Assembly (NCBI GenBank): GCA_965226375.1
Contig: CBDDCX010000008.1
Span: forward strand, 800,001 to 864,000
Direction: 5' to 3'
DNA length: 64,000 nucleotides
Source: Longimicrobiales bacterium
GTDB taxonomy: Bacteria; Gemmatimonadota; Gemmatimonadetes; Longimicrobiales; Gaopeijiaceae
How positions within the stretch are numbered: position 1 is the first letter of the stretch; each line of letters opens with the position of its first letter. The translations under genes were made by a program, and so were the position numbers. Positions 1-64,000 of this stretch are shown piece by piece. Below the pieces are notes generated by a model that saw only the letters and a list, made by a program, of their open reading frames with translations, made no database searches and had not been told where the DNA came from.

Positions 1-1
1 G

Positions 2-949
2 TCGGACGACTTCCGCATGGCCGTGCACGTGGCGTCGGATGCGATCGTCGAGTGGATCTTCGACGAACCCGGCATGGCCGCCAGCCGCATCGTCTTCTCG
101 CGCAGGACCGAGGACGGCAACCAGGAGATCTACTTTATCGACTCCGACGGGGAGAACTTCCGGCAAGTGACGCAATACGGCGATCTGACCCAGATGCCCA
201 CCTGGTCGCCGGACGGCCAGCGGATCGCCTACATATCGCGCAAAGACACCGGCCTGCCCAGAATCTACGAGTTGAATCTCGAAACCGGAGAGGAAAAGGC
301 CGTCGATCCGAACCGGCCCGGTGACCACATGACGCCGGTCTATAGCCCGAACGGCCGAGAACTGGCGTTCGCCGTCACAGGGGGCAACCGCAGCGGGATT
401 TTCCGCTACGATCTGCAACGGGACTGCTGCCTGACCCAGGTCAGCGGTGGGCGCTGGGACGACATTTCTCCGACGTTTTCTCCCGATGGGGTTCGGATGG
501 CGTTCAATTCCAACCGTCTGGGAACCGCCCATCCTCAGATCTACGTGATGCCCACCGCGGGTGGCGAGGCCGATCTGATCTCACCCTATCTGCACGGCCA
601 GGAGGGGTACTACACCTCGCCGGAATGGGCTCCCATGGGTGATTACGTGGCCTTCCACGGCCGGGTGAGCCGACGCGGCTGGTATCAGATCCTGGTGGCC
701 GAAGTGGCGGACCGGGGACGCCGTCTCCGACAGCTCACCTGGGAGGGCAACAACGAAGATCCGAGTTGGGCCCCGGACGGGCGACATCTCGTTTTTGTAG
801 GACGTCGTGATTGGGGAACCGGGCTCATGGTGGTGGACACGGCCACGGGCAAGTACCGCATGCTTCTGCGCGGCTTCGACGTTCGGGTGCCGGACTGGTC
901 TCCGTCCCTTCGAACGACGGGACCAGGGTCATTGCGCGGTGGGCCGTAA
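2..949 (+). CDS. tolB: Tol-Pal beta-propeller protein TolB (5' truncated by window)
   Basis: PD40-type repeats (PTWSPDGQRIAY, PVYSPNGRELAF, PTFSPDGVRMAF, PSWAPDGRHLVF); directly upstream of pal. Confidence 0.9.
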   Translation, partial: SDDFRMAVHVASDAIVEWIFDEPGMAASRIVFSRRTEDGNQEIYFIDSDGENFRQVTQYGDLTQMPTWSPDGQRIAYISRKDTGLPRIYELNLETGEEKAVDPNRPGDHMTPVYSPNGRELAFAVTGGNRSGIFRYDLQRDCCLTQVSGGRWDDISPTFSPDGVRMAFNSNRLGTAHPQIYVMPTAGGEADLISPYLHGQEGYYTSPEWAPMGDYVAFHGRVSRRGWYQILVAEVADRGRRLRQLTWEGNNEDPSWAPDGRHLVFVGRRDWGTGLMVVDTATGKYRMLLRGFDVRVPDWSPSLRTTGPGSLRGGP

Positions 950-1078
950 TTGGGTATATGCCTTAGACCGCCTGGTCTCCCTGAGGGGGCCCAAACGCGT
1001 GTCAACGCAAGCGTTTAAGAAGCGGCTCGCCAGCGCGTGTGAGCCCATAACATGGACACTCCCACGACAGGATCGGGA

Positions 1079-1690
1079 ATGAGGATTAAAGACCTACTCG
1101 TACCGGGCTTGGCCGCAGCACTCGTACTAGGTGCCTGCTCTAGCGATCCGGCACCGCCTCCGGCTCCCACTGGGCCGACCGCCGAAGAGCTGGCACAGCG
1201 CCGGGCCGATTCGATCGCCGCCGCCAATGCCGCGGACGAGGCCCGTCGCAGGGCTGAGCAGGAAGCGGCTGACCGGGAGCGTGCTGCGCAGGATCGCGCG
1301 CGCCGTGAGGCCCGGTCCACCCTGGAAGAGTTGGTGAACTTCGACTACGACGAGTCGGAAATCACCTCCGCAGCTGAGCAAGTTCTGCGACGCAAGATTC
1401 CGATCCTCCGCAATAGCCCGACGGTTCGGATCCGCATGGAGGGCCACGCCGACGAGAGGGGCTCCACGGAGTACAACCTGGCCCTGGGAAGCCGACGCGC
1501 CCAAAGCGTGAACGACTTCCTTACCGGGTTCGGCATCTCCGGAGACCGCTTCACGACTACGTCGTTCGGTGAGGACCGTCCTCTGGTCAATCGCAGCGAC
1601 GAAGCGGCCTGGACTCGGAACCGCCGGGTCGAGTTCGTGATCACGGGTGGCACGGTCGTGGTCAGCGAGGACGACCGGGACCAGCCGTAA
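1079..1690 (+). CDS. pal: Peptidoglycan-associated lipoprotein Pal (OmpA_C domain)
   Basis: Lipobox LGAC; NFDYD and EGHADERGSTEYNLALGSRRA, NRRVEF motifs. Confidence 0.93.
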   Translation: MRIKDLLVPGLAAALVLGACSSDPAPPPAPTGPTAEELAQRRADSIAAANAADEARRRAEQEAADRERAAQDRARREARSTLEELVNFDYDESEITSAAEQVLRRKIPILRNSPTVRIRMEGHADERGSTEYNLALGSRRAQSVNDFLTGFGISGDRFTTTSFGEDRPLVNRSDEAAWTRNRRVEFVITGGTVVVSEDDRDQP

Positions 1691-1713
1691 CGCTCAGGTC
1701 GGAGGTCAGGTAG

Positions 1714-2544
1714 ATGAGCTTCACCCCTCCCTCCGGCCCCCTCACCGCGCTAGACCGCGGTAGAGGTGGCCGTGGGGGAGGGGTGTTTCTTTTGTTGGTG
1801 ACGGCCGCGCTCGCGTCCGGGTGTGCGACCAAGGGTGACATCCGGACTTTGACGGAGACGGTTCAGGAGCAGGCCGGCCGCCAGGAACGGCAGCTCCAGG
1901 ACCTGGCCGGCGAGATCCAGGCCCTTCAGGACACGCTGGACATCCAGTCCGACATGGTGGTGGACACCCGGGGGGGGATCGCCAGAGAGCTCAGGGACGT
2001 GCAGGATGCGCTGTCACGCCTCATGGCTCTGACCGGACAGATCCAACGCGAGGTCACGTTGCTGTCGAATCGCCTCGACGCACAGTCGGCCCGGGTGATT
2101 GCGTCGCCAAGACCCGGAGACGCCGACTCGACGGGTGCGCTCGGACCCGATGTCGGTGGAGCGGATCCGGCTGCCGCAGACGCCACGTATCAGGCGGCCA
2201 TGGCCCAATTCAGACGGGGCTCTACGGCCACGGCGGGCCGAGCCTTCGAGAGTTTTCTCGCGGACTACCCGGACCACCGCCTCGCGCCCTCGGCCCAGTT
2301 CTTCCTCGCGGATGTGTACGAGCAGGAGCTTCGCCTCGACGAGGCCGTCGAAGTCTTCCTTCGTATTCCGGAGCTCTATCCGACGGATGATCGGGTGCCC
2401 GTCGCGTTGTACCGCGCAGGAGCCATCTTCGCCCTGCAGGAGAACGTGCAGGAGGCGGTTCGGTACCTGGAGACGGTGGTCAACACCTACCCTGACAGCG
2501 ATGCGGCGGATCTGGCCCAGGAGCTGCTGCAGGAAATCCGCTGA
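1714..2544 (+). CDS. cpoB: Tol-Pal TPR/coiled-coil protein CpoB (YbgF); start uncertain
   Basis: Lipobox-like LASGC, coiled coil, C-terminal TPR (FLADYPDHRLAPSAQFFLA); follows pal. Confidence 0.85.
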   Translation: MSFTPPSGPLTALDRGRGGRGGGVFLLLVTAALASGCATKGDIRTLTETVQEQAGRQERQLQDLAGEIQALQDTLDIQSDMVVDTRGGIARELRDVQDALSRLMALTGQIQREVTLLSNRLDAQSARVIASPRPGDADSTGALGPDVGGADPAAADATYQAAMAQFRRGSTATAGRAFESFLADYPDHRLAPSAQFFLADVYEQELRLDEAVEVFLRIPELYPTDDRVPVALYRAGAIFALQENVQEAVRYLETVVNTYPDSDAADLAQELLQEIR

Positions 2545-2557
2545 GGTTCGGGGCCTC

Positions 2558-2854
2558 TAGAGGTCTGTGGAAGGAGTACAGTGGGTCGCGCGACCCGCGC
2601 CTTCGGCGCGGGTGCCCCGGGTCTTGCGAGGCTCAGAGTAGGAACGACGACGAGTCGTAGCAGGGCTACGGCGAGGAGGAGAGACACCCTATGAGACCGC
2701 AACCCCCCTGTGCCCTCCGGGTTAGGGCGGCGAGGGCCCATCGCGGGTGTTGGCGCTCCTCCCCGATACTACAGCACCGCGTCGTCGCGCCGCCTACGCG
2801 CTGGACCCTCGGCGCTCCTAACGCGACCCACTGTACTCCTTCCACAGACCTCTA
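2558..2854. mobile_element. MITE-like element A (297 bp, perfect 33-bp terminal inverted repeats, TA ends, no transposase)
   Basis: tagaggtctgtggaaggagtacagtgggtcgcg (2558-2590) is the exact reverse complement of 2822-2854. Confidence 0.85.
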
Positions 2855-3352
2855 ATGCGCTGCCCTGAATGCGATGCGACGGAGAACAGGGTCGTCGACA
2901 CGCGAGATAGCCGCGGAGGACGCGCCGTCAGACGGCGTCGGGAGTGCTCGGTGTGCAAGGCCAGGTTCACGACCTACGAGCACATCGAGGAGAGGCCGCT
3001 GCTCGTCTCGAAGCACGACGGCCGGACGGAGAAGTTCGACCGGGCCAAGCTGTTTCGCAGCATTTCGATCGCCTGCGCCAAGCGCCCCGTCACGCAGGAC
3101 GACATCGACGCCCTGGTCGACGGCATCGGGGACGATCTGACCGGTCAGCTGAGTTCCGAGGTTCCGGCTTCACGCATCGGTGAATTGGTCATGGAGCGCC
3201 TCGCTCCGCACGACCGGGTGGCCTACATCCGATTCGCCTCCGTCTACCGGAACTTCCAGGACATCGGTGAGTTCCAAGAGGTGGTCCAGGACCTGAATAC
3301 GCGGGAAGAGGCGAAGGTCCGGTCGCGAAATCAGGAAGAACTCCCGCTCTGA
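2855..3352 (+). CDS. nrdR: Transcriptional repressor NrdR
   Basis: MRCPEC...VVDTRDS...RRRRECSVCKARFTTYE zinc ribbon, ATP cone, AYIRFASVYRNF. Confidence 0.96.
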   Translation: MRCPECDATENRVVDTRDSRGGRAVRRRRECSVCKARFTTYEHIEERPLLVSKHDGRTEKFDRAKLFRSISIACAKRPVTQDDIDALVDGIGDDLTGQLSSEVPASRIGELVMERLAPHDRVAYIRFASVYRNFQDIGEFQEVVQDLNTREEAKVRSRNQEELPL

Positions 3353-3403
3353 CCCGCCCAGGGTCCGCCTTTTCGGCACGCGTAAGGCACCACACACACA
3401 CGA

Positions 3404-4201
3404 ATGTTGAAGCGAACCCGAAATAAACGGGGCGAGATGCCCTTCCTCGACCACCTGGAAGAACTCCGGTGGCGGATATTGTGGACCCTTCTGGCCGTCG
3501 TTCTGGGGAGCGTGGCGGGTTTCGTGCTCGTCCTCGAGTTCGGCGTGCTGGAGATTCTGCTGGCACCCCTCGAGGCCGTCATCGGAGAAGGAGAGAAGCT
3601 CAAGTTCTTCTCCCCGACCGAGCCCTTCTTCCTGGTTTTGAAAATCGGTGTCCTGGTGGGAGTGATCCTCGTATCGCCCATCATCGTCTACCAGATCTGG
3701 GCCTTCTTGTCTCCGGCCTTGGAGCGTCACGAGAAGAGGGCGATCATCCCTGCCCTGTACATGGGCCTGGTGCTATTCGCGGCCGGCGTGACCATGTCGT
3801 ACGTGGTCGCTCTTCCGGTTACGCTGCGGTTCCTGCTCTTTTTCGGTGAGGAGTATTGGGACCCCATCTTGCAGGCGGGCCCGTATCTGGGCTTCGTGAC
3901 CAAGCTGCTGGTGGCTTTCGGCGTGCTCTTCGAGTTGCCGGTGGTGATCATGATCCTCTCGGCATTGGGGCTGGTCACGCCCGCTTTCCTCAGGAAGAAA
4001 CGGCGCCACGCCATCGTCGTGATCACGGTGCTTGCCAGCTTCTTGAGCCCGGGCGACGTGGTCACCGTGACGGTGATGATGATGCTACCGCTTGTGCTCC
4101 TGTACGAGTTCAGCATCCTGCTCTCGGTTCTGATCTATCGACGCCGGGAACGGCATGAGATCGGCGGCGATCCGCCCGACGGATCAGTAGAGACCGGATG
4201 A
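3404..4201 (+). CDS. tatC: Twin-arginine translocase subunit TatC
   Basis: EMPFLDHLEELRWR, YQIWAFLSPAL, FELPV motifs; multiple TM segments. Confidence 0.95.
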   Translation: MLKRTRNKRGEMPFLDHLEELRWRILWTLLAVVLGSVAGFVLVLEFGVLEILLAPLEAVIGEGEKLKFFSPTEPFFLVLKIGVLVGVILVSPIIVYQIWAFLSPALERHEKRAIIPALYMGLVLFAAGVTMSYVVALPVTLRFLLFFGEEYWDPILQAGPYLGFVTKLLVAFGVLFELPVVIMILSALGLVTPAFLRKKRRHAIVVITVLASFLSPGDVVTVTVMMMLPLVLLYEFSILLSVLIYRRRERHEIGGDPPDGSVETG

Positions 4202-7194
4202 TGCTCGAGGCTCGGCTCGCCGGTCGCCTCCGCTGTTGGCTCGCTGTCGTTGGAATCTTGGGGGGCGGGTTGGCTGTGTCCGCCCCACTCTCGGCTCAGG
4301 CCGTGGAAGAGGAGGTCGATTCGGCCCGGATCCGGATTCTCGAGCAGCTGGACCGGCTCGCCAAGCCGCCCGGCGTGGACTCGACCCTTTTCCGGGACTC
4401 CCTGAGGGGCCGTGTGCCTCGCCGTACTCCGCCCCCGGCGACGGCGGACACTTTCCTGGCAAAGCTTCTCGAGCTTCCGGGCTACTCGGTGGCCCGCTAC
4501 GAGGGAGCCCAGGCACGCTTCGACGCGACCGACGAACGCTTGATCCTCATCGGCGCGGAGGGATCGCCTGCAAAGCTCAACCAGGGGCGTGAGCGCATCA
4601 CCGCTGCGGATACCATCAGCATGGCCGACTCTTTGGTGTGGACGGCCGGCGAGACCATCACGGAGAGGCCCGGCGAGGAGCCGGTGCGTAGCTCGAATAT
4701 CATCTACGACCTGAGGCAGGGCAGAGGGTCCGCGTTCGACGCTCACACCAAGCTGACCCAGGGTGCCACATGGGTCATGAACGGAGATTTGCCGGCCATC
4801 CTCCCCGACACCGTGTTCGGCCACGACATCAACTTCACCTCATGTGAAGAGGAGGAACCGCACTATCACTTCGCGGCCCGGGAGCTCAAGGCGATCGGAG
4901 GGAGCTGGCTGGTGGCCCGCAACGTCACGCTCAACTTCGGCGATGTGCCCGTACTGTGGCTCCCCTTCATCTTCCAGAGCACGGAGACCGGAAGGCGCAG
5001 CGGGATTCTGCCCATCCGTGTCGGCGTGAACGACATCGTGCGTACGTCGGCGGGGCAGACGCGGAGAGTGTCCAACGTCGGGTTCTTCTGGGCCATCAAC
5101 GACTACTCCGACGCCACGATCGCCATGGACTGGTGGAGCGACAACTTCACGTCGTTGACCGGGGGGTTTCGGTATCGAAACACTCAGAAATTCATGGACG
5201 GACGGGCCAACGTGCGGCGGTTCTGGAGGGTGGACGGCGGCAGGGAGCTCTCCTTCAACGTGGGGCAGAACTGGCAGATGGACGAGCGCACCTCCCTGCG
5301 CGTCTCCGCTCGCTACGCTTCGAGTTCGCAGTTCGTGAGGCAGAACTCGTTCGACCCCAGAGAAGTCACCCAGTCCATCAACTCCGAGGGAGGCCTCAAC
5401 CGGCGCTTCGACTGGGGCTCGCTGTCTCTGAGCGCCAACCGCCGTCAGTTCCTGAGCGACGATCGGGTGGAGATGACGCTGCCCACGGCCAACTTGTCCC
5501 TCAAGACGATTACGCTCTTCAAGGCGCCGGAGAGCCGCGCCAGGTTCTTCAACAACATGACGTGGTCCGGGAGCGCCCGGTTCAACAAGAGCACCGTCGA
5601 CCGGGCACCGCAGGCCGATTCCACTTTTTCCGAGAGCCTGGCCGACCGGAAGAACGAGAGCGGCAGCGTGAGTAGCTCGTTCAACCTCGGAGCCTTTTCG
5701 TGGAACCAGAACCTCAACTACAGAGGTTCGGGCGTGCTGGACGTGCCTGCATCAGTGGCGTTCGCGGGCGATACCTTGGGGCCGATTCCCATCGAGTTCG
5801 TAGACAAGAGTCAAGCCGACATCATGTGGAACATGTCGTTCAACTATCAGCAGCGACTGATCGGAAGTACGACTCTGACACCCGATCTGAGCATCTCCGG
5901 CAGCTCGAAGCGTTCCGACGACATTCCCGAGGCATCGAGCTTCGTGTCGGGCCCTCGTCGAATCTCTTTCGGCGCCCGCCTGAAGAGCGATATCTACGGG
6001 TACTATGGCGGTTTCGCGGGATTCGAGGCGATCCGTCACAAGATCTCTCCGTCGTTCACCTATGCCTATGCGCCGGAGATCATCCCTTCGCTCCTTCAGG
6101 AAACGGTCTTCGGAGCGCGAGAAGCCAAGGCCAGGAACGTGCTCAGCTTTGGGCTCAACCAGACGTTCGAGGCCAAGCGCCCGGACGATGGGACCGAGGA
6201 GGAGCTCGAGGAGGATCTCGAGGATCCCCTCAGCCTTCTGGATGACCCGTTCGCGTCGGACTCGCTACAGGATGCCAGGGCCGACTCACTGGCGGCCGAG
6301 GCCGAGGCGTTGGCGCTCCGCAGAGAGGAACGTGATGCGCAGGGCGGGCCCGAGCGGCTGCCCGCCTCACGGATCCTGAACCTGTTGTCGCTCCGGACCA
6401 GTGTGATCACCTACGACTTCGTGCGCGCCAGAGACGACGACGACGTTCTCCGGGGATTTACCACGACCCGTCTCCAGAACCAGATCAGCTCCGACTTCCT
6501 GCGCGGAATGACCGTGTCCGTGGAGCACGACCTGTTCGATGAGGACGAAGAGGGGAAACGGGCTTTCGCGCCTCTTCTGTCTCAGCTCAACTTCAGCTTT
6601 GCCATGAGCAACACCTCGGGTGTGCTGCTGGCCCTGGGCAGGCTGTTGCGAGGCGGGGACGACGAAGAAGAGGTCGAGGCCGACGCTGCCCCCCGCACAC
6701 CGCAACCGGTGGTGACGCCCGAGGGGGATACGATTCCGGTCTTGGATGAGGATCCTGACGACCTGGATCCTCTTCTGGACGATCTGGGATTGACCGACGT
6801 GTCGGCCGTGGTTCCTAGTTCTGGTTCGCCGGAGGAGAGAAGGCGTGCACGTACTCGAGGGGCTGCGGGTACCTGGTCAGCCAACTTCAACTACTCCCTG
6901 CGCCGGAACCGGGACGTGAATCTGCCGGCCAGCCAGCTGCTCCAGGTGGGGCTCCGCCTCCGCCCCACCGAGCTGTGGAGCCTGACCTGGGGAACGTCCT
7001 ACGACCTCGACGTCCGGAGCTTCACGGATCATCGCATCCGGCTGACCCGAGACATGCACCGCTGGAACGCGAACTTCGACTTCATGCAGACCGCCACGGG
7101 GAACTGGAGCTTCAGCTTTCAAGTGTCCCTTACCGACAACCGTGATCTGAAGTTCGACTACGACCAGCGCAGCTCGGACATCTTGAACAGATAG
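4198..7194 (+). CDS. lptD: Putative LPS-assembly outer-membrane protein LptD
   Basis: Signal peptide; FTSCEEEEPHYHFAARELK, VPVLWLPF, RRSGIL motifs; C-terminal beta strands (LTRDMHRWNANF). Confidence 0.8.
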   Translation: MMLEARLAGRLRCWLAVVGILGGGLAVSAPLSAQAVEEEVDSARIRILEQLDRLAKPPGVDSTLFRDSLRGRVPRRTPPPATADTFLAKLLELPGYSVARYEGAQARFDATDERLILIGAEGSPAKLNQGRERITAADTISMADSLVWTAGETITERPGEEPVRSSNIIYDLRQGRGSAFDAHTKLTQGATWVMNGDLPAILPDTVFGHDINFTSCEEEEPHYHFAARELKAIGGSWLVARNVTLNFGDVPVLWLPFIFQSTETGRRSGILPIRVGVNDIVRTSAGQTRRVSNVGFFWAINDYSDATIAMDWWSDNFTSLTGGFRYRNTQKFMDGRANVRRFWRVDGGRELSFNVGQNWQMDERTSLRVSARYASSSQFVRQNSFDPREVTQSINSEGGLNRRFDWGSLSLSANRRQFLSDDRVEMTLPTANLSLKTITLFKAPESRARFFNNMTWSGSARFNKSTVDRAPQADSTFSESLADRKNESGSVSSSFNLGAFSWNQNLNYRGSGVLDVPASVAFAGDTLGPIPIEFVDKSQADIMWNMSFNYQQRLIGSTTLTPDLSISGSSKRSDDIPEASSFVSGPRRISFGARLKSDIYGYYGGFAGFEAIRHKISPSFTYAYAPEIIPSLLQETVFGAREAKARNVLSFGLNQTFEAKRPDDGTEEELEEDLEDPLSLLDDPFASDSLQDARADSLAAEAEALALRREERDAQGGPERLPASRILNLLSLRTSVITYDFVRARDDDDVLRGFTTTRLQNQISSDFLRGMTVSVEHDLFDEDEEGKRAFAPLLSQLNFSFAMSNTSGVLLALGRLLRGGDDEEEVEADAAPRTPQPVVTPEGDTIPVLDEDPDDLDPLLDDLGLTDVSAVVPSSGSPEERRRARTRGAAGTWSANFNYSLRRNRDVNLPASQLLQVGLRLRPTELWSLTWGTSYDLDVRSFTDHRIRLTRDMHRWNANFDFMQTATGNWSFSFQVSLTDNRDLKFDYDQRSSDILNR

Positions 7195-7309
7195 GGAGAT
7201 CCCGCCCCCGCCGCGCCCGTGTCTTAGCGGATATCTTGGCTGTCCTCTTCCGAGGACGATTTGGGCATGGCTGTCTCCGAAACCCCTTGATCTATGCGGT
7301 TCTCGGTTT

Positions 7310-7325
7310 TGGTATCGGTTGTGCA
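7310..7325 (+). promoter_or_regulatory. Candidate sigma-54 (-24/-12) promoter
   Basis: TGGTATCGGTTGTGCA has GG-N10-GC spacing, about 70 nt upstream of the lipoprotein start. Confidence 0.4.
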
Positions 7326-7394
7326 TTGGGGTCGGGTGGAGGATCGCCGGGATCCGAGAGACCCGGCGCGGACCCAGCGTGAGGTAGATGAATC

Positions 7395-8519
7395 ATGTGG
7401 AAACGGTTCTTTGTGGTGGTTGGGGCGGCTCTGTTGCTGGGCGCCTGTGACAACGATACCACCGTGTACGTTCCCGTCGACGACTTTCCGGCTCCGCCGG
7501 AGGGACTCGATGGCGAGTACTTCAACCAGGCGGTTACGCTCCAGTGGTTTCTGGGGGCCCAGTGGAACGGCGAGTCCTTCCGCGTCTACGGGCGTCGTGT
7601 AGGCGACGCCACCTTCCTGTTCATCGCAGAGGTGACGAGCTGTGCCGACAGCGCCTGTGAGTACACGGACACCAACATCGTCGAGTCGGTCGGATACGAG
7701 TACTTCGTCTCGGCTGTCGATCCCTTTACGGGTGCCGAGACCGACTCCGATAACGTGGTCCTGGTTGCGGTACCGTCGTTCAGTCCACCGCCCGTTCCGT
7801 CCGGCTTGGAAGTGGTGGCTCTGGACAACACCAACTACCTCCGCTGGAGCGATAACGCCCGTTCAGCAAGCGATTTTTCCCACTATAGGGTGTATTTGCT
7901 GACGGATGGGGGCTCGACGCCTCTCGGCGAGACCGACTCCGAGGGTTTCTTGGATGAACTCGCCGAAAACGGCGTCTCTTCGGTGTATGTGGTGTCCTCC
8001 GTGGACGTCTACGGACACGAGAGCTTGGACAGCTTCGAGAACACGGCTACGCCCCGGCCCGACTTCCGAGGGGAGTTACTGCTCTCGTTCTCGGACGATC
8101 CGGCTCGCTCCGGCTTCCGGTTCGCCGAGTCAGATCAGGACGATCCCATCGTGGACGGGACTTCGCCCGCAAGACACTTTCGTCTCGAGACGGATGCCTT
8201 GGGCTGGTGGCTCGTGCCCGGACCCGCAGCGGAGGTTTTCCCCGAAGGCTCCTGCTCCACGGCCTTGAAGTGCGGGGTGGCAGCCGACCTACAGTGTCAG
8301 GATTGGACGACCGCCCCGACCTCGGGGTACAGCGGCGCGGACGTGTTCCTGGAGCCCGAACTCTCCTATATGCTGCGCGTGGTGGGCGACGATGGCCAGC
8401 TACACTACGGCACCATTCGGGTGGCCCTGTTGGGCGCTGATCAGACCGGTGCGGAGCTCATGATTTTCGACTGGGCCTACCAGCTCCAGGCCGGAAACCC
8501 CCAGTTGGCGGGTCGCTGA
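7395..8519 (+). CDS. Lipoprotein with two fibronectin-III-like segments, function unknown
   Basis: SD GAGGT; lipobox LLGAC; PAPPEGL..VTLQW..YFVSAVD and PPVPSGL..LRW..YVVSSVDVYGHES patterns. Confidence 0.75.
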   Translation: MWKRFFVVVGAALLLGACDNDTTVYVPVDDFPAPPEGLDGEYFNQAVTLQWFLGAQWNGESFRVYGRRVGDATFLFIAEVTSCADSACEYTDTNIVESVGYEYFVSAVDPFTGAETDSDNVVLVAVPSFSPPPVPSGLEVVALDNTNYLRWSDNARSASDFSHYRVYLLTDGGSTPLGETDSEGFLDELAENGVSSVYVVSSVDVYGHESLDSFENTATPRPDFRGELLLSFSDDPARSGFRFAESDQDDPIVDGTSPARHFRLETDALGWWLVPGPAAEVFPEGSCSTALKCGVAADLQCQDWTTAPTSGYSGADVFLEPELSYMLRVVGDDGQLHYGTIRVALLGADQTGAELMIFDWAYQLQAGNPQLAGR

Positions 8520-8542
8520 CGACGCGAGCCCAGGTCGGGTCC

Positions 8543-8584
8543 GCCCGACTCCCCCGGTGGTTTTGGTCATCGGGGGCGTCGGGC
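8543..8584 (+). terminator. GC-rich stem-loop after lipoprotein gene (terminator or mRNA stabiliser)
   Basis: gcccgac-t-cccccggtgg / tcatcggggg-c-gtcgggc arms; no clear U tract. Confidence 0.45.
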
Positions 8585-8727
8585 CGCTAACGGCGTCTAT
8601 CCCCTTGTGTTCCGGGCTGTTGCAGGCAGATTAGTGCTCTTCATTCCGATGCTTCGCGTCTGAAGTCCCGCGGCGTGATCCGTGAACGTGCGGGTGGGTG
8701 GGAAGACTCGAGTGCGAGCGTGAGTAC

Positions 8728-10788
8728 ATGAGCGTAGAAGCGCTAAAAGAGCAGGCCCGGGGCCACGAACAGAACGAACAGTGGCAAAAGGCACTGGACC
8801 TGTATATCAAGGCCATGGACCGGATGTCCGAGGAGGACGTTCCGGACATCGGCCTGTATAACCGGGCCGGCGACCTGGCGACCCGGACAGGTGCTTCCAC
8901 TCAGGCTGTGAGCTTCTACGAGCGGGCCGTCGACTCCTACGTCGAGGCTGAGCTTCCCAACAACGCGATCGCCGTCTGTAAGAAGGTGATGCGTAACCTG
9001 CCGGATCGTTACTCCATCCACCTCAAGATCGGTCAGATACGCGCGGCTCAGGGTTTTATCACCGATGCTCGTGCGAGCTTTGTCACTTATGCGGAGCGCG
9101 TACAAGCCGATGGGGATATCGACGAGGCTTTCCGGGCCCTGATCGAGTTCGTGGACTTGGCACCCGACGACTACGAGATCCGTCAGCTCCTGGCCGCCCA
9201 GCTTGCCCAACATGAGCGTGTGACCGAGGCCGTCCAGCAACTGACCGGTGCTCACCACATCATGGTGGGGCAGGGAATGGTCGAAGAGGCCGCTCAGGTC
9301 GAGACCCAGATCCTGGAGTTGGACCCCGACGCGAGCCTCGGAGCCCCGCCTGCATCAGGCGTCGCCGCGGGCGGTGACGATGGTCTGGCGGAGCTGGACT
9401 TCGACGACGCGGGGGCCGATGAGACGGCTGCACCGGGTGAGATCGAGGGGGACTTCGCCGGACTCGAACTCGGGGATGGGGAGGATGACGGAACACCGCT
9501 CCCGACGTTCGACTTCGACGAGGTGGGCGATGCGGATCCGGGGATCGACGGCGAGGGCGAGCCCGAGGAGGTCGAGCAGGTCGAGGTCCAAGACGATCTG
9601 ACCGCAGATACGGGTGACCTGAGCCTCTCACTCGACGAAGAGGACGAGGATGAGGATGCGGGAGGGGCTCTTACCGACTTGCCCCTGATGTCCTTCGACG
9701 ACGAAGAGCCGGAGGCGACCGAGGCACCGGAGAAGGAGGTCGAGCTGGACGCGGCGGCCTTCGGTGAGGCGGACCATGGCGACAAGGAGGTCGCGGAGTA
9801 CGTCGAGGGTGCCGAGAAGATGCCGGCAGTCGAGGCGGGCCTCGAGGGACTCGACCAGGTCGAGGAATCCGACGCGGAAGAGGCCGTCGAGGCGGCAGTC
9901 GAAGAGTCGGTGGCCGATGCCAAAAAAGAGGAGGCCGCCGCGGAGCACGAGGCCCTTGCCGCAGAGGGAGATTTCCTGGGAGCCATCCAAGCGCTCTCGT
10001 CCGTCGTCGAGGCGGAACCGGACGAACAAGACCACCATCAACGTATGGTGGAATATGCGTTCCGCTCGAATGATTCGAGCGCCCTGGCAGAGGCCTACGT
10101 GGGTCTTGCCGAGTGCCTGCAACGGGCTGGTCAGGACCAGCGCGCCAAGGCCGTGTTCGAGCAGGCCCTGACGTCGGATCCTGCGAACGAGAGGGCCAAG
10201 GCGGGATTGGGTAAGCTCGGAGAAGAGGCGCCGGCCGAGGCGGCTCAGGAGGTCTCTTCGGCCGAGTCCTACGTGGATTTGGGCTCCATGCTTCTCGGGG
10301 ACGACAAGGAAGAGAAGTCGACCCGATTCGTAGTGGCTTACGAGGAGCCTACCGGAGACGAATCCGCGGACTTCCAGAAGATGCTCTCGCAGTTCCGGGA
10401 GAAGGTGTCCGAGAACATCGATGCCGACGACGTGACCGCTCATTATGATCTGGGCACGGCGTTCCGGGAGATGGGCCTTTTGGACGAGGCGATCGCCGAG
10501 TTCCAGCAGGCGCTCCGCGCGTCGGTCGATCACCTGCCCACGTACGAAATGCTCGGCCAGACCTTCCTCGAGAAGAATGAACCTGAGGCCGCCTTGCGAT
10601 CTCTGACCCGCGCCCTGAACGCGCCGTTCGAGATCGAAGACGAGCTCATGGGCATCTATTACTACCTGGGCCAATCCCACGAAGCGGTTGGGAACAGGGA
10701 CCAGGCGGTAGAGTTTTACGACAGAGTATTCTCCCTGGATATCAACTTCGCGGACGTCACGGAGCGGCTGCGGGCCCTCCGGGACTAG
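8728..10788 (+). CDS. TPR protein with long acidic low-complexity linker
   Basis: N-terminal TPRs, D/E-rich middle, C-terminal TPRs (HYDLGTAFREMGLLDEAIAEFQQAL). Confidence 0.85.
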   Translation: MSVEALKEQARGHEQNEQWQKALDLYIKAMDRMSEEDVPDIGLYNRAGDLATRTGASTQAVSFYERAVDSYVEAELPNNAIAVCKKVMRNLPDRYSIHLKIGQIRAAQGFITDARASFVTYAERVQADGDIDEAFRALIEFVDLAPDDYEIRQLLAAQLAQHERVTEAVQQLTGAHHIMVGQGMVEEAAQVETQILELDPDASLGAPPASGVAAGGDDGLAELDFDDAGADETAAPGEIEGDFAGLELGDGEDDGTPLPTFDFDEVGDADPGIDGEGEPEEVEQVEVQDDLTADTGDLSLSLDEEDEDEDAGGALTDLPLMSFDDEEPEATEAPEKEVELDAAAFGEADHGDKEVAEYVEGAEKMPAVEAGLEGLDQVEESDAEEAVEAAVEESVADAKKEEAAAEHEALAAEGDFLGAIQALSSVVEAEPDEQDHHQRMVEYAFRSNDSSALAEAYVGLAECLQRAGQDQRAKAVFEQALTSDPANERAKAGLGKLGEEAPAEAAQEVSSAESYVDLGSMLLGDDKEEKSTRFVVAYEEPTGDESADFQKMLSQFREKVSENIDADDVTAHYDLGTAFREMGLLDEAIAEFQQALRASVDHLPTYEMLGQTFLEKNEPEAALRSLTRALNAPFEIEDELMGIYYYLGQSHEAVGNRDQAVEFYDRVFSLDINFADVTERLRALRD

Positions 10789-10951
10789 TGGACTGTATCT
10801 GATGTTTGGTAGACACCGAGAGTGGCGAGGCGCCCGATCCGGCAAGGCAGGACGACGAGTAATAGCAGGGCTATTGCGAGGAGTCCTAACGAAGCCGGGC
10901 GGGATGCATCGCCGCTCGAATGTCATCACAACATCGGATACAGTCCACTAG
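10785..10951. mobile_element. MITE-like element B (167 bp, CTAG-ended 22-bp inverted repeats, foldback structure)
   Basis: ctagtggactgtatctgatgtt (10785-10806) vs aacatcggatacagtccactag (10930-10951), 1 mismatch; nested internal stems. Confidence 0.8.
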
Positions 10952-10993
10952 ACGGCGAGTTCTCCGATCGATGTTACTGTCGAACCTGGCCGT

Positions 10994-12007
10994 GTGCTGA
11001 TGGAGGCGGCTTCGAGCTCGGTATTGAGAGGGGCCCCCCCAAGCCTGTCGGCCATGCAGACCCTGGTGGGCGATCGTCTCGAGTCCGTGCAGGACGAACT
11101 GAAGCGGATCATCGTTTCGGACTTCGACATGATCAAGGAGGTCAACGAATACCTCCTGCTGATGAGGGGCAAGCTGTTCCGTCCCACACTTCTGTTGCTG
11201 GCCAACCAGGTCGGTGGCACCCCGTCGGACGATGCCGTTACATCGGCGGCTGTGGTGGAGCTGGTTCATCTCGCCACACTGGTCCATGACGACGCCGTTG
11301 ATCACAGCGTTCTCCGTCGAGGACTGCCGACCGTCAATGCTCTTTGGACCCATCAGATTGCGATCATCATGGGCGACTATCTATACAGTCGCTCGATCAT
11401 GGAGCTCACACGCCTCGGCAAGCTCGAGTCCTTGGCCGTGCTTGCCGAGGCCGCGAACGAGATGAGCGTTGGAGAAATGCGCCAGTTGACGTCCTACGAC
11501 GCTCTGGCCTTTAGCGAGGGCGACTATTACCGGCTCATCGCTGCCAAGACGGCATCGCTCATGTCGGCCGCCTGCCAGATGGGGGCGCTGGATGGGGCCC
11601 GCGAGTACAGCGAGCCGCTTTCCCGCTTCGGACATCACCTCGGCATGGCGTTTCAGATCGCCGACGACCTGTTGGACTATACGGGTTCCGAAGTGGTGAT
11701 GGGTAAGCCCGCGGGACACGACCTTCGGGAGCGTAAGGTCACGCTGCCGCTCGTGGGGGCCCTGGCCAACCTATCGAAGGCCGAAATGGCGGAAATTCGG
11801 GAGTTCTTCACGCTGGTCGAGGCCTCCGACGACGACATTGAGCGCGTCATCGACATCGTCGGTGACCGGGGGGGGATCCGGTACGCTCGAGATCAGGCGG
11901 ATCTCTATGCGGAGCGGGCGGAAAAGGAGCTCCACGACCTCCCGGACGATCCGGCCGTCGAGGCGCTGCGGAATGCCGTAGCGTACGCCGTCGGCCGCGA
12001 CCGCTAG
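10994..12007 (+). CDS. Polyprenyl diphosphate synthase (IspB/HepT family)
   Basis: GKLFRP, ELVHLATLVHDDAVD..LRRG (FARM), AFQIADDLLD (SARM). Confidence 0.93.
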   Translation: MLMEAASSSVLRGAPPSLSAMQTLVGDRLESVQDELKRIIVSDFDMIKEVNEYLLLMRGKLFRPTLLLLANQVGGTPSDDAVTSAAVVELVHLATLVHDDAVDHSVLRRGLPTVNALWTHQIAIIMGDYLYSRSIMELTRLGKLESLAVLAEAANEMSVGEMRQLTSYDALAFSEGDYYRLIAAKTASLMSAACQMGALDGAREYSEPLSRFGHHLGMAFQIADDLLDYTGSEVVMGKPAGHDLRERKVTLPLVGALANLSKAEMAEIREFFTLVEASDDDIERVIDIVGDRGGIRYARDQADLYAERAEKELHDLPDDPAVEALRNAVAYAVGRDR

Positions 12008-12074
12008 CTCCGGAGCTGCCTTCTGACCTCTGTGATCCAAAGCAAAATGGGAACCAGACGCGCCGGCGAACCGT

Positions 12075-12353
12075 ATGTTACTTGACACGCACCGGCGAAA
12101 CGTCAAGCGTTTGGCTTGGACTCAGGTGCTCGGGCTGCTGTTGGGAGGACTGCTCACCCAGTTATCGGCGCTGTTTCTTCCGCAGAGCGCGGCCAAGTCG
12201 TTTCTCACTACTGCGGTAGAAGCGTCCATCGGGCCTTTGTCCATCGATCTGGTCGCTGTCGCATTCGTGATCGGGCCCCTAACATTGAGCTTGAACGTCT
12301 TGACGCTCGTAGGCATTTCGATCGTGGCATTTATCGTCCGATCCTGGATCTGA
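12075..12353 (+). CDS. Small membrane protein, DUF4321-like
   Basis: 92 aa, hydrophobic, IGPLSIDL..LSLNVLTLVG pattern. Confidence 0.6.
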   Translation: MLLDTHRRNVKRLAWTQVLGLLLGGLLTQLSALFLPQSAAKSFLTTAVEASIGPLSIDLVAVAFVIGPLTLSLNVLTLVGISIVAFIVRSWI

Positions 12354-12389
12354 AGCAAGGTCGGGACGGGCCTCTAACGGAGGTATATC

Positions 12390-12710
12390 ATGGGACTCGG
12401 CGGACTCGGCATGTGGGAGATGATGCTCATCTTCCTGGTCGTCCTCCTCCTTTTCGGAGCCAAGCGGCTTCCGGAGATCGGATCCTCCCTGGGGAAGGGC
12501 ATTCGTGAGTTCAAGGGCTCGATTCGAGAAATCGAACGCGAGGTCCAGGCTGCGCCCGAACCACGGGAATCGGTGGCGTCGTCGTCCACATCGACGGACG
12601 ACGTGGACCAGGAGCTGGACCAGGAGCCCAGAACGCTGACCACGTCGCCCGACGTCGGTCAGGACACCACGTCGCCCGACGTCGGTCAGGACGAAGAGGA
12701 CGGCGCCTAG
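12390..12710 (+). CDS. tatA: Twin-arginine translocase subunit TatA
   Basis: SD GGAGG; LLLFGAKRLPEIGSSLGKGIREFK. Confidence 0.93.
   Translation: MGLGGLGMWEMMLIFLVVLLLFGAKRLPEIGSSLGKGIREFKGSIREIEREVQAAPEPRESVASSSTSTDDVDQELDQEPRTLTTSPDVGQDTTSPDVGQDEEDGA
12639..12692 (+). repeat. Perfect 27-bp tandem duplication in tatA tail (TTSPDVGQD x2)
   Basis: accacgtcgcccgacgtcggtcaggac at 12639-12665 and 12666-12692. Confidence 0.95.
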
Positions 12711-12727
12711 GAGCTTTCTTGGCCCCG

Positions 12728-14551
12728 CTAGAAGATCGGCGGAATCAGGGGCTGATCGGCCGGATCGACGTTCAGGACCTCATCGCGTCGGTCGATAATG
12801 CGAGCCGCGGCTCGCAATCCCTGGAGCCACTCCTGAAGGCGCGTCTGTTGAACATTGGCGACCATCAGTGAGCGTTGTGCGACGCGACCTTCCTCGAAGA
12901 GCGTGGTGTCGGCCGCCATGTAGTCGACTAGCTCCAGAATGAACGCGTTGTTGTTGGCTTCCACCACGTTGCTGACCTGGCCCTGGTAAAGGCCGAACCC
13001 GGCACCCACCGCAGCGTTCAACCGGCCGAGACCGGGAACGAAGTCCATGCGTCCGTATGGGCCGGCGTCACGGATCTCAAGGCCGCGACTTTCCGCTGCG
13101 ACGTCCAAGGTGGTGCCACCGCGAATATCGTCTACGATCTCTTCACCTTCGGCCTTGGCCATCTCCAGCTTCTTGCGGTTACGGACCTCTTGTTCGATGG
13201 AGGTCGTAGCGTCCTGGAGCGAGATGAAACCCGCGTCGCGAGTCTCCGTGAGCTCGAGCATGTAGAATGCCTGCCTGGTCTCGAATACCGGACTCACGTC
13301 TCCCGGCAGGGCCTCTTCGAACGCCCAGTCCGCCCCCTCACCCACCTGACCGGCCCCCACGACGAACGCGAACTCCGGGCTCAGTGTGGCGGTCCCACCC
13401 TGAAGTCCCAGCATGCGGGCCGCTTCATCCAGCGTGCGGGACTCGCCGAGGCTCTCGAGTGAATCCGCGAGCGTCAGGATCTGCAGCTCAGAGTTGTCCG
13501 TACGCTCGAACGGGATCAGGATGTGGCGGGCTTGGATGCTGTCGCCTGACTTGTCTTGCACCTCGATGAGGTGGTAGCCGAACGACGTTCTGACCGGCTC
13601 GGTAATTTCCCCCTTGGCGGTGGTGAAGGCTGCTGCGGAGAACTCGGGGACCATTCGCTCCTCGGTAAACCACCCGAGGTCGCCCGACCCGGTGGAGATC
13701 CGCGGTCTTCCCAGGATCTCCTCGAAGTCGACTCCGTCCCGCATCTCCTGCCGGAGCTCGGCCGCCATCTCTCCGGCCGCCACGGTGTCGGCTGGCGTCG
13801 GAGCCTTGTCGAGGACCACGACCTTGACCGAAGCCTGGGCCGGAACAGCGAACTCGTCGCGGTTCCTGTCGTAGTAGTCCGCAACGTCCTCTGCAGTCAC
13901 GGCAACGACGGAATCTGCGATGCGCTGCGTCGGGTTGAGCGGAACGAAACGGACAGAGATCTGCTCATTGCGGTCCTTGTAGTCCTGCCAGAGCGCGGCG
14001 TCCGGGATATAGACATCCGAAGAGACCTGTCGGAGAAGCTTGCCCCGCGGGATGATCTCCCGGTAATAGGCCTCGAGCTGGAGCAGAACCTGGTCGTCGA
14101 TCGCGGGCGAGGAGATGTAGTCCTGATACTTCTGGATGTCGAAGACACCGTCGGTCTGGAACGCAGGGCTCGAACGGAGCTCGCCCGGTGGACTGAAGCG
14201 GGCTGCACTACGGACCTCGTCGTCCGTGACTTCGATGCCACGCCTCCTCAACTCCTGCCGTATCAGGACCTGATTTACCACCTCGTCCCAGGCAGCGTCT
14301 TCGATGTCGCTGATCTGCTGGCTGGTGACCGCATCCTCTTGCGAGTCCTGGACCTGATCCATGAGCCGGCTGTACGTGAAGTTGTACTCCTCATAGCTGA
14401 CGGCAACGCCGTTCACGCTGCCGATCTCGCCCACAGACAGTCCACTTCTTCCCGTGATGTCCATGCCCCACTGGAACACCATGAGACCCACGAAAGCGAA
14501 TGCTGTGATCAGCATGATCCACTTCGTGTTCTCCCTCATCTGACGCATCAT
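12728..14551 (-). CDS. PpiD/SurA-family periplasmic chaperone (peptidyl-prolyl isomerase)
   Basis: N-terminal TM (MRENTKWIMLITAFAFVGLMVFQWG), SurA-N domain, rotamase GDLGWF..MVPEF..PVRTSFGYHLI. Confidence 0.9.
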   Translation of the reverse strand: MMRQMRENTKWIMLITAFAFVGLMVFQWGMDITGRSGLSVGEIGSVNGVAVSYEEYNFTYSRLMDQVQDSQEDAVTSQQISDIEDAAWDEVVNQVLIRQELRRRGIEVTDDEVRSAARFSPPGELRSSPAFQTDGVFDIQKYQDYISSPAIDDQVLLQLEAYYREIIPRGKLLRQVSSDVYIPDAALWQDYKDRNEQISVRFVPLNPTQRIADSVVAVTAEDVADYYDRNRDEFAVPAQASVKVVVLDKAPTPADTVAAGEMAAELRQEMRDGVDFEEILGRPRISTGSGDLGWFTEERMVPEFSAAAFTTAKGEITEPVRTSFGYHLIEVQDKSGDSIQARHILIPFERTDNSELQILTLADSLESLGESRTLDEAARMLGLQGGTATLSPEFAFVVGAGQVGEGADWAFEEALPGDVSPVFETRQAFYMLELTETRDAGFISLQDATTSIEQEVRNRKKLEMAKAEGEEIVDDIRGGTTLDVAAESRGLEIRDAGPYGRMDFVPGLGRLNAAVGAGFGLYQGQVSNVVEANNNAFILELVDYMAADTTLFEEGRVAQRSLMVANVQQTRLQEWLQGLRAAARIIDRRDEVLNVDPADQPLIPPIF

Positions 14552-14660
14552 ATCCCGGCTACTCCTCGGCGTGGCGCGGCGGTCGACATATTCGTCCCTT
14601 CTCATACGCAAAAGACCTTCAAAAGTAACGGCACCCCCCAGGGGCCCTCAACTCCCTTCG

Positions 14661-14690
14661 TTGACACGTTTTTGGCGGAATCAGTATCTT
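14661..14690 (+). promoter_or_regulatory. Candidate sigma-70 promoter for the TPR-aroQ-efp-acc operon
   Basis: TTGACA-N18-TATCTT in the divergent intergenic region. Confidence 0.45.
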
Positions 14691-14785
14691 CCCCCGTCCA
14701 CTGGTCCCCCGGCTCGGCCTTGCAGTCAACCCAGTTCTGGCGGTCGATCGGAAAATGCTCCAACAGACCTCGATGGGAGCAAGCT

Positions 14786-15811
14786 GTGCCCGAAGCGTTG
14801 AACCAGCAGATCGACCGGCTCCAGGAGATCTTTCTCTCGGATCGGGATCCCACCGGTCGTGCCTTCGTGCCCCTGGCCGATGCTCACCGTCGGGTGGGAG
14901 AGTTGGATCGGGCTCTCGAGGTGCTTCAAGAAGGATTGGGCGCGCATCCCGAATCCGCCTCGGGCCACGTAGTGGCGGGGTGGCTGCACCGGGATCGGGG
15001 TGAGGACGATAAAGCGATCCAGGCGTTTGAGCGGGTCCTGGAGCTCGACGACGAGAACGGAACAGCGCTGCGCTCCCTAGCCGAGCTGATGGATCCGAGT
15101 CAGGGATTGTCCTACGCCGAGAGGTCGGTCGAGCTGGAGCCTGATGATGCCCAGGCGATGGCTACGCTCGAAGACCTGAAAGCCACCTTGGCCGCATCGG
15201 CAGAGGCAGAGGTGGAAGCAGACGCGGAGGCGGTGGTCGTCGACGAGCCGGTGGTCGAAGAGACGCCCCCTGTCGAAGAGACGCCCCTTGTCGAGGAGAC
15301 GCCCCTCGAGGCAGTTCCGATCGAGGACCTGGCTCCGGAAGAGGCCGCGCCCCCGGTCGAAGAACCCCAGGCCGATGCCGAGGCGGTGGCCGAGGGTGAC
15401 GGGGAGATCTACACCCAGACGCTGGCGGAGCTGTACGCGAAGCAGGGCGCCGTCGACAAAGCGGTAGAGGTCTACCGGAAGCTCCTGGAGGATGATCCCG
15501 ACAACGGGATGTTCCTCCACCGCGTGGCCGAGTTGAGCAAGAGCGTAGGCGTCGACCCCGCCACCACCGATGACCGGCCCGTGGTGCCCGTCGAGTCTCT
15601 GGTGCCGGACCCCGAGCCCGTGGTGCCCGTCGAGTCTCTCGCGCCGGCCCCGGAGCCCGTGGTCGTGGATCATCGGCCGGTCGTTCCCATCGAGTCGCTG
15701 GCCCCCTCGCATATCGATGATCGACAGGTGGTTCCGATCGAATCCCTCGCTCCCGACGGCTCGTCCGACGGTCAGGACGACGACCCATTCCCGTGGATGA
15801 ACAAACTCTGA
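14786..15811 (+). CDS. TPR protein with acidic linker and repeated V(V)PxESLAP motifs
   Basis: GTG start after GGGAG; FVPLADAHRRVGELDRALEVL, IYTQTLAELYAKQG TPR motifs. Confidence 0.8.
   Translation: MPEALNQQIDRLQEIFLSDRDPTGRAFVPLADAHRRVGELDRALEVLQEGLGAHPESASGHVVAGWLHRDRGEDDKAIQAFERVLELDDENGTALRSLAELMDPSQGLSYAERSVELEPDDAQAMATLEDLKATLAASAEAEVEADAEAVVVDEPVVEETPPVEETPLVEETPLEAVPIEDLAPEEAAPPVEEPQADAEAVAEGDGEIYTQTLAELYAKQGAVDKAVEVYRKLLEDDPDNGMFLHRVAELSKSVGVDPATTDDRPVVPVESLVPDPEPVVPVESLAPAPEPVVVDHRPVVPIESLAPSHIDDRQVVPIESLAPDGSSDGQDDDPFPWMNKL
15254..15307 (+). repeat. Three tandem 18-bp repeats (VEETPP/VEETPL/VEETPL)
   Basis: gtcgaagagacgccccct, gtcgaagagacgcccctt, gtcgaggagacgcccctc. Confidence 0.9.
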
Positions 15812-16248
15812 TGCGGATCGCGATCATACACGGGCCCAACCTGCGCCTTCTCGGGCGGAGAGAGCCCGACATCTACGGCACGGAGACCCTGGACGACATC
15901 AATGGCGCGATCGAAGCCCTCGGCGAGGAGCTGGGCGCACAGATAGAGTCCTTCCAGTCCAACTCCGAGGGCGACATTCTCGACTTTCTCGAAGAGGCCA
16001 GCGCTCGGGTCGACGGGTTTTTGGTCAACGCGGGCGGGCTGACACACACGAGTGTGGCGTTACGCGACGGACTCGTGGGGTCGGGAAGGCCCTTCGTTGA
16101 GGTGCACCTCTCCAACACGGCTGGTCGAGAGCGATTCCGCCGTCATTCGTTCCTTGCGCCCGTGGCCGCGGGGGTGGTTCTTGGTTTCGGGTCCCAGAGC
16201 TATCTTCTAGCGCTCAGGGGCCTGGTGGCCCACATCGCCGGCCGGTAG
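15811..16248 (+). CDS. aroQ: Type II 3-dehydroquinate dehydratase
   Basis: HGPNLRLLGRREPDIYG, FQSNSEG, THTSVALRD, EVHLSN. Confidence 0.96.
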   Translation: MRIAIIHGPNLRLLGRREPDIYGTETLDDINGAIEALGEELGAQIESFQSNSEGDILDFLEEASARVDGFLVNAGGLTHTSVALRDGLVGSGRPFVEVHLSNTAGRERFRRHSFLAPVAAGVVLGFGSQSYLLALRGLVAHIAGR

Positions 16249-16281
16249 TGCCGGCGGATCTTCAACGACTGACAAGGCGTA

Positions 16282-16845
16282 ATGGCTTCCACCGCTGACT
16301 TTCGCAACGGCCTGGTTTTGGATATCGACGGGCAACTCTGGACGATCGTCTATTTCCAACATGTTAAGCCCGGCAAGGGCGGAGCGTTCGTGAGAACCAA
16401 GCTCAAGAACGTCCTGAGCGGCAACGTGGTGGACAGGACCTATCGGGCTGGAGAGAAGGTGACCGATGTTCGCCTCGAGCGTCGTCCGGTGACGTACAGC
16501 TACAGCGACGGACAGCTCTACCACTTCATGGATCAACAGACGTACGAGATGACTCCCATTTCGGGGGACCTTCTGGGAGAGGAACAGCTCAGGTACCTGA
16601 AGGAGAACATGGAGTGCGAGGGCCTGGTCCACGACGGCAACGTGATCAGCGTGGAACTCCCTCAGTTCGTCGAGTTGACCGTGACCCAGACCGACCCCGG
16701 GCTTCGCGGTGACACGGCGCAGGGCGGTACCAAGCCCGCGACGCTCGAGACCGGCGCGGTGATTCAGGTCCCGCTCTTTGTCGAAGAGGGAGACGTGCTC
16801 AAGGTCGACCGGCGCGAAGACAAGTATCTGACACGGGTCACCTGA
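16282..16845 (+). CDS. efp: Elongation factor P
   Basis: [37 protein letters not shown]. Confidence 0.97.
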
Positions 16846-17327
16846 TGATCGATCTTGATTTTCTGCGTAGCCTCATCGAGGCGATCGACGCGAGCGGTCT
16901 CGACTCCATCGAGATTGAGCGAGGTGGCACGCGCATCAAGTTGGGTAAGACACCCGCAGCGCCTGTCGCCGCGGCCGTCGCCACGCCCGTGATTCACCAC
17001 GCTCCGGTAGCGGAGCAGGCGGCTCCGATGGCATCCGCTCCGGTCGCCGCCGAGGGTCAGGCCGGGGCTGCGACGACGGCGTCGGACTTGATCGAGGTCA
17101 AGTCGCCTATGGTGGGCACGTTCTACTGCGCTCCGGCTCCGGACGCCCCGTCCTACGCAGAGGTGGGTGCTCGCGTGAGTCCCGGCGACACGCTCTGCAT
17201 GATCGAGGCGATGAAGCTGATGAACGAGCTCGAGTCCGAGGTGTCCGGGGTGATCCAGGAGATTTGCGTTGCGAATGCGGATCCCGTGGAGTTCGGCCAG
17301 GTGCTGTTCCGCCTCTCACCCTCGTGA
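16845..17327 (+). CDS. accB: Acetyl-CoA carboxylase biotin carboxyl carrier protein
   Basis: SPMVGTFY, IEAMKLMNE biotinylation motif. Confidence 0.96.
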   Translation: MIDLDFLRSLIEAIDASGLDSIEIERGGTRIKLGKTPAAPVAAAVATPVIHHAPVAEQAAPMASAPVAAEGQAGAATTASDLIEVKSPMVGTFYCAPAPDAPSYAEVGARVSPGDTLCMIEAMKLMNELESEVSGVIQEICVANADPVEFGQVLFRLSPS

Positions 17328-17359
17328 GCCGGGCTTCTCAACTCAGCGCCAGGGTCATT

Positions 17360-17420
17360 TGGACCCTCGGCGCTCCTAACGCGACCCGCTGTACTTCTTC
17401 AACAGCCTTCTAGAGGTCTG
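17360..17420 (+). repeat. Orphan right end of MITE A followed by the first 10 nt of a left end
   Basis: 17360-17412 matches 2802-2854 at 48/53; tagaggtctg (17411-17420) equals 2558-2567. Confidence 0.85.
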
Positions 17421-17421
17421 A

Positions 17422-18780
17422 GTGTTCAAGAAGGTCCTGATCGCCAATCGCGGGGAGATCGCTCTCCGCATCATCCGGGCGTGTCACGAGCTCGGCATCA
17501 AGACCGTTGCGGTATACTCCGAAGCGGACCGCGAGTCCCTGCACGTGCGCTTTGCGGACGAGGATGTGTGTATCGGACCCCCACTGGCGGCGCAGAGCTA
17601 CCTGAACGTCCCGCAGATCATCTCGGCCGCGGAGATCACCGGGGCCGAGGCGATCCACCCGGGATACGGATTCCTGGCGGAGAACGCCGAGTTCAGCGAG
17701 ATCTGCGAGCGTTCCGACATCGTCTTCATCGGCCCCACCCCGGACCAGATCCGGTCCATGGGGGACAAGGCTACAGCCCGGCGTACCATGAAAGAGTTGG
17801 GCGTGCCGACCGTTCCCGGGTCGGACGGCGTGGTGTCCGATCCCGAAGAGGCCGCGCGGATCGCCGATGAGATCGGCTATCCCGTCATGGTCAAGGCTTC
17901 AGCCGGCGGCGGTGGAAAGGGCATGCGCGTGGTACCGGATGCGGAGAGCTTCCAGAGTCTGCTCCAGGCCGCCAAGACGGAAGCCAAGGCGTCTTTCGGT
18001 GACGACGACGTCTACCTGGAGAAGTGCATCGTCGCGCCCCGGCACGTCGAGTTCCAGATTTTCGGGGATCGGCAGGGCCGGGTCGTCCATCTCGGCGAGC
18101 GCGACTGCTCGATCCAGCGCAGGCATCAGAAGCTCATCGAAGAGGCGCCCTCACCCGCCCTCACGCCCGAGATGCGTGAACGGATGGGCGAGGACGCCGT
18201 GTTGGCGGGCAAGGGCATCGACTATGTGGGGGCCGGAACGGTAGAGTTCCTGCTGGACTCCGACGGATCCTACTACTTTATCGAGATGAACACCCGGATC
18301 CAGGTGGAGCATCCCGTTACCGAGGTGACCACCGGGCTGGACCTTGTAAAGGAGCAGATCCGTGTGGCGGCGGGCGAGCCGCTCTCCTTTCCCGATGAGG
18401 TCGTCCAGTTGCGTGGGCACGCTATCGAGTTCCGGGTAAACGCTGAGGATGCAGAGCGGAACTTCGCGCCTTCGCCCGGGCCGATCGTCACTTTCCACCC
18501 CCCTGGGGGGCCCGGTGTGAGGCTCGACACCCACATCTACAGCGGATACCACGTACCGCCCTACTACGACTCTCTCTTGGCCAAGCTCATCGTCCACGGC
18601 AACAGCCGCGAGGAGGCCATCGTCCGGGCGCGGCACGTGCTCGAGTCCTTCGTCATCGAGGGGATCACGACGACGATCCCGTTTCTGTCCGAGATCACCC
18701 GCGATGAGCGATTCGTCCGTGGCGACGTGGACACCGGCTACGTGGACCGATTCCTCAGCGAGCGGGCGGGCCAGGGATGA
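17422..18780 (+). CDS. accC: Acetyl-CoA carboxylase biotin carboxylase subunit
   Basis: [53 protein letters not shown]. Confidence 0.97.
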
Positions 18781-19526
18781 AGATCCGCGTGTTCTTCCAA
18801 GCCGGGGAGCCCGCGGCGCTCGACATGGTAGGCCAGACCGTGGTGGTCATCGACGTGCTGCGAGCTACGAGCACCATCGTGGAGGCCCTGGTGAACGGGG
18901 CTCGCGGTGTATACCCGGCTTCGTCCACCGAGGAGGCCATCAAGCTGGCGTCTTCCTTGGGGCGGGAGGACACGCTCCTGTGCGGTGAGTCCAAGAGCCT
19001 GATGATCGACGGGTTCGATCTGGGGAACTCTCCGCGTGAATTCGTCGCCGAGCGCGTGGCGGACAAGAGAGTGGTCATGAGCACCACCAACGGGACCGGA
19101 GCGTTCTTGATGGCCGAGGACGCCGATCGTGTGGTGGCTTGTTGCTTTCTCAACCTCGGTGCGGTTGTCGACGCGGTAGCCGGGGTAGAGAAGCTGATGG
19201 TGCTGTGCGCCGGTAGAGAGGGCAGGTTCTCCGCGGAGGACGCGGTCTGTGCCGGTACTCTTCTCGATCGGTTGAGAACGCGTCGAGACGGAGAGATCGA
19301 ACTCAACGATGCCGGGCACGCCGCTGTGGAGTTGGCCAACACATTCCGCGTCGGTGCCGACTTCCTGGCCATGACCGACGGGGGTAAACATCTCGTCGAC
19401 ATCGGGTTCCACGACGATCTGAAGCACTGCGCTCAGTTGGACTGTTACGCCATCGTGCCCGAGATGGAAGATCGCGTGATCCACGTGCCTTCCCTGAGTC
19501 CGAGAGGCTCGGAGGCGAGCCACTGA
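18777..19526 (+). CDS. comB: 2-phosphosulfolactate phosphatase family protein
   Basis: [36 protein letters not shown]. Confidence 0.9.
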
Positions 19527-21922
19527 TGCTGTCGCGGGAGCAACAGCGGGACATGATGGCGGCGGGCCTTCTGGCACTGGCGCTCTTTTTTGTGGCGGCT
19601 CTGATGCCCCTGGCGGCTCTCGGTACGCGGTTGGCTGCGTGGTTCCCTTCGGGCAACATGATGGGTCTGGTTGGGGGCACCACCCAGAGGGGCCTTGCCG
19701 GCCTCTTCGGCGGCTCGGCGTTCTTCATACCGATCCTCCTCCTGGTCTCGGGTCTGAGGGCGGGCGATTGGCTCTCGCGGGGGTGGAGCGTGCGTCTGGC
19801 GGTGCTGTCCTCCGGCCTCATGCTGATCCTGCCGGTCGGGTTCCAGGTCTTGGGCCAGGGGCCGGAGATAGTCGGTGCCTGGGGCGGCTTTGCCGGACCA
19901 CCCCTCTCTACGGCGTTGGGGTTGCTAGGGGCCGTGCTCTTCCTGTCACTCCTCCTGGTGGTGCTGTCGGTGGGCACGCTGGGATGGAATCCGCTGCGTT
20001 CGCTCGCCTACGGGATGGCACAGGGGAGCGGTATCATGGCGCGGGGCGCAGCCCGACTGGTGTCGTGGGGCGAGGGCTTCAAGTCCCGGTTGGAAGCGCG
20101 CGCTCGTGAACGGCTCGATCAGACCCCGCCCATGGAGCTCCTCGAGGGGGAGGAGACCAGCGACGACGACTCGGACGACGATTCCGAGGGCGGGGACGCC
20201 GCCGAAGAGGAAGAGGACCCGGAGGAGGGTCTCCCCGAGGATGGAGAGGACCTCCCGGAAGGGGTCGATTCCGGCCTCGCGGAGTCAGAGTCGGAGGAGG
20301 ATCCGGTGTCGGAGCCGGGGGACGAGCCGCCTGATGCGCTCGAAGAGATGTTGCCCGATCCTCTTCCGAAGGAAGATCTCAGCGTAACGGGACTCCCTCC
20401 CGTGGAGTTCATGACTACGGTGGAGGACGAGGATCGGGGAGACAAGGAGCGCGAGCTGGATGCGCTGGGAGAGGTCTTGGTCGAGAAGCTCCGTACGTTC
20501 AACGTGGAGTGCGAGCTCGGCGGCCGCACCACGGGTCCGGTGGTCACGCAGTACGAGGTGATCCCGGCTCCGGGAGTGAAGGTCAACAAGATCGCCAATC
20601 TCGACGCGGACCTCGCGTTGGCGATGAAGGCGAAGAGTATCCGCATCGTCGCTCCCATTCCCGGCAAGGGCGCCGTAGGGGTCGAGATCCCCAACCCTAA
20701 GCCCGAAGTGGTCCGTCTTCGCGATATCCTGGACTCCAGCGCCTATCAGAACAGCAATGCCGAGTTACCGCTCGCTCTGGGCAAGGATCTGAACGGCAAG
20801 CCCTACGTGGCGGATCTGCGCAAGATGCCGCACGTCCTCATCGCGGGTGCCACGGGATCGGGAAAGTCGATCTGCATCAACACCATCATCACCAGCCTGG
20901 TCTACCGGCACACGCCGGAGACGCTACGGCTGCTCATGGTGGACCCCAAGATGGTTGAGCTCTCCACCTACAAGATGCTCCCGCATCTTCGCCACAGTGT
21001 GGTCACCGACCCCCGGGACGCGGCGGGGCTCCTCAAGTGGGCCGTCCTGGAGATGGAGCGCCGATACACTCTCCTGAGCACGAACGGGGTGCGTTCGATC
21101 GACGAGTTCAACGAGCGAGTCCGAGACGGCGTCATCCTTCGACGCTTCGAGCCCAAGGGGGCAGAAGACGATCCGGACCGCTGGGTCTACCAGGAGGGAG
21201 TCCTGCCCTACGTGGTCGTGGTGGTCGACGAGTTGGCGGACCTGATGATGACCGTCCAGAGTGAAGTGGAGAAGCCGCTCACGACCCTGGCCCAGAAGGC
21301 CCGGGCCATCGGCATCCACCTGATCGTGGCGACCCAGCGGCCCAGCGTGAACGTCATCACCGGACTGATCAAGGCGAACTTCCCGTCACGCATCGCCTTC
21401 CGTGTGTCCTCGAAGACGGACTCACGCACCATCCTGGACCAGAATGGTGCGGACGCTCTGCTGGGCAACGGCGACATGCTCTTCCTGCCGCCGGGGAGCA
21501 GCGAACCCGTGCGCATCCAGGGTGCCTATATCTCTACGCCTGAGACCGATCGCATGATGGGCTGGTACAAGGAACAGGTGGAGACTCGTGAGCAGGCCTT
21601 CGATGAAGCGGATGCGGATGACGAGTTGGACATTCTCGAACAGATCCGGAGCCATGAACAGGAGGAAGTGGGTGGTGGAGGGGAAAGCCCGTCGGATTGG
21701 GACGAGCTGTTCCGGGCGGCCGCTGAAGTGTGCATTCAACACGAGCAGGGCTCCACGTCGCTGCTCCAGCGCCGTTTGAAGATCGGATATGGTCGAGCCG
21801 CGAGGATCGTAGACCAGCTCCACGACGCCGGGATTCTGGGCCCGTCCGAGGGCTCGAAGGCGAGGGAGGTCCTGGTGGGTCTCGACGCGCTCGACCTGAT
21901 CTGCTCGAGCGAAGGGATTTGA
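19526..21922 (+). CDS. ftsK: DNA translocase FtsK
   Basis: N-terminal TMs, acidic linker, AGATGSGKS, VVDELADLMM, gamma domain SLLQRRLKIGYGRAARIVD. Confidence 0.96.
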   Translation: MLSREQQRDMMAAGLLALALFFVAALMPLAALGTRLAAWFPSGNMMGLVGGTTQRGLAGLFGGSAFFIPILLLVSGLRAGDWLSRGWSVRLAVLSSGLMLILPVGFQVLGQGPEIVGAWGGFAGPPLSTALGLLGAVLFLSLLLVVLSVGTLGWNPLRSLAYGMAQGSGIMARGAARLVSWGEGFKSRLEARARERLDQTPPMELLEGEETSDDDSDDDSEGGDAAEEEEDPEEGLPEDGEDLPEGVDSGLAESESEEDPVSEPGDEPPDALEEMLPDPLPKEDLSVTGLPPVEFMTTVEDEDRGDKERELDALGEVLVEKLRTFNVECELGGRTTGPVVTQYEVIPAPGVKVNKIANLDADLALAMKAKSIRIVAPIPGKGAVGVEIPNPKPEVVRLRDILDSSAYQNSNAELPLALGKDLNGKPYVADLRKMPHVLIAGATGSGKSICINTIITSLVYRHTPETLRLLMVDPKMVELSTYKMLPHLRHSVVTDPRDAAGLLKWAVLEMERRYTLLSTNGVRSIDEFNERVRDGVILRRFEPKGAEDDPDRWVYQEGVLPYVVVVVDELADLMMTVQSEVEKPLTTLAQKARAIGIHLIVATQRPSVNVITGLIKANFPSRIAFRVSSKTDSRTILDQNGADALLGNGDMLFLPPGSSEPVRIQGAYISTPETDRMMGWYKEQVETREQAFDEADADDELDILEQIRSHEQEEVGGGGESPSDWDELFRAAAEVCIQHEQGSTSLLQRRLKIGYGRAARIVDQLHDAGILGPSEGSKAREVLVGLDALDLICSSEGI

Positions 21923-21963
21923 GCACAGGAACGGCTCCGATACCGGTCGGGTATGGAGGGCTC

Positions 21964-22638
21964 ATGATGGAGCCCCGAATCCTTGTTCCCGCCCTGGTCA
22001 TGGTAGCGGCCGTCGGAGCCCTGGCTCCGGCCGGCCTTTCTGCCCAGGATGAGCGCGCGTACGAGGTGCTGGAGGCCGCGTCGGAGCGTTACTGGGGGCT
22101 CGAGACGCTCTGTGCCCGCTTCCACCAGGAGATCGAGGTCACGCTGCTCGGGCAGACCCGGTCGGGCGAGGGCACACTGTGCCAGCGCCAGCCCGCCGAG
22201 TTCTCCATGAGGTTCAGCGATCCGGAGGGAGATCTGGTAGTGGTGGATGGCGAGTTCCTATGGACTTTCTATCCGAGTATGGACACCAGGCAGGTCATGC
22301 GTTTCGCGGCTGCGGACGCCGAGGGTCGCTTCAACTTCTACAAGAACCTTCTCGAGGATCCGAGGGGCCGCTTCGACGCCACCTACCAGGGTGTCGAGGA
22401 CGTTGCCGAGCGGCCGTCTCACAAGCTCACACTCACGCCCAGAGATGCCGCCGAGGCATTCCGGTCGGCGGTCGTCTGGATCGATGTCGAGAGCGTCTTG
22501 ATCACCGGCGTGGATGTGCATGACGCCAACGAGTCGGTCCGTCGCGTGCGCCTCACGGACATCCAGGTGGACATCGACGTGCCGGACAGCGAGTTCCGTT
22601 TCGTCCCGCCGCCGGACGCCCGCGTGATGAGTCGATGA
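21964..22638 (+). CDS. lolA: Outer-membrane lipoprotein carrier LolA family
   Basis: Signal peptide; ARFHQ, VVVDGEFLWTFYP, FRFVPP; follows ftsK. Confidence 0.85.
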   Translation: MMEPRILVPALVMVAAVGALAPAGLSAQDERAYEVLEAASERYWGLETLCARFHQEIEVTLLGQTRSGEGTLCQRQPAEFSMRFSDPEGDLVVVDGEFLWTFYPSMDTRQVMRFAAADAEGRFNFYKNLLEDPRGRFDATYQGVEDVAERPSHKLTLTPRDAAEAFRSAVVWIDVESVLITGVDVHDANESVRRVRLTDIQVDIDVPDSEFRFVPPPDARVMSR

Positions 22639-24113
22639 AGACCAGGGATCTACCGGTCTTCCCCCTCTCGCCGGATCCGATCCGGTCCGACGTGGCGCCG
22701 GATGTACAGGCGGTTCGTCTGGACATCGATCCGGTGGGGCCCTCGGACGGACCGCGCATCGGACTGGTGACCCTGGGCTGTGACAAGAACACGGTCGACT
22801 CCGAGAAGATGATGGCGGCGCTCGTGGGACACGGTGCCCGGGTCTCCTCTGACGTGGAGGGCTCGGACGTCGTGGTGGTGAACACCTGTGGATTCATCGC
22901 GGCGGCCAAGGAGCAGTCCATCGAGACGATCCTGGAGGCGTGCCAGCTCAAGGAGGAGGGCAGGGTGCAGGCGGTGGTGGCCGTGGGATGTATGGTTCAG
23001 CGCTACAAGGAAGAGCTTCAAGCCGAGATACCCGAGGTGGATCTCTTCCTCGGTCTCACCGAGATGGCTTCTCTGGTTCCCGAACTCAGAGATCGGGGCC
23101 TCCTTCTCGAGGAGCCCGAAAACATTCCCAACATGGAACGTCCGCTCAGGATCCTGTCGACCGAGACGCCCCACACGTCGTTTCTCAAGATCAGCGAGGG
23201 GTGCGACCACACCTGCGCGTTCTGTGCCATCCCGAGCTTTCGCGGACTTCACCGTTCCGCTCCGCTGGAGGACTTGGTCGCCGAAGCTCAGGCCCTGAGT
23301 CGCCAGGGTGTGAAGGAGATCAACATCATCTCGCAGGACACCACGTGGTACGGACGTGACCTGTGGCGGAAGGACCGATCGGCTCCGCTTCTGCCGGGGC
23401 TACTGCGCGCGCTGGTCCGGGACACCGACGTACCCTGGTATCGCCTGTTCTACATGTATCCGTCCGGCATCACGACGGAGCTCGTGGAACTCATGGCCAC
23501 CGAAAGGGCGATCCTCCCGTATCTGGACATGCCGCTCCAACACGGCAGTGATCGTATGCTCGAGGCCATGAGGAGGCCGGAACGCCAGAGCGTGATTCGG
23601 GAGCGTGTGGCTTGGCTGCGGGACGCCATACCCGACCTGACGCTCCGCACCACGGTCATCGTCGGATTCCCCGGGGAGACCGACGACGACTTTCGGGACA
23701 TGCTGGATCTGCTGGAGGAGGTGCGCTTCGATCGGGTAGGGGCGTTCACGTACTCCGTAGAGGACGGTACGCCCGCTGCCGAGATGCCCGATCAGGTGCC
23801 CGAGTCGCTCATGAGAGAGAGGCTCGAGGAGGTGATGGATCTTCAGCGCATGATCTCGGGGGAACGGAATGCCGAGCTCGTCGGCCACCGGGTCCAGGCT
23901 CTGATCGACGACATCGTGTCCGATCCGGGCCCGCTGGGCGAGGCCGCGGAGGGTCGCCCCGTGGGAGTCGCCCGCACGGTGGGGCAGGCCGTGGACGTGG
24001 ACGGCGTCACGCACCTGTACCCGGACCCGGGACTGACTCCGGGCGAATTCGTTACCGTCGAGATTGTCGACGCCCTGGAGTACGACCTCATCGGTCGCGT
24101 AGTGGCGTCGTGA
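22635..24113 (+). CDS. rimO: Ribosomal protein S12 methylthiotransferase RimO
   Basis: LGCDKNTVDSE, NTCGFI, KISEGCDHTCAFCAIP radical SAM motif, TRAM domain. Confidence 0.95.
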   Translation: MKTRDLPVFPLSPDPIRSDVAPDVQAVRLDIDPVGPSDGPRIGLVTLGCDKNTVDSEKMMAALVGHGARVSSDVEGSDVVVVNTCGFIAAAKEQSIETILEACQLKEEGRVQAVVAVGCMVQRYKEELQAEIPEVDLFLGLTEMASLVPELRDRGLLLEEPENIPNMERPLRILSTETPHTSFLKISEGCDHTCAFCAIPSFRGLHRSAPLEDLVAEAQALSRQGVKEINIISQDTTWYGRDLWRKDRSAPLLPGLLRALVRDTDVPWYRLFYMYPSGITTELVELMATERAILPYLDMPLQHGSDRMLEAMRRPERQSVIRERVAWLRDAIPDLTLRTTVIVGFPGETDDDFRDMLDLLEEVRFDRVGAFTYSVEDGTPAAEMPDQVPESLMRERLEEVMDLQRMISGERNAELVGHRVQALIDDIVSDPGPLGEAAEGRPVGVARTVGQAVDVDGVTHLYPDPGLTPGEFVTVEIVDALEYDLIGRVVAS

Positions 24114-25393
24114 CCGGTGATGCCGACACGCTCTGGCGTCGCGCTCAGGAGTCGATTCCCGGGGGGGTGAACTCTCCTGTCCGGTCCTTCCGCTCGGTGG
24201 GCAGCACCCCATTCTTCGTGGAGCGGGGTGAGGGGCCCTATCTGTACGACACCGAGGGGAACCGCTATACCGACTATGTCCTGAGCTGGGGGCCGCTCAT
24301 TCTGGGACATGCCCATCCCGTGGTCCTGGAGGCGCTGGCCGGCCAACTGCATCGCGGTACCTCGTACGGGGCACCCACGGCCGCCGAAGTCGAGTTGGCC
24401 GAGCGCATCGTGCGTGTGGTGCCCGGGATCGAAATGGTGCGCCTGGTGAACAGCGGCACGGAGGCCACCATGAGCGCCCTGCGCCTGGCCCGGGCAGCTA
24501 CCGGGCGGGATGTATGCCTCAAGTTCTCAGGATGTTATCACGGCCATGCCGACGCATTTCTGGTGGCGGCGGGGAGTGGCGTGGCGACGCTCGGCCTTCC
24601 CGACTCGCCCGGAGTCCCCGAGGCGGTTGCGGCCCAGACGGCGGTGCTGCCCTTCAATGACTTGTCCGCGGTGGAGGAGCTTTTCGACGCCCGGGGCGAG
24701 GAGATCTCGAGTGTGTTCGTCGAACCTGTGGTCGGGAACTCGGGCCTGATCCCTCCGGTGGACGGATTCCTGGAAGGGCTGCGCTCCATCACCGAGCGGC
24801 ACGGTGCCCTTCTCGTCTTCGACGAGGTCATGACCGGCTTCCGGGTCGCCATGGGTGGAGCGCAGGAGCGTTACGATGTCCTGCCGGACCTGACCACGCT
24901 CGGAAAGGTCATCGGGGGTGGGTTACCGGTAGGCGCCTTCGGCGGCCGCCGCGACCTCATGGAGCAGGTGGCGCCGTCGGGACCGGTCTACCAGGCGGGC
25001 ACGCTGTCCGGTAATCCTTTGGCCACGGCGGCGGGTGACGCCCAGCTCGAGTACCTGGAGACCCACAACCCGTTCCCGTACCTGGAAGAGGCGGCGACCC
25101 GCCTGGCTCAGGGCTTCGTTACGGCCCTGGCAGAGGCCGGAATACCGGCCACGGGATGCTCCATAGGGTCCATGTGGGGCATCTTCTTCCGGGATGAGCC
25201 GGTGCAGTCCTTCGAGGACGCTCAGGGTGCGGATACCGGCAAGTTCCAGCTCTTTCACAGGGCGTGCCTCGATCGGGGTGTGTTTCTTGCTCCATCACCG
25301 TTCGAGGCCGGTTTCGTATCCACCGCCCATACGCCTTATGTCATCGACGAGACCCTCGAGGCGGTTCGGGAGGCGGCGTTGCAGGTCGGCTGA
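24110..25393 (+). CDS. hemL: Glutamate-1-semialdehyde 2,1-aminomutase
   Basis: IPGGVNSPVR, NSGTEATMSA, FDEVMTGFR, GKVIGGGLPVGA, YQAGTLSGNP. Confidence 0.96.
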   Translation: MTGDADTLWRRAQESIPGGVNSPVRSFRSVGSTPFFVERGEGPYLYDTEGNRYTDYVLSWGPLILGHAHPVVLEALAGQLHRGTSYGAPTAAEVELAERIVRVVPGIEMVRLVNSGTEATMSALRLARAATGRDVCLKFSGCYHGHADAFLVAAGSGVATLGLPDSPGVPEAVAAQTAVLPFNDLSAVEELFDARGEEISSVFVEPVVGNSGLIPPVDGFLEGLRSITERHGALLVFDEVMTGFRVAMGGAQERYDVLPDLTTLGKVIGGGLPVGAFGGRRDLMEQVAPSGPVYQAGTLSGNPLATAAGDAQLEYLETHNPFPYLEEAATRLAQGFVTALAEAGIPATGCSIGSMWGIFFRDEPVQSFEDAQGADTGKFQLFHRACLDRGVFLAPSPFEAGFVSTAHTPYVIDETLEAVREAALQVG

Positions 25394-25452
25394 TCGAGAG
25401 GGACGTACACACGCTTCAAGCGCAAACGTAACGACACGGAGGTGAGGTCCGG

Positions 25453-26127
25453 ATGAGGACTGCAACGATGTGGAAGTCGGCGTTGGCAGCAGTGGTGATC
25501 CTCGCGCCCACGGGCACACGCGGTCAGGAGTTGGCGGACTACGATTATGCGAACCTCTCCTTCAGGGGGGTCCTGTTCGAGGGCGGGTACATCTTCGCGG
25601 ACAACGTGGAGAACACGGAGATCTTCGCGCTCCGGTTCGGCCTCGGATTTCTCGGACCCGGCTTTCGGCTCGTCCCTGGCGTGGCCCGCTGGACCTCTTC
25701 GATGGCCCAGGATGAGGTCGAGGACTTCGAGGCCCGTTTGGGGGCCCTCAGCCTGGCCCAGGGTGGCACGCTTCCACCGGGCGGATTCGATCTCGGTGTC
25801 ATAAGCCGCGACGACGTCATCTTCACCCTGGATGGACACTACATGTGGTCCGTGCCCTTGGACCTCTTTCTCTGGACCGGCGTGGGCATGTCGGCCCACT
25901 TTCTGAACGGATCCGGTCCGGCGGTGGACGGCACCTTCGTGGAAGACCTGCTGGACTCCGTGTCTGCCGGGTTCAACGTGCACGGAGGCTTGGAGTATCC
26001 GTTCACCTCGCGCGTCCGGGCTTATGGGGGGGGCAAGCTGGAACTCCTGGGCGACCTGCGTTACGTAGAGTTGCGGTTCGGCCTGAGCTACATCTGGGGA
26101 GAGTTGGTCTCGGGGGAGGGACGCTGA
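25453..26127 (+). CDS. Hypothetical exported protein, probable small outer-membrane beta-barrel
   Basis: Signal peptide; alternating aromatic strands ending ELRFGLSYIW. Confidence 0.6.
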   Translation: MRTATMWKSALAAVVILAPTGTRGQELADYDYANLSFRGVLFEGGYIFADNVENTEIFALRFGLGFLGPGFRLVPGVARWTSSMAQDEVEDFEARLGALSLAQGGTLPPGGFDLGVISRDDVIFTLDGHYMWSVPLDLFLWTGVGMSAHFLNGSGPAVDGTFVEDLLDSVSAGFNVHGGLEYPFTSRVRAYGGGKLELLGDLRYVELRFGLSYIWGELVSGEGR

Positions 26128-27152
26128 TGTCCGCGACGGACCGCGATCCGTTACGGGTCGGAGTCCTGGGTGTGGGTGCGATCAGCCAGATCGTCCACCT
26201 GCCCATCCTCTCGGAGCGCGAAGACGCACAGGTCGTCGCCGTGGCCGACGCGGACATCCCCAAGGCCGAGACACTCGCCAGTCGCTTCGGGGTCCCCAAG
26301 GTTCTCTCCGATCAGGAGTTGGTACGCGACGAGGACATTCAGGCGGCCGTGATCTGCACGCCTAATCACCTCCACGAGAGCCTGGCCATCACGGCCCTCG
26401 AGGCGGGAAAGCACGTGCTGGTAGAGCGGCCTCTGGCGCTCAGCCCGGAGGGTGTGCAGCGGGTCCTGGACGCGGCGGCCGCTGCGGGACGCTGCCTCAC
26501 CGTAGGCATGAATCACCGGTTTCGCCCCGATGCCGGGGCGCTGGCGTCCTTCGTGGCCGGTGGTGAGCTCGGGAAGATCTACACGGTGCGGGCGAGCTCG
26601 CTGACCCGAAAGAATCCCTCCGTGCGCTCGACCTGGCGCCAGAGTGGGGAGCAAGGGGGCGGGGCCCTGATGGATCTGGGCGTCCAGATCCTCGATCTCG
26701 CCTTTTGGCTGGTAGGATATCCACACATCAACCGCGTCTCGGCCGTGCTCCAGCGCGACGGCGATTCCGTGGAGGATGCGGCCAGCCTCTTCGCGGTGGC
26801 CGATTCGGGCACCGTCTTCAATGTCGAAGTGAGCTGGAGCCTGTTCGCCGATGCCGATCGCCACTACGCCCGGGTCATGGGCACGGACGGGTCGGGCTCG
26901 TTCCCCCCGTTGGAGATCCAGAAGCAGTTGGGCGGCCGGCCCATGGACGTGACGCCACGTCAGCCCAAACCTCGCGGCGGTGAGAACCCGTTCACGAACG
27001 CCTATCGACGACTCCTGGATCAGTTCGTCCGGGCGGCGGCGGGCGAGTGTGACGTTCCGCCTCCGACCGAACAGGTTCACCTGATGGAGGTCATGCAGGC
27101 AGCGTACCGGTCTGCGGAGTTGGGCCGGGAGGTAGGGATTGGAGAGGGCTGA
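26127..27152 (+). CDS. Gfo/Idh/MocA family oxidoreductase
   Basis: RVGVLGVGAI, ICTPNHLH, GKHVLVERP, GGGALMDLGV. Confidence 0.92.
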   Translation: MSATDRDPLRVGVLGVGAISQIVHLPILSEREDAQVVAVADADIPKAETLASRFGVPKVLSDQELVRDEDIQAAVICTPNHLHESLAITALEAGKHVLVERPLALSPEGVQRVLDAAAAAGRCLTVGMNHRFRPDAGALASFVAGGELGKIYTVRASSLTRKNPSVRSTWRQSGEQGGGALMDLGVQILDLAFWLVGYPHINRVSAVLQRDGDSVEDAASLFAVADSGTVFNVEVSWSLFADADRHYARVMGTDGSGSFPPLEIQKQLGGRPMDVTPRQPKPRGGENPFTNAYRRLLDQFVRAAAGECDVPPPTEQVHLMEVMQAAYRSAELGREVGIGEG

Positions 27153-27241
27153 GAGTCGGTTTACGCGGTCATCGATGAGCACGCCGTATGTCGTATGGTC
27201 GATCGATGAGCAGATCGTATGACGGCCTGGGCGATCCTGGA

Positions 27242-28522
27242 GTGAGCCGTCTCGTGTCCGGACACATTTCGAGCATGGTGCTTCTGGTGCTGGCTGCCGC
27301 CGCCTTCCCACCGCCGGCGCAGGGTCAGGTAGCCGCGCTGCCGGAAGGTGACTCCGTCGGCGCAGTCCCGGGCTCCCATCTCGAAGTGTTCCTCATGACC
27401 ATGGGTCCGGGCGACGTCTTTTGGGAACGGTTCAGCCACAACGCTCTGGTCATCCGGGACGACCAAGCGGGGACCGAGATCGCCTACAACTGGGGCATCT
27501 TCGACTTCAACGAGTCCGACTTCCTGGCACGCCTGGCCCGGGGTCGTATGCGCTACTGGATGGCCGGGTACCGCTCGACCGACATGATCGAGGCGTATCG
27601 GCGCGCCAATCGCAGTGTGTGGATGCAGCGCGTCGCCCTGTCGCCCGCCCAGCGGCTCGAGCTCCAGGCCCATATCCGAGAAACCGACACAGAGGCCAAC
27701 CGCTACTACCAATACGATTACTACCGTGACAACTGCTCCACGCGCATTCGAGATGCACTCGACCTGGTGCTGGACGGCCAGATTCGGGCGGCGACCGAGA
27801 ACCGCGAGACGGACGCCACGTACCGGTGGCACACGGCTCGGCTGCTGGAGCCCGTTCTGTGGGCCTACACGGGCATCCAGTTCGTAGTGGGCAACCGCGG
27901 GGATGAGCCCATATCGGTATGGGACGAGATGTTCCTGCCGCTCCCCCTGCAACGGCACCTCGGCGAGGTGCGAATCGACACCCCGGAGGGTGGTGAGGTA
28001 CCGCTCCTGGGGCCCGCCGTACAGGTCGTGGACGCTCAGCGAGAGCCGATCTCGAGCCGAGCTCCCGAGATGTTGGTCGGGTTTCTGAAGATAGGTGCGC
28101 TGCTCGGACTGTTCTTCGCGTTTGCGGGGCGTTTGGCCGGAAGCGGCAAACGGTGGGCTGCATGGATCCTGGCATTGGCCGGAGGCGGGTGGAGCCTGAT
28201 GGTGGGGTTGCTGGGTTCGGCGCTCATGCTCTCCTGGGTCTTTACGGATCACGTATTCTGGGGGCTGAACGAGAACGCTTTCCAGGCCAACCCGGTGTCA
28301 CTGGTGTTGGCCGGTCTGCTACTCGGCGCCGCCGCAGGGAGGGGCCTCAAGTGGACGGGGCGTGTGGCCGCGACGGTGGCCGCATTGGCGGTGGCCGGGC
28401 TCGTCCTGCAGATCCTCCCCGGTCTGGATCAGGTCAACGGGGAGATTTTGGCTCTGACGGTGCCCGCCCACCTCGGGCTGGCGTGGGGGGCTCTCAGAGC
28501 GTGGCCACCGGCGCAGGGGTGA
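27242..28522 (+). CDS. DUF4105 / Lnb-like membrane protein (putative lipoprotein N-acyltransferase); start uncertain
   Basis: FSHNAL, YNWGIFDF, YQYDYYRDNCSTRIRD, MFLP motifs, then about 5 C-terminal TMs. Confidence 0.75.
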   Translation: MSRLVSGHISSMVLLVLAAAAFPPPAQGQVAALPEGDSVGAVPGSHLEVFLMTMGPGDVFWERFSHNALVIRDDQAGTEIAYNWGIFDFNESDFLARLARGRMRYWMAGYRSTDMIEAYRRANRSVWMQRVALSPAQRLELQAHIRETDTEANRYYQYDYYRDNCSTRIRDALDLVLDGQIRAATENRETDATYRWHTARLLEPVLWAYTGIQFVVGNRGDEPISVWDEMFLPLPLQRHLGEVRIDTPEGGEVPLLGPAVQVVDAQREPISSRAPEMLVGFLKIGALLGLFFAFAGRLAGSGKRWAAWILALAGGGWSLMVGLLGSALMLSWVFTDHVFWGLNENAFQANPVSLVLAGLLLGAAAGRGLKWTGRVAATVAALAVAGLVLQILPGLDQVNGEILALTVPAHLGLAWGALRAWPPAQG

Positions 28523-30141
28523 TCCCGAAGCCCGCGGACCTCCTGGTTCTCGCCGTCTCGGCGGTACTCCTCGCCAGCGCCTTTCCACCGTTCCACCTGC
28601 TGATTCCCTCGTTCGTCGGCCTCGTACCTCTGGCGGTCTGGATCGTGGACGGCCGGCGTGACGCAACAGCCGGAAGCGCGGGTGACGCGTCGGGTAACGC
28701 GTCGGGTAACGGGTCGGGTAGCGGGGCGGGCCGAGCGTTTCGGGGAGGCGTCTGGTTCGGTCTCCTGTACTTTGGACTCCTCTTCCACTGGATCGCCCTC
28801 TCTCTCATCTGGTTCACCGGATGGGCGATTCCCGCGTACCTGGCGGTGGTGTCGGCGCTCGCGCTCTGCGCCGGGGGGTTCGCCTGGGCCCTCCACCGTA
28901 TGGTACGGCGGGGTGGAGTTCCGCTGTGGCTTGCCCTTCCGCTGGCCTGGACGGCCCTGGAGTGGATGCGGGCACACGCACCGGGTGGGGTGGCACTTCC
29001 ATGGCTGGGTCTCGGGACTTCGCTGACGGGGTACCCCGAGCTGGTCGGGTCCGCCGAACTGGTGGGCGCTCGCGGGATCACGTTTTGGCTTGCCCTGCTC
29101 AATGGGCTGCTGGCCGAGGCTGTGCTCGCCGCTCGAAGCGAGCAGGCGCAGAGGAGGGTGGGGGGTTGGGCGGTCGCGTTCATCGTCGTTCTCGCCGTGC
29201 CGGCCTGGTGGGGTTACCGGCGTGCGGCCGATCTGCCCGTGCGGGCCGTCGGCCGCGTCGTCGTGGTGCAGCCCAACGTGGCCCAGCCGGTGCGGCTCGA
29301 CCCCGCTGTTACGATCGACAGTACGCTCCAAGCGCTGTCGAGACTCGCTCCCGCTGCCCCCCAGGAGGCTGCTCCCGAACTCGTGATCTGGCCCGAGGCC
29401 ACCATTCTGGGGCCGGTGGAGGAGGATGACGAGCTGCTGCGGCGCGTGGTCGAGGTGGCGGGGCAGTGGGGAGCCCCCGTCCTGTTCGGGGCCATCGGCC
29501 AAGGAAGCGAGGGTGCACACGGGTCGGTGCCGTTCAACTCGGCCTACCTCACGGGGGCGGACGGCGCGCTCACCGACTTCCGATACGACAAGCACCGACT
29601 TGTGCCCCTGGTGGAGCGAGTGCCTTTCGTGCCGGTCTCCTGGGTGGCGAGCAAGCAGGTATTCGGCCAGTACGGAAGGGGTAACGACTGGCCGTTGGGG
29701 CAGACGAGAAGTGGCGCGCGATTCGGCACGCTCATCTGCTTCGAGTCTGCCTTCGCGTCGCACGTCCGACGCTTCCGGCTGGAGGGCGCCGACATCCTGG
29801 TGAACATCACCAACGACGCATGGTTCGGAAGGGAGCCCTGGTACACGAAGACGGCGGCTCTCTGGCAGCATCCGGCGCATCTGGTCATGCGCGCCATCGA
29901 GAACCGGGTGGGAGTAGCCCGTGCGGCAAACACGGGCATCTCGCTCTTCGTGGACCCCCTGGGTCACGTCTATGAGCAGACCCGGCTGTTCCGGTCTGAG
30001 GCTCGCGAAGCCGTCCTCTACACGAGCGACGTCACGACCCTCTACACTCGGACAGGGGACGTGGTCGGCCCGCTGGCGGCGGTGCTCACGCTGGTACTTC
30101 TGGTCGGATCAGGGCGCAATCGCGGGCCGTGGGTCGGCTAA
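28519..30141 (+). CDS. lnt: Apolipoprotein N-acyltransferase
   Basis: TM region; nitrilase triad WPEA, YDKHRLVP, ICFES; NITNDAWFG, RAANTGIS. Confidence 0.95.
   Translation: MIPKPADLLVLAVSAVLLASAFPPFHLLIPSFVGLVPLAVWIVDGRRDATAGSAGDASGNASGNGSGSGAGRAFRGGVWFGLLYFGLLFHWIALSLIWFTGWAIPAYLAVVSALALCAGGFAWALHRMVRRGGVPLWLALPLAWTALEWMRAHAPGGVALPWLGLGTSLTGYPELVGSAELVGARGITFWLALLNGLLAEAVLAARSEQAQRRVGGWAVAFIVVLAVPAWWGYRRAADLPVRAVGRVVVVQPNVAQPVRLDPAVTIDSTLQALSRLAPAAPQEAAPELVIWPEATILGPVEEDDELLRRVVEVAGQWGAPVLFGAIGQGSEGAHGSVPFNSAYLTGADGALTDFRYDKHRLVPLVERVPFVPVSWVASKQVFGQYGRGNDWPLGQTRSGARFGTLICFESAFASHVRRFRLEGADILVNITNDAWFGREPWYTKTAALWQHPAHLVMRAIENRVGVARAANTGISLFVDPLGHVYEQTRLFRSEAREAVLYTSDVTTLYTRTGDVVGPLAAVLTLVLLVGSGRNRGPWVG
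28679..28726 (+). repeat. Four imperfect tandem 12-bp repeats inside lnt (Gly/Ser/Asn/Ala loop)
   Basis: cgggtgacgcgt, cgggtaacgcgt, cgggtaacgggt, cgggtagcgggg. Confidence 0.85.
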
Positions 30142-30166
30142 CCCCAATACCCGATCGCCCGTGCGC

Positions 30167-30195
30167 TTGAACTGACTTGACCACATTTCTATATT
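30167..30195 (+). promoter_or_regulatory. Candidate sigma-70 promoter for rpmE-prfA-prmC
   Basis: TTGAAC-N17-TATATT in an AT-rich patch upstream of rpmE. Confidence 0.55.
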
Positions 30196-30280
30196 TCCCA
30201 GGCTAAAGAGCGGGTGCAGGCTCCCGCGAGGCGTTCTCGCCGCCCCCTGACCGCTTTCTGTTGAATACCGGAGATGGATC

Positions 30281-30487
30281 ATGAAAGAGGGTATCCACCC
30301 TGAGTACGTGCAGGCGAAGGTGACCTGCTCGTGTGGACACACGTTCGAGACCATGGCGACACAAGCCGCCGTGCACACCGACATCTGCTCGGTATGCCAC
30401 CCGTTCTACACGGGCAAGCAGCGTCTGGTGGACACGGCCGGACGGGTCGAGCGGTTCAATAAGAAGTACGAGAAGGCCAGCAAGTAG
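30281..30487 (+). CDS. rpmE: 50S ribosomal protein L31 (zinc-binding type)
   Basis: [31 protein letters not shown]. Confidence 0.97.
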
Positions 30488-30511
30488 GACGCAACCAGGT
30501 CCGATTCGCTT

Positions 30512-31612
30512 ATGGGTAACTCCGGAGGAGTCGATGAGCGGCTGCTTGCCCGTCTCCGTGAGGCTCAAGGGCGCATCCGCGATTTGGACCTCGAGCTGGC
30601 CAACCCGGACGTGGTCCAGAACCTGGACCGACTTCGGACACTCGGACAGGAGCGGGCTGAACTCGAGCCGGTGATCCTGGTCGCGGACCGCCTGCTGGGT
30701 CTGCTCGACGAGCATGACGGAGCACAGGAGTTGCTGTCCGAGTCCGACGATCCCGAGATGCGCTCCATGGCGGAGGAGGAGATCAGTTCCCTCGAGGCCC
30801 AGATCGGGACCTTGGAAGGCGAGGCGCGAAAGCTCCTCATTCCGAAGGACCCTATGGATGACCGTGCGGCCGTCGTGGAGATCCGAGCCGGAACGGGGGG
30901 TGACGAGGCGGGGCTCTTCGCGCACGATCTCTTCCGCATGTACAAGAGGGTAGCGGAGCGCGCGGGCTGGAGCATCGAGCTCATGAGCTTCTCCGAGGGC
31001 ATCCCGGGCTCGGTCAAAGAGGTCATCTTCACGGTCCGAGGGCAGGGTGTCTACGGACGGCTCCGGTTCGAATCTGGGGTACACCGCGTGCAGCGCGTTC
31101 CGGAAACCGAGAGCCAGGGCAGAATCCACACCTCGGCGGCTACGGTGGCCGTGCTGCCCGAGGCCGAGGAGGTCGACCTGGAAATCGACCCCAAGGACCT
31201 GCGGATCGACGTCTTTCGCTCTTCCGGTCCCGGAGGCCAGTCCGTGAACACGACGGACTCGGCGGTGCGCATCACACACGTGCCCACAGGGTTGGTCGTG
31301 TCGCAGCAGGATGAGAAGTCGCAGCACAAGAACAAGGCTAAGGCGCTCAAGGTCCTGAGGAGCCGTCTGCTGGATCAGAAGATCGCGGAGCAAGAAGCCG
31401 AGAGATCGCGGGAGCGACGGGCCCAGGTCGGCACGGGGGACCGGTCCGCGAAGATCCGCACGTACAACTTTCCGCAGAGCCGTGTGACCGATCATCGGAT
31501 CAAGCTCACCGTGCACAACCTGGCCCAGGTATTGGACGGTGACTTGAGCGACTTGATCGAAGCATTGCGGCTCGCGGAGCAGGAAGAGCGCCTTCAGGGC
31601 GACGAGGGGTGA
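30512..31612 (+). CDS. prfA: Peptide chain release factor 1
   Basis: EIRAGTGGDEA, VQRVPETE (PxT), GGQ, RTYNFPQSRVTDHR. Confidence 0.97.
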   Translation: MGNSGGVDERLLARLREAQGRIRDLDLELANPDVVQNLDRLRTLGQERAELEPVILVADRLLGLLDEHDGAQELLSESDDPEMRSMAEEEISSLEAQIGTLEGEARKLLIPKDPMDDRAAVVEIRAGTGGDEAGLFAHDLFRMYKRVAERAGWSIELMSFSEGIPGSVKEVIFTVRGQGVYGRLRFESGVHRVQRVPETESQGRIHTSAATVAVLPEAEEVDLEIDPKDLRIDVFRSSGPGGQSVNTTDSAVRITHVPTGLVVSQQDEKSQHKNKAKALKVLRSRLLDQKIAEQEAERSRERRAQVGTGDRSAKIRTYNFPQSRVTDHRIKLTVHNLAQVLDGDLSDLIEALRLAEQEERLQGDEG

Positions 31613-32529
31613 GCGCCGCCGAGGGAGCCGCCCCCGTCGGGAACAATGCCGGTCCCGACGAGCCGTGGACGATTCTTCGCATGATCTTGTGGAGCGCCGA
31701 CTACCTGGCCGAAAAGGGTGTGCAGAGCAGCCGCCTGGATGCGGAGTGGCTCTTGGCCGATGCGCTGGAGGTCGAACGCCTGCAGCTGTATCTGCAGTAC
31801 GATCGGCCGCTGAGCCCCGAAGAGCGGGCAGCCTTCAAGCCGTTGTTGCGTCGCCGGGCCGGCCGTGAGCCATTGCAGTACATCCTCGGCCGCACGGCCT
31901 TTCGGGAACTGGACCTGATGACCGACACGAGGGTTTTGGTGCCTCGTCCCGAGACCGAGGTCTTGGTCGAGGAGGTTCTCGCTTGGGCGGCCGCCAGGCC
32001 GGAGGCTCTGGAGACCGTCTTGGATGTCGGGACGGGCAGCGGCGCCGTAGCACTGTCTCTGGCGGTGGAGGGAGCCTGCGGGCGGATCGTCGCCACCGAC
32101 ATTTCGTCTGAGGCGCTCGAGGTGGCCGCGGCGAATGCCCGGCGGCATGATGTCACCGAACAGGTGGAGTTCCGTCTGGGCGGGTTGTTCGTGGCCCTGG
32201 AAGTGGAGGAGCGATTCGACCTCGTCGTCTCGAATCCTCCCTATGTAGAAGAGGGACAGAAGCCGGAGCTTGAGCCCGAGGTGAGTGAGTGGGAGCCCGC
32301 TGGAGCTCTGTTCGCCGGGCCGGACGGGCTGGATGTGATCCGGCCACTGATCGCAGGCGCCGCGGGACGGGTGCTGCCGGGAGGGCTTCTGGCTCTGGAG
32401 GTAGGCACGGGACAGGAGTCCCGAGTGGTTGAATTGATCGAAGAGACGGGGGCGTTCGCCCCTGCGCGGGTGCGACGCGATCTGAGCGGACGCCCGCGGG
32501 TCGTGATGGCCGAGCGGATCGGAGAATAG
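31609..32529 (+). CDS. prmC: Release factor glutamine methyltransferase
   Basis: EPLQYILG, VLVPRPETE, DVGTGSG, SNPPY. Confidence 0.96.
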   Translation: MSAAEGAAPVGNNAGPDEPWTILRMILWSADYLAEKGVQSSRLDAEWLLADALEVERLQLYLQYDRPLSPEERAAFKPLLRRRAGREPLQYILGRTAFRELDLMTDTRVLVPRPETEVLVEEVLAWAAARPEALETVLDVGTGSGAVALSLAVEGACGRIVATDISSEALEVAAANARRHDVTEQVEFRLGGLFVALEVEERFDLVVSNPPYVEEGQKPELEPEVSEWEPAGALFAGPDGLDVIRPLIAGAAGRVLPGGLLALEVGTGQESRVVELIEETGAFAPARVRRDLSGRPRVVMAERIGE

Positions 32530-32581
32530 AACATCCACCGAGTCCCGGCGCGGGGTTCGGACTACAGAGGCAGGAAGCTAC

Positions 32582-32938
32582 ATGTCGAGAATGATGGAGA
32601 TGGCCATGGACCTGGGCAGAGCGCTTGCTCAGACGGACGAATATCAGATTCTCAAGGTTGCCGTCTCATCGACCGAAGAGGACGGGGCGATGGCCGATCT
32701 GCGGACCGAGCTCGAGGGCCTCGAGAGAAAGATCGAAGAGGCACTCCAGGCCGGGGGTGAGCCCGATGACGACCTCAAGTCGAGTTACGAAGATGCCGTG
32801 CACCGGCTGCAGGCGAGCTCTTCGTATCAACGGCTCGTGTCGGCCCAAACGAACTTCGACAAGGTTCTGCTCAAGGTGAACCACACGATCCAGGAAGGGA
32901 TCGCGGTCGGTGCCGAGAGCCGGATCATCATGCCGTGA
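32582..32938 (+). CDS. YlbF/YmcA (Com_YlbF)-family helical protein
   Basis: AMDLGRALAQTDEYQ..., Y..LVSAQTNFDKVLLKVNHTI pattern; 118 aa. Confidence 0.7.
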   Translation: MSRMMEMAMDLGRALAQTDEYQILKVAVSSTEEDGAMADLRTELEGLERKIEEALQAGGEPDDDLKSSYEDAVHRLQASSSYQRLVSAQTNFDKVLLKVNHTIQEGIAVGAESRIIMP

Positions 32939-33008
32939 GACCCGCTGGACTCCCTCTGCAGGCCTGTAGGGCTTTCAGGGCCTGTGACCCGGTCACTCTG
33001 ACGCAATA

Positions 33009-33641
33009 ATGGCAAGGAACCTCGACGACCTCCGCGATCGGGTCTACCCGATCATCGATCCGCTGACGCAGTGGCTGGTGAGAATGCGCGTGCATCCGAA
33101 CGCTATCACCACCAGCGGCTTCGTGGTCACGGTGTTCGCCGGGTTCCTCTACGGGACCGACCACGTGCGTACCGCGGGATTCTTCGTCCTCCTGGGCGGT
33201 GCCCACGACATCTTCGACGGGCGTGTGGCCCGCGAGTCCGGGCTGCAGTCCAAGTTCGGCGCGTTCTACGACTCGGTGCTCGACAGGATCAGCGAGGTGG
33301 CCATCTACATAGGGTTGATCTCGCTTTACAATCAGTACGAGATGTCCCTCCTGAACATCGGCATGATCTACTTGATCGCACTGGCCATGGCGGGCTCTCT
33401 CATGATCAGTTACACGAGGGCGAAGGCGGAAACGTTGGGCCTGGATTGCTCCATCGGCCTGATGCAGAGAGCCGAGCGGGTGGTCCTTTTGGGCGTCGGA
33501 TCTCTGATCTTCGGCCTGAGTTGGGATGGCCTCGTCATCAGTGGCGTTATCGTAATATTCGCCGTTCTCACGAATGCGACGGCGGTGAGAAGGATTCTTT
33601 GGGTGTACAAGCAAGCAGCGGGCGTACCTCTGGACGGGTGA
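33009..33641 (+). CDS. CDP-alcohol phosphatidyltransferase, likely phosphatidylinositol-phosphate synthase type
   Basis: HPNAIT, DIFDGRVAR-x7-FGAFYDSVLD signature, ISYTRAKAE, MQRAER; adjacent to ino1. Confidence 0.85.
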   Translation: MARNLDDLRDRVYPIIDPLTQWLVRMRVHPNAITTSGFVVTVFAGFLYGTDHVRTAGFFVLLGGAHDIFDGRVARESGLQSKFGAFYDSVLDRISEVAIYIGLISLYNQYEMSLLNIGMIYLIALAMAGSLMISYTRAKAETLGLDCSIGLMQRAERVVLLGVGSLIFGLSWDGLVISGVIVIFAVLTNATAVRRILWVYKQAAGVPLDG

Positions 33642-33675
33642 CGCTCTCATCCCGCCAACCAAGGAGAAAAAAAAA

Positions 33676-34989
33676 GTGAAAGAACGTCCTGAGATTCGGT
33701 CCGCCGAGGGACGCCTCGGCGTACTTCTTCCCGGTATGGGAGCCGTGGCCACCACGACCATCGCCGGCGTCCTGCTCGCCAAGAAGGGTCTGGCAGAGCC
33801 GATCGGAAGCCTCACTCAGATGAACACTATTCGGCTGGGGCAGCGCACCGACAATCGCACCCCGCTCATCAAGGACTTCATCGGGTTGGCGGAGCTCGAC
33901 CAGATCGTGTTCGGCGGCTGGGACCCCATACCGGACAATGCCTACGAGAGTGCGGTGAACGCTGGTGTGCTGAGCGCGAAGCACCTCGATCCCATCAAGG
34001 ACGAGCTGTCCGCCATCAAGCCGATGCCGGCCGCGTTCGACACGGAATACGTCACTCGCTTGGACGGGCCCAACAAGAAGACGGGGGCCAACAAGCGGGA
34101 GATCGCGGAGCAGATTCGCGAGGACATCCGGAACTTCAAGGAAGAGAACGGCTGCGACCGGGTGGTCATGGTTTGGTGCGCATCGACCGAGATCTTTCTT
34201 CGCGCGGGACCGACCCACGAGACCGTGGAGTCATTCGAGAAGGCGATGGAAGAGAACGACCCCTCCATCGCTCCGAGCATGCTGTATGCGTATGCGGCCC
34301 TCATGGAGGGGGTCCCTTATGCGAACGGTGCTCCGAACTTGTCCGCGGACTTTCCGGCGTTCGAGGACTACGCGAAGGAAAACGGCATTCCGATCTGCGG
34401 GAAGGACTTCAAGACGGGCCAGACCCTGATGAAGACGATCCTCGCGCCCGGGTTCAAGGCGCGCATGCTGGGGCTCCATGGCTGGTTCAGTACCAACATC
34501 CTGGGCAATCGCGACGGGGCCGTACTGGACGATCCCGCGAGCTTCAAGACCAAGGAAGAGTCGAAGCTGGGCGTCATCGACCACATTCTTCAGCCGGAGC
34601 TGTATCCGGTACTCTACGGAGACATCTACCACAAGGTGCGGATCAACTACTATCCGCCCCGTGGGGATGACAAGGAGGGGTGGGACAACATCGACATCTT
34701 CGGATGGCTGGGCTACAAAATGCAGATCAAGGTCGACTTCCTCTGCAAGGACTCGATCCTGGCGGCGCCCCTCGTCCTCGATCTGGCGATCTTCATGGAT
34801 CTCGCGGGTCGGGCCGGAATGGGGGGCATCCAGGAGTGGCTCTCATTCTACTTCAAGAGCCCGCAGTGTGCTCCGGGCCTCTATCCCGAGCATGACCTGT
34901 TCATTCAGCATTGGAAGCTCAAGAACACGCTCCGCTGGCTCGTGGGTGAAGAGCAGATCACGCACCTGGGCCGCGAGTACTACGAGTAG
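33676..34989 (+). CDS. ino1: Inositol-3-phosphate (myo-inositol-1-phosphate) synthase
   Basis: GMGAVATT, VFGGWD, GKDFKTGQT, NILGNRDG, DSILAAPLVLDL. Confidence 0.93.
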   Translation: MKERPEIRSAEGRLGVLLPGMGAVATTTIAGVLLAKKGLAEPIGSLTQMNTIRLGQRTDNRTPLIKDFIGLAELDQIVFGGWDPIPDNAYESAVNAGVLSAKHLDPIKDELSAIKPMPAAFDTEYVTRLDGPNKKTGANKREIAEQIREDIRNFKEENGCDRVVMVWCASTEIFLRAGPTHETVESFEKAMEENDPSIAPSMLYAYAALMEGVPYANGAPNLSADFPAFEDYAKENGIPICGKDFKTGQTLMKTILAPGFKARMLGLHGWFSTNILGNRDGAVLDDPASFKTKEESKLGVIDHILQPELYPVLYGDIYHKVRINYYPPRGDDKEGWDNIDIFGWLGYKMQIKVDFLCKDSILAAPLVLDLAIFMDLAGRAGMGGIQEWLSFYFKSPQCAPGLYPEHDLFIQHWKLKNTLRWLVGEEQITHLGREYYE

Positions 34990-34990
34990 A

Positions 34991-35637
34991 GTGGCGCGCG
35001 GGCCGTTCCTAGCGTTGGAGGGTGTGGAGGGGGCCGGGAAACGACCCAGGGCCGCCTCTTGGCGGATTGGTTGACGTCGTCCGGGGTGAGCTTCGAGCTC
35101 GCCCGGGAGCCCGGCGGCACCGGTGTGGGTGAGGCGATCCGCAACGTGGTGCAGGATCGGCCCGAGCTGAACGTGCCACCCGAGACGGAGCTGTTGCTCT
35201 ATCTGGCGGCGCGAACGGCATTCGTGCGTGAGATCGTCCGTCCGGTGCTCGAGCGCGGCGATCTCTTTATCGCAGACCGGTTTTCTCTGTCGACTTTCGC
35301 GTATCAGGGATATGGACGAGGGCTGGACCTGGACGAAGTTCGCCGGTTGGATCACTTCGCGACGGACGGTCTGGTACCCGATCTCTACCTCGTCTTCGAC
35401 ATTCCGGTGGAGGTGGGCAGAGCCAGGCAGAAGGCCGAAGGTAAGGAGGAGGATCGTCTCGAGCTTGCCGGCAACGAGTTCCTCGAGGCGGTGAGGCAGG
35501 GGTACCAGGAGTTGGTAGAGGGCGATGACCGGGCCTGCCTGATCGACGCCGGTGGTACGGCCGATGAGGTGCAGGCACTCGTCAGAGAGACACTTCGCAA
35601 AGAAATGCCTGCAACTTTCGCACGACTTGATGATTAG
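34991..35637 (+). pseudogene. tmk: Thymidylate kinase with 1-nt frameshift in the P-loop (probably a sequencing error)
   Basis: GTG 34991 gives FLALEGVEGAGK; continuation TTQGRLL..REPGGT..DRFSLSTFAYQGYGRG is in another frame; break at gggaaacg (about 35036-35043). Confidence 0.85.
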
Positions 35638-35691
35638 TTTTCTTGGAAGGGGAGCGGAAGGACCGGGCGTGGAGCAGAGGTGGGAGCAGAA

Positions 35692-37374
35692 ATGAAAGAT
35701 TCCAGATCGATTCTCGGCCCGGCGGTGGTGTTGGCCATTGCTCTCGTCACGGGGGGATGGTTCCTCCAACGTGGCGTGGGACAGGAGACCAACGTCTACG
35801 TTCAGGCCAGGCTGTTCCAGGAAGTCATGGAGCACGTCTCGGAGCAGTACGTCGATCCTGTGGATCGGTCCGGCCTCATTGAGTCCGCCATCGAGGGTGT
35901 TCTGGAGGAACTGGGCGACCCACACACGTCGTTCATCGATGCCGCGACCTGGGAAAGCTTCCGCTTCCGCAGTGGCGCCGACGCAGAGTACGGAGGTGTC
36001 GGTCTTGAAATCCTGAAGAGGGATGGCTGGGTGACCGTCATCGCTCCGTTGCCCGGCGGGCCGGCCATTCGAGCCGGTATCCGTGCGGGTGATCAGATCG
36101 TGGAGGTCGAAGGGGAGTCGGCCGAAGATTGGGAGACGGATGCGGCTGCCGACCGGCTTCGGGGGAGCCCCGGGACCGACGTGGCGATCATGATCCGCCG
36201 GCCCGGTGTCGACGACCCCATCCCGTTCACGTTGACGCGCGACGTTATCGAACTCCTGTCCGTGCCCTTCTCGCTCATGGTCGAGGACGGAGTGGGCTAC
36301 ATCCCGCTGGAGGTGTTCAGCGAGACCTCGGGTCGAGAGATGCGAGACGCGATCACGAGCCTCAGGGACCAGGGGATGACGTCTCTCGTTCTGGACCTGA
36401 GAGACAATCCCGGGGGGCTTCTGGATGAGGGCGTGTCCATCGCCGACATGTTCTTGCCCAGTTCGTCTGCCATTCTCGAGACGAGAGGCCGGGCTGCGGG
36501 CCAGAACCAGAAGTTCGCCGCTTCGAGGCCCGCGTTGCTTCCGAACCTCCCTGTGGTGGTGTTGGTGAACCAGGGCAGCGCGAGTTCTTCGGAGATCGTC
36601 GCAGGGGCCTTACAGGATCACGATCGTGCGCTCATCGTGGGGGGACGGAGTTACGGCAAGGGGTCGGTGCAAACGCTCTACCGGCTGAGTGGGGGCAACA
36701 TCCTCCGCCTGACCACGGCCCGGTGGTACACTCCGGTGGGCAGGTCCATACACATGACCCGCGAAGAGCAGATGGCTTCGCGAGCGCCTGAGACGTCCAC
36801 GCTGGCCTTGAGCGGTCAGCGCGTGCTCAAAGACGATCGTGAGGGGCGGCCGACCGTGGAGTCGATGGGAGGCAGGATACTCTTTGGAGGGGGAGGCATC
36901 ACGCCCGATGTGACGGTGCTTCCCGACACGTTGACCCTCGCCGAGCAGGAGGCGGTTCAACGAGTTTTCCGCTCTGCCGGTGTCTTTGCCACGGCGCTCT
37001 TCAACTTCTCCGTGAGTTACGTGCAGGAGCACCCCGACCTGGAGCTTGGCTTCGTTTCGTCGGGTGCCGATCTGGACCGGTTTTACCGATATCTCGTGGA
37101 TGAGCATGAGGTCGAGCTGGATCGGGCGGACTTTATGGCGGCCCGTCGCTTTGTCCGATATCAGCTCGAGAGGGAGATCGCCTTGCAGGCTTGGGACGAG
37201 GAGGATGCCTTCCGGCAGATCCGGACTCGGGACGCCCAACTCAACAAGGCGATCGAGCTGCTCCAGAACTCTGAATCGCCTCAGGCCCTCTTCCAGGCTG
37301 CGGGTGAGACCCAGGGTCCTGACGCCCAGAGCGCCGTCGGAGCGAGCACGTCCGGGGCGCCTGACTCGAACTGA
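35692..37374 (+). CDS. C-terminal processing protease (S41 family, PDZ)
   Basis: LGDPHT, PDZ GVGLEI, LDLRDNPGG, SASSSEIVAGALQD, YGKGSVQ. Confidence 0.93.
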   Translation: MKDSRSILGPAVVLAIALVTGGWFLQRGVGQETNVYVQARLFQEVMEHVSEQYVDPVDRSGLIESAIEGVLEELGDPHTSFIDAATWESFRFRSGADAEYGGVGLEILKRDGWVTVIAPLPGGPAIRAGIRAGDQIVEVEGESAEDWETDAAADRLRGSPGTDVAIMIRRPGVDDPIPFTLTRDVIELLSVPFSLMVEDGVGYIPLEVFSETSGREMRDAITSLRDQGMTSLVLDLRDNPGGLLDEGVSIADMFLPSSSAILETRGRAAGQNQKFAASRPALLPNLPVVVLVNQGSASSSEIVAGALQDHDRALIVGGRSYGKGSVQTLYRLSGGNILRLTTARWYTPVGRSIHMTREEQMASRAPETSTLALSGQRVLKDDREGRPTVESMGGRILFGGGGITPDVTVLPDTLTLAEQEAVQRVFRSAGVFATALFNFSVSYVQEHPDLELGFVSSGADLDRFYRYLVDEHEVELDRADFMAARRFVRYQLEREIALQAWDEEDAFRQIRTRDAQLNKAIELLQNSESPQALFQAAGETQGPDAQSAVGASTSGAPDSN

Positions 37375-37551
37375 ACCAGTACACCGTTCTAGGAGCGCTT
37401 TTCACCCTGCGCCTGATCCGTCTCAGGCCACCGATCGTCTCGTATCTCGGTCCGGTTAGTCCGACCTATCGAGACCTGCGAACGCCCCTGACTATCCGGT
37501 AGACTAGATGCTCGTTTTCCATGCTCCGTTCCGTCGCGAGTCGGCTCACCC

Positions 37552-38538
37552 ATGAGGTCCGTGGTTGTGGTGCGCCGGGGCGGAACAGTTGAATCGGTCC
37601 ACCGGGTCCACGCCGCCGTCGTAGACGGAGACGGTCGCCTGACGGCCAGTGTCGGAGATCCCGAGTATTCCGTCTTCTACCGATCCGCCGCAAAGCCCTT
37701 CCAGGCCGTGCCCCTGGTTGAAGACGGCATCGTCGAGCGTTTCGGGTTCACCACGGAGGAGTTGGCGCTCTGCTGCGCGTCCCACAACAGCGAGCCCGAG
37801 CATATCAGGATGGCTCGGTCCATCTTGGAGAAGGCGGCGCTGGTGGAAGAGGATCTGGAGTGTGGCCCGCACCTTCCGTATCACGAGGAATCGGCGAAGC
37901 AACTCCTACGCGCCGGCGAAGAACCGAGGGCGATCCACAACAACTGCTCTGGAAAACACGCCGGGATGCTGGCTCTGGCCAAGGCTCACGGCTGGCCCAC
38001 CCGTGGGTACATCGGGCGGGATCACCCGGTGCAGCGAAGGATGCTCGCTGAGGTCGTCCGCTGGACGGGTCTCGCCGAAGCGGAGATCGGACTCGCACAG
38101 GACGGATGTGGTGTGGTCTGCTTTGCCACGCCCGCCTCACGGCTCGCGTCGGGCTTCGCGAGATTGGGTGGGGCGGAGGGGCCACCGAGGGAGATCGTGC
38201 GCGCCATGACCGCTCACCCGTTTATGGTTGCCGGGACCGGCCGCTTCGGCACGGCTCTGGGTGAGGCCGCGCGTGATCGGTTGTTCGGTAAGACGGGAGC
38301 GGAGGGGGTGTTCGCCGTGGGCGCCCTCGACGGCTCGTTCGGGCTGGCCGTAAAGGTGGAGGATGGTGGCACGCGGGCCAGTTCCGTGGCGGTCCTTCAC
38401 ATTCTGAGCGATCTGGGCGTGCTGGACGGAGTCGACAGCGAGGAGCTGGATCGCTTTCGGGCACCCCCTACCATCAGCACTCGTGGAGTCGAGGTGGGTG
38501 ACATCAGACCGGAGTGCGAGTTGGAGCGGCACGGATGA
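37552..38538 (+). CDS. L-asparaginase II (Rhizobium AnsA type)
   Basis: RSAAKPFQA, CASHNSE, NNCSGKHAGML, DGCG, GKTGAEG. Confidence 0.9.
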   Translation: MRSVVVVRRGGTVESVHRVHAAVVDGDGRLTASVGDPEYSVFYRSAAKPFQAVPLVEDGIVERFGFTTEELALCCASHNSEPEHIRMARSILEKAALVEEDLECGPHLPYHEESAKQLLRAGEEPRAIHNNCSGKHAGMLALAKAHGWPTRGYIGRDHPVQRRMLAEVVRWTGLAEAEIGLAQDGCGVVCFATPASRLASGFARLGGAEGPPREIVRAMTAHPFMVAGTGRFGTALGEAARDRLFGKTGAEGVFAVGALDGSFGLAVKVEDGGTRASSVAVLHILSDLGVLDGVDSEELDRFRAPPTISTRGVEVGDIRPECELERHG

Positions 38539-39137
38539 CGGATAGTGAGCGGTCCCTGGTGCGCATAAGTGCGGCCCTCGCGTCGAGAGACAAGATGGCC
38601 CTCACGTCGGCCTTCGAAGAGGCTCGTGCGACCGCCACCGACCACCAGGTTGAGGAGGTGCTCCTCCAGTCCTACCTATTTCTGGGATTCCCGGCCTCGC
38701 TGAACGGCATGGCGGCGTGGCGCCGGTTTTCCGATACGGTGCCTTCGGTAGCTCAGGAATTGGACTGCGATATGTGGGCGGATCGCGGGCATGAGGTCTG
38801 TGGTTCGGTTTATGCGGGTCAGTACGACAAGCTGCGGGAGACCATTCGCGCCTTGCACCCTGATCTCGAGCAATGGATGGTGGTGGAGGGGTACGGGAAG
38901 GTTCTGGGAAGGCCTGATCTGCCCCTGACGACCCGGGAGATGTGCATCGTAGCAAGCCTGGCCATGCTGGGAGCCCTCAAGCAGCTTTATTCCCACCTCC
39001 GTGGAGCTCTCAACGTCGGAGTGGAGGCGTCGGATGTCGAAGAAGCTCTGGCTCAGGCTGACCCCTATCTGGACGAGGACGGACGCCTGATGTCTCTCAA
39101 GGTGTGGGAGAAGGTTCAGGAAAGGCACGAGCCGTAA
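38535..39137 (+). CDS. Carboxymuconolactone decarboxylase / AhpD-like family protein
   Basis: LQSYLFLGFPASLN, YGKVLGRPDL..REMCIVA..HLRGALNVG. Confidence 0.85.
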   Translation: MTDSERSLVRISAALASRDKMALTSAFEEARATATDHQVEEVLLQSYLFLGFPASLNGMAAWRRFSDTVPSVAQELDCDMWADRGHEVCGSVYAGQYDKLRETIRALHPDLEQWMVVEGYGKVLGRPDLPLTTREMCIVASLAMLGALKQLYSHLRGALNVGVEASDVEEALAQADPYLDEDGRLMSLKVWEKVQERHEP

Positions 39138-40162
39138 TGTTCGTCGATCGCACCGTCATCAACGTCTACGGGGGAGCGGGAGGCGCCGGATCCGAGGCGT
39201 ACCGTCGCGAGAAGGGTGTTCCCAGAGGTGGGCCTGCCGGAGGGGACGGCGGGGAGGGAGGGGACGTGGTCATGGTGGCGGATCCGCAGCTCTCCACGCT
39301 GCTCGACCTGCGCTACCGCCAGCACCACCGGGCCGAGCGGGGTCTCCATGGCTCGGGCAAGAACCAGACCGGGAAGAGCGGTGAGGACCTCATCATCCGG
39401 GTGCCGCCGGGCACGATCTTGAAGGATGCGGATACGGAGGAGATCCTCGGGGAGCTGCTCCAGGCCGGGGAACGGCTCGTCGTGGCGAAGGGCGGCAGAG
39501 GAGGCAGGGGCAACGTCCACTTCGTATCGCCCACGAATCAGACGCCGGTACGGTGGGAGCCGGGCGCGCTGGGTGAGGAGCGCCGGGTCGAGCTCGAGCT
39601 CAAGCTGATCGCCGATGTCGGCCTGGTAGGGGAGCCCAACGCAGGCAAGTCGACGCTTCTGGCGACTTCGTCCAAGGCCCGTCCCAAGGTGGCCGATTAT
39701 CCTTTCACCACGCTCCAGCCGAACCTGGGCGTGATCGAGCTCACGAACTACCGCACCTTCATCATCGCCGATATTCCGGGGATCATCGAAGGGGCGCACG
39801 AGGGAAAGGGCCTGGGTCTTCAATTCCTACGCCACATCGAGCGGACGCGGACCCTGGCGTTGTTGGTCCCGGTGAACTCCGCCGACCCTCAGGCCGAGTA
39901 CGTGGAGCTGCGAGACGAGTTGACGGCCTATTCAGGAGACCTGGGTACCAGGCCGCACTGCGTGGTGCTCACCAAGGCCGACCTCTTGGGCCCGGACGAC
40001 TCGCCGCCCGAGATCGACGCTCCGGATGCGTGGGCCACCTTCGTGATCTCGTCCGTCGCCCAATCCGGTCTCACCGAGCTGATGGAAGGCCTTTGGGAGC
40101 GGACCCGCGAAGCGATCGAGGAGGAAGAGGGGCCTGAGGAAGAGGATTGGTGGACTCCCTGA
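39137..40162 (+). CDS. obgE: GTPase ObgE
   Basis: MFVDR, glycine-rich Obg fold, GEPNAGKST, YPFTT, DIPG, TKAD. Confidence 0.97.
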   Translation: MFVDRTVINVYGGAGGAGSEAYRREKGVPRGGPAGGDGGEGGDVVMVADPQLSTLLDLRYRQHHRAERGLHGSGKNQTGKSGEDLIIRVPPGTILKDADTEEILGELLQAGERLVVAKGGRGGRGNVHFVSPTNQTPVRWEPGALGEERRVELELKLIADVGLVGEPNAGKSTLLATSSKARPKVADYPFTTLQPNLGVIELTNYRTFIIADIPGIIEGAHEGKGLGLQFLRHIERTRTLALLVPVNSADPQAEYVELRDELTAYSGDLGTRPHCVVLTKADLLGPDDSPPEIDAPDAWATFVISSVAQSGLTELMEGLWERTREAIEEEEGPEEEDWWTP

Positions 40163-40182
40163 GTGCGGGGCGGGACGGAAGT

Positions 40183-41319
40183 ATGGAGAATGGCGCCTCG
40201 AAGGACTGGTCTGGGGAGCGTGCCCGGGAGGTCGAGGCCGTCATGCGACTCCACTGCATTCCCCGGGTCGGAACCCGGACGCTGTGGCGCATCCTGGAAC
40301 GATTCGGCTCCGGCGTCGCGGCTCTGGAGGCGCCTGCAGCTCGGTTGAACGCCGTGGCGGGATCGTCCCATGCCGCTGCCGCCCTCGGAGCGCCGGAGCT
40401 GAACGAGCGGGTCGCGGGCGCTTTGAAGCGGTGCGCCGCTTCGGACATGCAGGTCCTGACGTGGCGTGACCCGATCTACCCCGAGAGGCTGCTCCAACTC
40501 GCCGACCCCCCAGCGCTTCTCTTTTGCCGGGGCAACGCGGGGCTTCTTTCCAACCCTGCCGTGACCGTAGTGGGCTTGCGCCACTCCACCCCGTATGGCC
40601 GTAGGGTGGCAGAGAGTCTGGCGGCCGAGCTCTCGGGACGGGGCATTGTGGTTGTGAGCGGCCTGGCACTCGGGATCGACGGAGCCGCCCATCGGGGCGC
40701 TCTGGAGTCGGGGGGAGACACCATCGCTGTACTCGGCTCCGGGGTCGATTTGATTGAGCCTTCCTCTCACCGGGCGCTCGGTCAGCGGGTCGCCCGCGAG
40801 GGTCTCCTCCTGTCCGAGTTTCTTCCGGGGGAGCCCGCCCAGGCCTATCACTTTCCGCGGAGAAATCGCATTCTCGCGGCCCTCGGTGCCGCGGTGGTGG
40901 TGGTAGAAGCCGGTGCCCGAAGTGGTGCGTTCATCACGGTGGAGCACGCTCTCGACCTGGGTCGAGACGTGTACGCGGTGCCCGGACCGATCGACTCCGT
41001 CCAGAGCCGGGGGTGCAACACCCTGCTCCGGCAGGGGGCCCACGTCGTCAGCTCGGTCCGGGACTTCACCCGTGAGCTCACGTTTCTCGACCTACCTGTA
41101 CCCACCACGCGCGCGGTCGGGCGCGCGGGAGAGCCGCGTCGGCTGACCCCGGTAGCGCGTCAGGTGTGGGGGGTGCTGGACGACCGGCCCGTCAGGATCG
41201 AGGAGCTGGCTCGGCTCACCCAGCTCGACTCCAGGAGTGTCCTGGCGGTCCTCACCGAGCTGGAGGTCGCGGGGTGGGTTGAACAGGAGGCGGGAATGCG
41301 CTTCCGCAAGGCTTCCTGA
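40183..41319 (+). CDS. dprA: DNA-processing protein DprA; start uncertain
   Basis: YPERL..DPP, VSGLALGIDGAAH, FPRRNRILAAL, VVEAGARSGA. Confidence 0.93.
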   Translation: MENGASKDWSGERAREVEAVMRLHCIPRVGTRTLWRILERFGSGVAALEAPAARLNAVAGSSHAAAALGAPELNERVAGALKRCAASDMQVLTWRDPIYPERLLQLADPPALLFCRGNAGLLSNPAVTVVGLRHSTPYGRRVAESLAAELSGRGIVVVSGLALGIDGAAHRGALESGGDTIAVLGSGVDLIEPSSHRALGQRVAREGLLLSEFLPGEPAQAYHFPRRNRILAALGAAVVVVEAGARSGAFITVEHALDLGRDVYAVPGPIDSVQSRGCNTLLRQGAHVVSSVRDFTRELTFLDLPVPTTRAVGRAGEPRRLTPVARQVWGVLDDRPVRIEELARLTQLDSRSVLAVLTELEVAGWVEQEAGMRFRKAS

Positions 41320-41320
41320 A

Positions 41321-42514
41321 ATGACCACCTCAGCGCTTCGCCCGGTCCTGCTCGACGATCCTGTGGTCGCAGGCGGGGCCATCCGCTCGCTGTACGTCCA
41401 CGCACCCTTCTGTTCCCGCCGTTGCTTCTACTGTGACTTCGCGGTCAAAGTGGCGCCGCAGGGCGACCCGGGGGAATGGCTCCAGGCGATCGGCGGAGAG
41501 CTTCGCTCCCTGGAAGAGGAAGGGGTCTTCTTGCTCGACGCCTCTTTGGACACCGTGTACATAGGGGGTGGAACGCCGTCCCTCCTGGGTCCGGCGGCCA
41601 TGGATGGGATCCGACAGTTGGTGAACCCGACCCGCCTGGGATCGCCTCACCTGGAATGGACGAGCGAGGCGAACCCGGAGAGCTTTACGAGAGACGTGGC
41701 CGAGGGCTGGCGGCGCGCCGGCGTGAACCGCCTGAGCCTCGGAGTCCAGAGCCTGTACGAACCCGCGCTGCGTTGGATGGGGCGGCTCCACGGCGCGGCC
41801 GGGGCGGAACAGGCCGTTCGTACGGCCCGGGATGCCGGCTTCGCTAACGTCAGCGTGGACCTGATCTTCGGGCTGCCGGCGCACCTCGGCCGTGATCTGG
41901 GGCGGGATCTCGACGGAGTTCTGGCGCTGGAGGCCGATCATGTGAGCCTCTACGGACTGAGCGTCGAGTCGGAGACACCCTTGGGACGCGCCGTGGCCGA
42001 GGGCAGCGAGACCGTGGCCTCCGACGGGCGGTACGAGTCGGAGTACCTCACGGCCGTGCAACGCCTGACCGACGCCGGTTACGAGGCGTACGAGGTCTCG
42101 AACTTCGCCCGCCCCGGACGGGCCTCACGTCACAACCTGGTGTATTGGTCCGGAGAGCCGTATCTGGGGCTCGGGAATGGGGCACACAGCTACCGACACC
42201 CGGTGCGCCGGTGGAACCTCAGGGACTGGGACGCCTATCGGGTAGGGGCGGTCGGGGGCGCTCCTCCGGTAGCCGACCAGGAGGAGCTCGATGCCGACAA
42301 GTGCCGGCTCGAGCGCATCTGGCTGGGACTGCGTACGTGTAGGGGGGTGACGACCAGGGACCTTCCGATCGCCGCTCGGGAACGAGTGCAGCGGTGGGTT
42401 GGAGGTGGCCTCGCGGTGGAGGATCGGGAGGTCGTTCGACTGACTCCGGCGGGGTGGTTGATCATGGATCGCCTCACCGTCGAGCTCGACGGTGACGTGT
42501 CGGGCGTTGACTAG
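41321..42514 (+). CDS. hemW: Radical SAM heme chaperone HemW (HemN-like)
   Basis: YVHAPFCSRRCFYCDF, YIGGGTPS, YEVSNF, HNLVYW; precedes hrcA. Confidence 0.92.
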   Translation: MTTSALRPVLLDDPVVAGGAIRSLYVHAPFCSRRCFYCDFAVKVAPQGDPGEWLQAIGGELRSLEEEGVFLLDASLDTVYIGGGTPSLLGPAAMDGIRQLVNPTRLGSPHLEWTSEANPESFTRDVAEGWRRAGVNRLSLGVQSLYEPALRWMGRLHGAAGAEQAVRTARDAGFANVSVDLIFGLPAHLGRDLGRDLDGVLALEADHVSLYGLSVESETPLGRAVAEGSETVASDGRYESEYLTAVQRLTDAGYEAYEVSNFARPGRASRHNLVYWSGEPYLGLGNGAHSYRHPVRRWNLRDWDAYRVGAVGGAPPVADQEELDADKCRLERIWLGLRTCRGVTTRDLPIAARERVQRWVGGGLAVEDREVVRLTPAGWLIMDRLTVELDGDVSGVD

Positions 42515-42537
42515 GTCCGCAGCAGAATTCGATCTTG

Positions 42538-42574
42538 TAACGCGACCCGCCGTAATTATTCAATAGCCTTTTAG
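42538..42574 (+). repeat. Degenerate right end of the MITE A family upstream of hrcA
   Basis: taacgcgacccgccgtaattattcaatagccttttag matches 17377-17413 at 32/37. Confidence 0.7.
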
Positions 42575-42587
42575 GACCCGTGGGCAG

Positions 42588-43661
42588 ATGAGCCTTCAGA
42601 GGACGAAACCCGTCGGACAGGAGCTTTCCGACCGCGAGCGCCAGGTGCTCGAGGCCGTGGTCCGCACTTATGTGGATCGCGCCGAGCCGGCGGGGAGCCG
42701 CACCGTTGCGAAGAGGTTCGAGCTCGGAGTGTCGCCGGCTACCGTGCGCAATACGATGAGCGACCTCGAGTCGAAGGGCTATCTCTTCCACCCGCACACG
42801 TCGGCGGGGCGCATACCTACCGACCACGCGTACCGCTTCTATGTCGACCGCATCGTGCAGCCTGCAGCGCTTACCGACGCCGAGCGGGAACACCTGTCAA
42901 ACGAGATCGAGTCGTCTGGCTCTTCGGCCGTCGAGCGACTGGTCCAGCGCTCGATCCGGGCCCTGAGCCTCCTGTCACAGGAGTTGGGCGTAGCCGTCGC
43001 GCCCAGCCTGGCCGACGCTACTCTGGAGCACCTCGAGCTCATCCAGGTGTCGAGCGCCAAGATCCTCATGGTCATGACCATCCGAAGCGGGCTCGTCCGG
43101 ACGGTCTACGTCGACCTGCCCGGAGAGGTCCAGTCGGACGTCCTGACCAACGTCAGCCGGGTCCTGAACGAGAGACTGAGCGGTCTGACGCTTAGGGAGA
43201 TCCGTGAGACGATGCCGGACCGGCTTAGGGATTCCTCGCCCGACGACGGGTCGGGGACCGGGGAGCTGCTGAACATTTTCATGCAGTCGAGCTCGGAGCT
43301 GTTCGAGTGGCCTTCGACTGAGGCGGGCTCGGTTCAGCTGGGTCAGACGAGCGTGCTGGCGGCTCAGCCGGAATTCACCAGTGGCGAGCGACTGAAGGGG
43401 CTCATCGAGCTCACCGAGCAGCGGGACCTGCTTGCGCAGGTTCTGGGTAGCCGTGAGCACAAGGGCGGGCTCCAGATCACCATCGGCGGTGAACACGCCG
43501 CCGAGGCCCTCGCCGACTTCACGCTCGTGACCGCCGAATACCGCGTCGGTGGACTGAAGGGGGTAATCGGGGTCATTGGACCGACCCGCATGCCGTACGA
43601 GAAGGTGATCGCCATCGTTGACTATACTTCGACGCTGGTCAACAGCGTCCTCGGCGCTTAG
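42588..43661 (+). CDS. hrcA: Heat-inducible transcription repressor HrcA
   Basis: SPATVRNTMSDLE..GYLFHPHTSAGRIPT, GVIGPTRMPY. Confidence 0.96.
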   Translation: MSLQRTKPVGQELSDRERQVLEAVVRTYVDRAEPAGSRTVAKRFELGVSPATVRNTMSDLESKGYLFHPHTSAGRIPTDHAYRFYVDRIVQPAALTDAEREHLSNEIESSGSSAVERLVQRSIRALSLLSQELGVAVAPSLADATLEHLELIQVSSAKILMVMTIRSGLVRTVYVDLPGEVQSDVLTNVSRVLNERLSGLTLREIRETMPDRLRDSSPDDGSGTGELLNIFMQSSSELFEWPSTEAGSVQLGQTSVLAAQPEFTSGERLKGLIELTEQRDLLAQVLGSREHKGGLQITIGGEHAAEALADFTLVTAEYRVGGLKGVIGVIGPTRMPYEKVIAIVDYTSTLVNSVLGA

Positions 43662-43723
43662 AAGGCTCCGCAACGCGCCCCACCTTACCTCTTGAACAAG
43701 CTTATAGGGACATACACCAAGTA

Positions 43724-44881
43724 ATGGCCGACTACTACCAACTACTGGGCATTCCCAGGGATGCCAATTCGGATGACATCAAGAAGGCGTATCGCAAACT
43801 CGCCCTCAAGTATCATCCCGATCGCAACCAGGGTGGCTCCAAAGAGACCGAGGACCGCTTTAAGGAGGCAACGGAGGCGTATGAGGTGCTCCGTGACTCG
43901 GAGAAGCGCTCCGTGTACGACCGTTACGGGGAGCAGGGACTCAAGAGGGGTGCCGGTGGGCCTGCGGGTGGCTTCGACTTTGCGGATGCCATCGAGGTCT
44001 TCATGCGTGATTTCGGTGGCTTTGGCGGGCTGGAGGATCTCTTCGGTGGGCGACAGAGGGGCTCGTCCGGGTCGCCCCGGAAGGGACAGGCCATCAAGGT
44101 GAAGGTCCCGCTGACGCTGCTCGAAGTCGCCACGGGCGTCACCAAGACCCTCCGAGTGGCCGTCCTGGGGTCCTGCGAGGGCTGTGACGGCAGCGGGGCG
44201 GCAGAGGGATCGGGGCCTGTGGCCTGCACCACGTGCGGCGGGTCCGGCGAAGAGCGGCACGTCCAACGATCTGTGTTCGGGCAGTTCGTGAGCGTGGCGC
44301 CGTGCCGGACGTGCGCCGGCGAGGGTCGCGTGATCGACCGGCCTTGCACCAAGTGCAACGGAGACGGACGGACGCGCATGCATCGGGAGATCGACGTGGA
44401 GATCCCCCCCGGTGTGACGTCCGAGAACTTCCTGACCCTTCGAGGTGAGGGAAACCAGGGACCCAGGGGTGGCCCCAATGGTGACATCATCGTTCTACTC
44501 GTGGTGGAGGATGACACCCCCTTTGTCAGGGACGGCCCTCATCTTCGTTATGAGCTCCCGGTCACCTTCGCCCAGGCGGCCCTGGGGACCGAGGTGGAGG
44601 TTCCGACCGTGGAAGGCACCGTGCGACTCACCATCCCGCCCGGAGTCCAGAGTGGCGAGGTGCTACGGCTCCGTGGGCGAGGGCTTCCGGAGCTGAACGG
44701 CCGCAGCAAGGGAGACCAGCTTGTCCGCATCGTGGTGTGGACCCCTGATCGTCTTTCGGTGGAGCAGGAAGAGGTGCTCCAGGCCCTGCGTGATGTCGAG
44801 GATCCCGCTCCCGAACATATCCGGGGCGAGTCCCGAAGGAGCCTGTGGTCACGCGTGCAGGAGGCGTTTACGCAGGCGTGA
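43724..44881 (+). CDS. dnaJ: Chaperone DnaJ
   Basis: J domain HPD, G/F region, four CxxCxGxG repeats. Confidence 0.97.
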   Translation: MADYYQLLGIPRDANSDDIKKAYRKLALKYHPDRNQGGSKETEDRFKEATEAYEVLRDSEKRSVYDRYGEQGLKRGAGGPAGGFDFADAIEVFMRDFGGFGGLEDLFGGRQRGSSGSPRKGQAIKVKVPLTLLEVATGVTKTLRVAVLGSCEGCDGSGAAEGSGPVACTTCGGSGEERHVQRSVFGQFVSVAPCRTCAGEGRVIDRPCTKCNGDGRTRMHREIDVEIPPGVTSENFLTLRGEGNQGPRGGPNGDIIVLLVVEDDTPFVRDGPHLRYELPVTFAQAALGTEVEVPTVEGTVRLTIPPGVQSGEVLRLRGRGLPELNGRSKGDQLVRIVVWTPDRLSVEQEEVLQALRDVEDPAPEHIRGESRRSLWSRVQEAFTQA

Positions 44882-45574
44882 CCGAACCGCAGGGCTCCTC
44901 GGGTTCCGTTCCGGAGCGCTGGTTCGTTCTGTCTGTTCGTTCCGATTCGCCCCACGGTGTGGATCTTCTGGTCGATCCGTTGATGTCGCTGGGTGCGCGC
45001 GCCGTGGAGGAACGGGACGGCGAGCTGATCACCCACCTTCCGCCCCCGGACCGGCCGGAGGAATTTCTCCAGCGTGTCCGGACGATCCTTCAGGCCGCTA
45101 CCGGCCTCGAGGATCTTCAACTCGGTTGGTCTTGGCAGGCGCATGAGGACTGGGCATCGACCTGGAAGCAGGGCCTCGCCCCTCGCAGGCTCACCGAGCG
45201 ACTGGTAGTGTCCCCGAGCTGGTGCGAGGACGAGGCGCGTGACCTCGCGGGCCAGGATGCCGTGGTGGTCATCATAGACCCCGGGATGGCCTTCGGGACC
45301 GCCGAGCACGGGACGACCCGGGGCGCCCTGCGGCTGCTGGACCGTGCGCTCCGTTCCGGACAGGTCCTTCTTGACGCCGGATGCGGATCGGCGATCCTGG
45401 CCATCTCCGCGGCGCGGCTGGGTGCGGCGCAGGTGCTGGTGGTGGACCTGGATACGTACGCGACCGAAGCGGCTCGGGAAAACGTGGACGCCAACGGTGT
45501 CGCCGATCGTGTCACGGTCGAAACGACCGCGGTGAGCTCGGACTGGATCGTACGACGAGGCTCATTTGACGGGA

Positions 45575-46641
45575 AAGGGGGTATTCCCTTAAGTCCACCG
45601 ACCCCAAGATATAGTGGTTACCGGGGCTCTGCGGGCCGTTTCCCACGTCCGGTGCCGAGGTAAAGGGCCGAAGCTGGCGTGGGAGCACACTGAACAGCCT
45701 GCTCAAGCAAGCGGTAGAACAACAGGCCGCGAGCCCGGGATGTGCGTCGGTTGAAGCGAAAGGTGAACTCGTCCAGATAGTAGGGGAGGTGTTCGCGGGC
45801 GATCCCTCCTTGGAGGGTTCCGAGGACCCAGCGCTTGAGGAGAGACGCCACCCGATGTACGGCCGACATGAGCACGTGAGCGGGATCGCCGGAGGTCGAG
45901 AGGTTCGTGACCGTGTGGCGAAAGCCCAGTTTGGCGAGTCCCTGATAGCTTGGCCATCCGTCGGTATGCACCGTGCTTGCCGGTGCGATGCTATCCTTGA
46001 CGAAGCCTCGCAGAACCGGAGCGGAGAGGTCGGGCACCCAACGCAGCCGTATTCTCCCGATCTTGCGTCCGTCGACCTCGGCGGCGATCGCGACGATGGC
46101 CTTCTTGATCGTCTCGCGGCCCCGCACTCCAGCCTCCACGCCCCCGACATAGCTCTCGTCCACTTGCACAACGCCGCTCAGCTGGTCGCGATCCGGTCGG
46201 ACCATGGCCCGGCGGAGCTTGTGGAGCCAGACCCACGCTGTCTTGTAGCTTCCCAGTCCGAGCACGCGCTGGAGCCCGAGAGCATTGGCTCCGTATTTCT
46301 GGCTCGTGAGCTCCCAGGCAGCGAGAAACCACAGACGCAGGGGCGAGCGCGTGCGGTGGAACACGGTTCCCGCCAGCACCGAGGTCTGCCTTCGACAGTG
46401 TGGGCAGACGAGACGCCCCCGCGATGCTCGCCAGACCTCTCCCAACCCGCCACAGCCCACGCACACAAACCCTTCCGGCCAGCGCAGACCCTCCACGTAC
46501 TCCAGGCATGCCGCATCGTCGGGGAAGAACTCGTCCAGCTCCAGCCGCGTACGGGGATAGTCCACGCCGCCACGGAGCTGAGAAGCCGGAACCGCCATGA
46601 CCACAACATGTAGTGGGCGGTGGACTTAAGGCAATACCCCA
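45575..46641 (-). mobile_element. IS1595-family insertion sequence (ISSod11-group-like), about 1.07 kb
   Basis: IRs ggggtattcccttaagtccaccg (45578-45600) and cggtggacttaaggcaatacccc (46618-46640), 1 mismatch; direct repeat ttgacggga at 45566-45574 and 46642-46650. Confidence 0.93.
45618..46598 (-). CDS. IS1595-family transposase (intact ORF)
   Basis: RWPEGFVCVGC..CPHC zinc ribbon, VQVDESYVGG, VHTDGWPSY, VHRVASLLKRW, YLDEFTFRFNRR. Confidence 0.95.
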   Translation of the reverse strand: MAVPASQLRGGVDYPRTRLELDEFFPDDAACLEYVEGLRWPEGFVCVGCGGLGEVWRASRGRLVCPHCRRQTSVLAGTVFHRTRSPLRLWFLAAWELTSQKYGANALGLQRVLGLGSYKTAWVWLHKLRRAMVRPDRDQLSGVVQVDESYVGGVEAGVRGRETIKKAIVAIAAEVDGRKIGRIRLRWVPDLSAPVLRGFVKDSIAPASTVHTDGWPSYQGLAKLGFRHTVTNLSTSGDPAHVLMSAVHRVASLLKRWVLGTLQGGIAREHLPYYLDEFTFRFNRRTSRARGLLFYRLLEQAVQCAPTPASALYLGTGRGKRPAEPR

Positions 46642-46866
46642 TTGACGGGATTCTGGCCAACATCCAAACGGAGGTGCTGATCCCCTTTCTCGCGAGCTTC
46701 GCCGTGGCCCTCGAGCGGGACGGGTGGATGATCCTGAGCGGCATCCTGTACGAGGAATGGTCTCGGCTGGCCGACGCTGTCACCGAGGCGGGTTTCTCTC
46801 TCGAGGCGATGGACAGCGACGGGGAGTGGAGAACCGGGTGGTTCACGATCACGCAGGGATCCTGAT

Positions 46867-47304
46867 TCACAGTCTCGGCAGATCGGCGGGGCTCGCCGAG
46901 CCGCCGAGAACCGCGGACTCGCGCTCCATGAGTAGCAGCCACCGGGCCGTAGCCATCGCGGAGCCCTGATCCACCTGGCGTCCCACGGAGCGCAGCGTTT
47001 CGGACAAGCGAGCCCGGGCGGGCGAGCAGGGTCTTTGGTGCGGCCGGAGGCCGAGGACCCAGCGGTCGAGGGTCCATGCCTCGGCTCCGCTGGCGATGGT
47101 CCGCCCCCCACGCCAGGGTCCAACCCACGGATCCAGCACTCGAAAGAGCTCGGGGCTGCCCTTGAGCTCGCGGAGCACCCGTTCCGGGCCACCGGTCGCC
47201 GTGACGGTCTCTCGTTCCAGGGCTTCGACCAGAAGCCGCAATGGAAGCGCCGGAGATGTGGAGCGCCAAAGGATCTCCTGGGCGTGCTCGGACAGGGTCT
47301 TCAT
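46867..47304 (-). CDS. Hypothetical protein (possible winged-helix-like N-terminus)
   Basis: 145-aa ORF filling the gap, GGAGG SD upstream of ATG on the minus strand. Confidence 0.6.
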   Translation of the reverse strand: MKTLSEHAQEILWRSTSPALPLRLLVEALERETVTATGGPERVLRELKGSPELFRVLDPWVGPWRGGRTIASGAEAWTLDRWVLGLRPHQRPCSPARARLSETLRSVGRQVDQGSAMATARWLLLMERESAVLGGSASPADLPRL

Positions 47305-47445
47305 GAGTCCTCCAGTGATTGATGGATAGGCCGACTAGACACGAATACGTGGTATTGCCGGACAGCTGAATAGCTAGAAGGGACGCGGACTTTCCGGAAC
47401 GGGGTCGCGTTGACCCCCCCAGGGGCTTCGGATAGCTTCAGCCCC

Positions 47446-47883
47446 ATGTCGACAGATCTCAAGAAACAGATACAGAATGATCTGATCGAGGCCCGAAAGG
47501 CGCGTGACCGGCTCCGGACCGTGGTGATTACCACACTCCTTTCCGAGGTCAGAAACCGCGAAATCGACGCGCGAGGCGAGCTGGATCACGCGGGTGTAGA
47601 AGCGGTGGTCACACGCGCGATCAAGCAGCGACGTGACGCGTCCGAACAGATGAGAGCCGGTGGGCGCCCCGCATTGGCGGAAAAAGAAGAAGCCGAGGCC
47701 GAGATTCTCCAGGCCTACCTTCCGCCACCCCTGACCGAGGCGGAGGTCCGGGTGTTGGTGCAGAGTGCCATCGCCGGAGGAGCCGACCAGTTGGGAGCCC
47801 TCATGGGGCAGGTCATGCCTCAACTCCGAGGACGCTTCGACGGCAAAGAGGCCAACCGCATCGTTCGGGAGGAGCTGGGGTGA
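47446..47883 (+). CDS. GatB/YqeY domain protein
   Basis: LKKQIQNDL..ARKARD, IKQRRDAS, YLPPPL, MGQVM..RFDGK. Confidence 0.92.
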   Translation: MSTDLKKQIQNDLIEARKARDRLRTVVITTLLSEVRNREIDARGELDHAGVEAVVTRAIKQRRDASEQMRAGGRPALAEKEEAEAEILQAYLPPPLTEAEVRVLVQSAIAGGADQLGALMGQVMPQLRGRFDGKEANRIVREELG

Positions 47884-47929
47884 GAGGCGGGCCGCTCCCT
47901 CGGGGGCCGACGGTTCGGGAGTTGGTCGG

Positions 47930-50287
47930 ATGAGCGAGCACGCGCTCGCCGTGCTTGATTTTCCACGGGCCCTGGAGCTGGTCGCGCGGCACGCCACGTC
48001 CGAGGCCGGCGGACAGGCGGTTCTCTCCCTCCGGCCCCGTACCGATCGCGATTGGCTGGAGCGCGAGCTTGCACGTGTCGCCGAGACGGGGGCGTTCAGC
48101 GAGTCTCTGTCCCCTTGGGCTCCACCGCCGATCCCCGATTGCGCCGAAGCCCTCTCGCGCCTGGGCGTGGACGGATCCGCGCTCGAGGCGATGGAGCTGC
48201 ATTCGGTAGGAGTCCTTCTCGCCTCGTGCGGTCAATTGGCCCTTCCGTTGGGTACCCACCGCGAAGACTTTCCCGAGCTCGGCTTTCTGGGAGATCGGCT
48301 CCACCGGGATCCACAGATGGTCGCTCGGGTCGAAAAGACCGTCGATGCGACAGGCGAGGTCTTGGACACCGCGAGCCCCGACCTGCAACGAATCCGCGGC
48401 CGCCTCCGCGGTGCGCACTCGAAGATCGTCCGCAAGCTCGAGGCGTTCGTGCGTGATCTCCCCGAACGGTATACGGTCCTCGACGCCTCCATCGGGGTCC
48501 GCGAGGGCCGGTACGTGGTCCCCGTCCGTAGAGAGGGCAAGAAGGAGGTCGGAGGCATCGTCCACGACGAGTCGCACACGGGCGCGACACTGTTCGTGGA
48601 GCCGCCGGTAGCTCTGGCCCTGACGAACGAGTTGAGGGCACTCGAGCGAGAGGAGGCCCGCGAGGTCCATCGGGTTCTCATCGAGGTCACCCAGCTCTTG
48701 CGTCCGAGCCGCGATGCGCTGATCGGCAGCCTCGACGCGCTGGTCGAGTTCGACTCCCTGTACGCAAGGGCGCGAGCGGCCGTGCATTGGGGGGCGGCGG
48801 TCCCCGTTTTCGTCGACGACGGCCAGGGGTTGGTCGTGGTGCGGGGCAGGCATCCCCTACTTCTCTCCGGCTCCGACAAGGATGTCGTGCCGTTTCACCT
48901 CGCGCTCGATCCGGGGGAACACGTGCTCGTGGTCTCCGGGCCCAACACGGGGGGCAAGAGCGTCTTTCTCAAGTCGGTCGGTCTCATCACGGTGCTGGCA
49001 CAGAGCGGAGTGATTCCGCCGGTCGACCAGGGTACTCGTCTGCCCATCTTCCAATCGTTCTTCGCGGACATCGGTGACGAGCAGTCCATCGCGGAGAGCT
49101 TGTCGACGTTCTCGGCTCACCTCGCGAACTGGCGAGAAGTCGCGGAGCGGGCCGACCAGGGTTCCCTCGTGCTCCTGGACGAGATGGGCACGGGGACGGA
49201 CCCGACGGAAGGGGCTGCACTCTCCATGGCGCTCCTCGAGCATCTGGTGAAGCGTGGTGCCACGGCCATCGTCACCTCTCACCTGGGTGCGCTCAAGCGA
49301 TTGGACGCTGACGGCAGCGGGATCGTCAATGCGTCTCTCCAGTTCGATCCGGATCGCATGGAGCCGACCTATGAGCTGGTGAAGGGCCGGCCTGGACGCA
49401 GCTACGGCCTGGCTATCGCACGTCGGCTGGGACTTCCGGCTGCCCTGCTGGACCGGGCCGATGAGAACATGTCGGGCGGTGAGTCGTCCATCGAAGACCT
49501 TCTGGAGCGTCTTGAGCGGAAGGACAAGGAGGCCCGGGAGCTGGTGGCTTCCCTGGAGCATGAGCGAGGGGTGGTGGTACGGCTCCGTGCGGAACTCGAG
49601 GTCCGTGAGTCCGATCTTCGCGCCGAGGAGCGCGAAGCCGAGCGCAAGGCCAGGGACGAGGCACGCCAGCTGCTCATGGAGGCGCGGGGTGAGGTCGAGG
49701 AGGCCATCCGCGAAGTGAAGGAGGCCAAGACCACCGAGGACATCCAGCAGGTGGCGCGGAAGGCCCGTCGCAAGGTCGAGCAGGCCGCCCGGCGCCAACG
49801 TGAGCTACGACCCGGTAAGCGGCGTGCCGGCGGAGCCTCCGACCTGGCTTCGGGCGACCGGGTAAGAGTGTTGGACGGGGGCCCAAAGGGCGTCGTGATG
49901 GAGATTCGGGATGATCGGGCCGTAATCGACGCGTCCGGCATCAGGATGAAGGTACCCCTGGCCGATCTGGAGCTTCTCGACGGTGTGGCTGGTCAGGGTG
50001 GGGGGCACAAGGCGGCGGTGTCGTGGAGCGCTCCCGAGGGCCCGGTTCGCACCGAGGTCGATCTCCGCGGTTTCCGGGTCGACGAAGTGGAGCGAAGACT
50101 CTTCCAGGCCATGGACGAGGCGATCCTGAATGAACTCCCCGAACTCAGAATCATCCACGGTAAGGGTACGGGAGCGGTCCGGTCCCGCGTGACGGAGATA
50201 TTGGAGAGTGACGGCAGGGTCTCGGCGTTCCGCCTCGGCGGGCGCATGGAAGGCGGGGCCGGAGTCACCGTGGCGAGCTTCAAGTGA
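47930..50287 (+). CDS. mutS2: Endonuclease MutS2
   Basis: GATLFVEP, SGPNTGGKS, DIGDEQSI..LSTFSAH, DEMGTGTDP, Smr domain IIHGKGTG. Confidence 0.95.
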   Translation: MSEHALAVLDFPRALELVARHATSEAGGQAVLSLRPRTDRDWLERELARVAETGAFSESLSPWAPPPIPDCAEALSRLGVDGSALEAMELHSVGVLLASCGQLALPLGTHREDFPELGFLGDRLHRDPQMVARVEKTVDATGEVLDTASPDLQRIRGRLRGAHSKIVRKLEAFVRDLPERYTVLDASIGVREGRYVVPVRREGKKEVGGIVHDESHTGATLFVEPPVALALTNELRALEREEAREVHRVLIEVTQLLRPSRDALIGSLDALVEFDSLYARARAAVHWGAAVPVFVDDGQGLVVVRGRHPLLLSGSDKDVVPFHLALDPGEHVLVVSGPNTGGKSVFLKSVGLITVLAQSGVIPPVDQGTRLPIFQSFFADIGDEQSIAESLSTFSAHLANWREVAERADQGSLVLLDEMGTGTDPTEGAALSMALLEHLVKRGATAIVTSHLGALKRLDADGSGIVNASLQFDPDRMEPTYELVKGRPGRSYGLAIARRLGLPAALLDRADENMSGGESSIEDLLERLERKDKEARELVASLEHERGVVVRLRAELEVRESDLRAEEREAERKARDEARQLLMEARGEVEEAIREVKEAKTTEDIQQVARKARRKVEQAARRQRELRPGKRRAGGASDLASGDRVRVLDGGPKGVVMEIRDDRAVIDASGIRMKVPLADLELLDGVAGQGGGHKAAVSWSAPEGPVRTEVDLRGFRVDEVERRLFQAMDEAILNELPELRIIHGKGTGAVRSRVTEILESDGRVSAFRLGGRMEGGAGVTVASFK

Positions 50288-52083
50288 TCCCCGACGACCA
50301 GGTCGAAGAGGTTCGGGCTCGGGCGGACATCGTCGAGATCATCGGCGACATCGTTCCCCTGAAGAAGTCCGGAAAGGACTACAAGGCCTGTTGCCCGTTC
50401 CATGAAGAGAAGACCCCGAGCTTCTACGTGGTCCCGGCAAAGGGCTTCTACAACTGTTTCGGCTGCGGTGAGTCGGGCGACGTGTTCTCGTTCCTCATCA
50501 AGCGTCTGGGCCTTGACTTCGTCGATGCCGTCAAGCACGCGGCGCAGAGGTCGGGTGTCGAGATCCGAGAGGTGACCCAGGGCCATCAGGAAGAGGATCC
50601 ATTCCGCCACCTGTATGAGGCCAACGCCTTTGCCCGAGTGTTCTTCCAAGACTCGCTGTGGGATGAGAAGGTGGGGAAGGAGGCCCGAACCTATCTGGAC
50701 AAACGCGGAATCGACCGAGAGACGGCGGAGCGGTTCTCCCTCGGTTTCGCCCCCGACGAATGGAGAGCGCTACGAGAGGCCGCGGCCCATCACGGGATCG
50801 GAGACGAGACACTCCTCGAGGTGGGTCTCCTGACCCGGAGCGAGAAGAGCCAGGAGCCGTACGACCGCTTCAGAGGCAGGGTCACGTTCTCGATCGAGAA
50901 CCTGGGCGGCAAGGTCCTGGGATTCGGGGGGCGAGTGCTCGATTCGGGCAGGGAGGGGGCCCCCAAGTACGTCAACTCTCCGGAGTCGCCGATCTATCAC
51001 AAGGGCGACGTGCTCTATGGGCTGAGCTGGGCGAAGAACAGCATCCGTCGTGAAGACACGGCTCTGGTAGTGGAGGGTTACATGGATGCCGTGTCGTTGG
51101 CCGCGGCTGGATTCGAAAACGCTGTGGCACCGCTCGGCACGGCTCTGACCCCCCAGCAGGCGGCGCTGCTTCGCCGCTACACAGCCCGGGTCCACATCCT
51201 CTTCGACAGCGATCCCGCCGGTCTCAAGGCCACCTTCAGGGCAGGAGATGTGATGTTGGCAGCCGGACTCCATCCCGCCGTCGTCACGCTTCCCCCCGGG
51301 GAAGACCCCGACACGCTGGTTCACAAGGAGGGAGCCGAAGGCCTCCAGGCTCACATCGATCAGGCGGTCGACGTGCTCGATCGCAAACTACAGATTCTTC
51401 AGGAGCGGGATCACTTTTCGAGCATCGAGCAGACTCGGAACGCCGTCGACCGATTGTTGCCGACCCTGCGGGCGGTGCAGGATCCCGCTCTCCGTGACAT
51501 CTACGTCTCGAAGGTCTCGGATCGCACTGGCGTGCGCCGTGAGACCTTGCAGGAGGAGTTGACCAGAGCAAGCTCCTCCGCCCTGGTCGCGCCGCGCCCG
51601 CGCCGGTCGACGCCACGGCGGGTCGTTGCGCCGACCATTCCGCCCATGGGCGCGGAGCGCGAGCTTCTGTTGCTCATGACCAAGGATCGGGACTGGATCG
51701 AGAGGGTGGGAGAGCACCTCGGACCGGACGACTTTCTCGACCTCGGCTATCGAGGCGCATTCGAGGCGCTCCTTGCCGATCCGGGGCTCGCTCACGCCCC
51801 TTCCGGGCTTTCACCCGGCGTCACCCAGACGCTCGAGGAATTGCTAGCCGATCGGAAGGAACTCCGCCAGGCGCACCGGGTTTTCGAAGAGTCGCTGAGT
51901 AAGATCCAGAGTACCGCTTTCCAGGAAAGGCTCGACGAGGTCGATCGCCTTATACAGAATACGACGGACCCCGACCGACGTACCGAACTCCTGGTCGAAA
52001 AGGCGCGCCTGGGTAAGGAACGCCGAGAGCTCGGCCTCGATTGGTCTCATGCGGCACGCAGGACTCTGAAGCACGACGGCTAG
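50284..52083 (+). CDS. dnaG: DNA primase
   Basis: CPFHEEKTPSF..CFGC, DRFRGR, KYVNSPE, VEGYMD, FDSDPAG. Confidence 0.97.
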   Translation: MIPDDQVEEVRARADIVEIIGDIVPLKKSGKDYKACCPFHEEKTPSFYVVPAKGFYNCFGCGESGDVFSFLIKRLGLDFVDAVKHAAQRSGVEIREVTQGHQEEDPFRHLYEANAFARVFFQDSLWDEKVGKEARTYLDKRGIDRETAERFSLGFAPDEWRALREAAAHHGIGDETLLEVGLLTRSEKSQEPYDRFRGRVTFSIENLGGKVLGFGGRVLDSGREGAPKYVNSPESPIYHKGDVLYGLSWAKNSIRREDTALVVEGYMDAVSLAAAGFENAVAPLGTALTPQQAALLRRYTARVHILFDSDPAGLKATFRAGDVMLAAGLHPAVVTLPPGEDPDTLVHKEGAEGLQAHIDQAVDVLDRKLQILQERDHFSSIEQTRNAVDRLLPTLRAVQDPALRDIYVSKVSDRTGVRRETLQEELTRASSSALVAPRPRRSTPRRVVAPTIPPMGAERELLLLMTKDRDWIERVGEHLGPDDFLDLGYRGAFEALLADPGLAHAPSGLSPGVTQTLEELLADRKELRQAHRVFEESLSKIQSTAFQERLDEVDRLIQNTTDPDRRTELLVEKARLGKERRELGLDWSHAARRTLKHDG

Positions 52084-52122
52084 GTATCGATAAATGGCTA
52101 GACATTCAATTCAAGAGCACAC

Positions 52123-53307
52123 ATGACACCTCAGACGCATTCAAGACTCAAAGAACTTCAGGAGATGGACCAGGAGATCGCCTCCATCGAGTCCACCGTG
52201 GGTACGTTCGACACCAAGATCGAAGAGGTCGGCGAGCCGCTCAAGCATCTCGAAAAAGAAGTGAAGGCGCTGCAGGCTCGCCTCAAGGAGGTGGCACTCG
52301 AGGAGAACAGGATCGAGTTGTCCATCGAGGAGCGTCGCGTACGGTCGTCGAAGCTCGAGGAGCGGATGAATTCCGTCCGTAACGTCCGAGAAGAGGCCGC
52401 GGTGCACGCCGAGTTGGAGATGGTCAAGCGCTCTCTCGAGAATGACGAGCAGGAGGCTTTGAGTCTCCTGGATCAGATGCGGCGCATGGAAGAGCGTCGG
52501 ACAGAGCAAGAAGAGGCATACGAGGAGGCTTTGGCCGAGGTCGATCCGCGGCGCCTCGAGCTCACGGAGGAAAAGGAAACGGCCGAGGCGCGGCTCAAGG
52601 AGCTGCTGTCCAAGCGGGAAACTTTCGCCGCCGAGATCGACCCGTCTGAACGACGGGTTTATGAGAGCATCATGGCGGGCTCCCGCGGGGTAGCCGTCGC
52701 GGAACTGACGGACGACGGTGCTTGCGGTAACTGCTTTAGTGTGATTCCGCTTCAGATCCAGAACGAGATCCGGCACTCCTCGGGCATCATCCGCTGCGAA
52801 GGCTGTGGGGTGATCCTGTCGCCCGAGTCGGAGGAGGGTATGGCCAAGGCGGAGGAAGAGACCGCCCGCATCGAGGAGGCGCTCCGTGCCTCCGAAGCGG
52901 CCAGGGACGCGGAGCGAGCCGAAACGGCGGCGCATGACGAGGCCGAGCGGGCGGCTGACGAGGACAAGGAGGCCGAGGTCCTCGAGGAAGTCGCCCAGGT
53001 AGAAGAGGTGCGTGACGATGGCATCGACCTCGAGCACCTCGTCGCAGAGGTCGCCGATGACGTAGAGGAGCTCTTGGCCGAGGTTGCCGAAGACGTCACC
53101 GACGCCCAGCCCGTCGAGGAAGCGGTCGCCGAAGTCGCCGCCGAAGAAGCCGAACCGGTCGAGGACGTGGTCGAGGCAGAGGATGCCGATGAGGGCGAGG
53201 TCCTTCCTGAGGCCGTGGCCTCATCCGAGGGTGAGCCCGAAGACTCCGCCGACGTCGCAGAGGATGAGGATGAGGATGAGCCCAAGGAGGGAGCCGCCGA
53301 CGTCTAG
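52123..53307 (+). CDS. Coiled-coil / C4 zinc-ribbon protein (CT398/DUF164-like) with acidic tail
   Basis: LKELQEMDQEI coiled coil, CGNC..CEGC, then about 160 aa E/D/A-rich tail. Confidence 0.85.
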   Translation: MTPQTHSRLKELQEMDQEIASIESTVGTFDTKIEEVGEPLKHLEKEVKALQARLKEVALEENRIELSIEERRVRSSKLEERMNSVRNVREEAAVHAELEMVKRSLENDEQEALSLLDQMRRMEERRTEQEEAYEEALAEVDPRRLELTEEKETAEARLKELLSKRETFAAEIDPSERRVYESIMAGSRGVAVAELTDDGACGNCFSVIPLQIQNEIRHSSGIIRCEGCGVILSPESEEGMAKAEEETARIEEALRASEAARDAERAETAAHDEAERAADEDKEAEVLEEVAQVEEVRDDGIDLEHLVAEVADDVEELLAEVAEDVTDAQPVEEAVAEVAAEEAEPVEDVVEAEDADEGEVLPEAVASSEGEPEDSADVAEDEDEDEPKEGAADV

Positions 53308-53333
53308 ACCGCGGCCTTCCCGACATTCCTGAC

Positions 53334-55118
53334 GTGGACGGCGATGCAGGTGCGGCCTCCCAACCGGCGTTGCCGGCACTCGTCCCCCTCTGGCAGGAAC
53401 CAGCGACTGTCTCACGAGACGCCATACGGCTCCTGGCAGACGCACTCTCGATGCCCGAGGCGCTCTGTGCCCTCTTGGTGCAACGTGGCCTGACCGAGCC
53501 GGAGGACGCCAAGAGCTACCTCCGACCTCTCCTGTCCGACCTGCATCCGGCCTCCCTTCTCGCCGATAGCAAGGAGGCCGTCGCACGGATCCTCTCGGCC
53601 GTCGACCTCGGAGAAACCGTTCTGGTTCATGGTGACTATGACGTCGACGGGGTGTCGGGCACCGCCTTGTTGACGCGGTGGATCCGGAGGATGGGTGGAG
53701 ATGCCGTGCCCTTCGTCCCCAACCGTATAAGAGACGGCTACGACCTGGGCTCCGCTGGCCTCGAGGCGGCACGGATGGCCGGCGCGGTGCTCATCGTCAC
53801 GGTGGACTCGGGGATTCGGGCCCACGATGCGGTGGCCGAGGCGAACGCGTTGGGCATCGATGTGATCATCACCGATCACCACACACCGGCCGACACCCTT
53901 CCCCCCGCCTTCGCCGTGGTCGACCCGAACCGAGCGGACTGTGAGTACCCGAACAAGGGACTTTGCGGGACTGGTGTCGCGTACCGTTTATGCGAGTTGA
54001 TGGCCGATGAGCGCGGCATCGATCATGAGGAGCTGCACCGATTCCTGGACCTGGTGGCCTTGGCCACTATCGCGGACGTGGTGCCGTTGGATCATGAGAA
54101 TCGAACGCTGGTCCGCTACGGTCTCAAGGCCATGGCACGCACCGAGCTTCCCGGACTTCGGGCCCTGATGAAGCAAGCGGGGTTGGAAGATGGGGCTCCC
54201 GAAGCCGGTCAGGTGGCGTTCAGGCTCGCGCCGCGTATCAACGCTGCCGGCCGCATGGCAGAAGCCATGACCGCGCTGGATCTACTCATGACGGAAGATC
54301 CCGAGCGGGCCGAGGAGCTTGCCGGCCGGCTCGAGAAGCACAACACCGACAGACGAGAAGAGGAGGCCAGGACCCTTGAGGAGGCCCTGGAGACCCTGCG
54401 GAGCACGTATCGCCCAGAAAGCGACTTCGGTGTGGTCCTGGCCGGCGAGGGGTGGCACCCGGGCGTCATCGGCATTGTCGCTTCGCGCATCGTCGAGCGC
54501 ATCCACCGACCGACCGTCCTGGTAGCCCTGCGGGACGGGAAAGGGCGGGGGAGCGCCCGATCCATTTCGGGCTTCGACCTCTATGGTGCGGTCCATGCCT
54601 GCCGGGAGTATCTGGGTCGCTTCGGGGGGCATCGTGCGGCGGCCGGAATGGATGTCGCTCAGGAGCACATTGAGGGGTTCCGGCACGCCTTCAACGCGGA
54701 GGCGCGTGATCGCCTCGATGGCCAGCTACCCCGCCCGACCATCAAGCCGGACTTCGAGCTCCGTCTGTCGGAAGCTACGGAGCAGCTCACCCACTTCCTC
54801 TCGTACTTCGGACCCTTCGGAATCGGAAACCCGACGCCTGTCTTCGTTGCACGCAACGTCGAGTTGGGAAGTCCCGCACGAGAGGTCGGAACCGGCCATC
54901 TCAAGCTCCGGCTCACGCAGGAGGGGCATTCTCTCGAAGCCATCGGATTCGGCCTCGTGCACCGGATTCCTCCGGCGTCACTCGGCACCGGCCCCTTGGA
55001 TCTGACGTTCAAGCTCAAGATCGGCGAGTTCCGTGGTCGCCGTCAGGTCGAAGCTCACCTGTTGGACGTGAGAGCCCATGGCGTCGGGGGCGGTATGTCC
55101 GAGGGGGCCGCGACGTGA
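53334..55118 (+). CDS. recJ: Single-stranded DNA exonuclease RecJ
   Basis: HGDYDVDG, TVDSG, ITDHH, APRINAAGR, GRGSARS, GGHRAAAG. Confidence 0.96.
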   Translation: MDGDAGAASQPALPALVPLWQEPATVSRDAIRLLADALSMPEALCALLVQRGLTEPEDAKSYLRPLLSDLHPASLLADSKEAVARILSAVDLGETVLVHGDYDVDGVSGTALLTRWIRRMGGDAVPFVPNRIRDGYDLGSAGLEAARMAGAVLIVTVDSGIRAHDAVAEANALGIDVIITDHHTPADTLPPAFAVVDPNRADCEYPNKGLCGTGVAYRLCELMADERGIDHEELHRFLDLVALATIADVVPLDHENRTLVRYGLKAMARTELPGLRALMKQAGLEDGAPEAGQVAFRLAPRINAAGRMAEAMTALDLLMTEDPERAEELAGRLEKHNTDRREEEARTLEEALETLRSTYRPESDFGVVLAGEGWHPGVIGIVASRIVERIHRPTVLVALRDGKGRGSARSISGFDLYGAVHACREYLGRFGGHRAAAGMDVAQEHIEGFRHAFNAEARDRLDGQLPRPTIKPDFELRLSEATEQLTHFLSYFGPFGIGNPTPVFVARNVELGSPAREVGTGHLKLRLTQEGHSLEAIGFGLVHRIPPASLGTGPLDLTFKLKIGEFRGRRQVEAHLLDVRAHGVGGGMSEGAAT

Positions 55119-55642
55119 GGATCATCGCCGGGCGTTGGAAGGGGAGGCGGCTCAAGGCGCTTCGGGGAAAGGGTGTGCGTCCCACGAGCGATCGTGTGCG
55201 AGAGTCGTGGATGGCGGCCCTGGGGCCGGATCTGGAGGGGGCGGCGGTGCTGGACTTGTTCGCCGGATCGGGCGCTCTGGGGCTCGAGGCCCTGAGCCGG
55301 GGTGCGGCGAGCGCCGTGTTCGTGGAGCGTTCGAGAGGTGCGCTCGGCACCCTCCGTGCCAACGTCGAGCTGCTCGAGGCGGGGCCGGAGACGACGGTGG
55401 TCGCGTCGGACGCGATGGTATACGCACAGCGGCTGGAGCGAGTGTGCTTCGACATCGCCCTTGCCGATCCGCCGTATGGGCTGGGACTGGCCGCGCGGCT
55501 GCTGGAGTCCTTTGCCACGAATCCGTTTGCGTCTCAGCTCTGGGTAGAGCATCGTACTACCGATCCCATCCCGGACCTCACCGGGCTCCGACAACGACGC
55601 TATGGAGACACGGTCATCTCGATTTTCGAGGCGAAGCCATGA
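55115..55642 (+). CDS. rsmD: 16S rRNA m2G966 methyltransferase
   Basis: RIIAGRWKGR, RPTSDRVRE, LDLFAGSGALG, DPPY, RRYG. Confidence 0.93.
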   Translation: MRIIAGRWKGRRLKALRGKGVRPTSDRVRESWMAALGPDLEGAAVLDLFAGSGALGLEALSRGAASAVFVERSRGALGTLRANVELLEAGPETTVVASDAMVYAQRLERVCFDIALADPPYGLGLAARLLESFATNPFASQLWVEHRTTDPIPDLTGLRQRRYGDTVISIFEAKP

Positions 55643-56139
55643 CCCGCGATAAGCCCGTTGTAGCCGTCTACCCCGGCTCCTTCGACCCCATTACCAAAGG
55701 GCATGAGGACGTGGTTCGCCGCTCCTTGCGACTGGCGGATCGGGTCGTCATTGCGGTCGCTCATACGGCGACGCAGGAAAAGGGAAGCCTGTTCACCGTG
55801 GAGCAACGCCTTGCGCTGCTCGAGGAGGTGTTTCAGGGGGAGGAGCGCATCGAGTGTCTCAGCTTCAGAGGTCTCCTGGTCGATCTGGCACAGGAGGTCG
55901 AGGCACGATTCGTGATCCGGGGACTGAGAGCCGTCTCCGACTTCGAGTACGAGTTTCAGATGGCTCAGATGAATAGGGAGCTCTGGAGTGGCGTCGAGAC
56001 CGTCTTCCTGACGCCCGACCAGAAGTATTCGTTCCTGTCCGCCTCCCTGGTCCGCGAAGTGGCTCGCCTGGGAGGAGATGTGTCTCCGTTCGTATCGGAA
56101 CCGGTCCTCAGGGAGATGGAGGCGTTGTTCCAGGAGTGA
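55639..56139 (+). CDS. coaD: Phosphopantetheine adenylyltransferase
   Basis: YPGSFDPITKGH, RGLRAVSDFEYE, SASLVREVA. Confidence 0.96.
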   Translation: MTRDKPVVAVYPGSFDPITKGHEDVVRRSLRLADRVVIAVAHTATQEKGSLFTVEQRLALLEEVFQGEERIECLSFRGLLVDLAQEVEARFVIRGLRAVSDFEYEFQMAQMNRELWSGVETVFLTPDQKYSFLSASLVREVARLGGDVSPFVSEPVLREMEALFQE

Positions 56140-57134
56140 CCTTTCTCGAGTCTTTGGCGACTCGGGCGCGAGCTCTGCAGGCGACGGTGGCGTTTCCCGA
56201 AGCGTCCGATTCCCGCACCGCGGCCGCCATTGCCCGGCTCCTCGACGACCGGGTCTGCGCGGTCGTCGCCGTCGGATCTCGCCGAGGCGTGCGCGAGGCC
56301 CTAGCGGCTACGGAAGCTGACGTGGATGCCGTCCACATCGTGGATCCCACGGATCAGCCGACGGTGGATCGGTATGCCGCCCTGCTCCGCCAGAGGTTGG
56401 GCGACCGAGTTTCGGACAGCACGGCGGATCGGTTGGCTCGCGATCCACTGACGGTGGCCGGCCTGCTGGTGGGGGAGGGAACCGTGGACGGGGTGGTGGC
56501 CGGAGTCGCCCACCCTACCAAGGAGATCATCCGCGCCGCGATCCGGACCATCGGGCCGGCCGAGGGGGTGGACACCATGTCCTCGGCCTTCTACATGCTG
56601 GTTCCGTCCTTCCGTGGAGTGGGCGACGAGGTTCTGACCTTTGCGGACGCAGGTGTGATCCCCGAGCCGAGCTCCGGGGAACTGGCAGATATCGGGGTCG
56701 CGGCGGCGAGGGCCCGAGCGCTCGTGGTCAACGACGAGCCGCGAGTGGCGTTCCTGTCCTACTCGACCCTGGGGAGCGCCTCGGGCGCTGCAGTGGACAG
56801 GGTCGTCCGGGCCGTGGAGCTCTTCAGAGAGCGCCTCCCCGACGTTCCTGTCGACGGGGAGCTACAGGGAGACGCGGCCCTCATCGAGGCCGTGGCCAGC
56901 CGGAAGGCCCCTGGGTCGTCCGTGGCCGGCCGGGCGAACGTTCTCATCTTTCCCGATCTGAACTCGGCCAATATCGCGTACAAGTTGGTCCAGCGGATCA
57001 CGGGGTGCCGGGCTCTGGGGCCCATCCTGCAGGGGCTGCAGAGGCCCTATAACGACCTGTCACGGGGGGCTTCGGCGGATGAGATCTTCGACGTGGCCTG
57101 CATCACCGCGTTGATGGGAAAACGGGGCGGTTGA
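56136..57134 (+). CDS. pta: Phosphate acetyltransferase (PTA_PTB domain)
   Basis: AFPE, VAFLSYST, DGELQGDAA, ANVLIFPDLNSANIAYK, NDLSRG. Confidence 0.92.
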   Translation: MTFLESLATRARALQATVAFPEASDSRTAAAIARLLDDRVCAVVAVGSRRGVREALAATEADVDAVHIVDPTDQPTVDRYAALLRQRLGDRVSDSTADRLARDPLTVAGLLVGEGTVDGVVAGVAHPTKEIIRAAIRTIGPAEGVDTMSSAFYMLVPSFRGVGDEVLTFADAGVIPEPSSGELADIGVAAARARALVVNDEPRVAFLSYSTLGSASGAAVDRVVRAVELFRERLPDVPVDGELQGDAALIEAVASRKAPGSSVAGRANVLIFPDLNSANIAYKLVQRITGCRALGPILQGLQRPYNDLSRGASADEIFDVACITALMGKRGG

Positions 57135-57181
57135 CATGATCGGCGGGGGGTATCCTGAATGCCCAAGTTATCTGGAGTATT

Positions 57182-57200
57182 GCCCCGACGGGGCGTTTTC
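57182..57200 (+). terminator. Possible intrinsic terminator after pta
   Basis: gcccc-gac-ggggc followed by gtttt. Confidence 0.35.
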
Positions 57201-57285
57201 CTGTATCGTTTTCCCGTCCCCTTGCGGCCGCGCGCCCGTGGAGTTCTGCGCGTAGCTGGAGGACCAAACCGTAAACGGAGGAACA

Positions 57286-57618
57286 ATGGCATTTCAGGTG
57301 AGCAAGTCGGGCGAAGTGACGGTCATCGATGTTGAGGGCCAGCTCATCGTCGGAAATCGCCAGGAACTGAAACAGAAGGTTCTCGATGAGCTCGAGAAGG
57401 GCGAACGCAAGTTCGTCGTAGACTTCTCCAATACGGGCTACATCGACTCCTCCGGATTGGGCGTTTTGGTGTCCCTTTCCAAGAAGATCCGTGAGCAAGG
57501 CGGTGAGCTCAAGCTCGCCAGCCTCAATGAGGATCTTCGAACGCTCTTCGAGCTCACCAAGCTCGACACGCTCTTCAAGATCGCCGACAGCCGCGACGAA
57601 GCCTTGACAGGTCTGTAG
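57286..57618 (+). CDS. STAS-domain anti-sigma factor antagonist (RsbV/SpoIIAA-like)
   Basis: VVDFSNTGYIDSSGLGVL phosphoserine motif; SD GGAGG. Confidence 0.93.
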   Translation: MAFQVSKSGEVTVIDVEGQLIVGNRQELKQKVLDELEKGERKFVVDFSNTGYIDSSGLGVLVSLSKKIREQGGELKLASLNEDLRTLFELTKLDTLFKIADSRDEALTGL

Positions 57619-57658
57619 GCACTTCGCGATCAAGCTGACCCTTCGACGAGGGTAACGA

Positions 57659-58102
57659 GTGGATCAAGAACTCATTCTCGAGTTGCCGAACGACATTCGG
57701 TCCATCGAGCACGCGGTTGAGTACGTGATGGAGCACTGCTCCGGTTGCTGCGCCTACGCGCGCAAACTGAACCTGAACTTCCGAGTCGGTCTGAGTGAGG
57801 CGTTGTCCAACGCCATGTTATACGGCAACGACCGTGATCCCGGGAAGCGGGTCCGGGTCGAGGTGACGATCCGAGAGGAAGAGGTGACTGCTCGCGTGAC
57901 CGATCAAGGATCGGGCTTCGACCACACCACCGTGCCCGACCCGACGCTTCCGGGCAATCTCAGCAAGCCCGGTGGCCGCGGTATCTTCCTCATGAGATCG
58001 TTGATGGACGAAGTCCAGTTCAATGAGCAGGGGAATTCCGTGACGCTCATCCTTCGTCTAGAGGATGGGCGGCCCGACGTCGCGGGAGGGGCCTCGGCAT
58101 GA
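57659..58102 (+). CDS. Anti-sigma factor Ser/Thr kinase (RsbW-like, HATPase_c_2)
   Basis: EALSNAMLYG, VTDQGSGF, GRGIFLMRSLMDEV. Confidence 0.92.
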   Translation: MDQELILELPNDIRSIEHAVEYVMEHCSGCCAYARKLNLNFRVGLSEALSNAMLYGNDRDPGKRVRVEVTIREEEVTARVTDQGSGFDHTTVPDPTLPGNLSKPGGRGIFLMRSLMDEVQFNEQGNSVTLILRLEDGRPDVAGGASA

Positions 58103-59673
58103 CCCCGGAAGGCGGGCCTGGCCCAGTCCTTCCTGTCCCGGTCGAGCAAACCCTGGACGAATTTCGTGAACAACTAAGCCTCGATGTCCACCTGTGGGCC
58201 ATCGAGGAAGACGGGACCCGGGCACGTCATCTCTACCCCTCCGATACCTCCTCGGGCTCTGAAGCCTGCGGTGCACCGGACGGCACGGTGGTGAGGTCGA
58301 TTGCTCCCCGAGACGGACCCGCGTTGGAACTCGAGATCCGACCCTCCGGCGAGCTGCCGCTCGACCCCTTGGCCACCATCCTGAAGGGCAACCTCGAACG
58401 AACGCTGGACATTGCCCAGGAAATCCACTTTTTCACATACGAGCTGAAGGAACGCTACGAGGAGATCAACCTTCTCTATTCCATCAGCGAGACTCTGGGG
58501 TCGGTTCTCAAGCTCGACGATGCCGCCGATGCCATTTTGGAGGAGGTCTGCGACGTTCTGGGGGCCGCGAGTGGATCTCTTTGGGTGCATGACCCGCGGC
58601 AGGACACCCTTCATCAGATCGCGGCGGTGGGACAGGACGCTAGAGACGACCCACCCTCGGATCCGCTCCCTGACGCCGTGACCTCACAGGTCTTCCAGGA
58701 GGGCCGATCACGTATCGGTACCCGCGATGCCGATGGGGCGGGGGATGGCGGGGCCACGACCGACATCTCGGTTCCCATCAGTTACAGCCCGCCGTCGGGG
58801 GAGGCGCGCACGGTCGGCGTCATCAACCTGTTCGGTCGGGGCCGGGGTGATCCCTTCGCGGTGGCCGACGAAAAGCTCCTGTCTGCGATAGCCAGCCAGA
58901 TCGGTGCGGCGCTCGAGAACAATCGACTCATCCAGGAGAGTCTGGCTCAGGAGCGGATGAGCCATGAGATGGAGCTCGCGCATCATCTCCAGATGAAGCT
59001 CCTCCGGTCTCCCAAGGCGTTCGACGGGGCCGACGTGGCCGCTCGGGTGGCGTCTGCCGAGCAGGTGGGCGGTGACTTTTTTCATCTCTTCAGGCTTCCA
59101 CAGGACAAGATCGGCGTGATGATCGGCGACGTCTCGACTCACGGATTTCCGGCGGCTTTGATCATGGCGTTGTCCATGAGCGCGGCGAGTATCTATGCCC
59201 TCGAGTCGCCCGACCCATCGGTGGTGCTTCGACGGATGGACGACGCCCTCAGCGATGAGCTCGAGACCACGGAAATGTTCCTCAGCCTTTGCTACGTGGT
59301 CATCGATCCCGCGGCCGGGGAGCTGCACTACTCCAACGCAGGCCACCCTCATGCCTTCGTGTTCCGGGAGGGTAGTGACCCCGAACGCCTGGTGGCCACC
59401 GACCCGCCGGTAGGCTTCGCCGGGCCCGAGTCCTATCTCCGGGGTCGAGCCGAGTGGGCGCCGGGGGATCTGCTGCTCCTCTTCACGGACGGACTGTCTG
59501 ATACATTGGCCACCGAGGAACCGGGGAGCGGTGAGGCGGCCGTTTTGGGGACGGTGACCGCCCAGGGGGCTGTTCCTGCTAGTCAGATTGTGGATGCTCT
59601 CTTCGACCTGGCTGAAGCGGCGACCCCGTACATACCGGCGGACGACCGAACCGTGATCGTTCTGAGGACGTAG
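58099..59673 (+). CDS. GAF-domain PP2C/SpoIIE phosphatase (RsbU-like)
   Basis: GAF domain; VGGDFF, IGDVSTHG, NAGHP, FTDG, DDRT. Confidence 0.92.
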   Translation: MTPEGGPGPVLPVPVEQTLDEFREQLSLDVHLWAIEEDGTRARHLYPSDTSSGSEACGAPDGTVVRSIAPRDGPALELEIRPSGELPLDPLATILKGNLERTLDIAQEIHFFTYELKERYEEINLLYSISETLGSVLKLDDAADAILEEVCDVLGAASGSLWVHDPRQDTLHQIAAVGQDARDDPPSDPLPDAVTSQVFQEGRSRIGTRDADGAGDGGATTDISVPISYSPPSGEARTVGVINLFGRGRGDPFAVADEKLLSAIASQIGAALENNRLIQESLAQERMSHEMELAHHLQMKLLRSPKAFDGADVAARVASAEQVGGDFFHLFRLPQDKIGVMIGDVSTHGFPAALIMALSMSAASIYALESPDPSVVLRRMDDALSDELETTEMFLSLCYVVIDPAAGELHYSNAGHPHAFVFREGSDPERLVATDPPVGFAGPESYLRGRAEWAPGDLLLLFTDGLSDTLATEEPGSGEAAVLGTVTAQGAVPASQIVDALFDLAEAATPYIPADDRTVIVLRT

Positions 59674-59712
59674 TTCTTGTCCTGAGGACTCCACACCAGG
59701 ATCCCGATACCG

Positions 59713-60510
59713 ATGCGCGCGAAGAAATCTCTCGGGCAGAACTTTCTCGTCGATCAGAATCTGCAGCGCAAGATCGTCGAAGCCCTGAATCCTTCGTTGG
59801 CGGACACCGTTCTGGAGATCGGGCCTGGCCGTGGCGCGTTGACACGCCATCTCGTGGGCCTGGCGGATCGACTCATCCTGGTCGAGCTGGATGACGAGCT
59901 CGCCTCCACGCTCCAGACCGAGTGGGGCGACCGGTCCGATGTCGATGTCCGACATCAGGACTTTCTCAAGACTGACCTTGGCGCGCTCGGCGTGGATCCG
60001 TCCGAGTTGCTCGTGGTCGGCAACATCCCCTACAACATCACTGCACCGATCATCTTCAAGCTTCTGGAGCGCCCCCGCCCCAGGGACATTCTTCTGATGG
60101 TGCAGCGTGAGGTGGCCGACCGTCTGGTGGCAGCGGCCGGGACCTCCGAGTACGGGGCGCTGTCGGTAGGGGTCAGGAGCGTGGCGGCCGCCGTACGTGT
60201 GCTGAGGGTACCGAGGACGGCGTTCCGACCCCAGCCCCGCGTCGACTCCAGCGTGGTGCGCATCACACCTACCGTCCCTCCGCCGCTATCCCTCGAGGAG
60301 GAGATCTCCCTCCGCACGCTGACGCGGGCGGCCTTCCAATGGAGACGAAAACAGCTGCAGAAGACACTCCGAGAGCACAGCGATCTCGGCCTGTCACGGG
60401 AATCGGTGGAGCGGATCGCTCGCGAGACAGGTTGGGATCTGACGCGCAGGCCGGAGACGCTCGAGCCCGAGGACTTCGTGCGACTGTCGAAGCTGGTCCG
60501 CATGAGGTGA
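59713..60510 (+). CDS. rsmA: 16S rRNA adenine dimethyltransferase
   Basis: KKSLGQNFL, EIGPGRG, GNIPYNIT, MVQREVA. Confidence 0.96.
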   Translation: MRAKKSLGQNFLVDQNLQRKIVEALNPSLADTVLEIGPGRGALTRHLVGLADRLILVELDDELASTLQTEWGDRSDVDVRHQDFLKTDLGALGVDPSELLVVGNIPYNITAPIIFKLLERPRPRDILLMVQREVADRLVAAAGTSEYGALSVGVRSVAAAVRVLRVPRTAFRPQPRVDSSVVRITPTVPPPLSLEEEISLRTLTRAAFQWRRKQLQKTLREHSDLGLSRESVERIARETGWDLTRRPETLEPEDFVRLSKLVRMR

Positions 60511-60525
60511 GACGCACAGGCCACG

Positions 60526-60572
60526 TTGACGCTCCAGGCCCCGTCGCCCTAGTATTGTGAAGCTTTTCACAA
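60526..60572 (+). promoter_or_regulatory. rex promoter with Rex operator (TTGTGAA-N4-TTCACAA at 60555-60572)
   Basis: TTGACG-N18-TAGTAT, overlapped at its 3' end by ttgtgaagcttttcacaa. Confidence 0.85.
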
Positions 60573-60605
60573 GCCGGGGTGTGGCAGGGTTTAACCGGAT
60601 TCCAC

Positions 60606-61247
60606 GTGTCTGTACCGCAGAAGATCTCCGAGTCCGCGGTCCGCCGATTGTCGCTCTATCTCCGCATACTGGAGAACCTGGAGCGAGACGGTGACGGGAC
60701 GGTATCTAGCGAACAGCTGGCCAAGCACAGTGACACCACGGCGGCGCAGGTGCGGAAGGACCTCTCTTTGTTCGGGTCGTTCGGCAAGCGCGGGCTCGGG
60801 TATAGCGTGGTGGAGTTGGCACTTCGGATCAGGACCATACTGGGCCTGGACCGGCGCTGGCGGGTGGCTCTGGTCGGTGTCGGACGGATAGGCTCGGCGT
60901 TGGTCGAGTACGGCGGATGCCAGGAGCGTGGCTACGACATCGTCGCGATTCTGGACGTCGATCCCTCCAAGGTTGGAGAGCGTTGGGCCGATCTCACGGT
61001 GCGTGACATAGCGGAGTTCGAGGACATCGTTCGGGAGCGAGACATCGAGATCGTCATCCTGGCGGTTCCCGTGGAGGCGGTCCCCGTGGTCATGGATCGG
61101 GTCACCGGTGCGGGGGTACGCGGTATCCTGAACTTCGCACCCACCACCCTGAGAGTCCCCGAGGGTGTTACGGTGAAGGACGTGAACATGGTCATGGAGC
61201 TCGAAGCGCTCTCCTTTGCGCTGAGTCGGGAAGAAGGGGAGGAGTGA
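60606..61247 (+). CDS. rex: Redox-sensing transcriptional repressor Rex
   Basis: VRRLSLYLR, QVRKDLSLFGSFGKRGLGY, GVGRIG, ILNFAP. Confidence 0.95.
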   Translation: MSVPQKISESAVRRLSLYLRILENLERDGDGTVSSEQLAKHSDTTAAQVRKDLSLFGSFGKRGLGYSVVELALRIRTILGLDRRWRVALVGVGRIGSALVEYGGCQERGYDIVAILDVDPSKVGERWADLTVRDIAEFEDIVRERDIEIVILAVPVEAVPVVMDRVTGAGVRGILNFAPTTLRVPEGVTVKDVNMVMELEALSFALSREEGEE

Positions 61248-62092
61248 AGGGAGATCGGGCTCTGATCAACCGCGCCGCCTCCGTCCTGGAGGGCGGTTCC
61301 ATCCATACGCTGGATTTGGCGAGAGAGGTCCTGGGACTCTCAGGGCATCCCGGTGCGGCCTCGGCCGCCGTCTTCACCCTTCTCGGTTCGGATGCCCGAT
61401 TCCTTGTCGACTCCGAGGGCCTGTGGTCGTTCCGAGGGCCGAGGCCCGGCGTTCCGCTCGCGAAGTTGGATTACGCGGTCGTGGACGTGGAGACCACCGG
61501 CGGTCCTTATCGTCGAGGCCATCGGATCACGGAAGTAGCCATCTACCACGTTCGAGATGGAGTCATTGCCGACGAATACCACACGTTGGTCAATCCCGGC
61601 CGCGTGATTCCTTCTCGCATCGCCATGCTCACCGGAATCTCCAATGACATGGTGTCGTCCGCCCCGTACTTCGATCAGATCGCATCAGACATTCTCGAGC
61701 GACTCGAGGGTCGGATTTTCGTCGCGCACAACGCGCGTTTCGACTGGGGGTTTGTGAGTCAGCAACTGGCCGAGGCCGTCGGCGAGGTACCGCAGGTGGA
61801 GAGACTGTGCACGGTGCGCATGGTACGCCGCATCATACCCAGGTTACGACGCCGGAATCTGGACGCCGTGGCCCGATATTTCGACATCGAGATCACGTCT
61901 CGCCACCGGGCCCACGGGGACGCTCTGGCCACGGCTCGTGTCCTGTTGCGACTCATCGATGAGGCCGGAATCCAGGGCGTGACCGATCTCGAGTCCCTGA
62001 AGTCCTTCCTGCGGAAGCGCCGTCCGAAGTCGCAGCCCCGGCAGGGCCAGCAACTCTCGCTGTTGGAGCCGAGTCCCGACGCGGTCTGGTGA
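61244..62092 (+). CDS. DEDDh 3'-5' exonuclease (DnaQ-like) with N-terminal extension
   Basis: VVDVETTG, VAHNARFD, HRAHGDALAT. Confidence 0.9.
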   Translation: MKGDRALINRAASVLEGGSIHTLDLAREVLGLSGHPGAASAAVFTLLGSDARFLVDSEGLWSFRGPRPGVPLAKLDYAVVDVETTGGPYRRGHRITEVAIYHVRDGVIADEYHTLVNPGRVIPSRIAMLTGISNDMVSSAPYFDQIASDILERLEGRIFVAHNARFDWGFVSQQLAEAVGEVPQVERLCTVRMVRRIIPRLRRRNLDAVARYFDIEITSRHRAHGDALATARVLLRLIDEAGIQGVTDLESLKSFLRKRRPKSQPRQGQQLSLLEPSPDAVW

Positions 62093-62248
62093 ACATCAGA
62101 TCGGAGTGTTCCGGGGTCGGTGCGGCCGATCGTCTGGTGGCGGGAAGAGCGTGTGTCGCATGTCTGTGCCAGCCGCGAAAACTCGGTAAATTATAGAATT
62201 GTCCGGCAGTTCGCCTGCCAGGTGCCGACACCCGAAAAGGATGTCTTC

Positions 62249-63460
62249 ATGAGTGATAAAGCGAGAATCCCGGTCATCCTCGACGGGGCCCGAACCCCCA
62301 TTGGCCGCTTTCTGGGCGGCCTCGGGCCTCTGTCGGCCCCCGAGCTGGGCGCGGTCGCGATCGGTGCTGCGGTGGAGCGCTCCGGTATCGACATCAAGGC
62401 GATCGAGGAAGTCATCATGGGTAACGTGGTGGTCGCCGGGGAGGGCCAGGCCCCAGCCCGCCAAGCCGCGATCGGAGCGGGGATTCCGGCCACCGTGCCC
62501 GCCATGACGATCAACAAGGTGTGCGGATCAGGGCTCAAGGCCGTGATGCTGGCCGCGCAAGCCGTTTGCGCCGGCGATGCCAAGGCGATAGTGGCGGGGG
62601 GAATGGAGTCCATGTCGAACGTACCGTATTACGTCCGCGGACTCCGAAACGGTGTGAAGTTCGGCGATCAGAAGATCGAGGACGGGCTTCTTCTGGACGG
62701 TCTGTGGTGTTCGTTCGGGCAGTGTCACATGGGGGGGCACGCGGAGTACACCGCAGCCAAGGCGGGTATTTCGAGACAGGATGCGGACGAGTTTTCGCTT
62801 CGTTCCCACACGCTCGCCGTGGCGGCCATGGACGAGGGTAGGTTCGACACCGAGATCGTCCCGGTCTCGATCGAGACGCGTCGCGGCACCACGGTGGTGG
62901 ACACCGACGAGTCGCCGAGACGTGAGTCGTCGCTGGAGGCGTTGGGTAAGCTTCGTCCGGCGTTCCCGAAGGACGCTCCGGACGGTCTCGAGGAGTTGGT
63001 CGTGACTGCGGGCAACGCCCCCGGCCTCAACGACGGCGCCGCGGCTCTCGTGGTGACGTCGTTGGAGTTTGCCGAGACCCATGGGCTGTCCGTCCAGGCC
63101 ACCATCTCCGGGTACGCTGCCAGTGGCACAGAGCCGAAGGATCTCTTCTTCGCTCCGATCACCGCGGTTCAGAAGCTCATGGCCACGGAAGGGAAGAGCG
63201 TACGCGACTACGAGCTCTACGAGTTCAACGAGGCATTCGCCGTGCAGGCGCTGGCGGATATGAGGGCGTTGGAGGTCGATCCTGACCGCGTGAACGTGAA
63301 CGGAGGTGCGGTAGCGCTCGGGCACCCCATCGGAGCGTCCGGAGCGCGGATCCTAGTGACCCTGCTCAACGCGATGGAGGATCGGGGCGTGGAGTCGGGA
63401 ATGGCCTCGCTTTGCCTGGGAGGTGGGAACGCCGTCGCCCTTTCGGTCGAGAAACATTAG
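62249..63460 (+). CDS. Acetyl-CoA C-acetyltransferase (thiolase)
   Basis: NKVCGSG, GGMESMS, NEAFA, GHPIGASG, LCLGGG. Confidence 0.95.
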   Translation: MSDKARIPVILDGARTPIGRFLGGLGPLSAPELGAVAIGAAVERSGIDIKAIEEVIMGNVVVAGEGQAPARQAAIGAGIPATVPAMTINKVCGSGLKAVMLAAQAVCAGDAKAIVAGGMESMSNVPYYVRGLRNGVKFGDQKIEDGLLLDGLWCSFGQCHMGGHAEYTAAKAGISRQDADEFSLRSHTLAVAAMDEGRFDTEIVPVSIETRRGTTVVDTDESPRRESSLEALGKLRPAFPKDAPDGLEELVVTAGNAPGLNDGAAALVVTSLEFAETHGLSVQATISGYAASGTEPKDLFFAPITAVQKLMATEGKSVRDYELYEFNEAFAVQALADMRALEVDPDRVNVNGGAVALGHPIGASGARILVTLLNAMEDRGVESGMASLCLGGGNAVALSVEKH

Positions 63461-63544
63461 GCCGTTCCGGCTGCGGCCGTTGCCGCGGTGGCCGTTGCGG
63501 CGGCAACATTGGAATCACACACGGTCTTTACCGCCGAGGACGGC

Positions 63545-64000
63545 ATGACGATAGACAGGATTACGGTGATCGGTGGAGGCACGATGGGCAACGGGATCGC
63601 CCACGTGTGCGCGCAGCAGGGCCGCGACGTGCGTCTTACAGACGTGTCGCAGGATGTGCTGGACGGCGCGCTTGCCACGATCTCGAAGAATCTGGATCGA
63701 CAGGTGAAGAAGGAGATCATCGACGAGGCGGCCCGGGACGCGACCCTCGGTCGCGTAAGGTGCACCACCTCTCTGGAGGGGGCGGTGGAGGGGACGCAGT
63801 TGGTGGTCGAGGCGGTGCCGGAGATCGCTGAGTTCAAGTTCGACCTCTTCCGACGTCTCGATGAAATGACGACCCCGGAGACGATCCTGGCCAGCAACAC
63901 GTCGTCCATCTCCATTACGGCCATCGCTGCGGTTACCGGCCGGCCGGACCAGGTCATCGGGATGCACTTCATGAACCCGGTGCCCGTCATGAAGCTCATC
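63545..64000 (+). CDS. 3-hydroxybutyryl-CoA / 3-hydroxyacyl-CoA dehydrogenase (3' truncated; absent from ORF track)
   Basis: Manual translation: MTIDRITVIGGGTMGNGIAHV..VVEAVPE..ILASNTSSISIT..GMHFMNPVPVM. Confidence 0.93.
   Translation, partial: MTIDRITVIGGGTMGNGIAHVCAQQGRDVRLTDVSQDVLDGALATISKNLDRQVKKEIIDEAARDATLGRVRCTTSLEGAVEGTQLVVEAVPEIAEFKFDLFRRLDEMTTPETILASNTSSISITAIAAVTGRPDQVIGMHFMNPVPVMKLI

Follow-up and report, generated by a model that had tools for sequence, protein, structure and literature searches.

Introduction

The available excerpts of two sources (PMC10969869; PMC11602168) show that prokaryotic MITEs are usually described as internally deleted insertion sequences (ISs), that their ends serve to classify them, and that conservation is seen chiefly inside a single genus. 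How ERIC-like repeats move was called unresolved in reviews of 2007-2008 (PMC2759123; PMC2229807, in part). ERIC itself (IRU or RU-1), a 127-bp enterobacterial MITE, is reported from Enterobacteriaceae and Vibrionaceae in the review passages available, and its RNA is described in such passages as processed by RNase E in an orientation-dependent manner (PMC2229807; PMC10969869). The RUP element of Streptococcus pneumoniae has been linked to its partner IS630-Spn1 by the same inference from likeness between terminal inverted repeats (TIRs) as is used below (PMC2229807, in excerpt), and in vitro transposition of ISY100 gave TA duplication in 34 of 39 cases in the portion of the report available (PMC2170065). 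Here we describe mini-transposons in which the conserved part is the interior, found across many phyla, and in which the ends are exchangeable.

Results

The window is the whole 64,000-nt stretch analysed (positions 800,001 to 864,000 of contig CBDDCX010000008.1, assembly GCA_965226375.1) from a Longimicrobiales bacterium, referred to as G000. It contains two elements, A and B, which share a module detected with covariance model R1, and two fragments of A-type elements:

2558..2854, no strand assigned: element A, a doublet MITE of 297 nt that has ends of the IS1182/IS5 type and a tail-to-tail pair of modules
2558..2590, plus strand: left TIR of A, 33 nt
2592..2618, no strand assigned: small hairpin insert in the left arm of A
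2624..2702, plus strand: module 1 of A (R1, 53.6 bits, E 1e-11)
2732..2810, minus strand: module 2 of A (R1, 41.5 bits, E 2e-8)
2822..2854, minus strand: right TIR of A, 33 nt
10786..10950, plus strand: element B, a 165-nt monomer MITE with IS630-type ends
10786..10806, plus strand: left TIR of B, 21 nt
10830..10907, plus strand: module of B (R1, 71.6 bits, E 2e-16)
10930..10950, minus strand: right TIR of B, 21 nt
17360..17412, no strand assigned: solitary right end of an A-type element that has lost its module
42536..42573, no strand assigned: decayed remnant of an A-type end

Both elements are short (165 and 297 nt), non-coding and bounded by terminal inverted repeats, and R1 has 23 matches in G000, so that they belong to a multi-copy set; the original prediction of different MITE families was borne out, the ends matching different transposase families (IS630 and IS1182/IS5-type). 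Element A is inserted at a TA immediately 5' of the nrdR start codon and element B within the stop codon of its upstream gene, and the TA target often lies within (C)TA(G/A) and at stop codons. Orthologous empty sites exist in two congeners, G001 and G002 for element A and G002 for element B, and the insertion sites vary between congeners. A and B are non-autonomous insertions at TA. Thirteen of 16 G000 elements have TA on both flanks and three have it broken, a pattern in which TA duplication and blunt insertion are indistinguishable because TA is palindromic. Unequal flanking dinucleotides are common at MITE copies outside G000, while an autonomous IS630 used for comparison has perfect TA duplication in 20 of 20; the broken duplications at MITE flanks may reflect age or a different reaction path.

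The small hairpin insert of A is missing in 274-nt copies of this type; where it is present, the loop lies 81 nt from the end in place of 58 nt, and the insert should, by prediction, form a side branch when the strand is folded. Small hairpin inserts with GAA or GTA loops were also observed, mostly on the module strand.

The 33-nt core reported at 2646-2678 and 10851-10883 is common to both elements, with 29 of 33 positions identical and exactly four differences, all compensatory (a C-G and a G-C pair become two A-T pairs in the 8-bp stem). Its diverged minus-strand copy in A is present at 2756-2786, and no other 33-mer on either strand of the window matches more than 22 of the 33 bases. This 33-mer is one variant of a larger common unit of ~78 nt, as delimited by the covariance-model matches, which combines an outer stem with an internal loop of AAGGC/AACGC(A/C), a stack of tandem G·A pairs and a hairpin that varies. 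The module is a strand-specific fold-back whose most constant part is the internal loop, and the fold z-scores are -8.6 for A and -12.1 for B. In B, the module has the outer stem, the loop strands AAGGC (10844-10848) and AACG (10888-10891), two tandem G·A pairs within the core, and a loop-to-left-end distance of 58 nt. Module 1 of A includes the core, with its 5' loop strand at 2639 and a degenerate 3' loop strand; module 2 includes the diverged copy, and its loop is separated from the right end by 58 nt, counted along the module's own strand.

The AGG loop had been taken as invariant, which is true of these two copies alone: in a set of 116 distinct inner hairpins, the loop is 3 nt long in 49 (AGC in 15, AGG in 9, ACC in 8, others in the rest) and 4-7 nt long in 67. 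The supposed invariance of the GACGA/GAGGA flanks also failed, since the G·A stack is kept in only 16 of the 62 hairpin matches of a loop-only pattern. In 43 distinct copies picked by the model, the G·A columns are intact in 39-43, and the single pairs that lie between tandem G·A pairs read C-G in 30 copies and G-C in 12.

As the original prediction held, the structure is conserved independently of TIR type. Covariation is strong, with 86.5% of cells paired compared with 61.9% after shuffling and two-sided changes at 24 of 26 pairs; in paired columns, G·T is commoner than A·C (142 vs 48 and 40 vs 22). Covariation in inverted repeats can arise from arm-to-arm copying without selection. The comparison with Rfam matched no family: nothing lay over either element at E up to 10, and at E up to 1 nothing lay over the module in those of 20 scanned loci that contain related elements. 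A kink-turn reading was rejected by eye, there being no 3-nt bulge ahead of the G·A pairs. Neither a published description of the module nor a dedicated enzyme was found.

Model matches occur in 39 of 61 relatives and in genomes of many phyla; across the phylum the distribution is patchy (18 of 121 genomes). Plasmid searches with the A TIR and with the core gave weak matches only. Viral contigs gave no match to the full-core pattern; a looser pattern gave 121 matches, none of them with an outer stem, and served as a control. In read-assembled contigs of one run, depth was ~1400 over element A and ~8 at unique parts, a figure that sums other organisms and is not a copy number.

The distance from the loop to the end of the element is narrowly set, at ~55-58 nt. 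Of 149 cores whose outer repeat could be detected, drawn from ~43 TIR clusters, 133 have a distance of 53-60 nt. It is 56-60 nt in 18 of 20 model matches with a detectable repeat (27 examined), and 37 of 50 metagenome hairpins found by the loop alone fall at 54-62 nt. It is independent of inner length (r=0.10), and there is a second, shorter class of ~27 nt that is ERIC-like. The module is carried by MITEs, as had been proposed, but 'cargo' is too weak a term: a module kept at a constant spacing from the end of the transposon suggests that it serves the propagation of the element itself. The fixed spacing is partly expected from common descent and the in-register likeness of the TIRs.

In the complete genome G063, a near-identical inner arm and core occur under both TIR types at equal spacing. 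The outer 28 nt are 71% identical between copies in G063 and 63% in G064, compared with 95% and 92% between left and right within one copy; core identity between copies is 97% and 93%. Within one genome the ends diverge symmetrically and the module stays constant. Across phyla, the replacement of arms and inner hairpins leaves no recognisable likeness, yet the loop keeps its letters and its spacing. The paired elements of G000 that have the module (n=16) fall into few size clusters, whereas those without it are of unique length in 11 of 11 cases; most coreless derivatives are short and may be unable to move by reason of size alone.

The ends of A and B had been called unrelated. This holds in so far as each is nearer to the IS family it belongs with, sharing as many as 19 of 22 positions, and fails in that A-type and B-type TIRs agree at 12-14 of 22 positions in register. 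The B TIR agrees at 16/22 with IS630 of G001, and sister subfamilies of B at 19/22 with IS630 of G000 and G030. The A TIR agrees at 15-19/22 with the locus L314 (IS1182/IS5-type, DUF772), and the proteins reach 262-271 bits against NF033551, whose cut-off is 270, and also pass NF033581. The module was found in 0 of 30 autonomous IS630 loci and 0 of 30 DUF772 loci, and neither A nor B is an internal-deletion derivative of its cognate IS in these 60 loci. G000 (90% complete) has no match to DUF772 (PF05598), DDE_Tnp_1 (PF01609) or DDE_Tnp_1_2, which leaves element A without a resident driver on record.

Of the 14 relatives rich in the module, 12 have IS630 or DUF772 transposases, as do 8 of the 22 that lack it; these relatives are not independent of one another. 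A Y1/HUH transposase was found in only one of the 14 module-rich relatives and not in G000, and reverse transcriptases do not track the module (7/14 module-rich and 7/22 module-free relatives). No partner protein recurs among 245 neighbouring ORFs (185 + 60, chosen by a heuristic), which belong to unrelated families with single IS630, integrase-core, IS110 and HNH matches. A candidate autonomous carrier in G000, marked by a TIR pair 1.7 kb apart, was set aside because the enclosed ORF was not transposase-like by eye, and an IS630 next to a MITE in locus L004 proved to be a separate insertion at the end of the MITE.

The module strand shows no general bias with respect to transcription (15 sense, 9 antisense, p=0.31), and since it does not favour the transcribed strand, the suggested role in mRNA processing or stability is not favoured. 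The monomers of G000 have a replication-strand bias of 12:2 (p=0.013); it was not repeated in the complete genomes G063 and G064 (44:41 and 27:35, the skew being taken from 20 sampled 20-kb windows in each), and we therefore discarded it. A model based on lagging-strand ssDNA might have predicted such a bias.

Discussion

The recurrence of the module in mini-transposons of many phyla, and in part in E. coli ERIC, suggests that it helps the elements to spread. Our preferred reading, which we hold to be about evenly balanced between right and wrong, is that a single-strand scaffold promotes MITE spread while the ends drift between transposases. The module would be a cis-acting scaffold, active when one strand is exposed and folded back, and would work more probably as DNA than as host mRNA. 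It would raise the chance that the element is picked up in trans by a DDE transposase, such that copies with an intact module would multiply and copies that lack it would not. A change in either TIR could be copied to its partner through fold-back pairing; the ends could therefore drift in register, at constant length, between TA-targeting transposase families, and the module would be kept while they move from one family to another. In a doublet such as A, each end would have its own correctly spaced module, the two lying on opposite strands. The candidate binding partner may be the transposase, a host protein or none.

We count in favour of this scaffold the empty sites, the TIR matches, the module-free IS loci, the covariation, the C-G/G-C swaps between G·A pairs, the fixed spacing across TIR clusters, the swap of ends in G063, the divergence of the outer arm against the constancy of the core, the size clusters of module-bearing elements in G000, and the co-occurrence with transposases. 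Against it we count the lack of a partner among the neighbouring ORFs, the covariation that arm-to-arm copying alone can give, the lack of DUF772 in G000, the shortness of most coreless derivatives, the share of the fixed spacing that common descent and TIR likeness would explain, the broken TA flanks and the absence of replication bias in the two complete genomes.

It seems to us unlikely that the module is an RNA element retained because it acts on host transcripts (as a site for an RNase or an RNA-binding protein, or as a barrier to exonucleases), which has been proposed for ERIC in Yersinia, and that the TIRs only deliver it. The elements are mostly downstream of genes, a rough ORF heuristic giving divergent flanking genes in only 6 of the 82 cases with genes on two sides, the module strand of B folds better as RNA (-104 vs -81 kcal/mol), and the RNase E processing of ERIC fits as well. 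Such an element would, however, leave unexplained the fixed distance to the transposon end and the modules on both strands of doublets; the module strand is unbiased, the sites are not conserved between congeners, and assembled RNA contigs yielded no usable signal.

The ruler-like spacing with its two classes (~27 and ~57 nt), the unequal flanking dinucleotides at many copies, the high and symmetric turnover of the outer arm and the small hairpin inserts could also reflect a dedicated putative enzyme (HUH nuclease, reverse transcriptase or other) that would bind to the loop and establish or renew the ends a constant distance away, IS-like ends being captured later. We judge this improbable, as the distributions of Y1/HUH transposases and reverse transcriptases given above do not follow the module, no enzyme family recurs next to the elements, and the TIRs are close to those of ordinary DDE elements.

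That the module has no function, and is one old, widely spread MITE lineage in which arm-to-arm copying gives covariation, mismatches ignored by repair persist and length is inherited, is decidedly improbable: in-register likeness of IS630-type and IS1182-type ends would allow switching at unchanged length, symmetric substitutions indicate frequent conversion and the distribution is patchy, but the loop letters and spacing outlast replaced arms and inner hairpins across phyla, C-G and G-C swap between G·A pairs that stay intact, copies within a single genome differ much less in the core than in the outer arm, and ERIC has the same loop with a different interior.

If the scaffold drives propagation, it provides a testable cis determinant for the movement of ERIC-like repeats; it would also unify many unnamed intergenic hairpin repeats, some of which reach from dozens up to at least 149 copies in a genome, and offer a selfish element a route to change its transposase. 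Such elements can yield strong covariation, which is a warning for RNA-motif searches. More tentatively, and with a good deal of doubt, we propose a pan-bacterial non-autonomous superfamily that includes ERIC and is defined by the folded single-strand module and not by the ends. The module would be a ruler-positioned cis element for snap-back or cruciform mobilisation by unrelated DDE transposases (IS630, IS1182/IS5 and others) in turn, possibly with a host or mobile factor that reads the loop.

Comparison with known systems

The REP/REPIN-RAYT system (HUH transposase acting on folded ssDNA; PMC3733652, as far as its available text goes) is an analogy in the way it works, with strand-specific hairpins, inverted doublets and intergenic spread. 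A and B differ in having DDE-type TIRs and not GTAG-tagged REPs, and the Y1 transposase expected of REP/REPIN is missing from G000 and 13 of the 14 module-rich relatives. YPAL (RU-2) of Yersinia, 167-168 bp long (PMC2759123, in excerpt), is in the size class of the monomers and forms a long hairpin, but its sequence as printed there has, by eye, no paired AAGG/AACG loop.

Element A agrees with IS1182/IS5-type (DUF772) MITE derivatives at 19/22 TIR positions and differs from them in its doublet of modules, which is missing in the 30 autonomous loci. Element B resembles RUP in its IS630-like TIRs and TA target; unlike IS630-family MITEs such as RUP, it has an interior that did not arise by deletion from any of the IS630 loci tested (0/30) and that is also found in MITEs of another transposase family. 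Compared with ISY100, TA duplication is imperfect in part of the MITE copies.

ERIC differs from A and B in length (127 vs 165-297 nt), spacing (27 vs 57-58 nt), interior and TIRs, and A and B have neither the 127-bp consensus nor ERIC-type termini. R1 matches one of 15 K-12 copies (25.4 bits, E 7e-4), over the loop and outer stem only, and misses the rpsB-tsf copy, while a descriptor of the loop finds 5 of the 15, with no other match in 46 kb and ~3 per Mb in controls. Like the module elements, ERIC is an intergenic, TA-flanked long hairpin; by eye, the 15 K-12 copies have tandem G·A pairs, one strand that folds better, and an AAGG/AACG loop ~27 nt from the end. ERIC and the module elements thus share a long strand-biased hairpin, TA ends and the internal loop, the last by the loop criterion defined here.

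Two MITEs in the window carry the same fold-back module

The two 33-nt sequences and the minus-strand copy described in the original prediction are present where it placed them, in the interiors of two MITEs:

2558-2854: element A, a doublet MITE with modules 1 and 2 tail to tail, flanked by a cpoB/ybgF-like gene and nrdR
10786-10950: element B, a monomer MITE that begins within the stop codon of a TPR-type gene and has a polyprenyl synthase downstream

The four differences between the 33-mers preserve pairing, as had been proposed, exchanging two G-C-type pairs for A-T pairs, and no further copy with more than 22 of 33 matches occurs in the window. Both regions fold far more stably than shuffled sequences (z of -8.6 for the A region and -12.1 for the B region), and comparison with Rfam gave no match over either element at E up to 10. 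Because the orthologous sites are empty in two congeners, with a single TA left, A and B are insertions. The site orthologous to window 10786 in one congener (G001:C11 near 896250, L162) holds a different, 17-nt collapsed hairpin at the same stop-codon position, which suggests that it inserted independently at the same TA and later suffered an internal deletion. Element A itself contains a small hairpin insert (window 2592-2618). Inserts of this kind, 20-30 nt long and in many cases with a GAA-type loop, occur in different places within elements and resemble a second layer of tiny mobile repeats; in the source genome (G000) they are also present at the following loci:

C5:252177-252300
C5:45880-46090
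C7:309244-309580
C8:2146126-2146307

Module architecture and covariation

The conserved unit is larger than the reported 33-mer. From the outside inward, it comprises a stem, an internal loop of AAGGC against AACGC(A/C), then two base pairs, as many as three tandem G·A pairs with single C-G pairs between them, and an innermost hairpin of 7-8 bp with a variable loop. The expected covariation was observed in 70 sequences, where paired cells reached 86.5% compared with 61.9% after shuffling and 24 of 26 pairs changed on both sides, with the G·A letters in most rows imposed by the search pattern. Of the 43 distinct copies that the covariance model selected, 30 have C-G and 12 have G-C as spacer pairs between G·A tandems, and each G·A column of the two inner tandems is preserved in 39-43. 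A loop-only pattern matched 124 times in metagenomes, where 8 or more of the 10 outer pairs form in 62 cases and exactly 7 in none; a similar control pattern in viral contigs gave such outer pairing in 0 of 121 matches. The GACGA/GAGGA stack, previously considered invariant, is kept in only 16 of these 62 hairpins, and the most constant part of the module is the loop rather than the 33-mer.

Counted partly by eye, 58 nt separate the loop from the terminal T in element B; module 2 of A has the same distance, as does module 1 in insert-free A copies. Across about 43 TIR clusters, 133 of 149 cores whose outer repeat could be detected have a spacing of 53-60 nt, which does not follow inner length. 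Of 27 model matches examined, 20 have a detectable repeat, and 18 of these show 56-60 nt; among metagenome hairpins, 37 of 50 fall at 54-62 nt. A shorter class, read by eye, lies at about 27 nt. Seven asymmetric members (L044, L061, L078, L082, L076, L116 and L159) have one arm extended by 80-90 nt, partly AT-rich, with module-side spacing still about 57 nt where the outer repeat was found.

Copies in the source genome and across bacteria

The covariance model gave 23 matches in G000 at E up to 0.1. In a TIR survey of this genome, the module is present in 16 of the paired elements (nine of 156-165 nt, three of 274 nt, and one each of 182, 211, 297 and 337 nt) and missing from 11, which all differ in length; the survey also recovered 42 orphan ends. 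One long ORF (a 525-codon open frame) lies between two B-type TIR halves at C8:518591-520331, possibly a MITE-bounded composite unit or two collapsed neighbors. In another genome, G147, five module-bearing units stand in tandem with a 171-nt period (C1:3738530-3739290), alongside further arrays of two and three units.

The exact pattern matched at least 119 loci across several phyla, in genomes labeled Myxococcota, Binatia, Nitrospirae, Planctomycetia, Gamma- and Betaproteobacteria, Omnitrophota, Acidobacteria, Spirochaetaceae and others. Close elements occur in records labeled Longimicrobiales. By the model, 39 of 61 relatives and, phylum-wide, 18 of 121 genomes contain the module; across phyla, 25 of 25 genomes, picked because each had one pattern match, were positive, and the number of matches per genome runs from 2 to at least 149. 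The shared module is a real feature. We found no published account of this loop, or of an interior common to several transposase families, in full-text literature mostly from non-subscription journals; MITE catalogs may list member sequences with the module unremarked.

Strand and nucleic acid form

Because one strand alone carries the G·A tandems and the G·T wobbles, the module functions as a single strand. Its orientation is not biased with respect to transcription (15 sense to 9 antisense among co-directional flanks confirmed with Pfam). With respect to replication there is no general bias either: G000 gave 12:2, but two complete genomes gave 44:41 and 27:35. PMC10085684 describes stable DNA hairpins formed by tandem sheared G·A pairs and GNA triloops. 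Among the inner hairpins, 25 of 49 triloops are A-N-C. Triloops of this type are likewise stable in DNA. We lean towards DNA rather than RNA as the functional form; this is a lean and not a result, because RNA also frequently contains tandem G·A pairs. A host RNA element appears unlikely.

Ends and transposase families

B-type ends match IS630 elements, the resident IS630 of G000 among them, at up to 19 of 22 positions, and A-type ends match IS1182/IS5-type elements equally well (up to 19 of 22). The proposal that different MITE families carry one structure is borne out; calling the ends unrelated was too strong, since A-type and B-type ends are 12-14/22 alike in register. In genome G063, almost identical inner arms and cores occur under both. 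The module is absent from 30 of 30 IS630 and 30 of 30 DUF772 loci, and is therefore not a remnant of the tested elements. These transposases loosely track the module, one or the other being found in 12 of 14 module-rich versus 8 of 22 module-free relatives, which as kin are not independent. Neither Y1 transposase (1 of 14 versus 7 of 22) nor reverse transcriptase (7 of 14 versus 7 of 22) tracks it, and a dedicated enzyme serving the module seems unlikely. Seven of the eleven reverse-transcriptase matches in G000 score equally (C6:336967; C8:98101, 975749, 1776129, 1814373, 1939566 and 2242451) and are probably a recently spread group II intron. The window also holds an IS1595-family element:

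45575-46643: IS1595-family element with imperfect 55-nt TIRs and a flanking 8-bp direct repeat, interrupting a prmA-like gene
45618-46604, minus strand: its ORF (NF033547, 189 bits)

Turnover of the ends and a proposed role

The outer 28 nt are 71% identical among the 12 copies of G063 and 63% among the 11 copies of G064, and 95% and 92% identical, respectively, between left and right within a copy; thus, changes at one end are copied to the other. Core identity among copies is 97% and 93%, reflecting either selection or shielding, and neutral descent with conversion is improbable. Autonomous IS630 in G011 has perfect C-TA/TA-G flanks in 20 of 20 copies; among MITEs, 3 of 16 G000 elements and many from other genomes have unequal flanks.

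Insertion, TIR identity, absence from the tested autonomous ISs, covariation, spacing and symmetric end turnover are established. We give about an even chance to the module being a cis scaffold that would favor mobilization by a DDE transposase in trans, in which fold-back pairing would let the ends drift in register from one TA-targeting transposase family to another.

Comparison with ERIC

We compared these elements with 15 ERIC copies from E. coli K-12. By eye, ERIC shares the loop, placed about 27 nt from its end, and also has tandem G·A pairs; in 15 of 15 copies the better-folding strand is the one that carries the loop. The module-bearing elements fail as members of ERIC, and the covariance model detects 1 of 15 copies, through the loop and outer stem only. 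The loop descriptor matches 5 of 15 copies at the element center and nowhere else in 46 kb, against 5-7 matches per 2 Mb in simulated controls; as the copies are related, this counts as one family-level observation. The module-bearing elements resemble ERIC, and the two may share a common ancestry.
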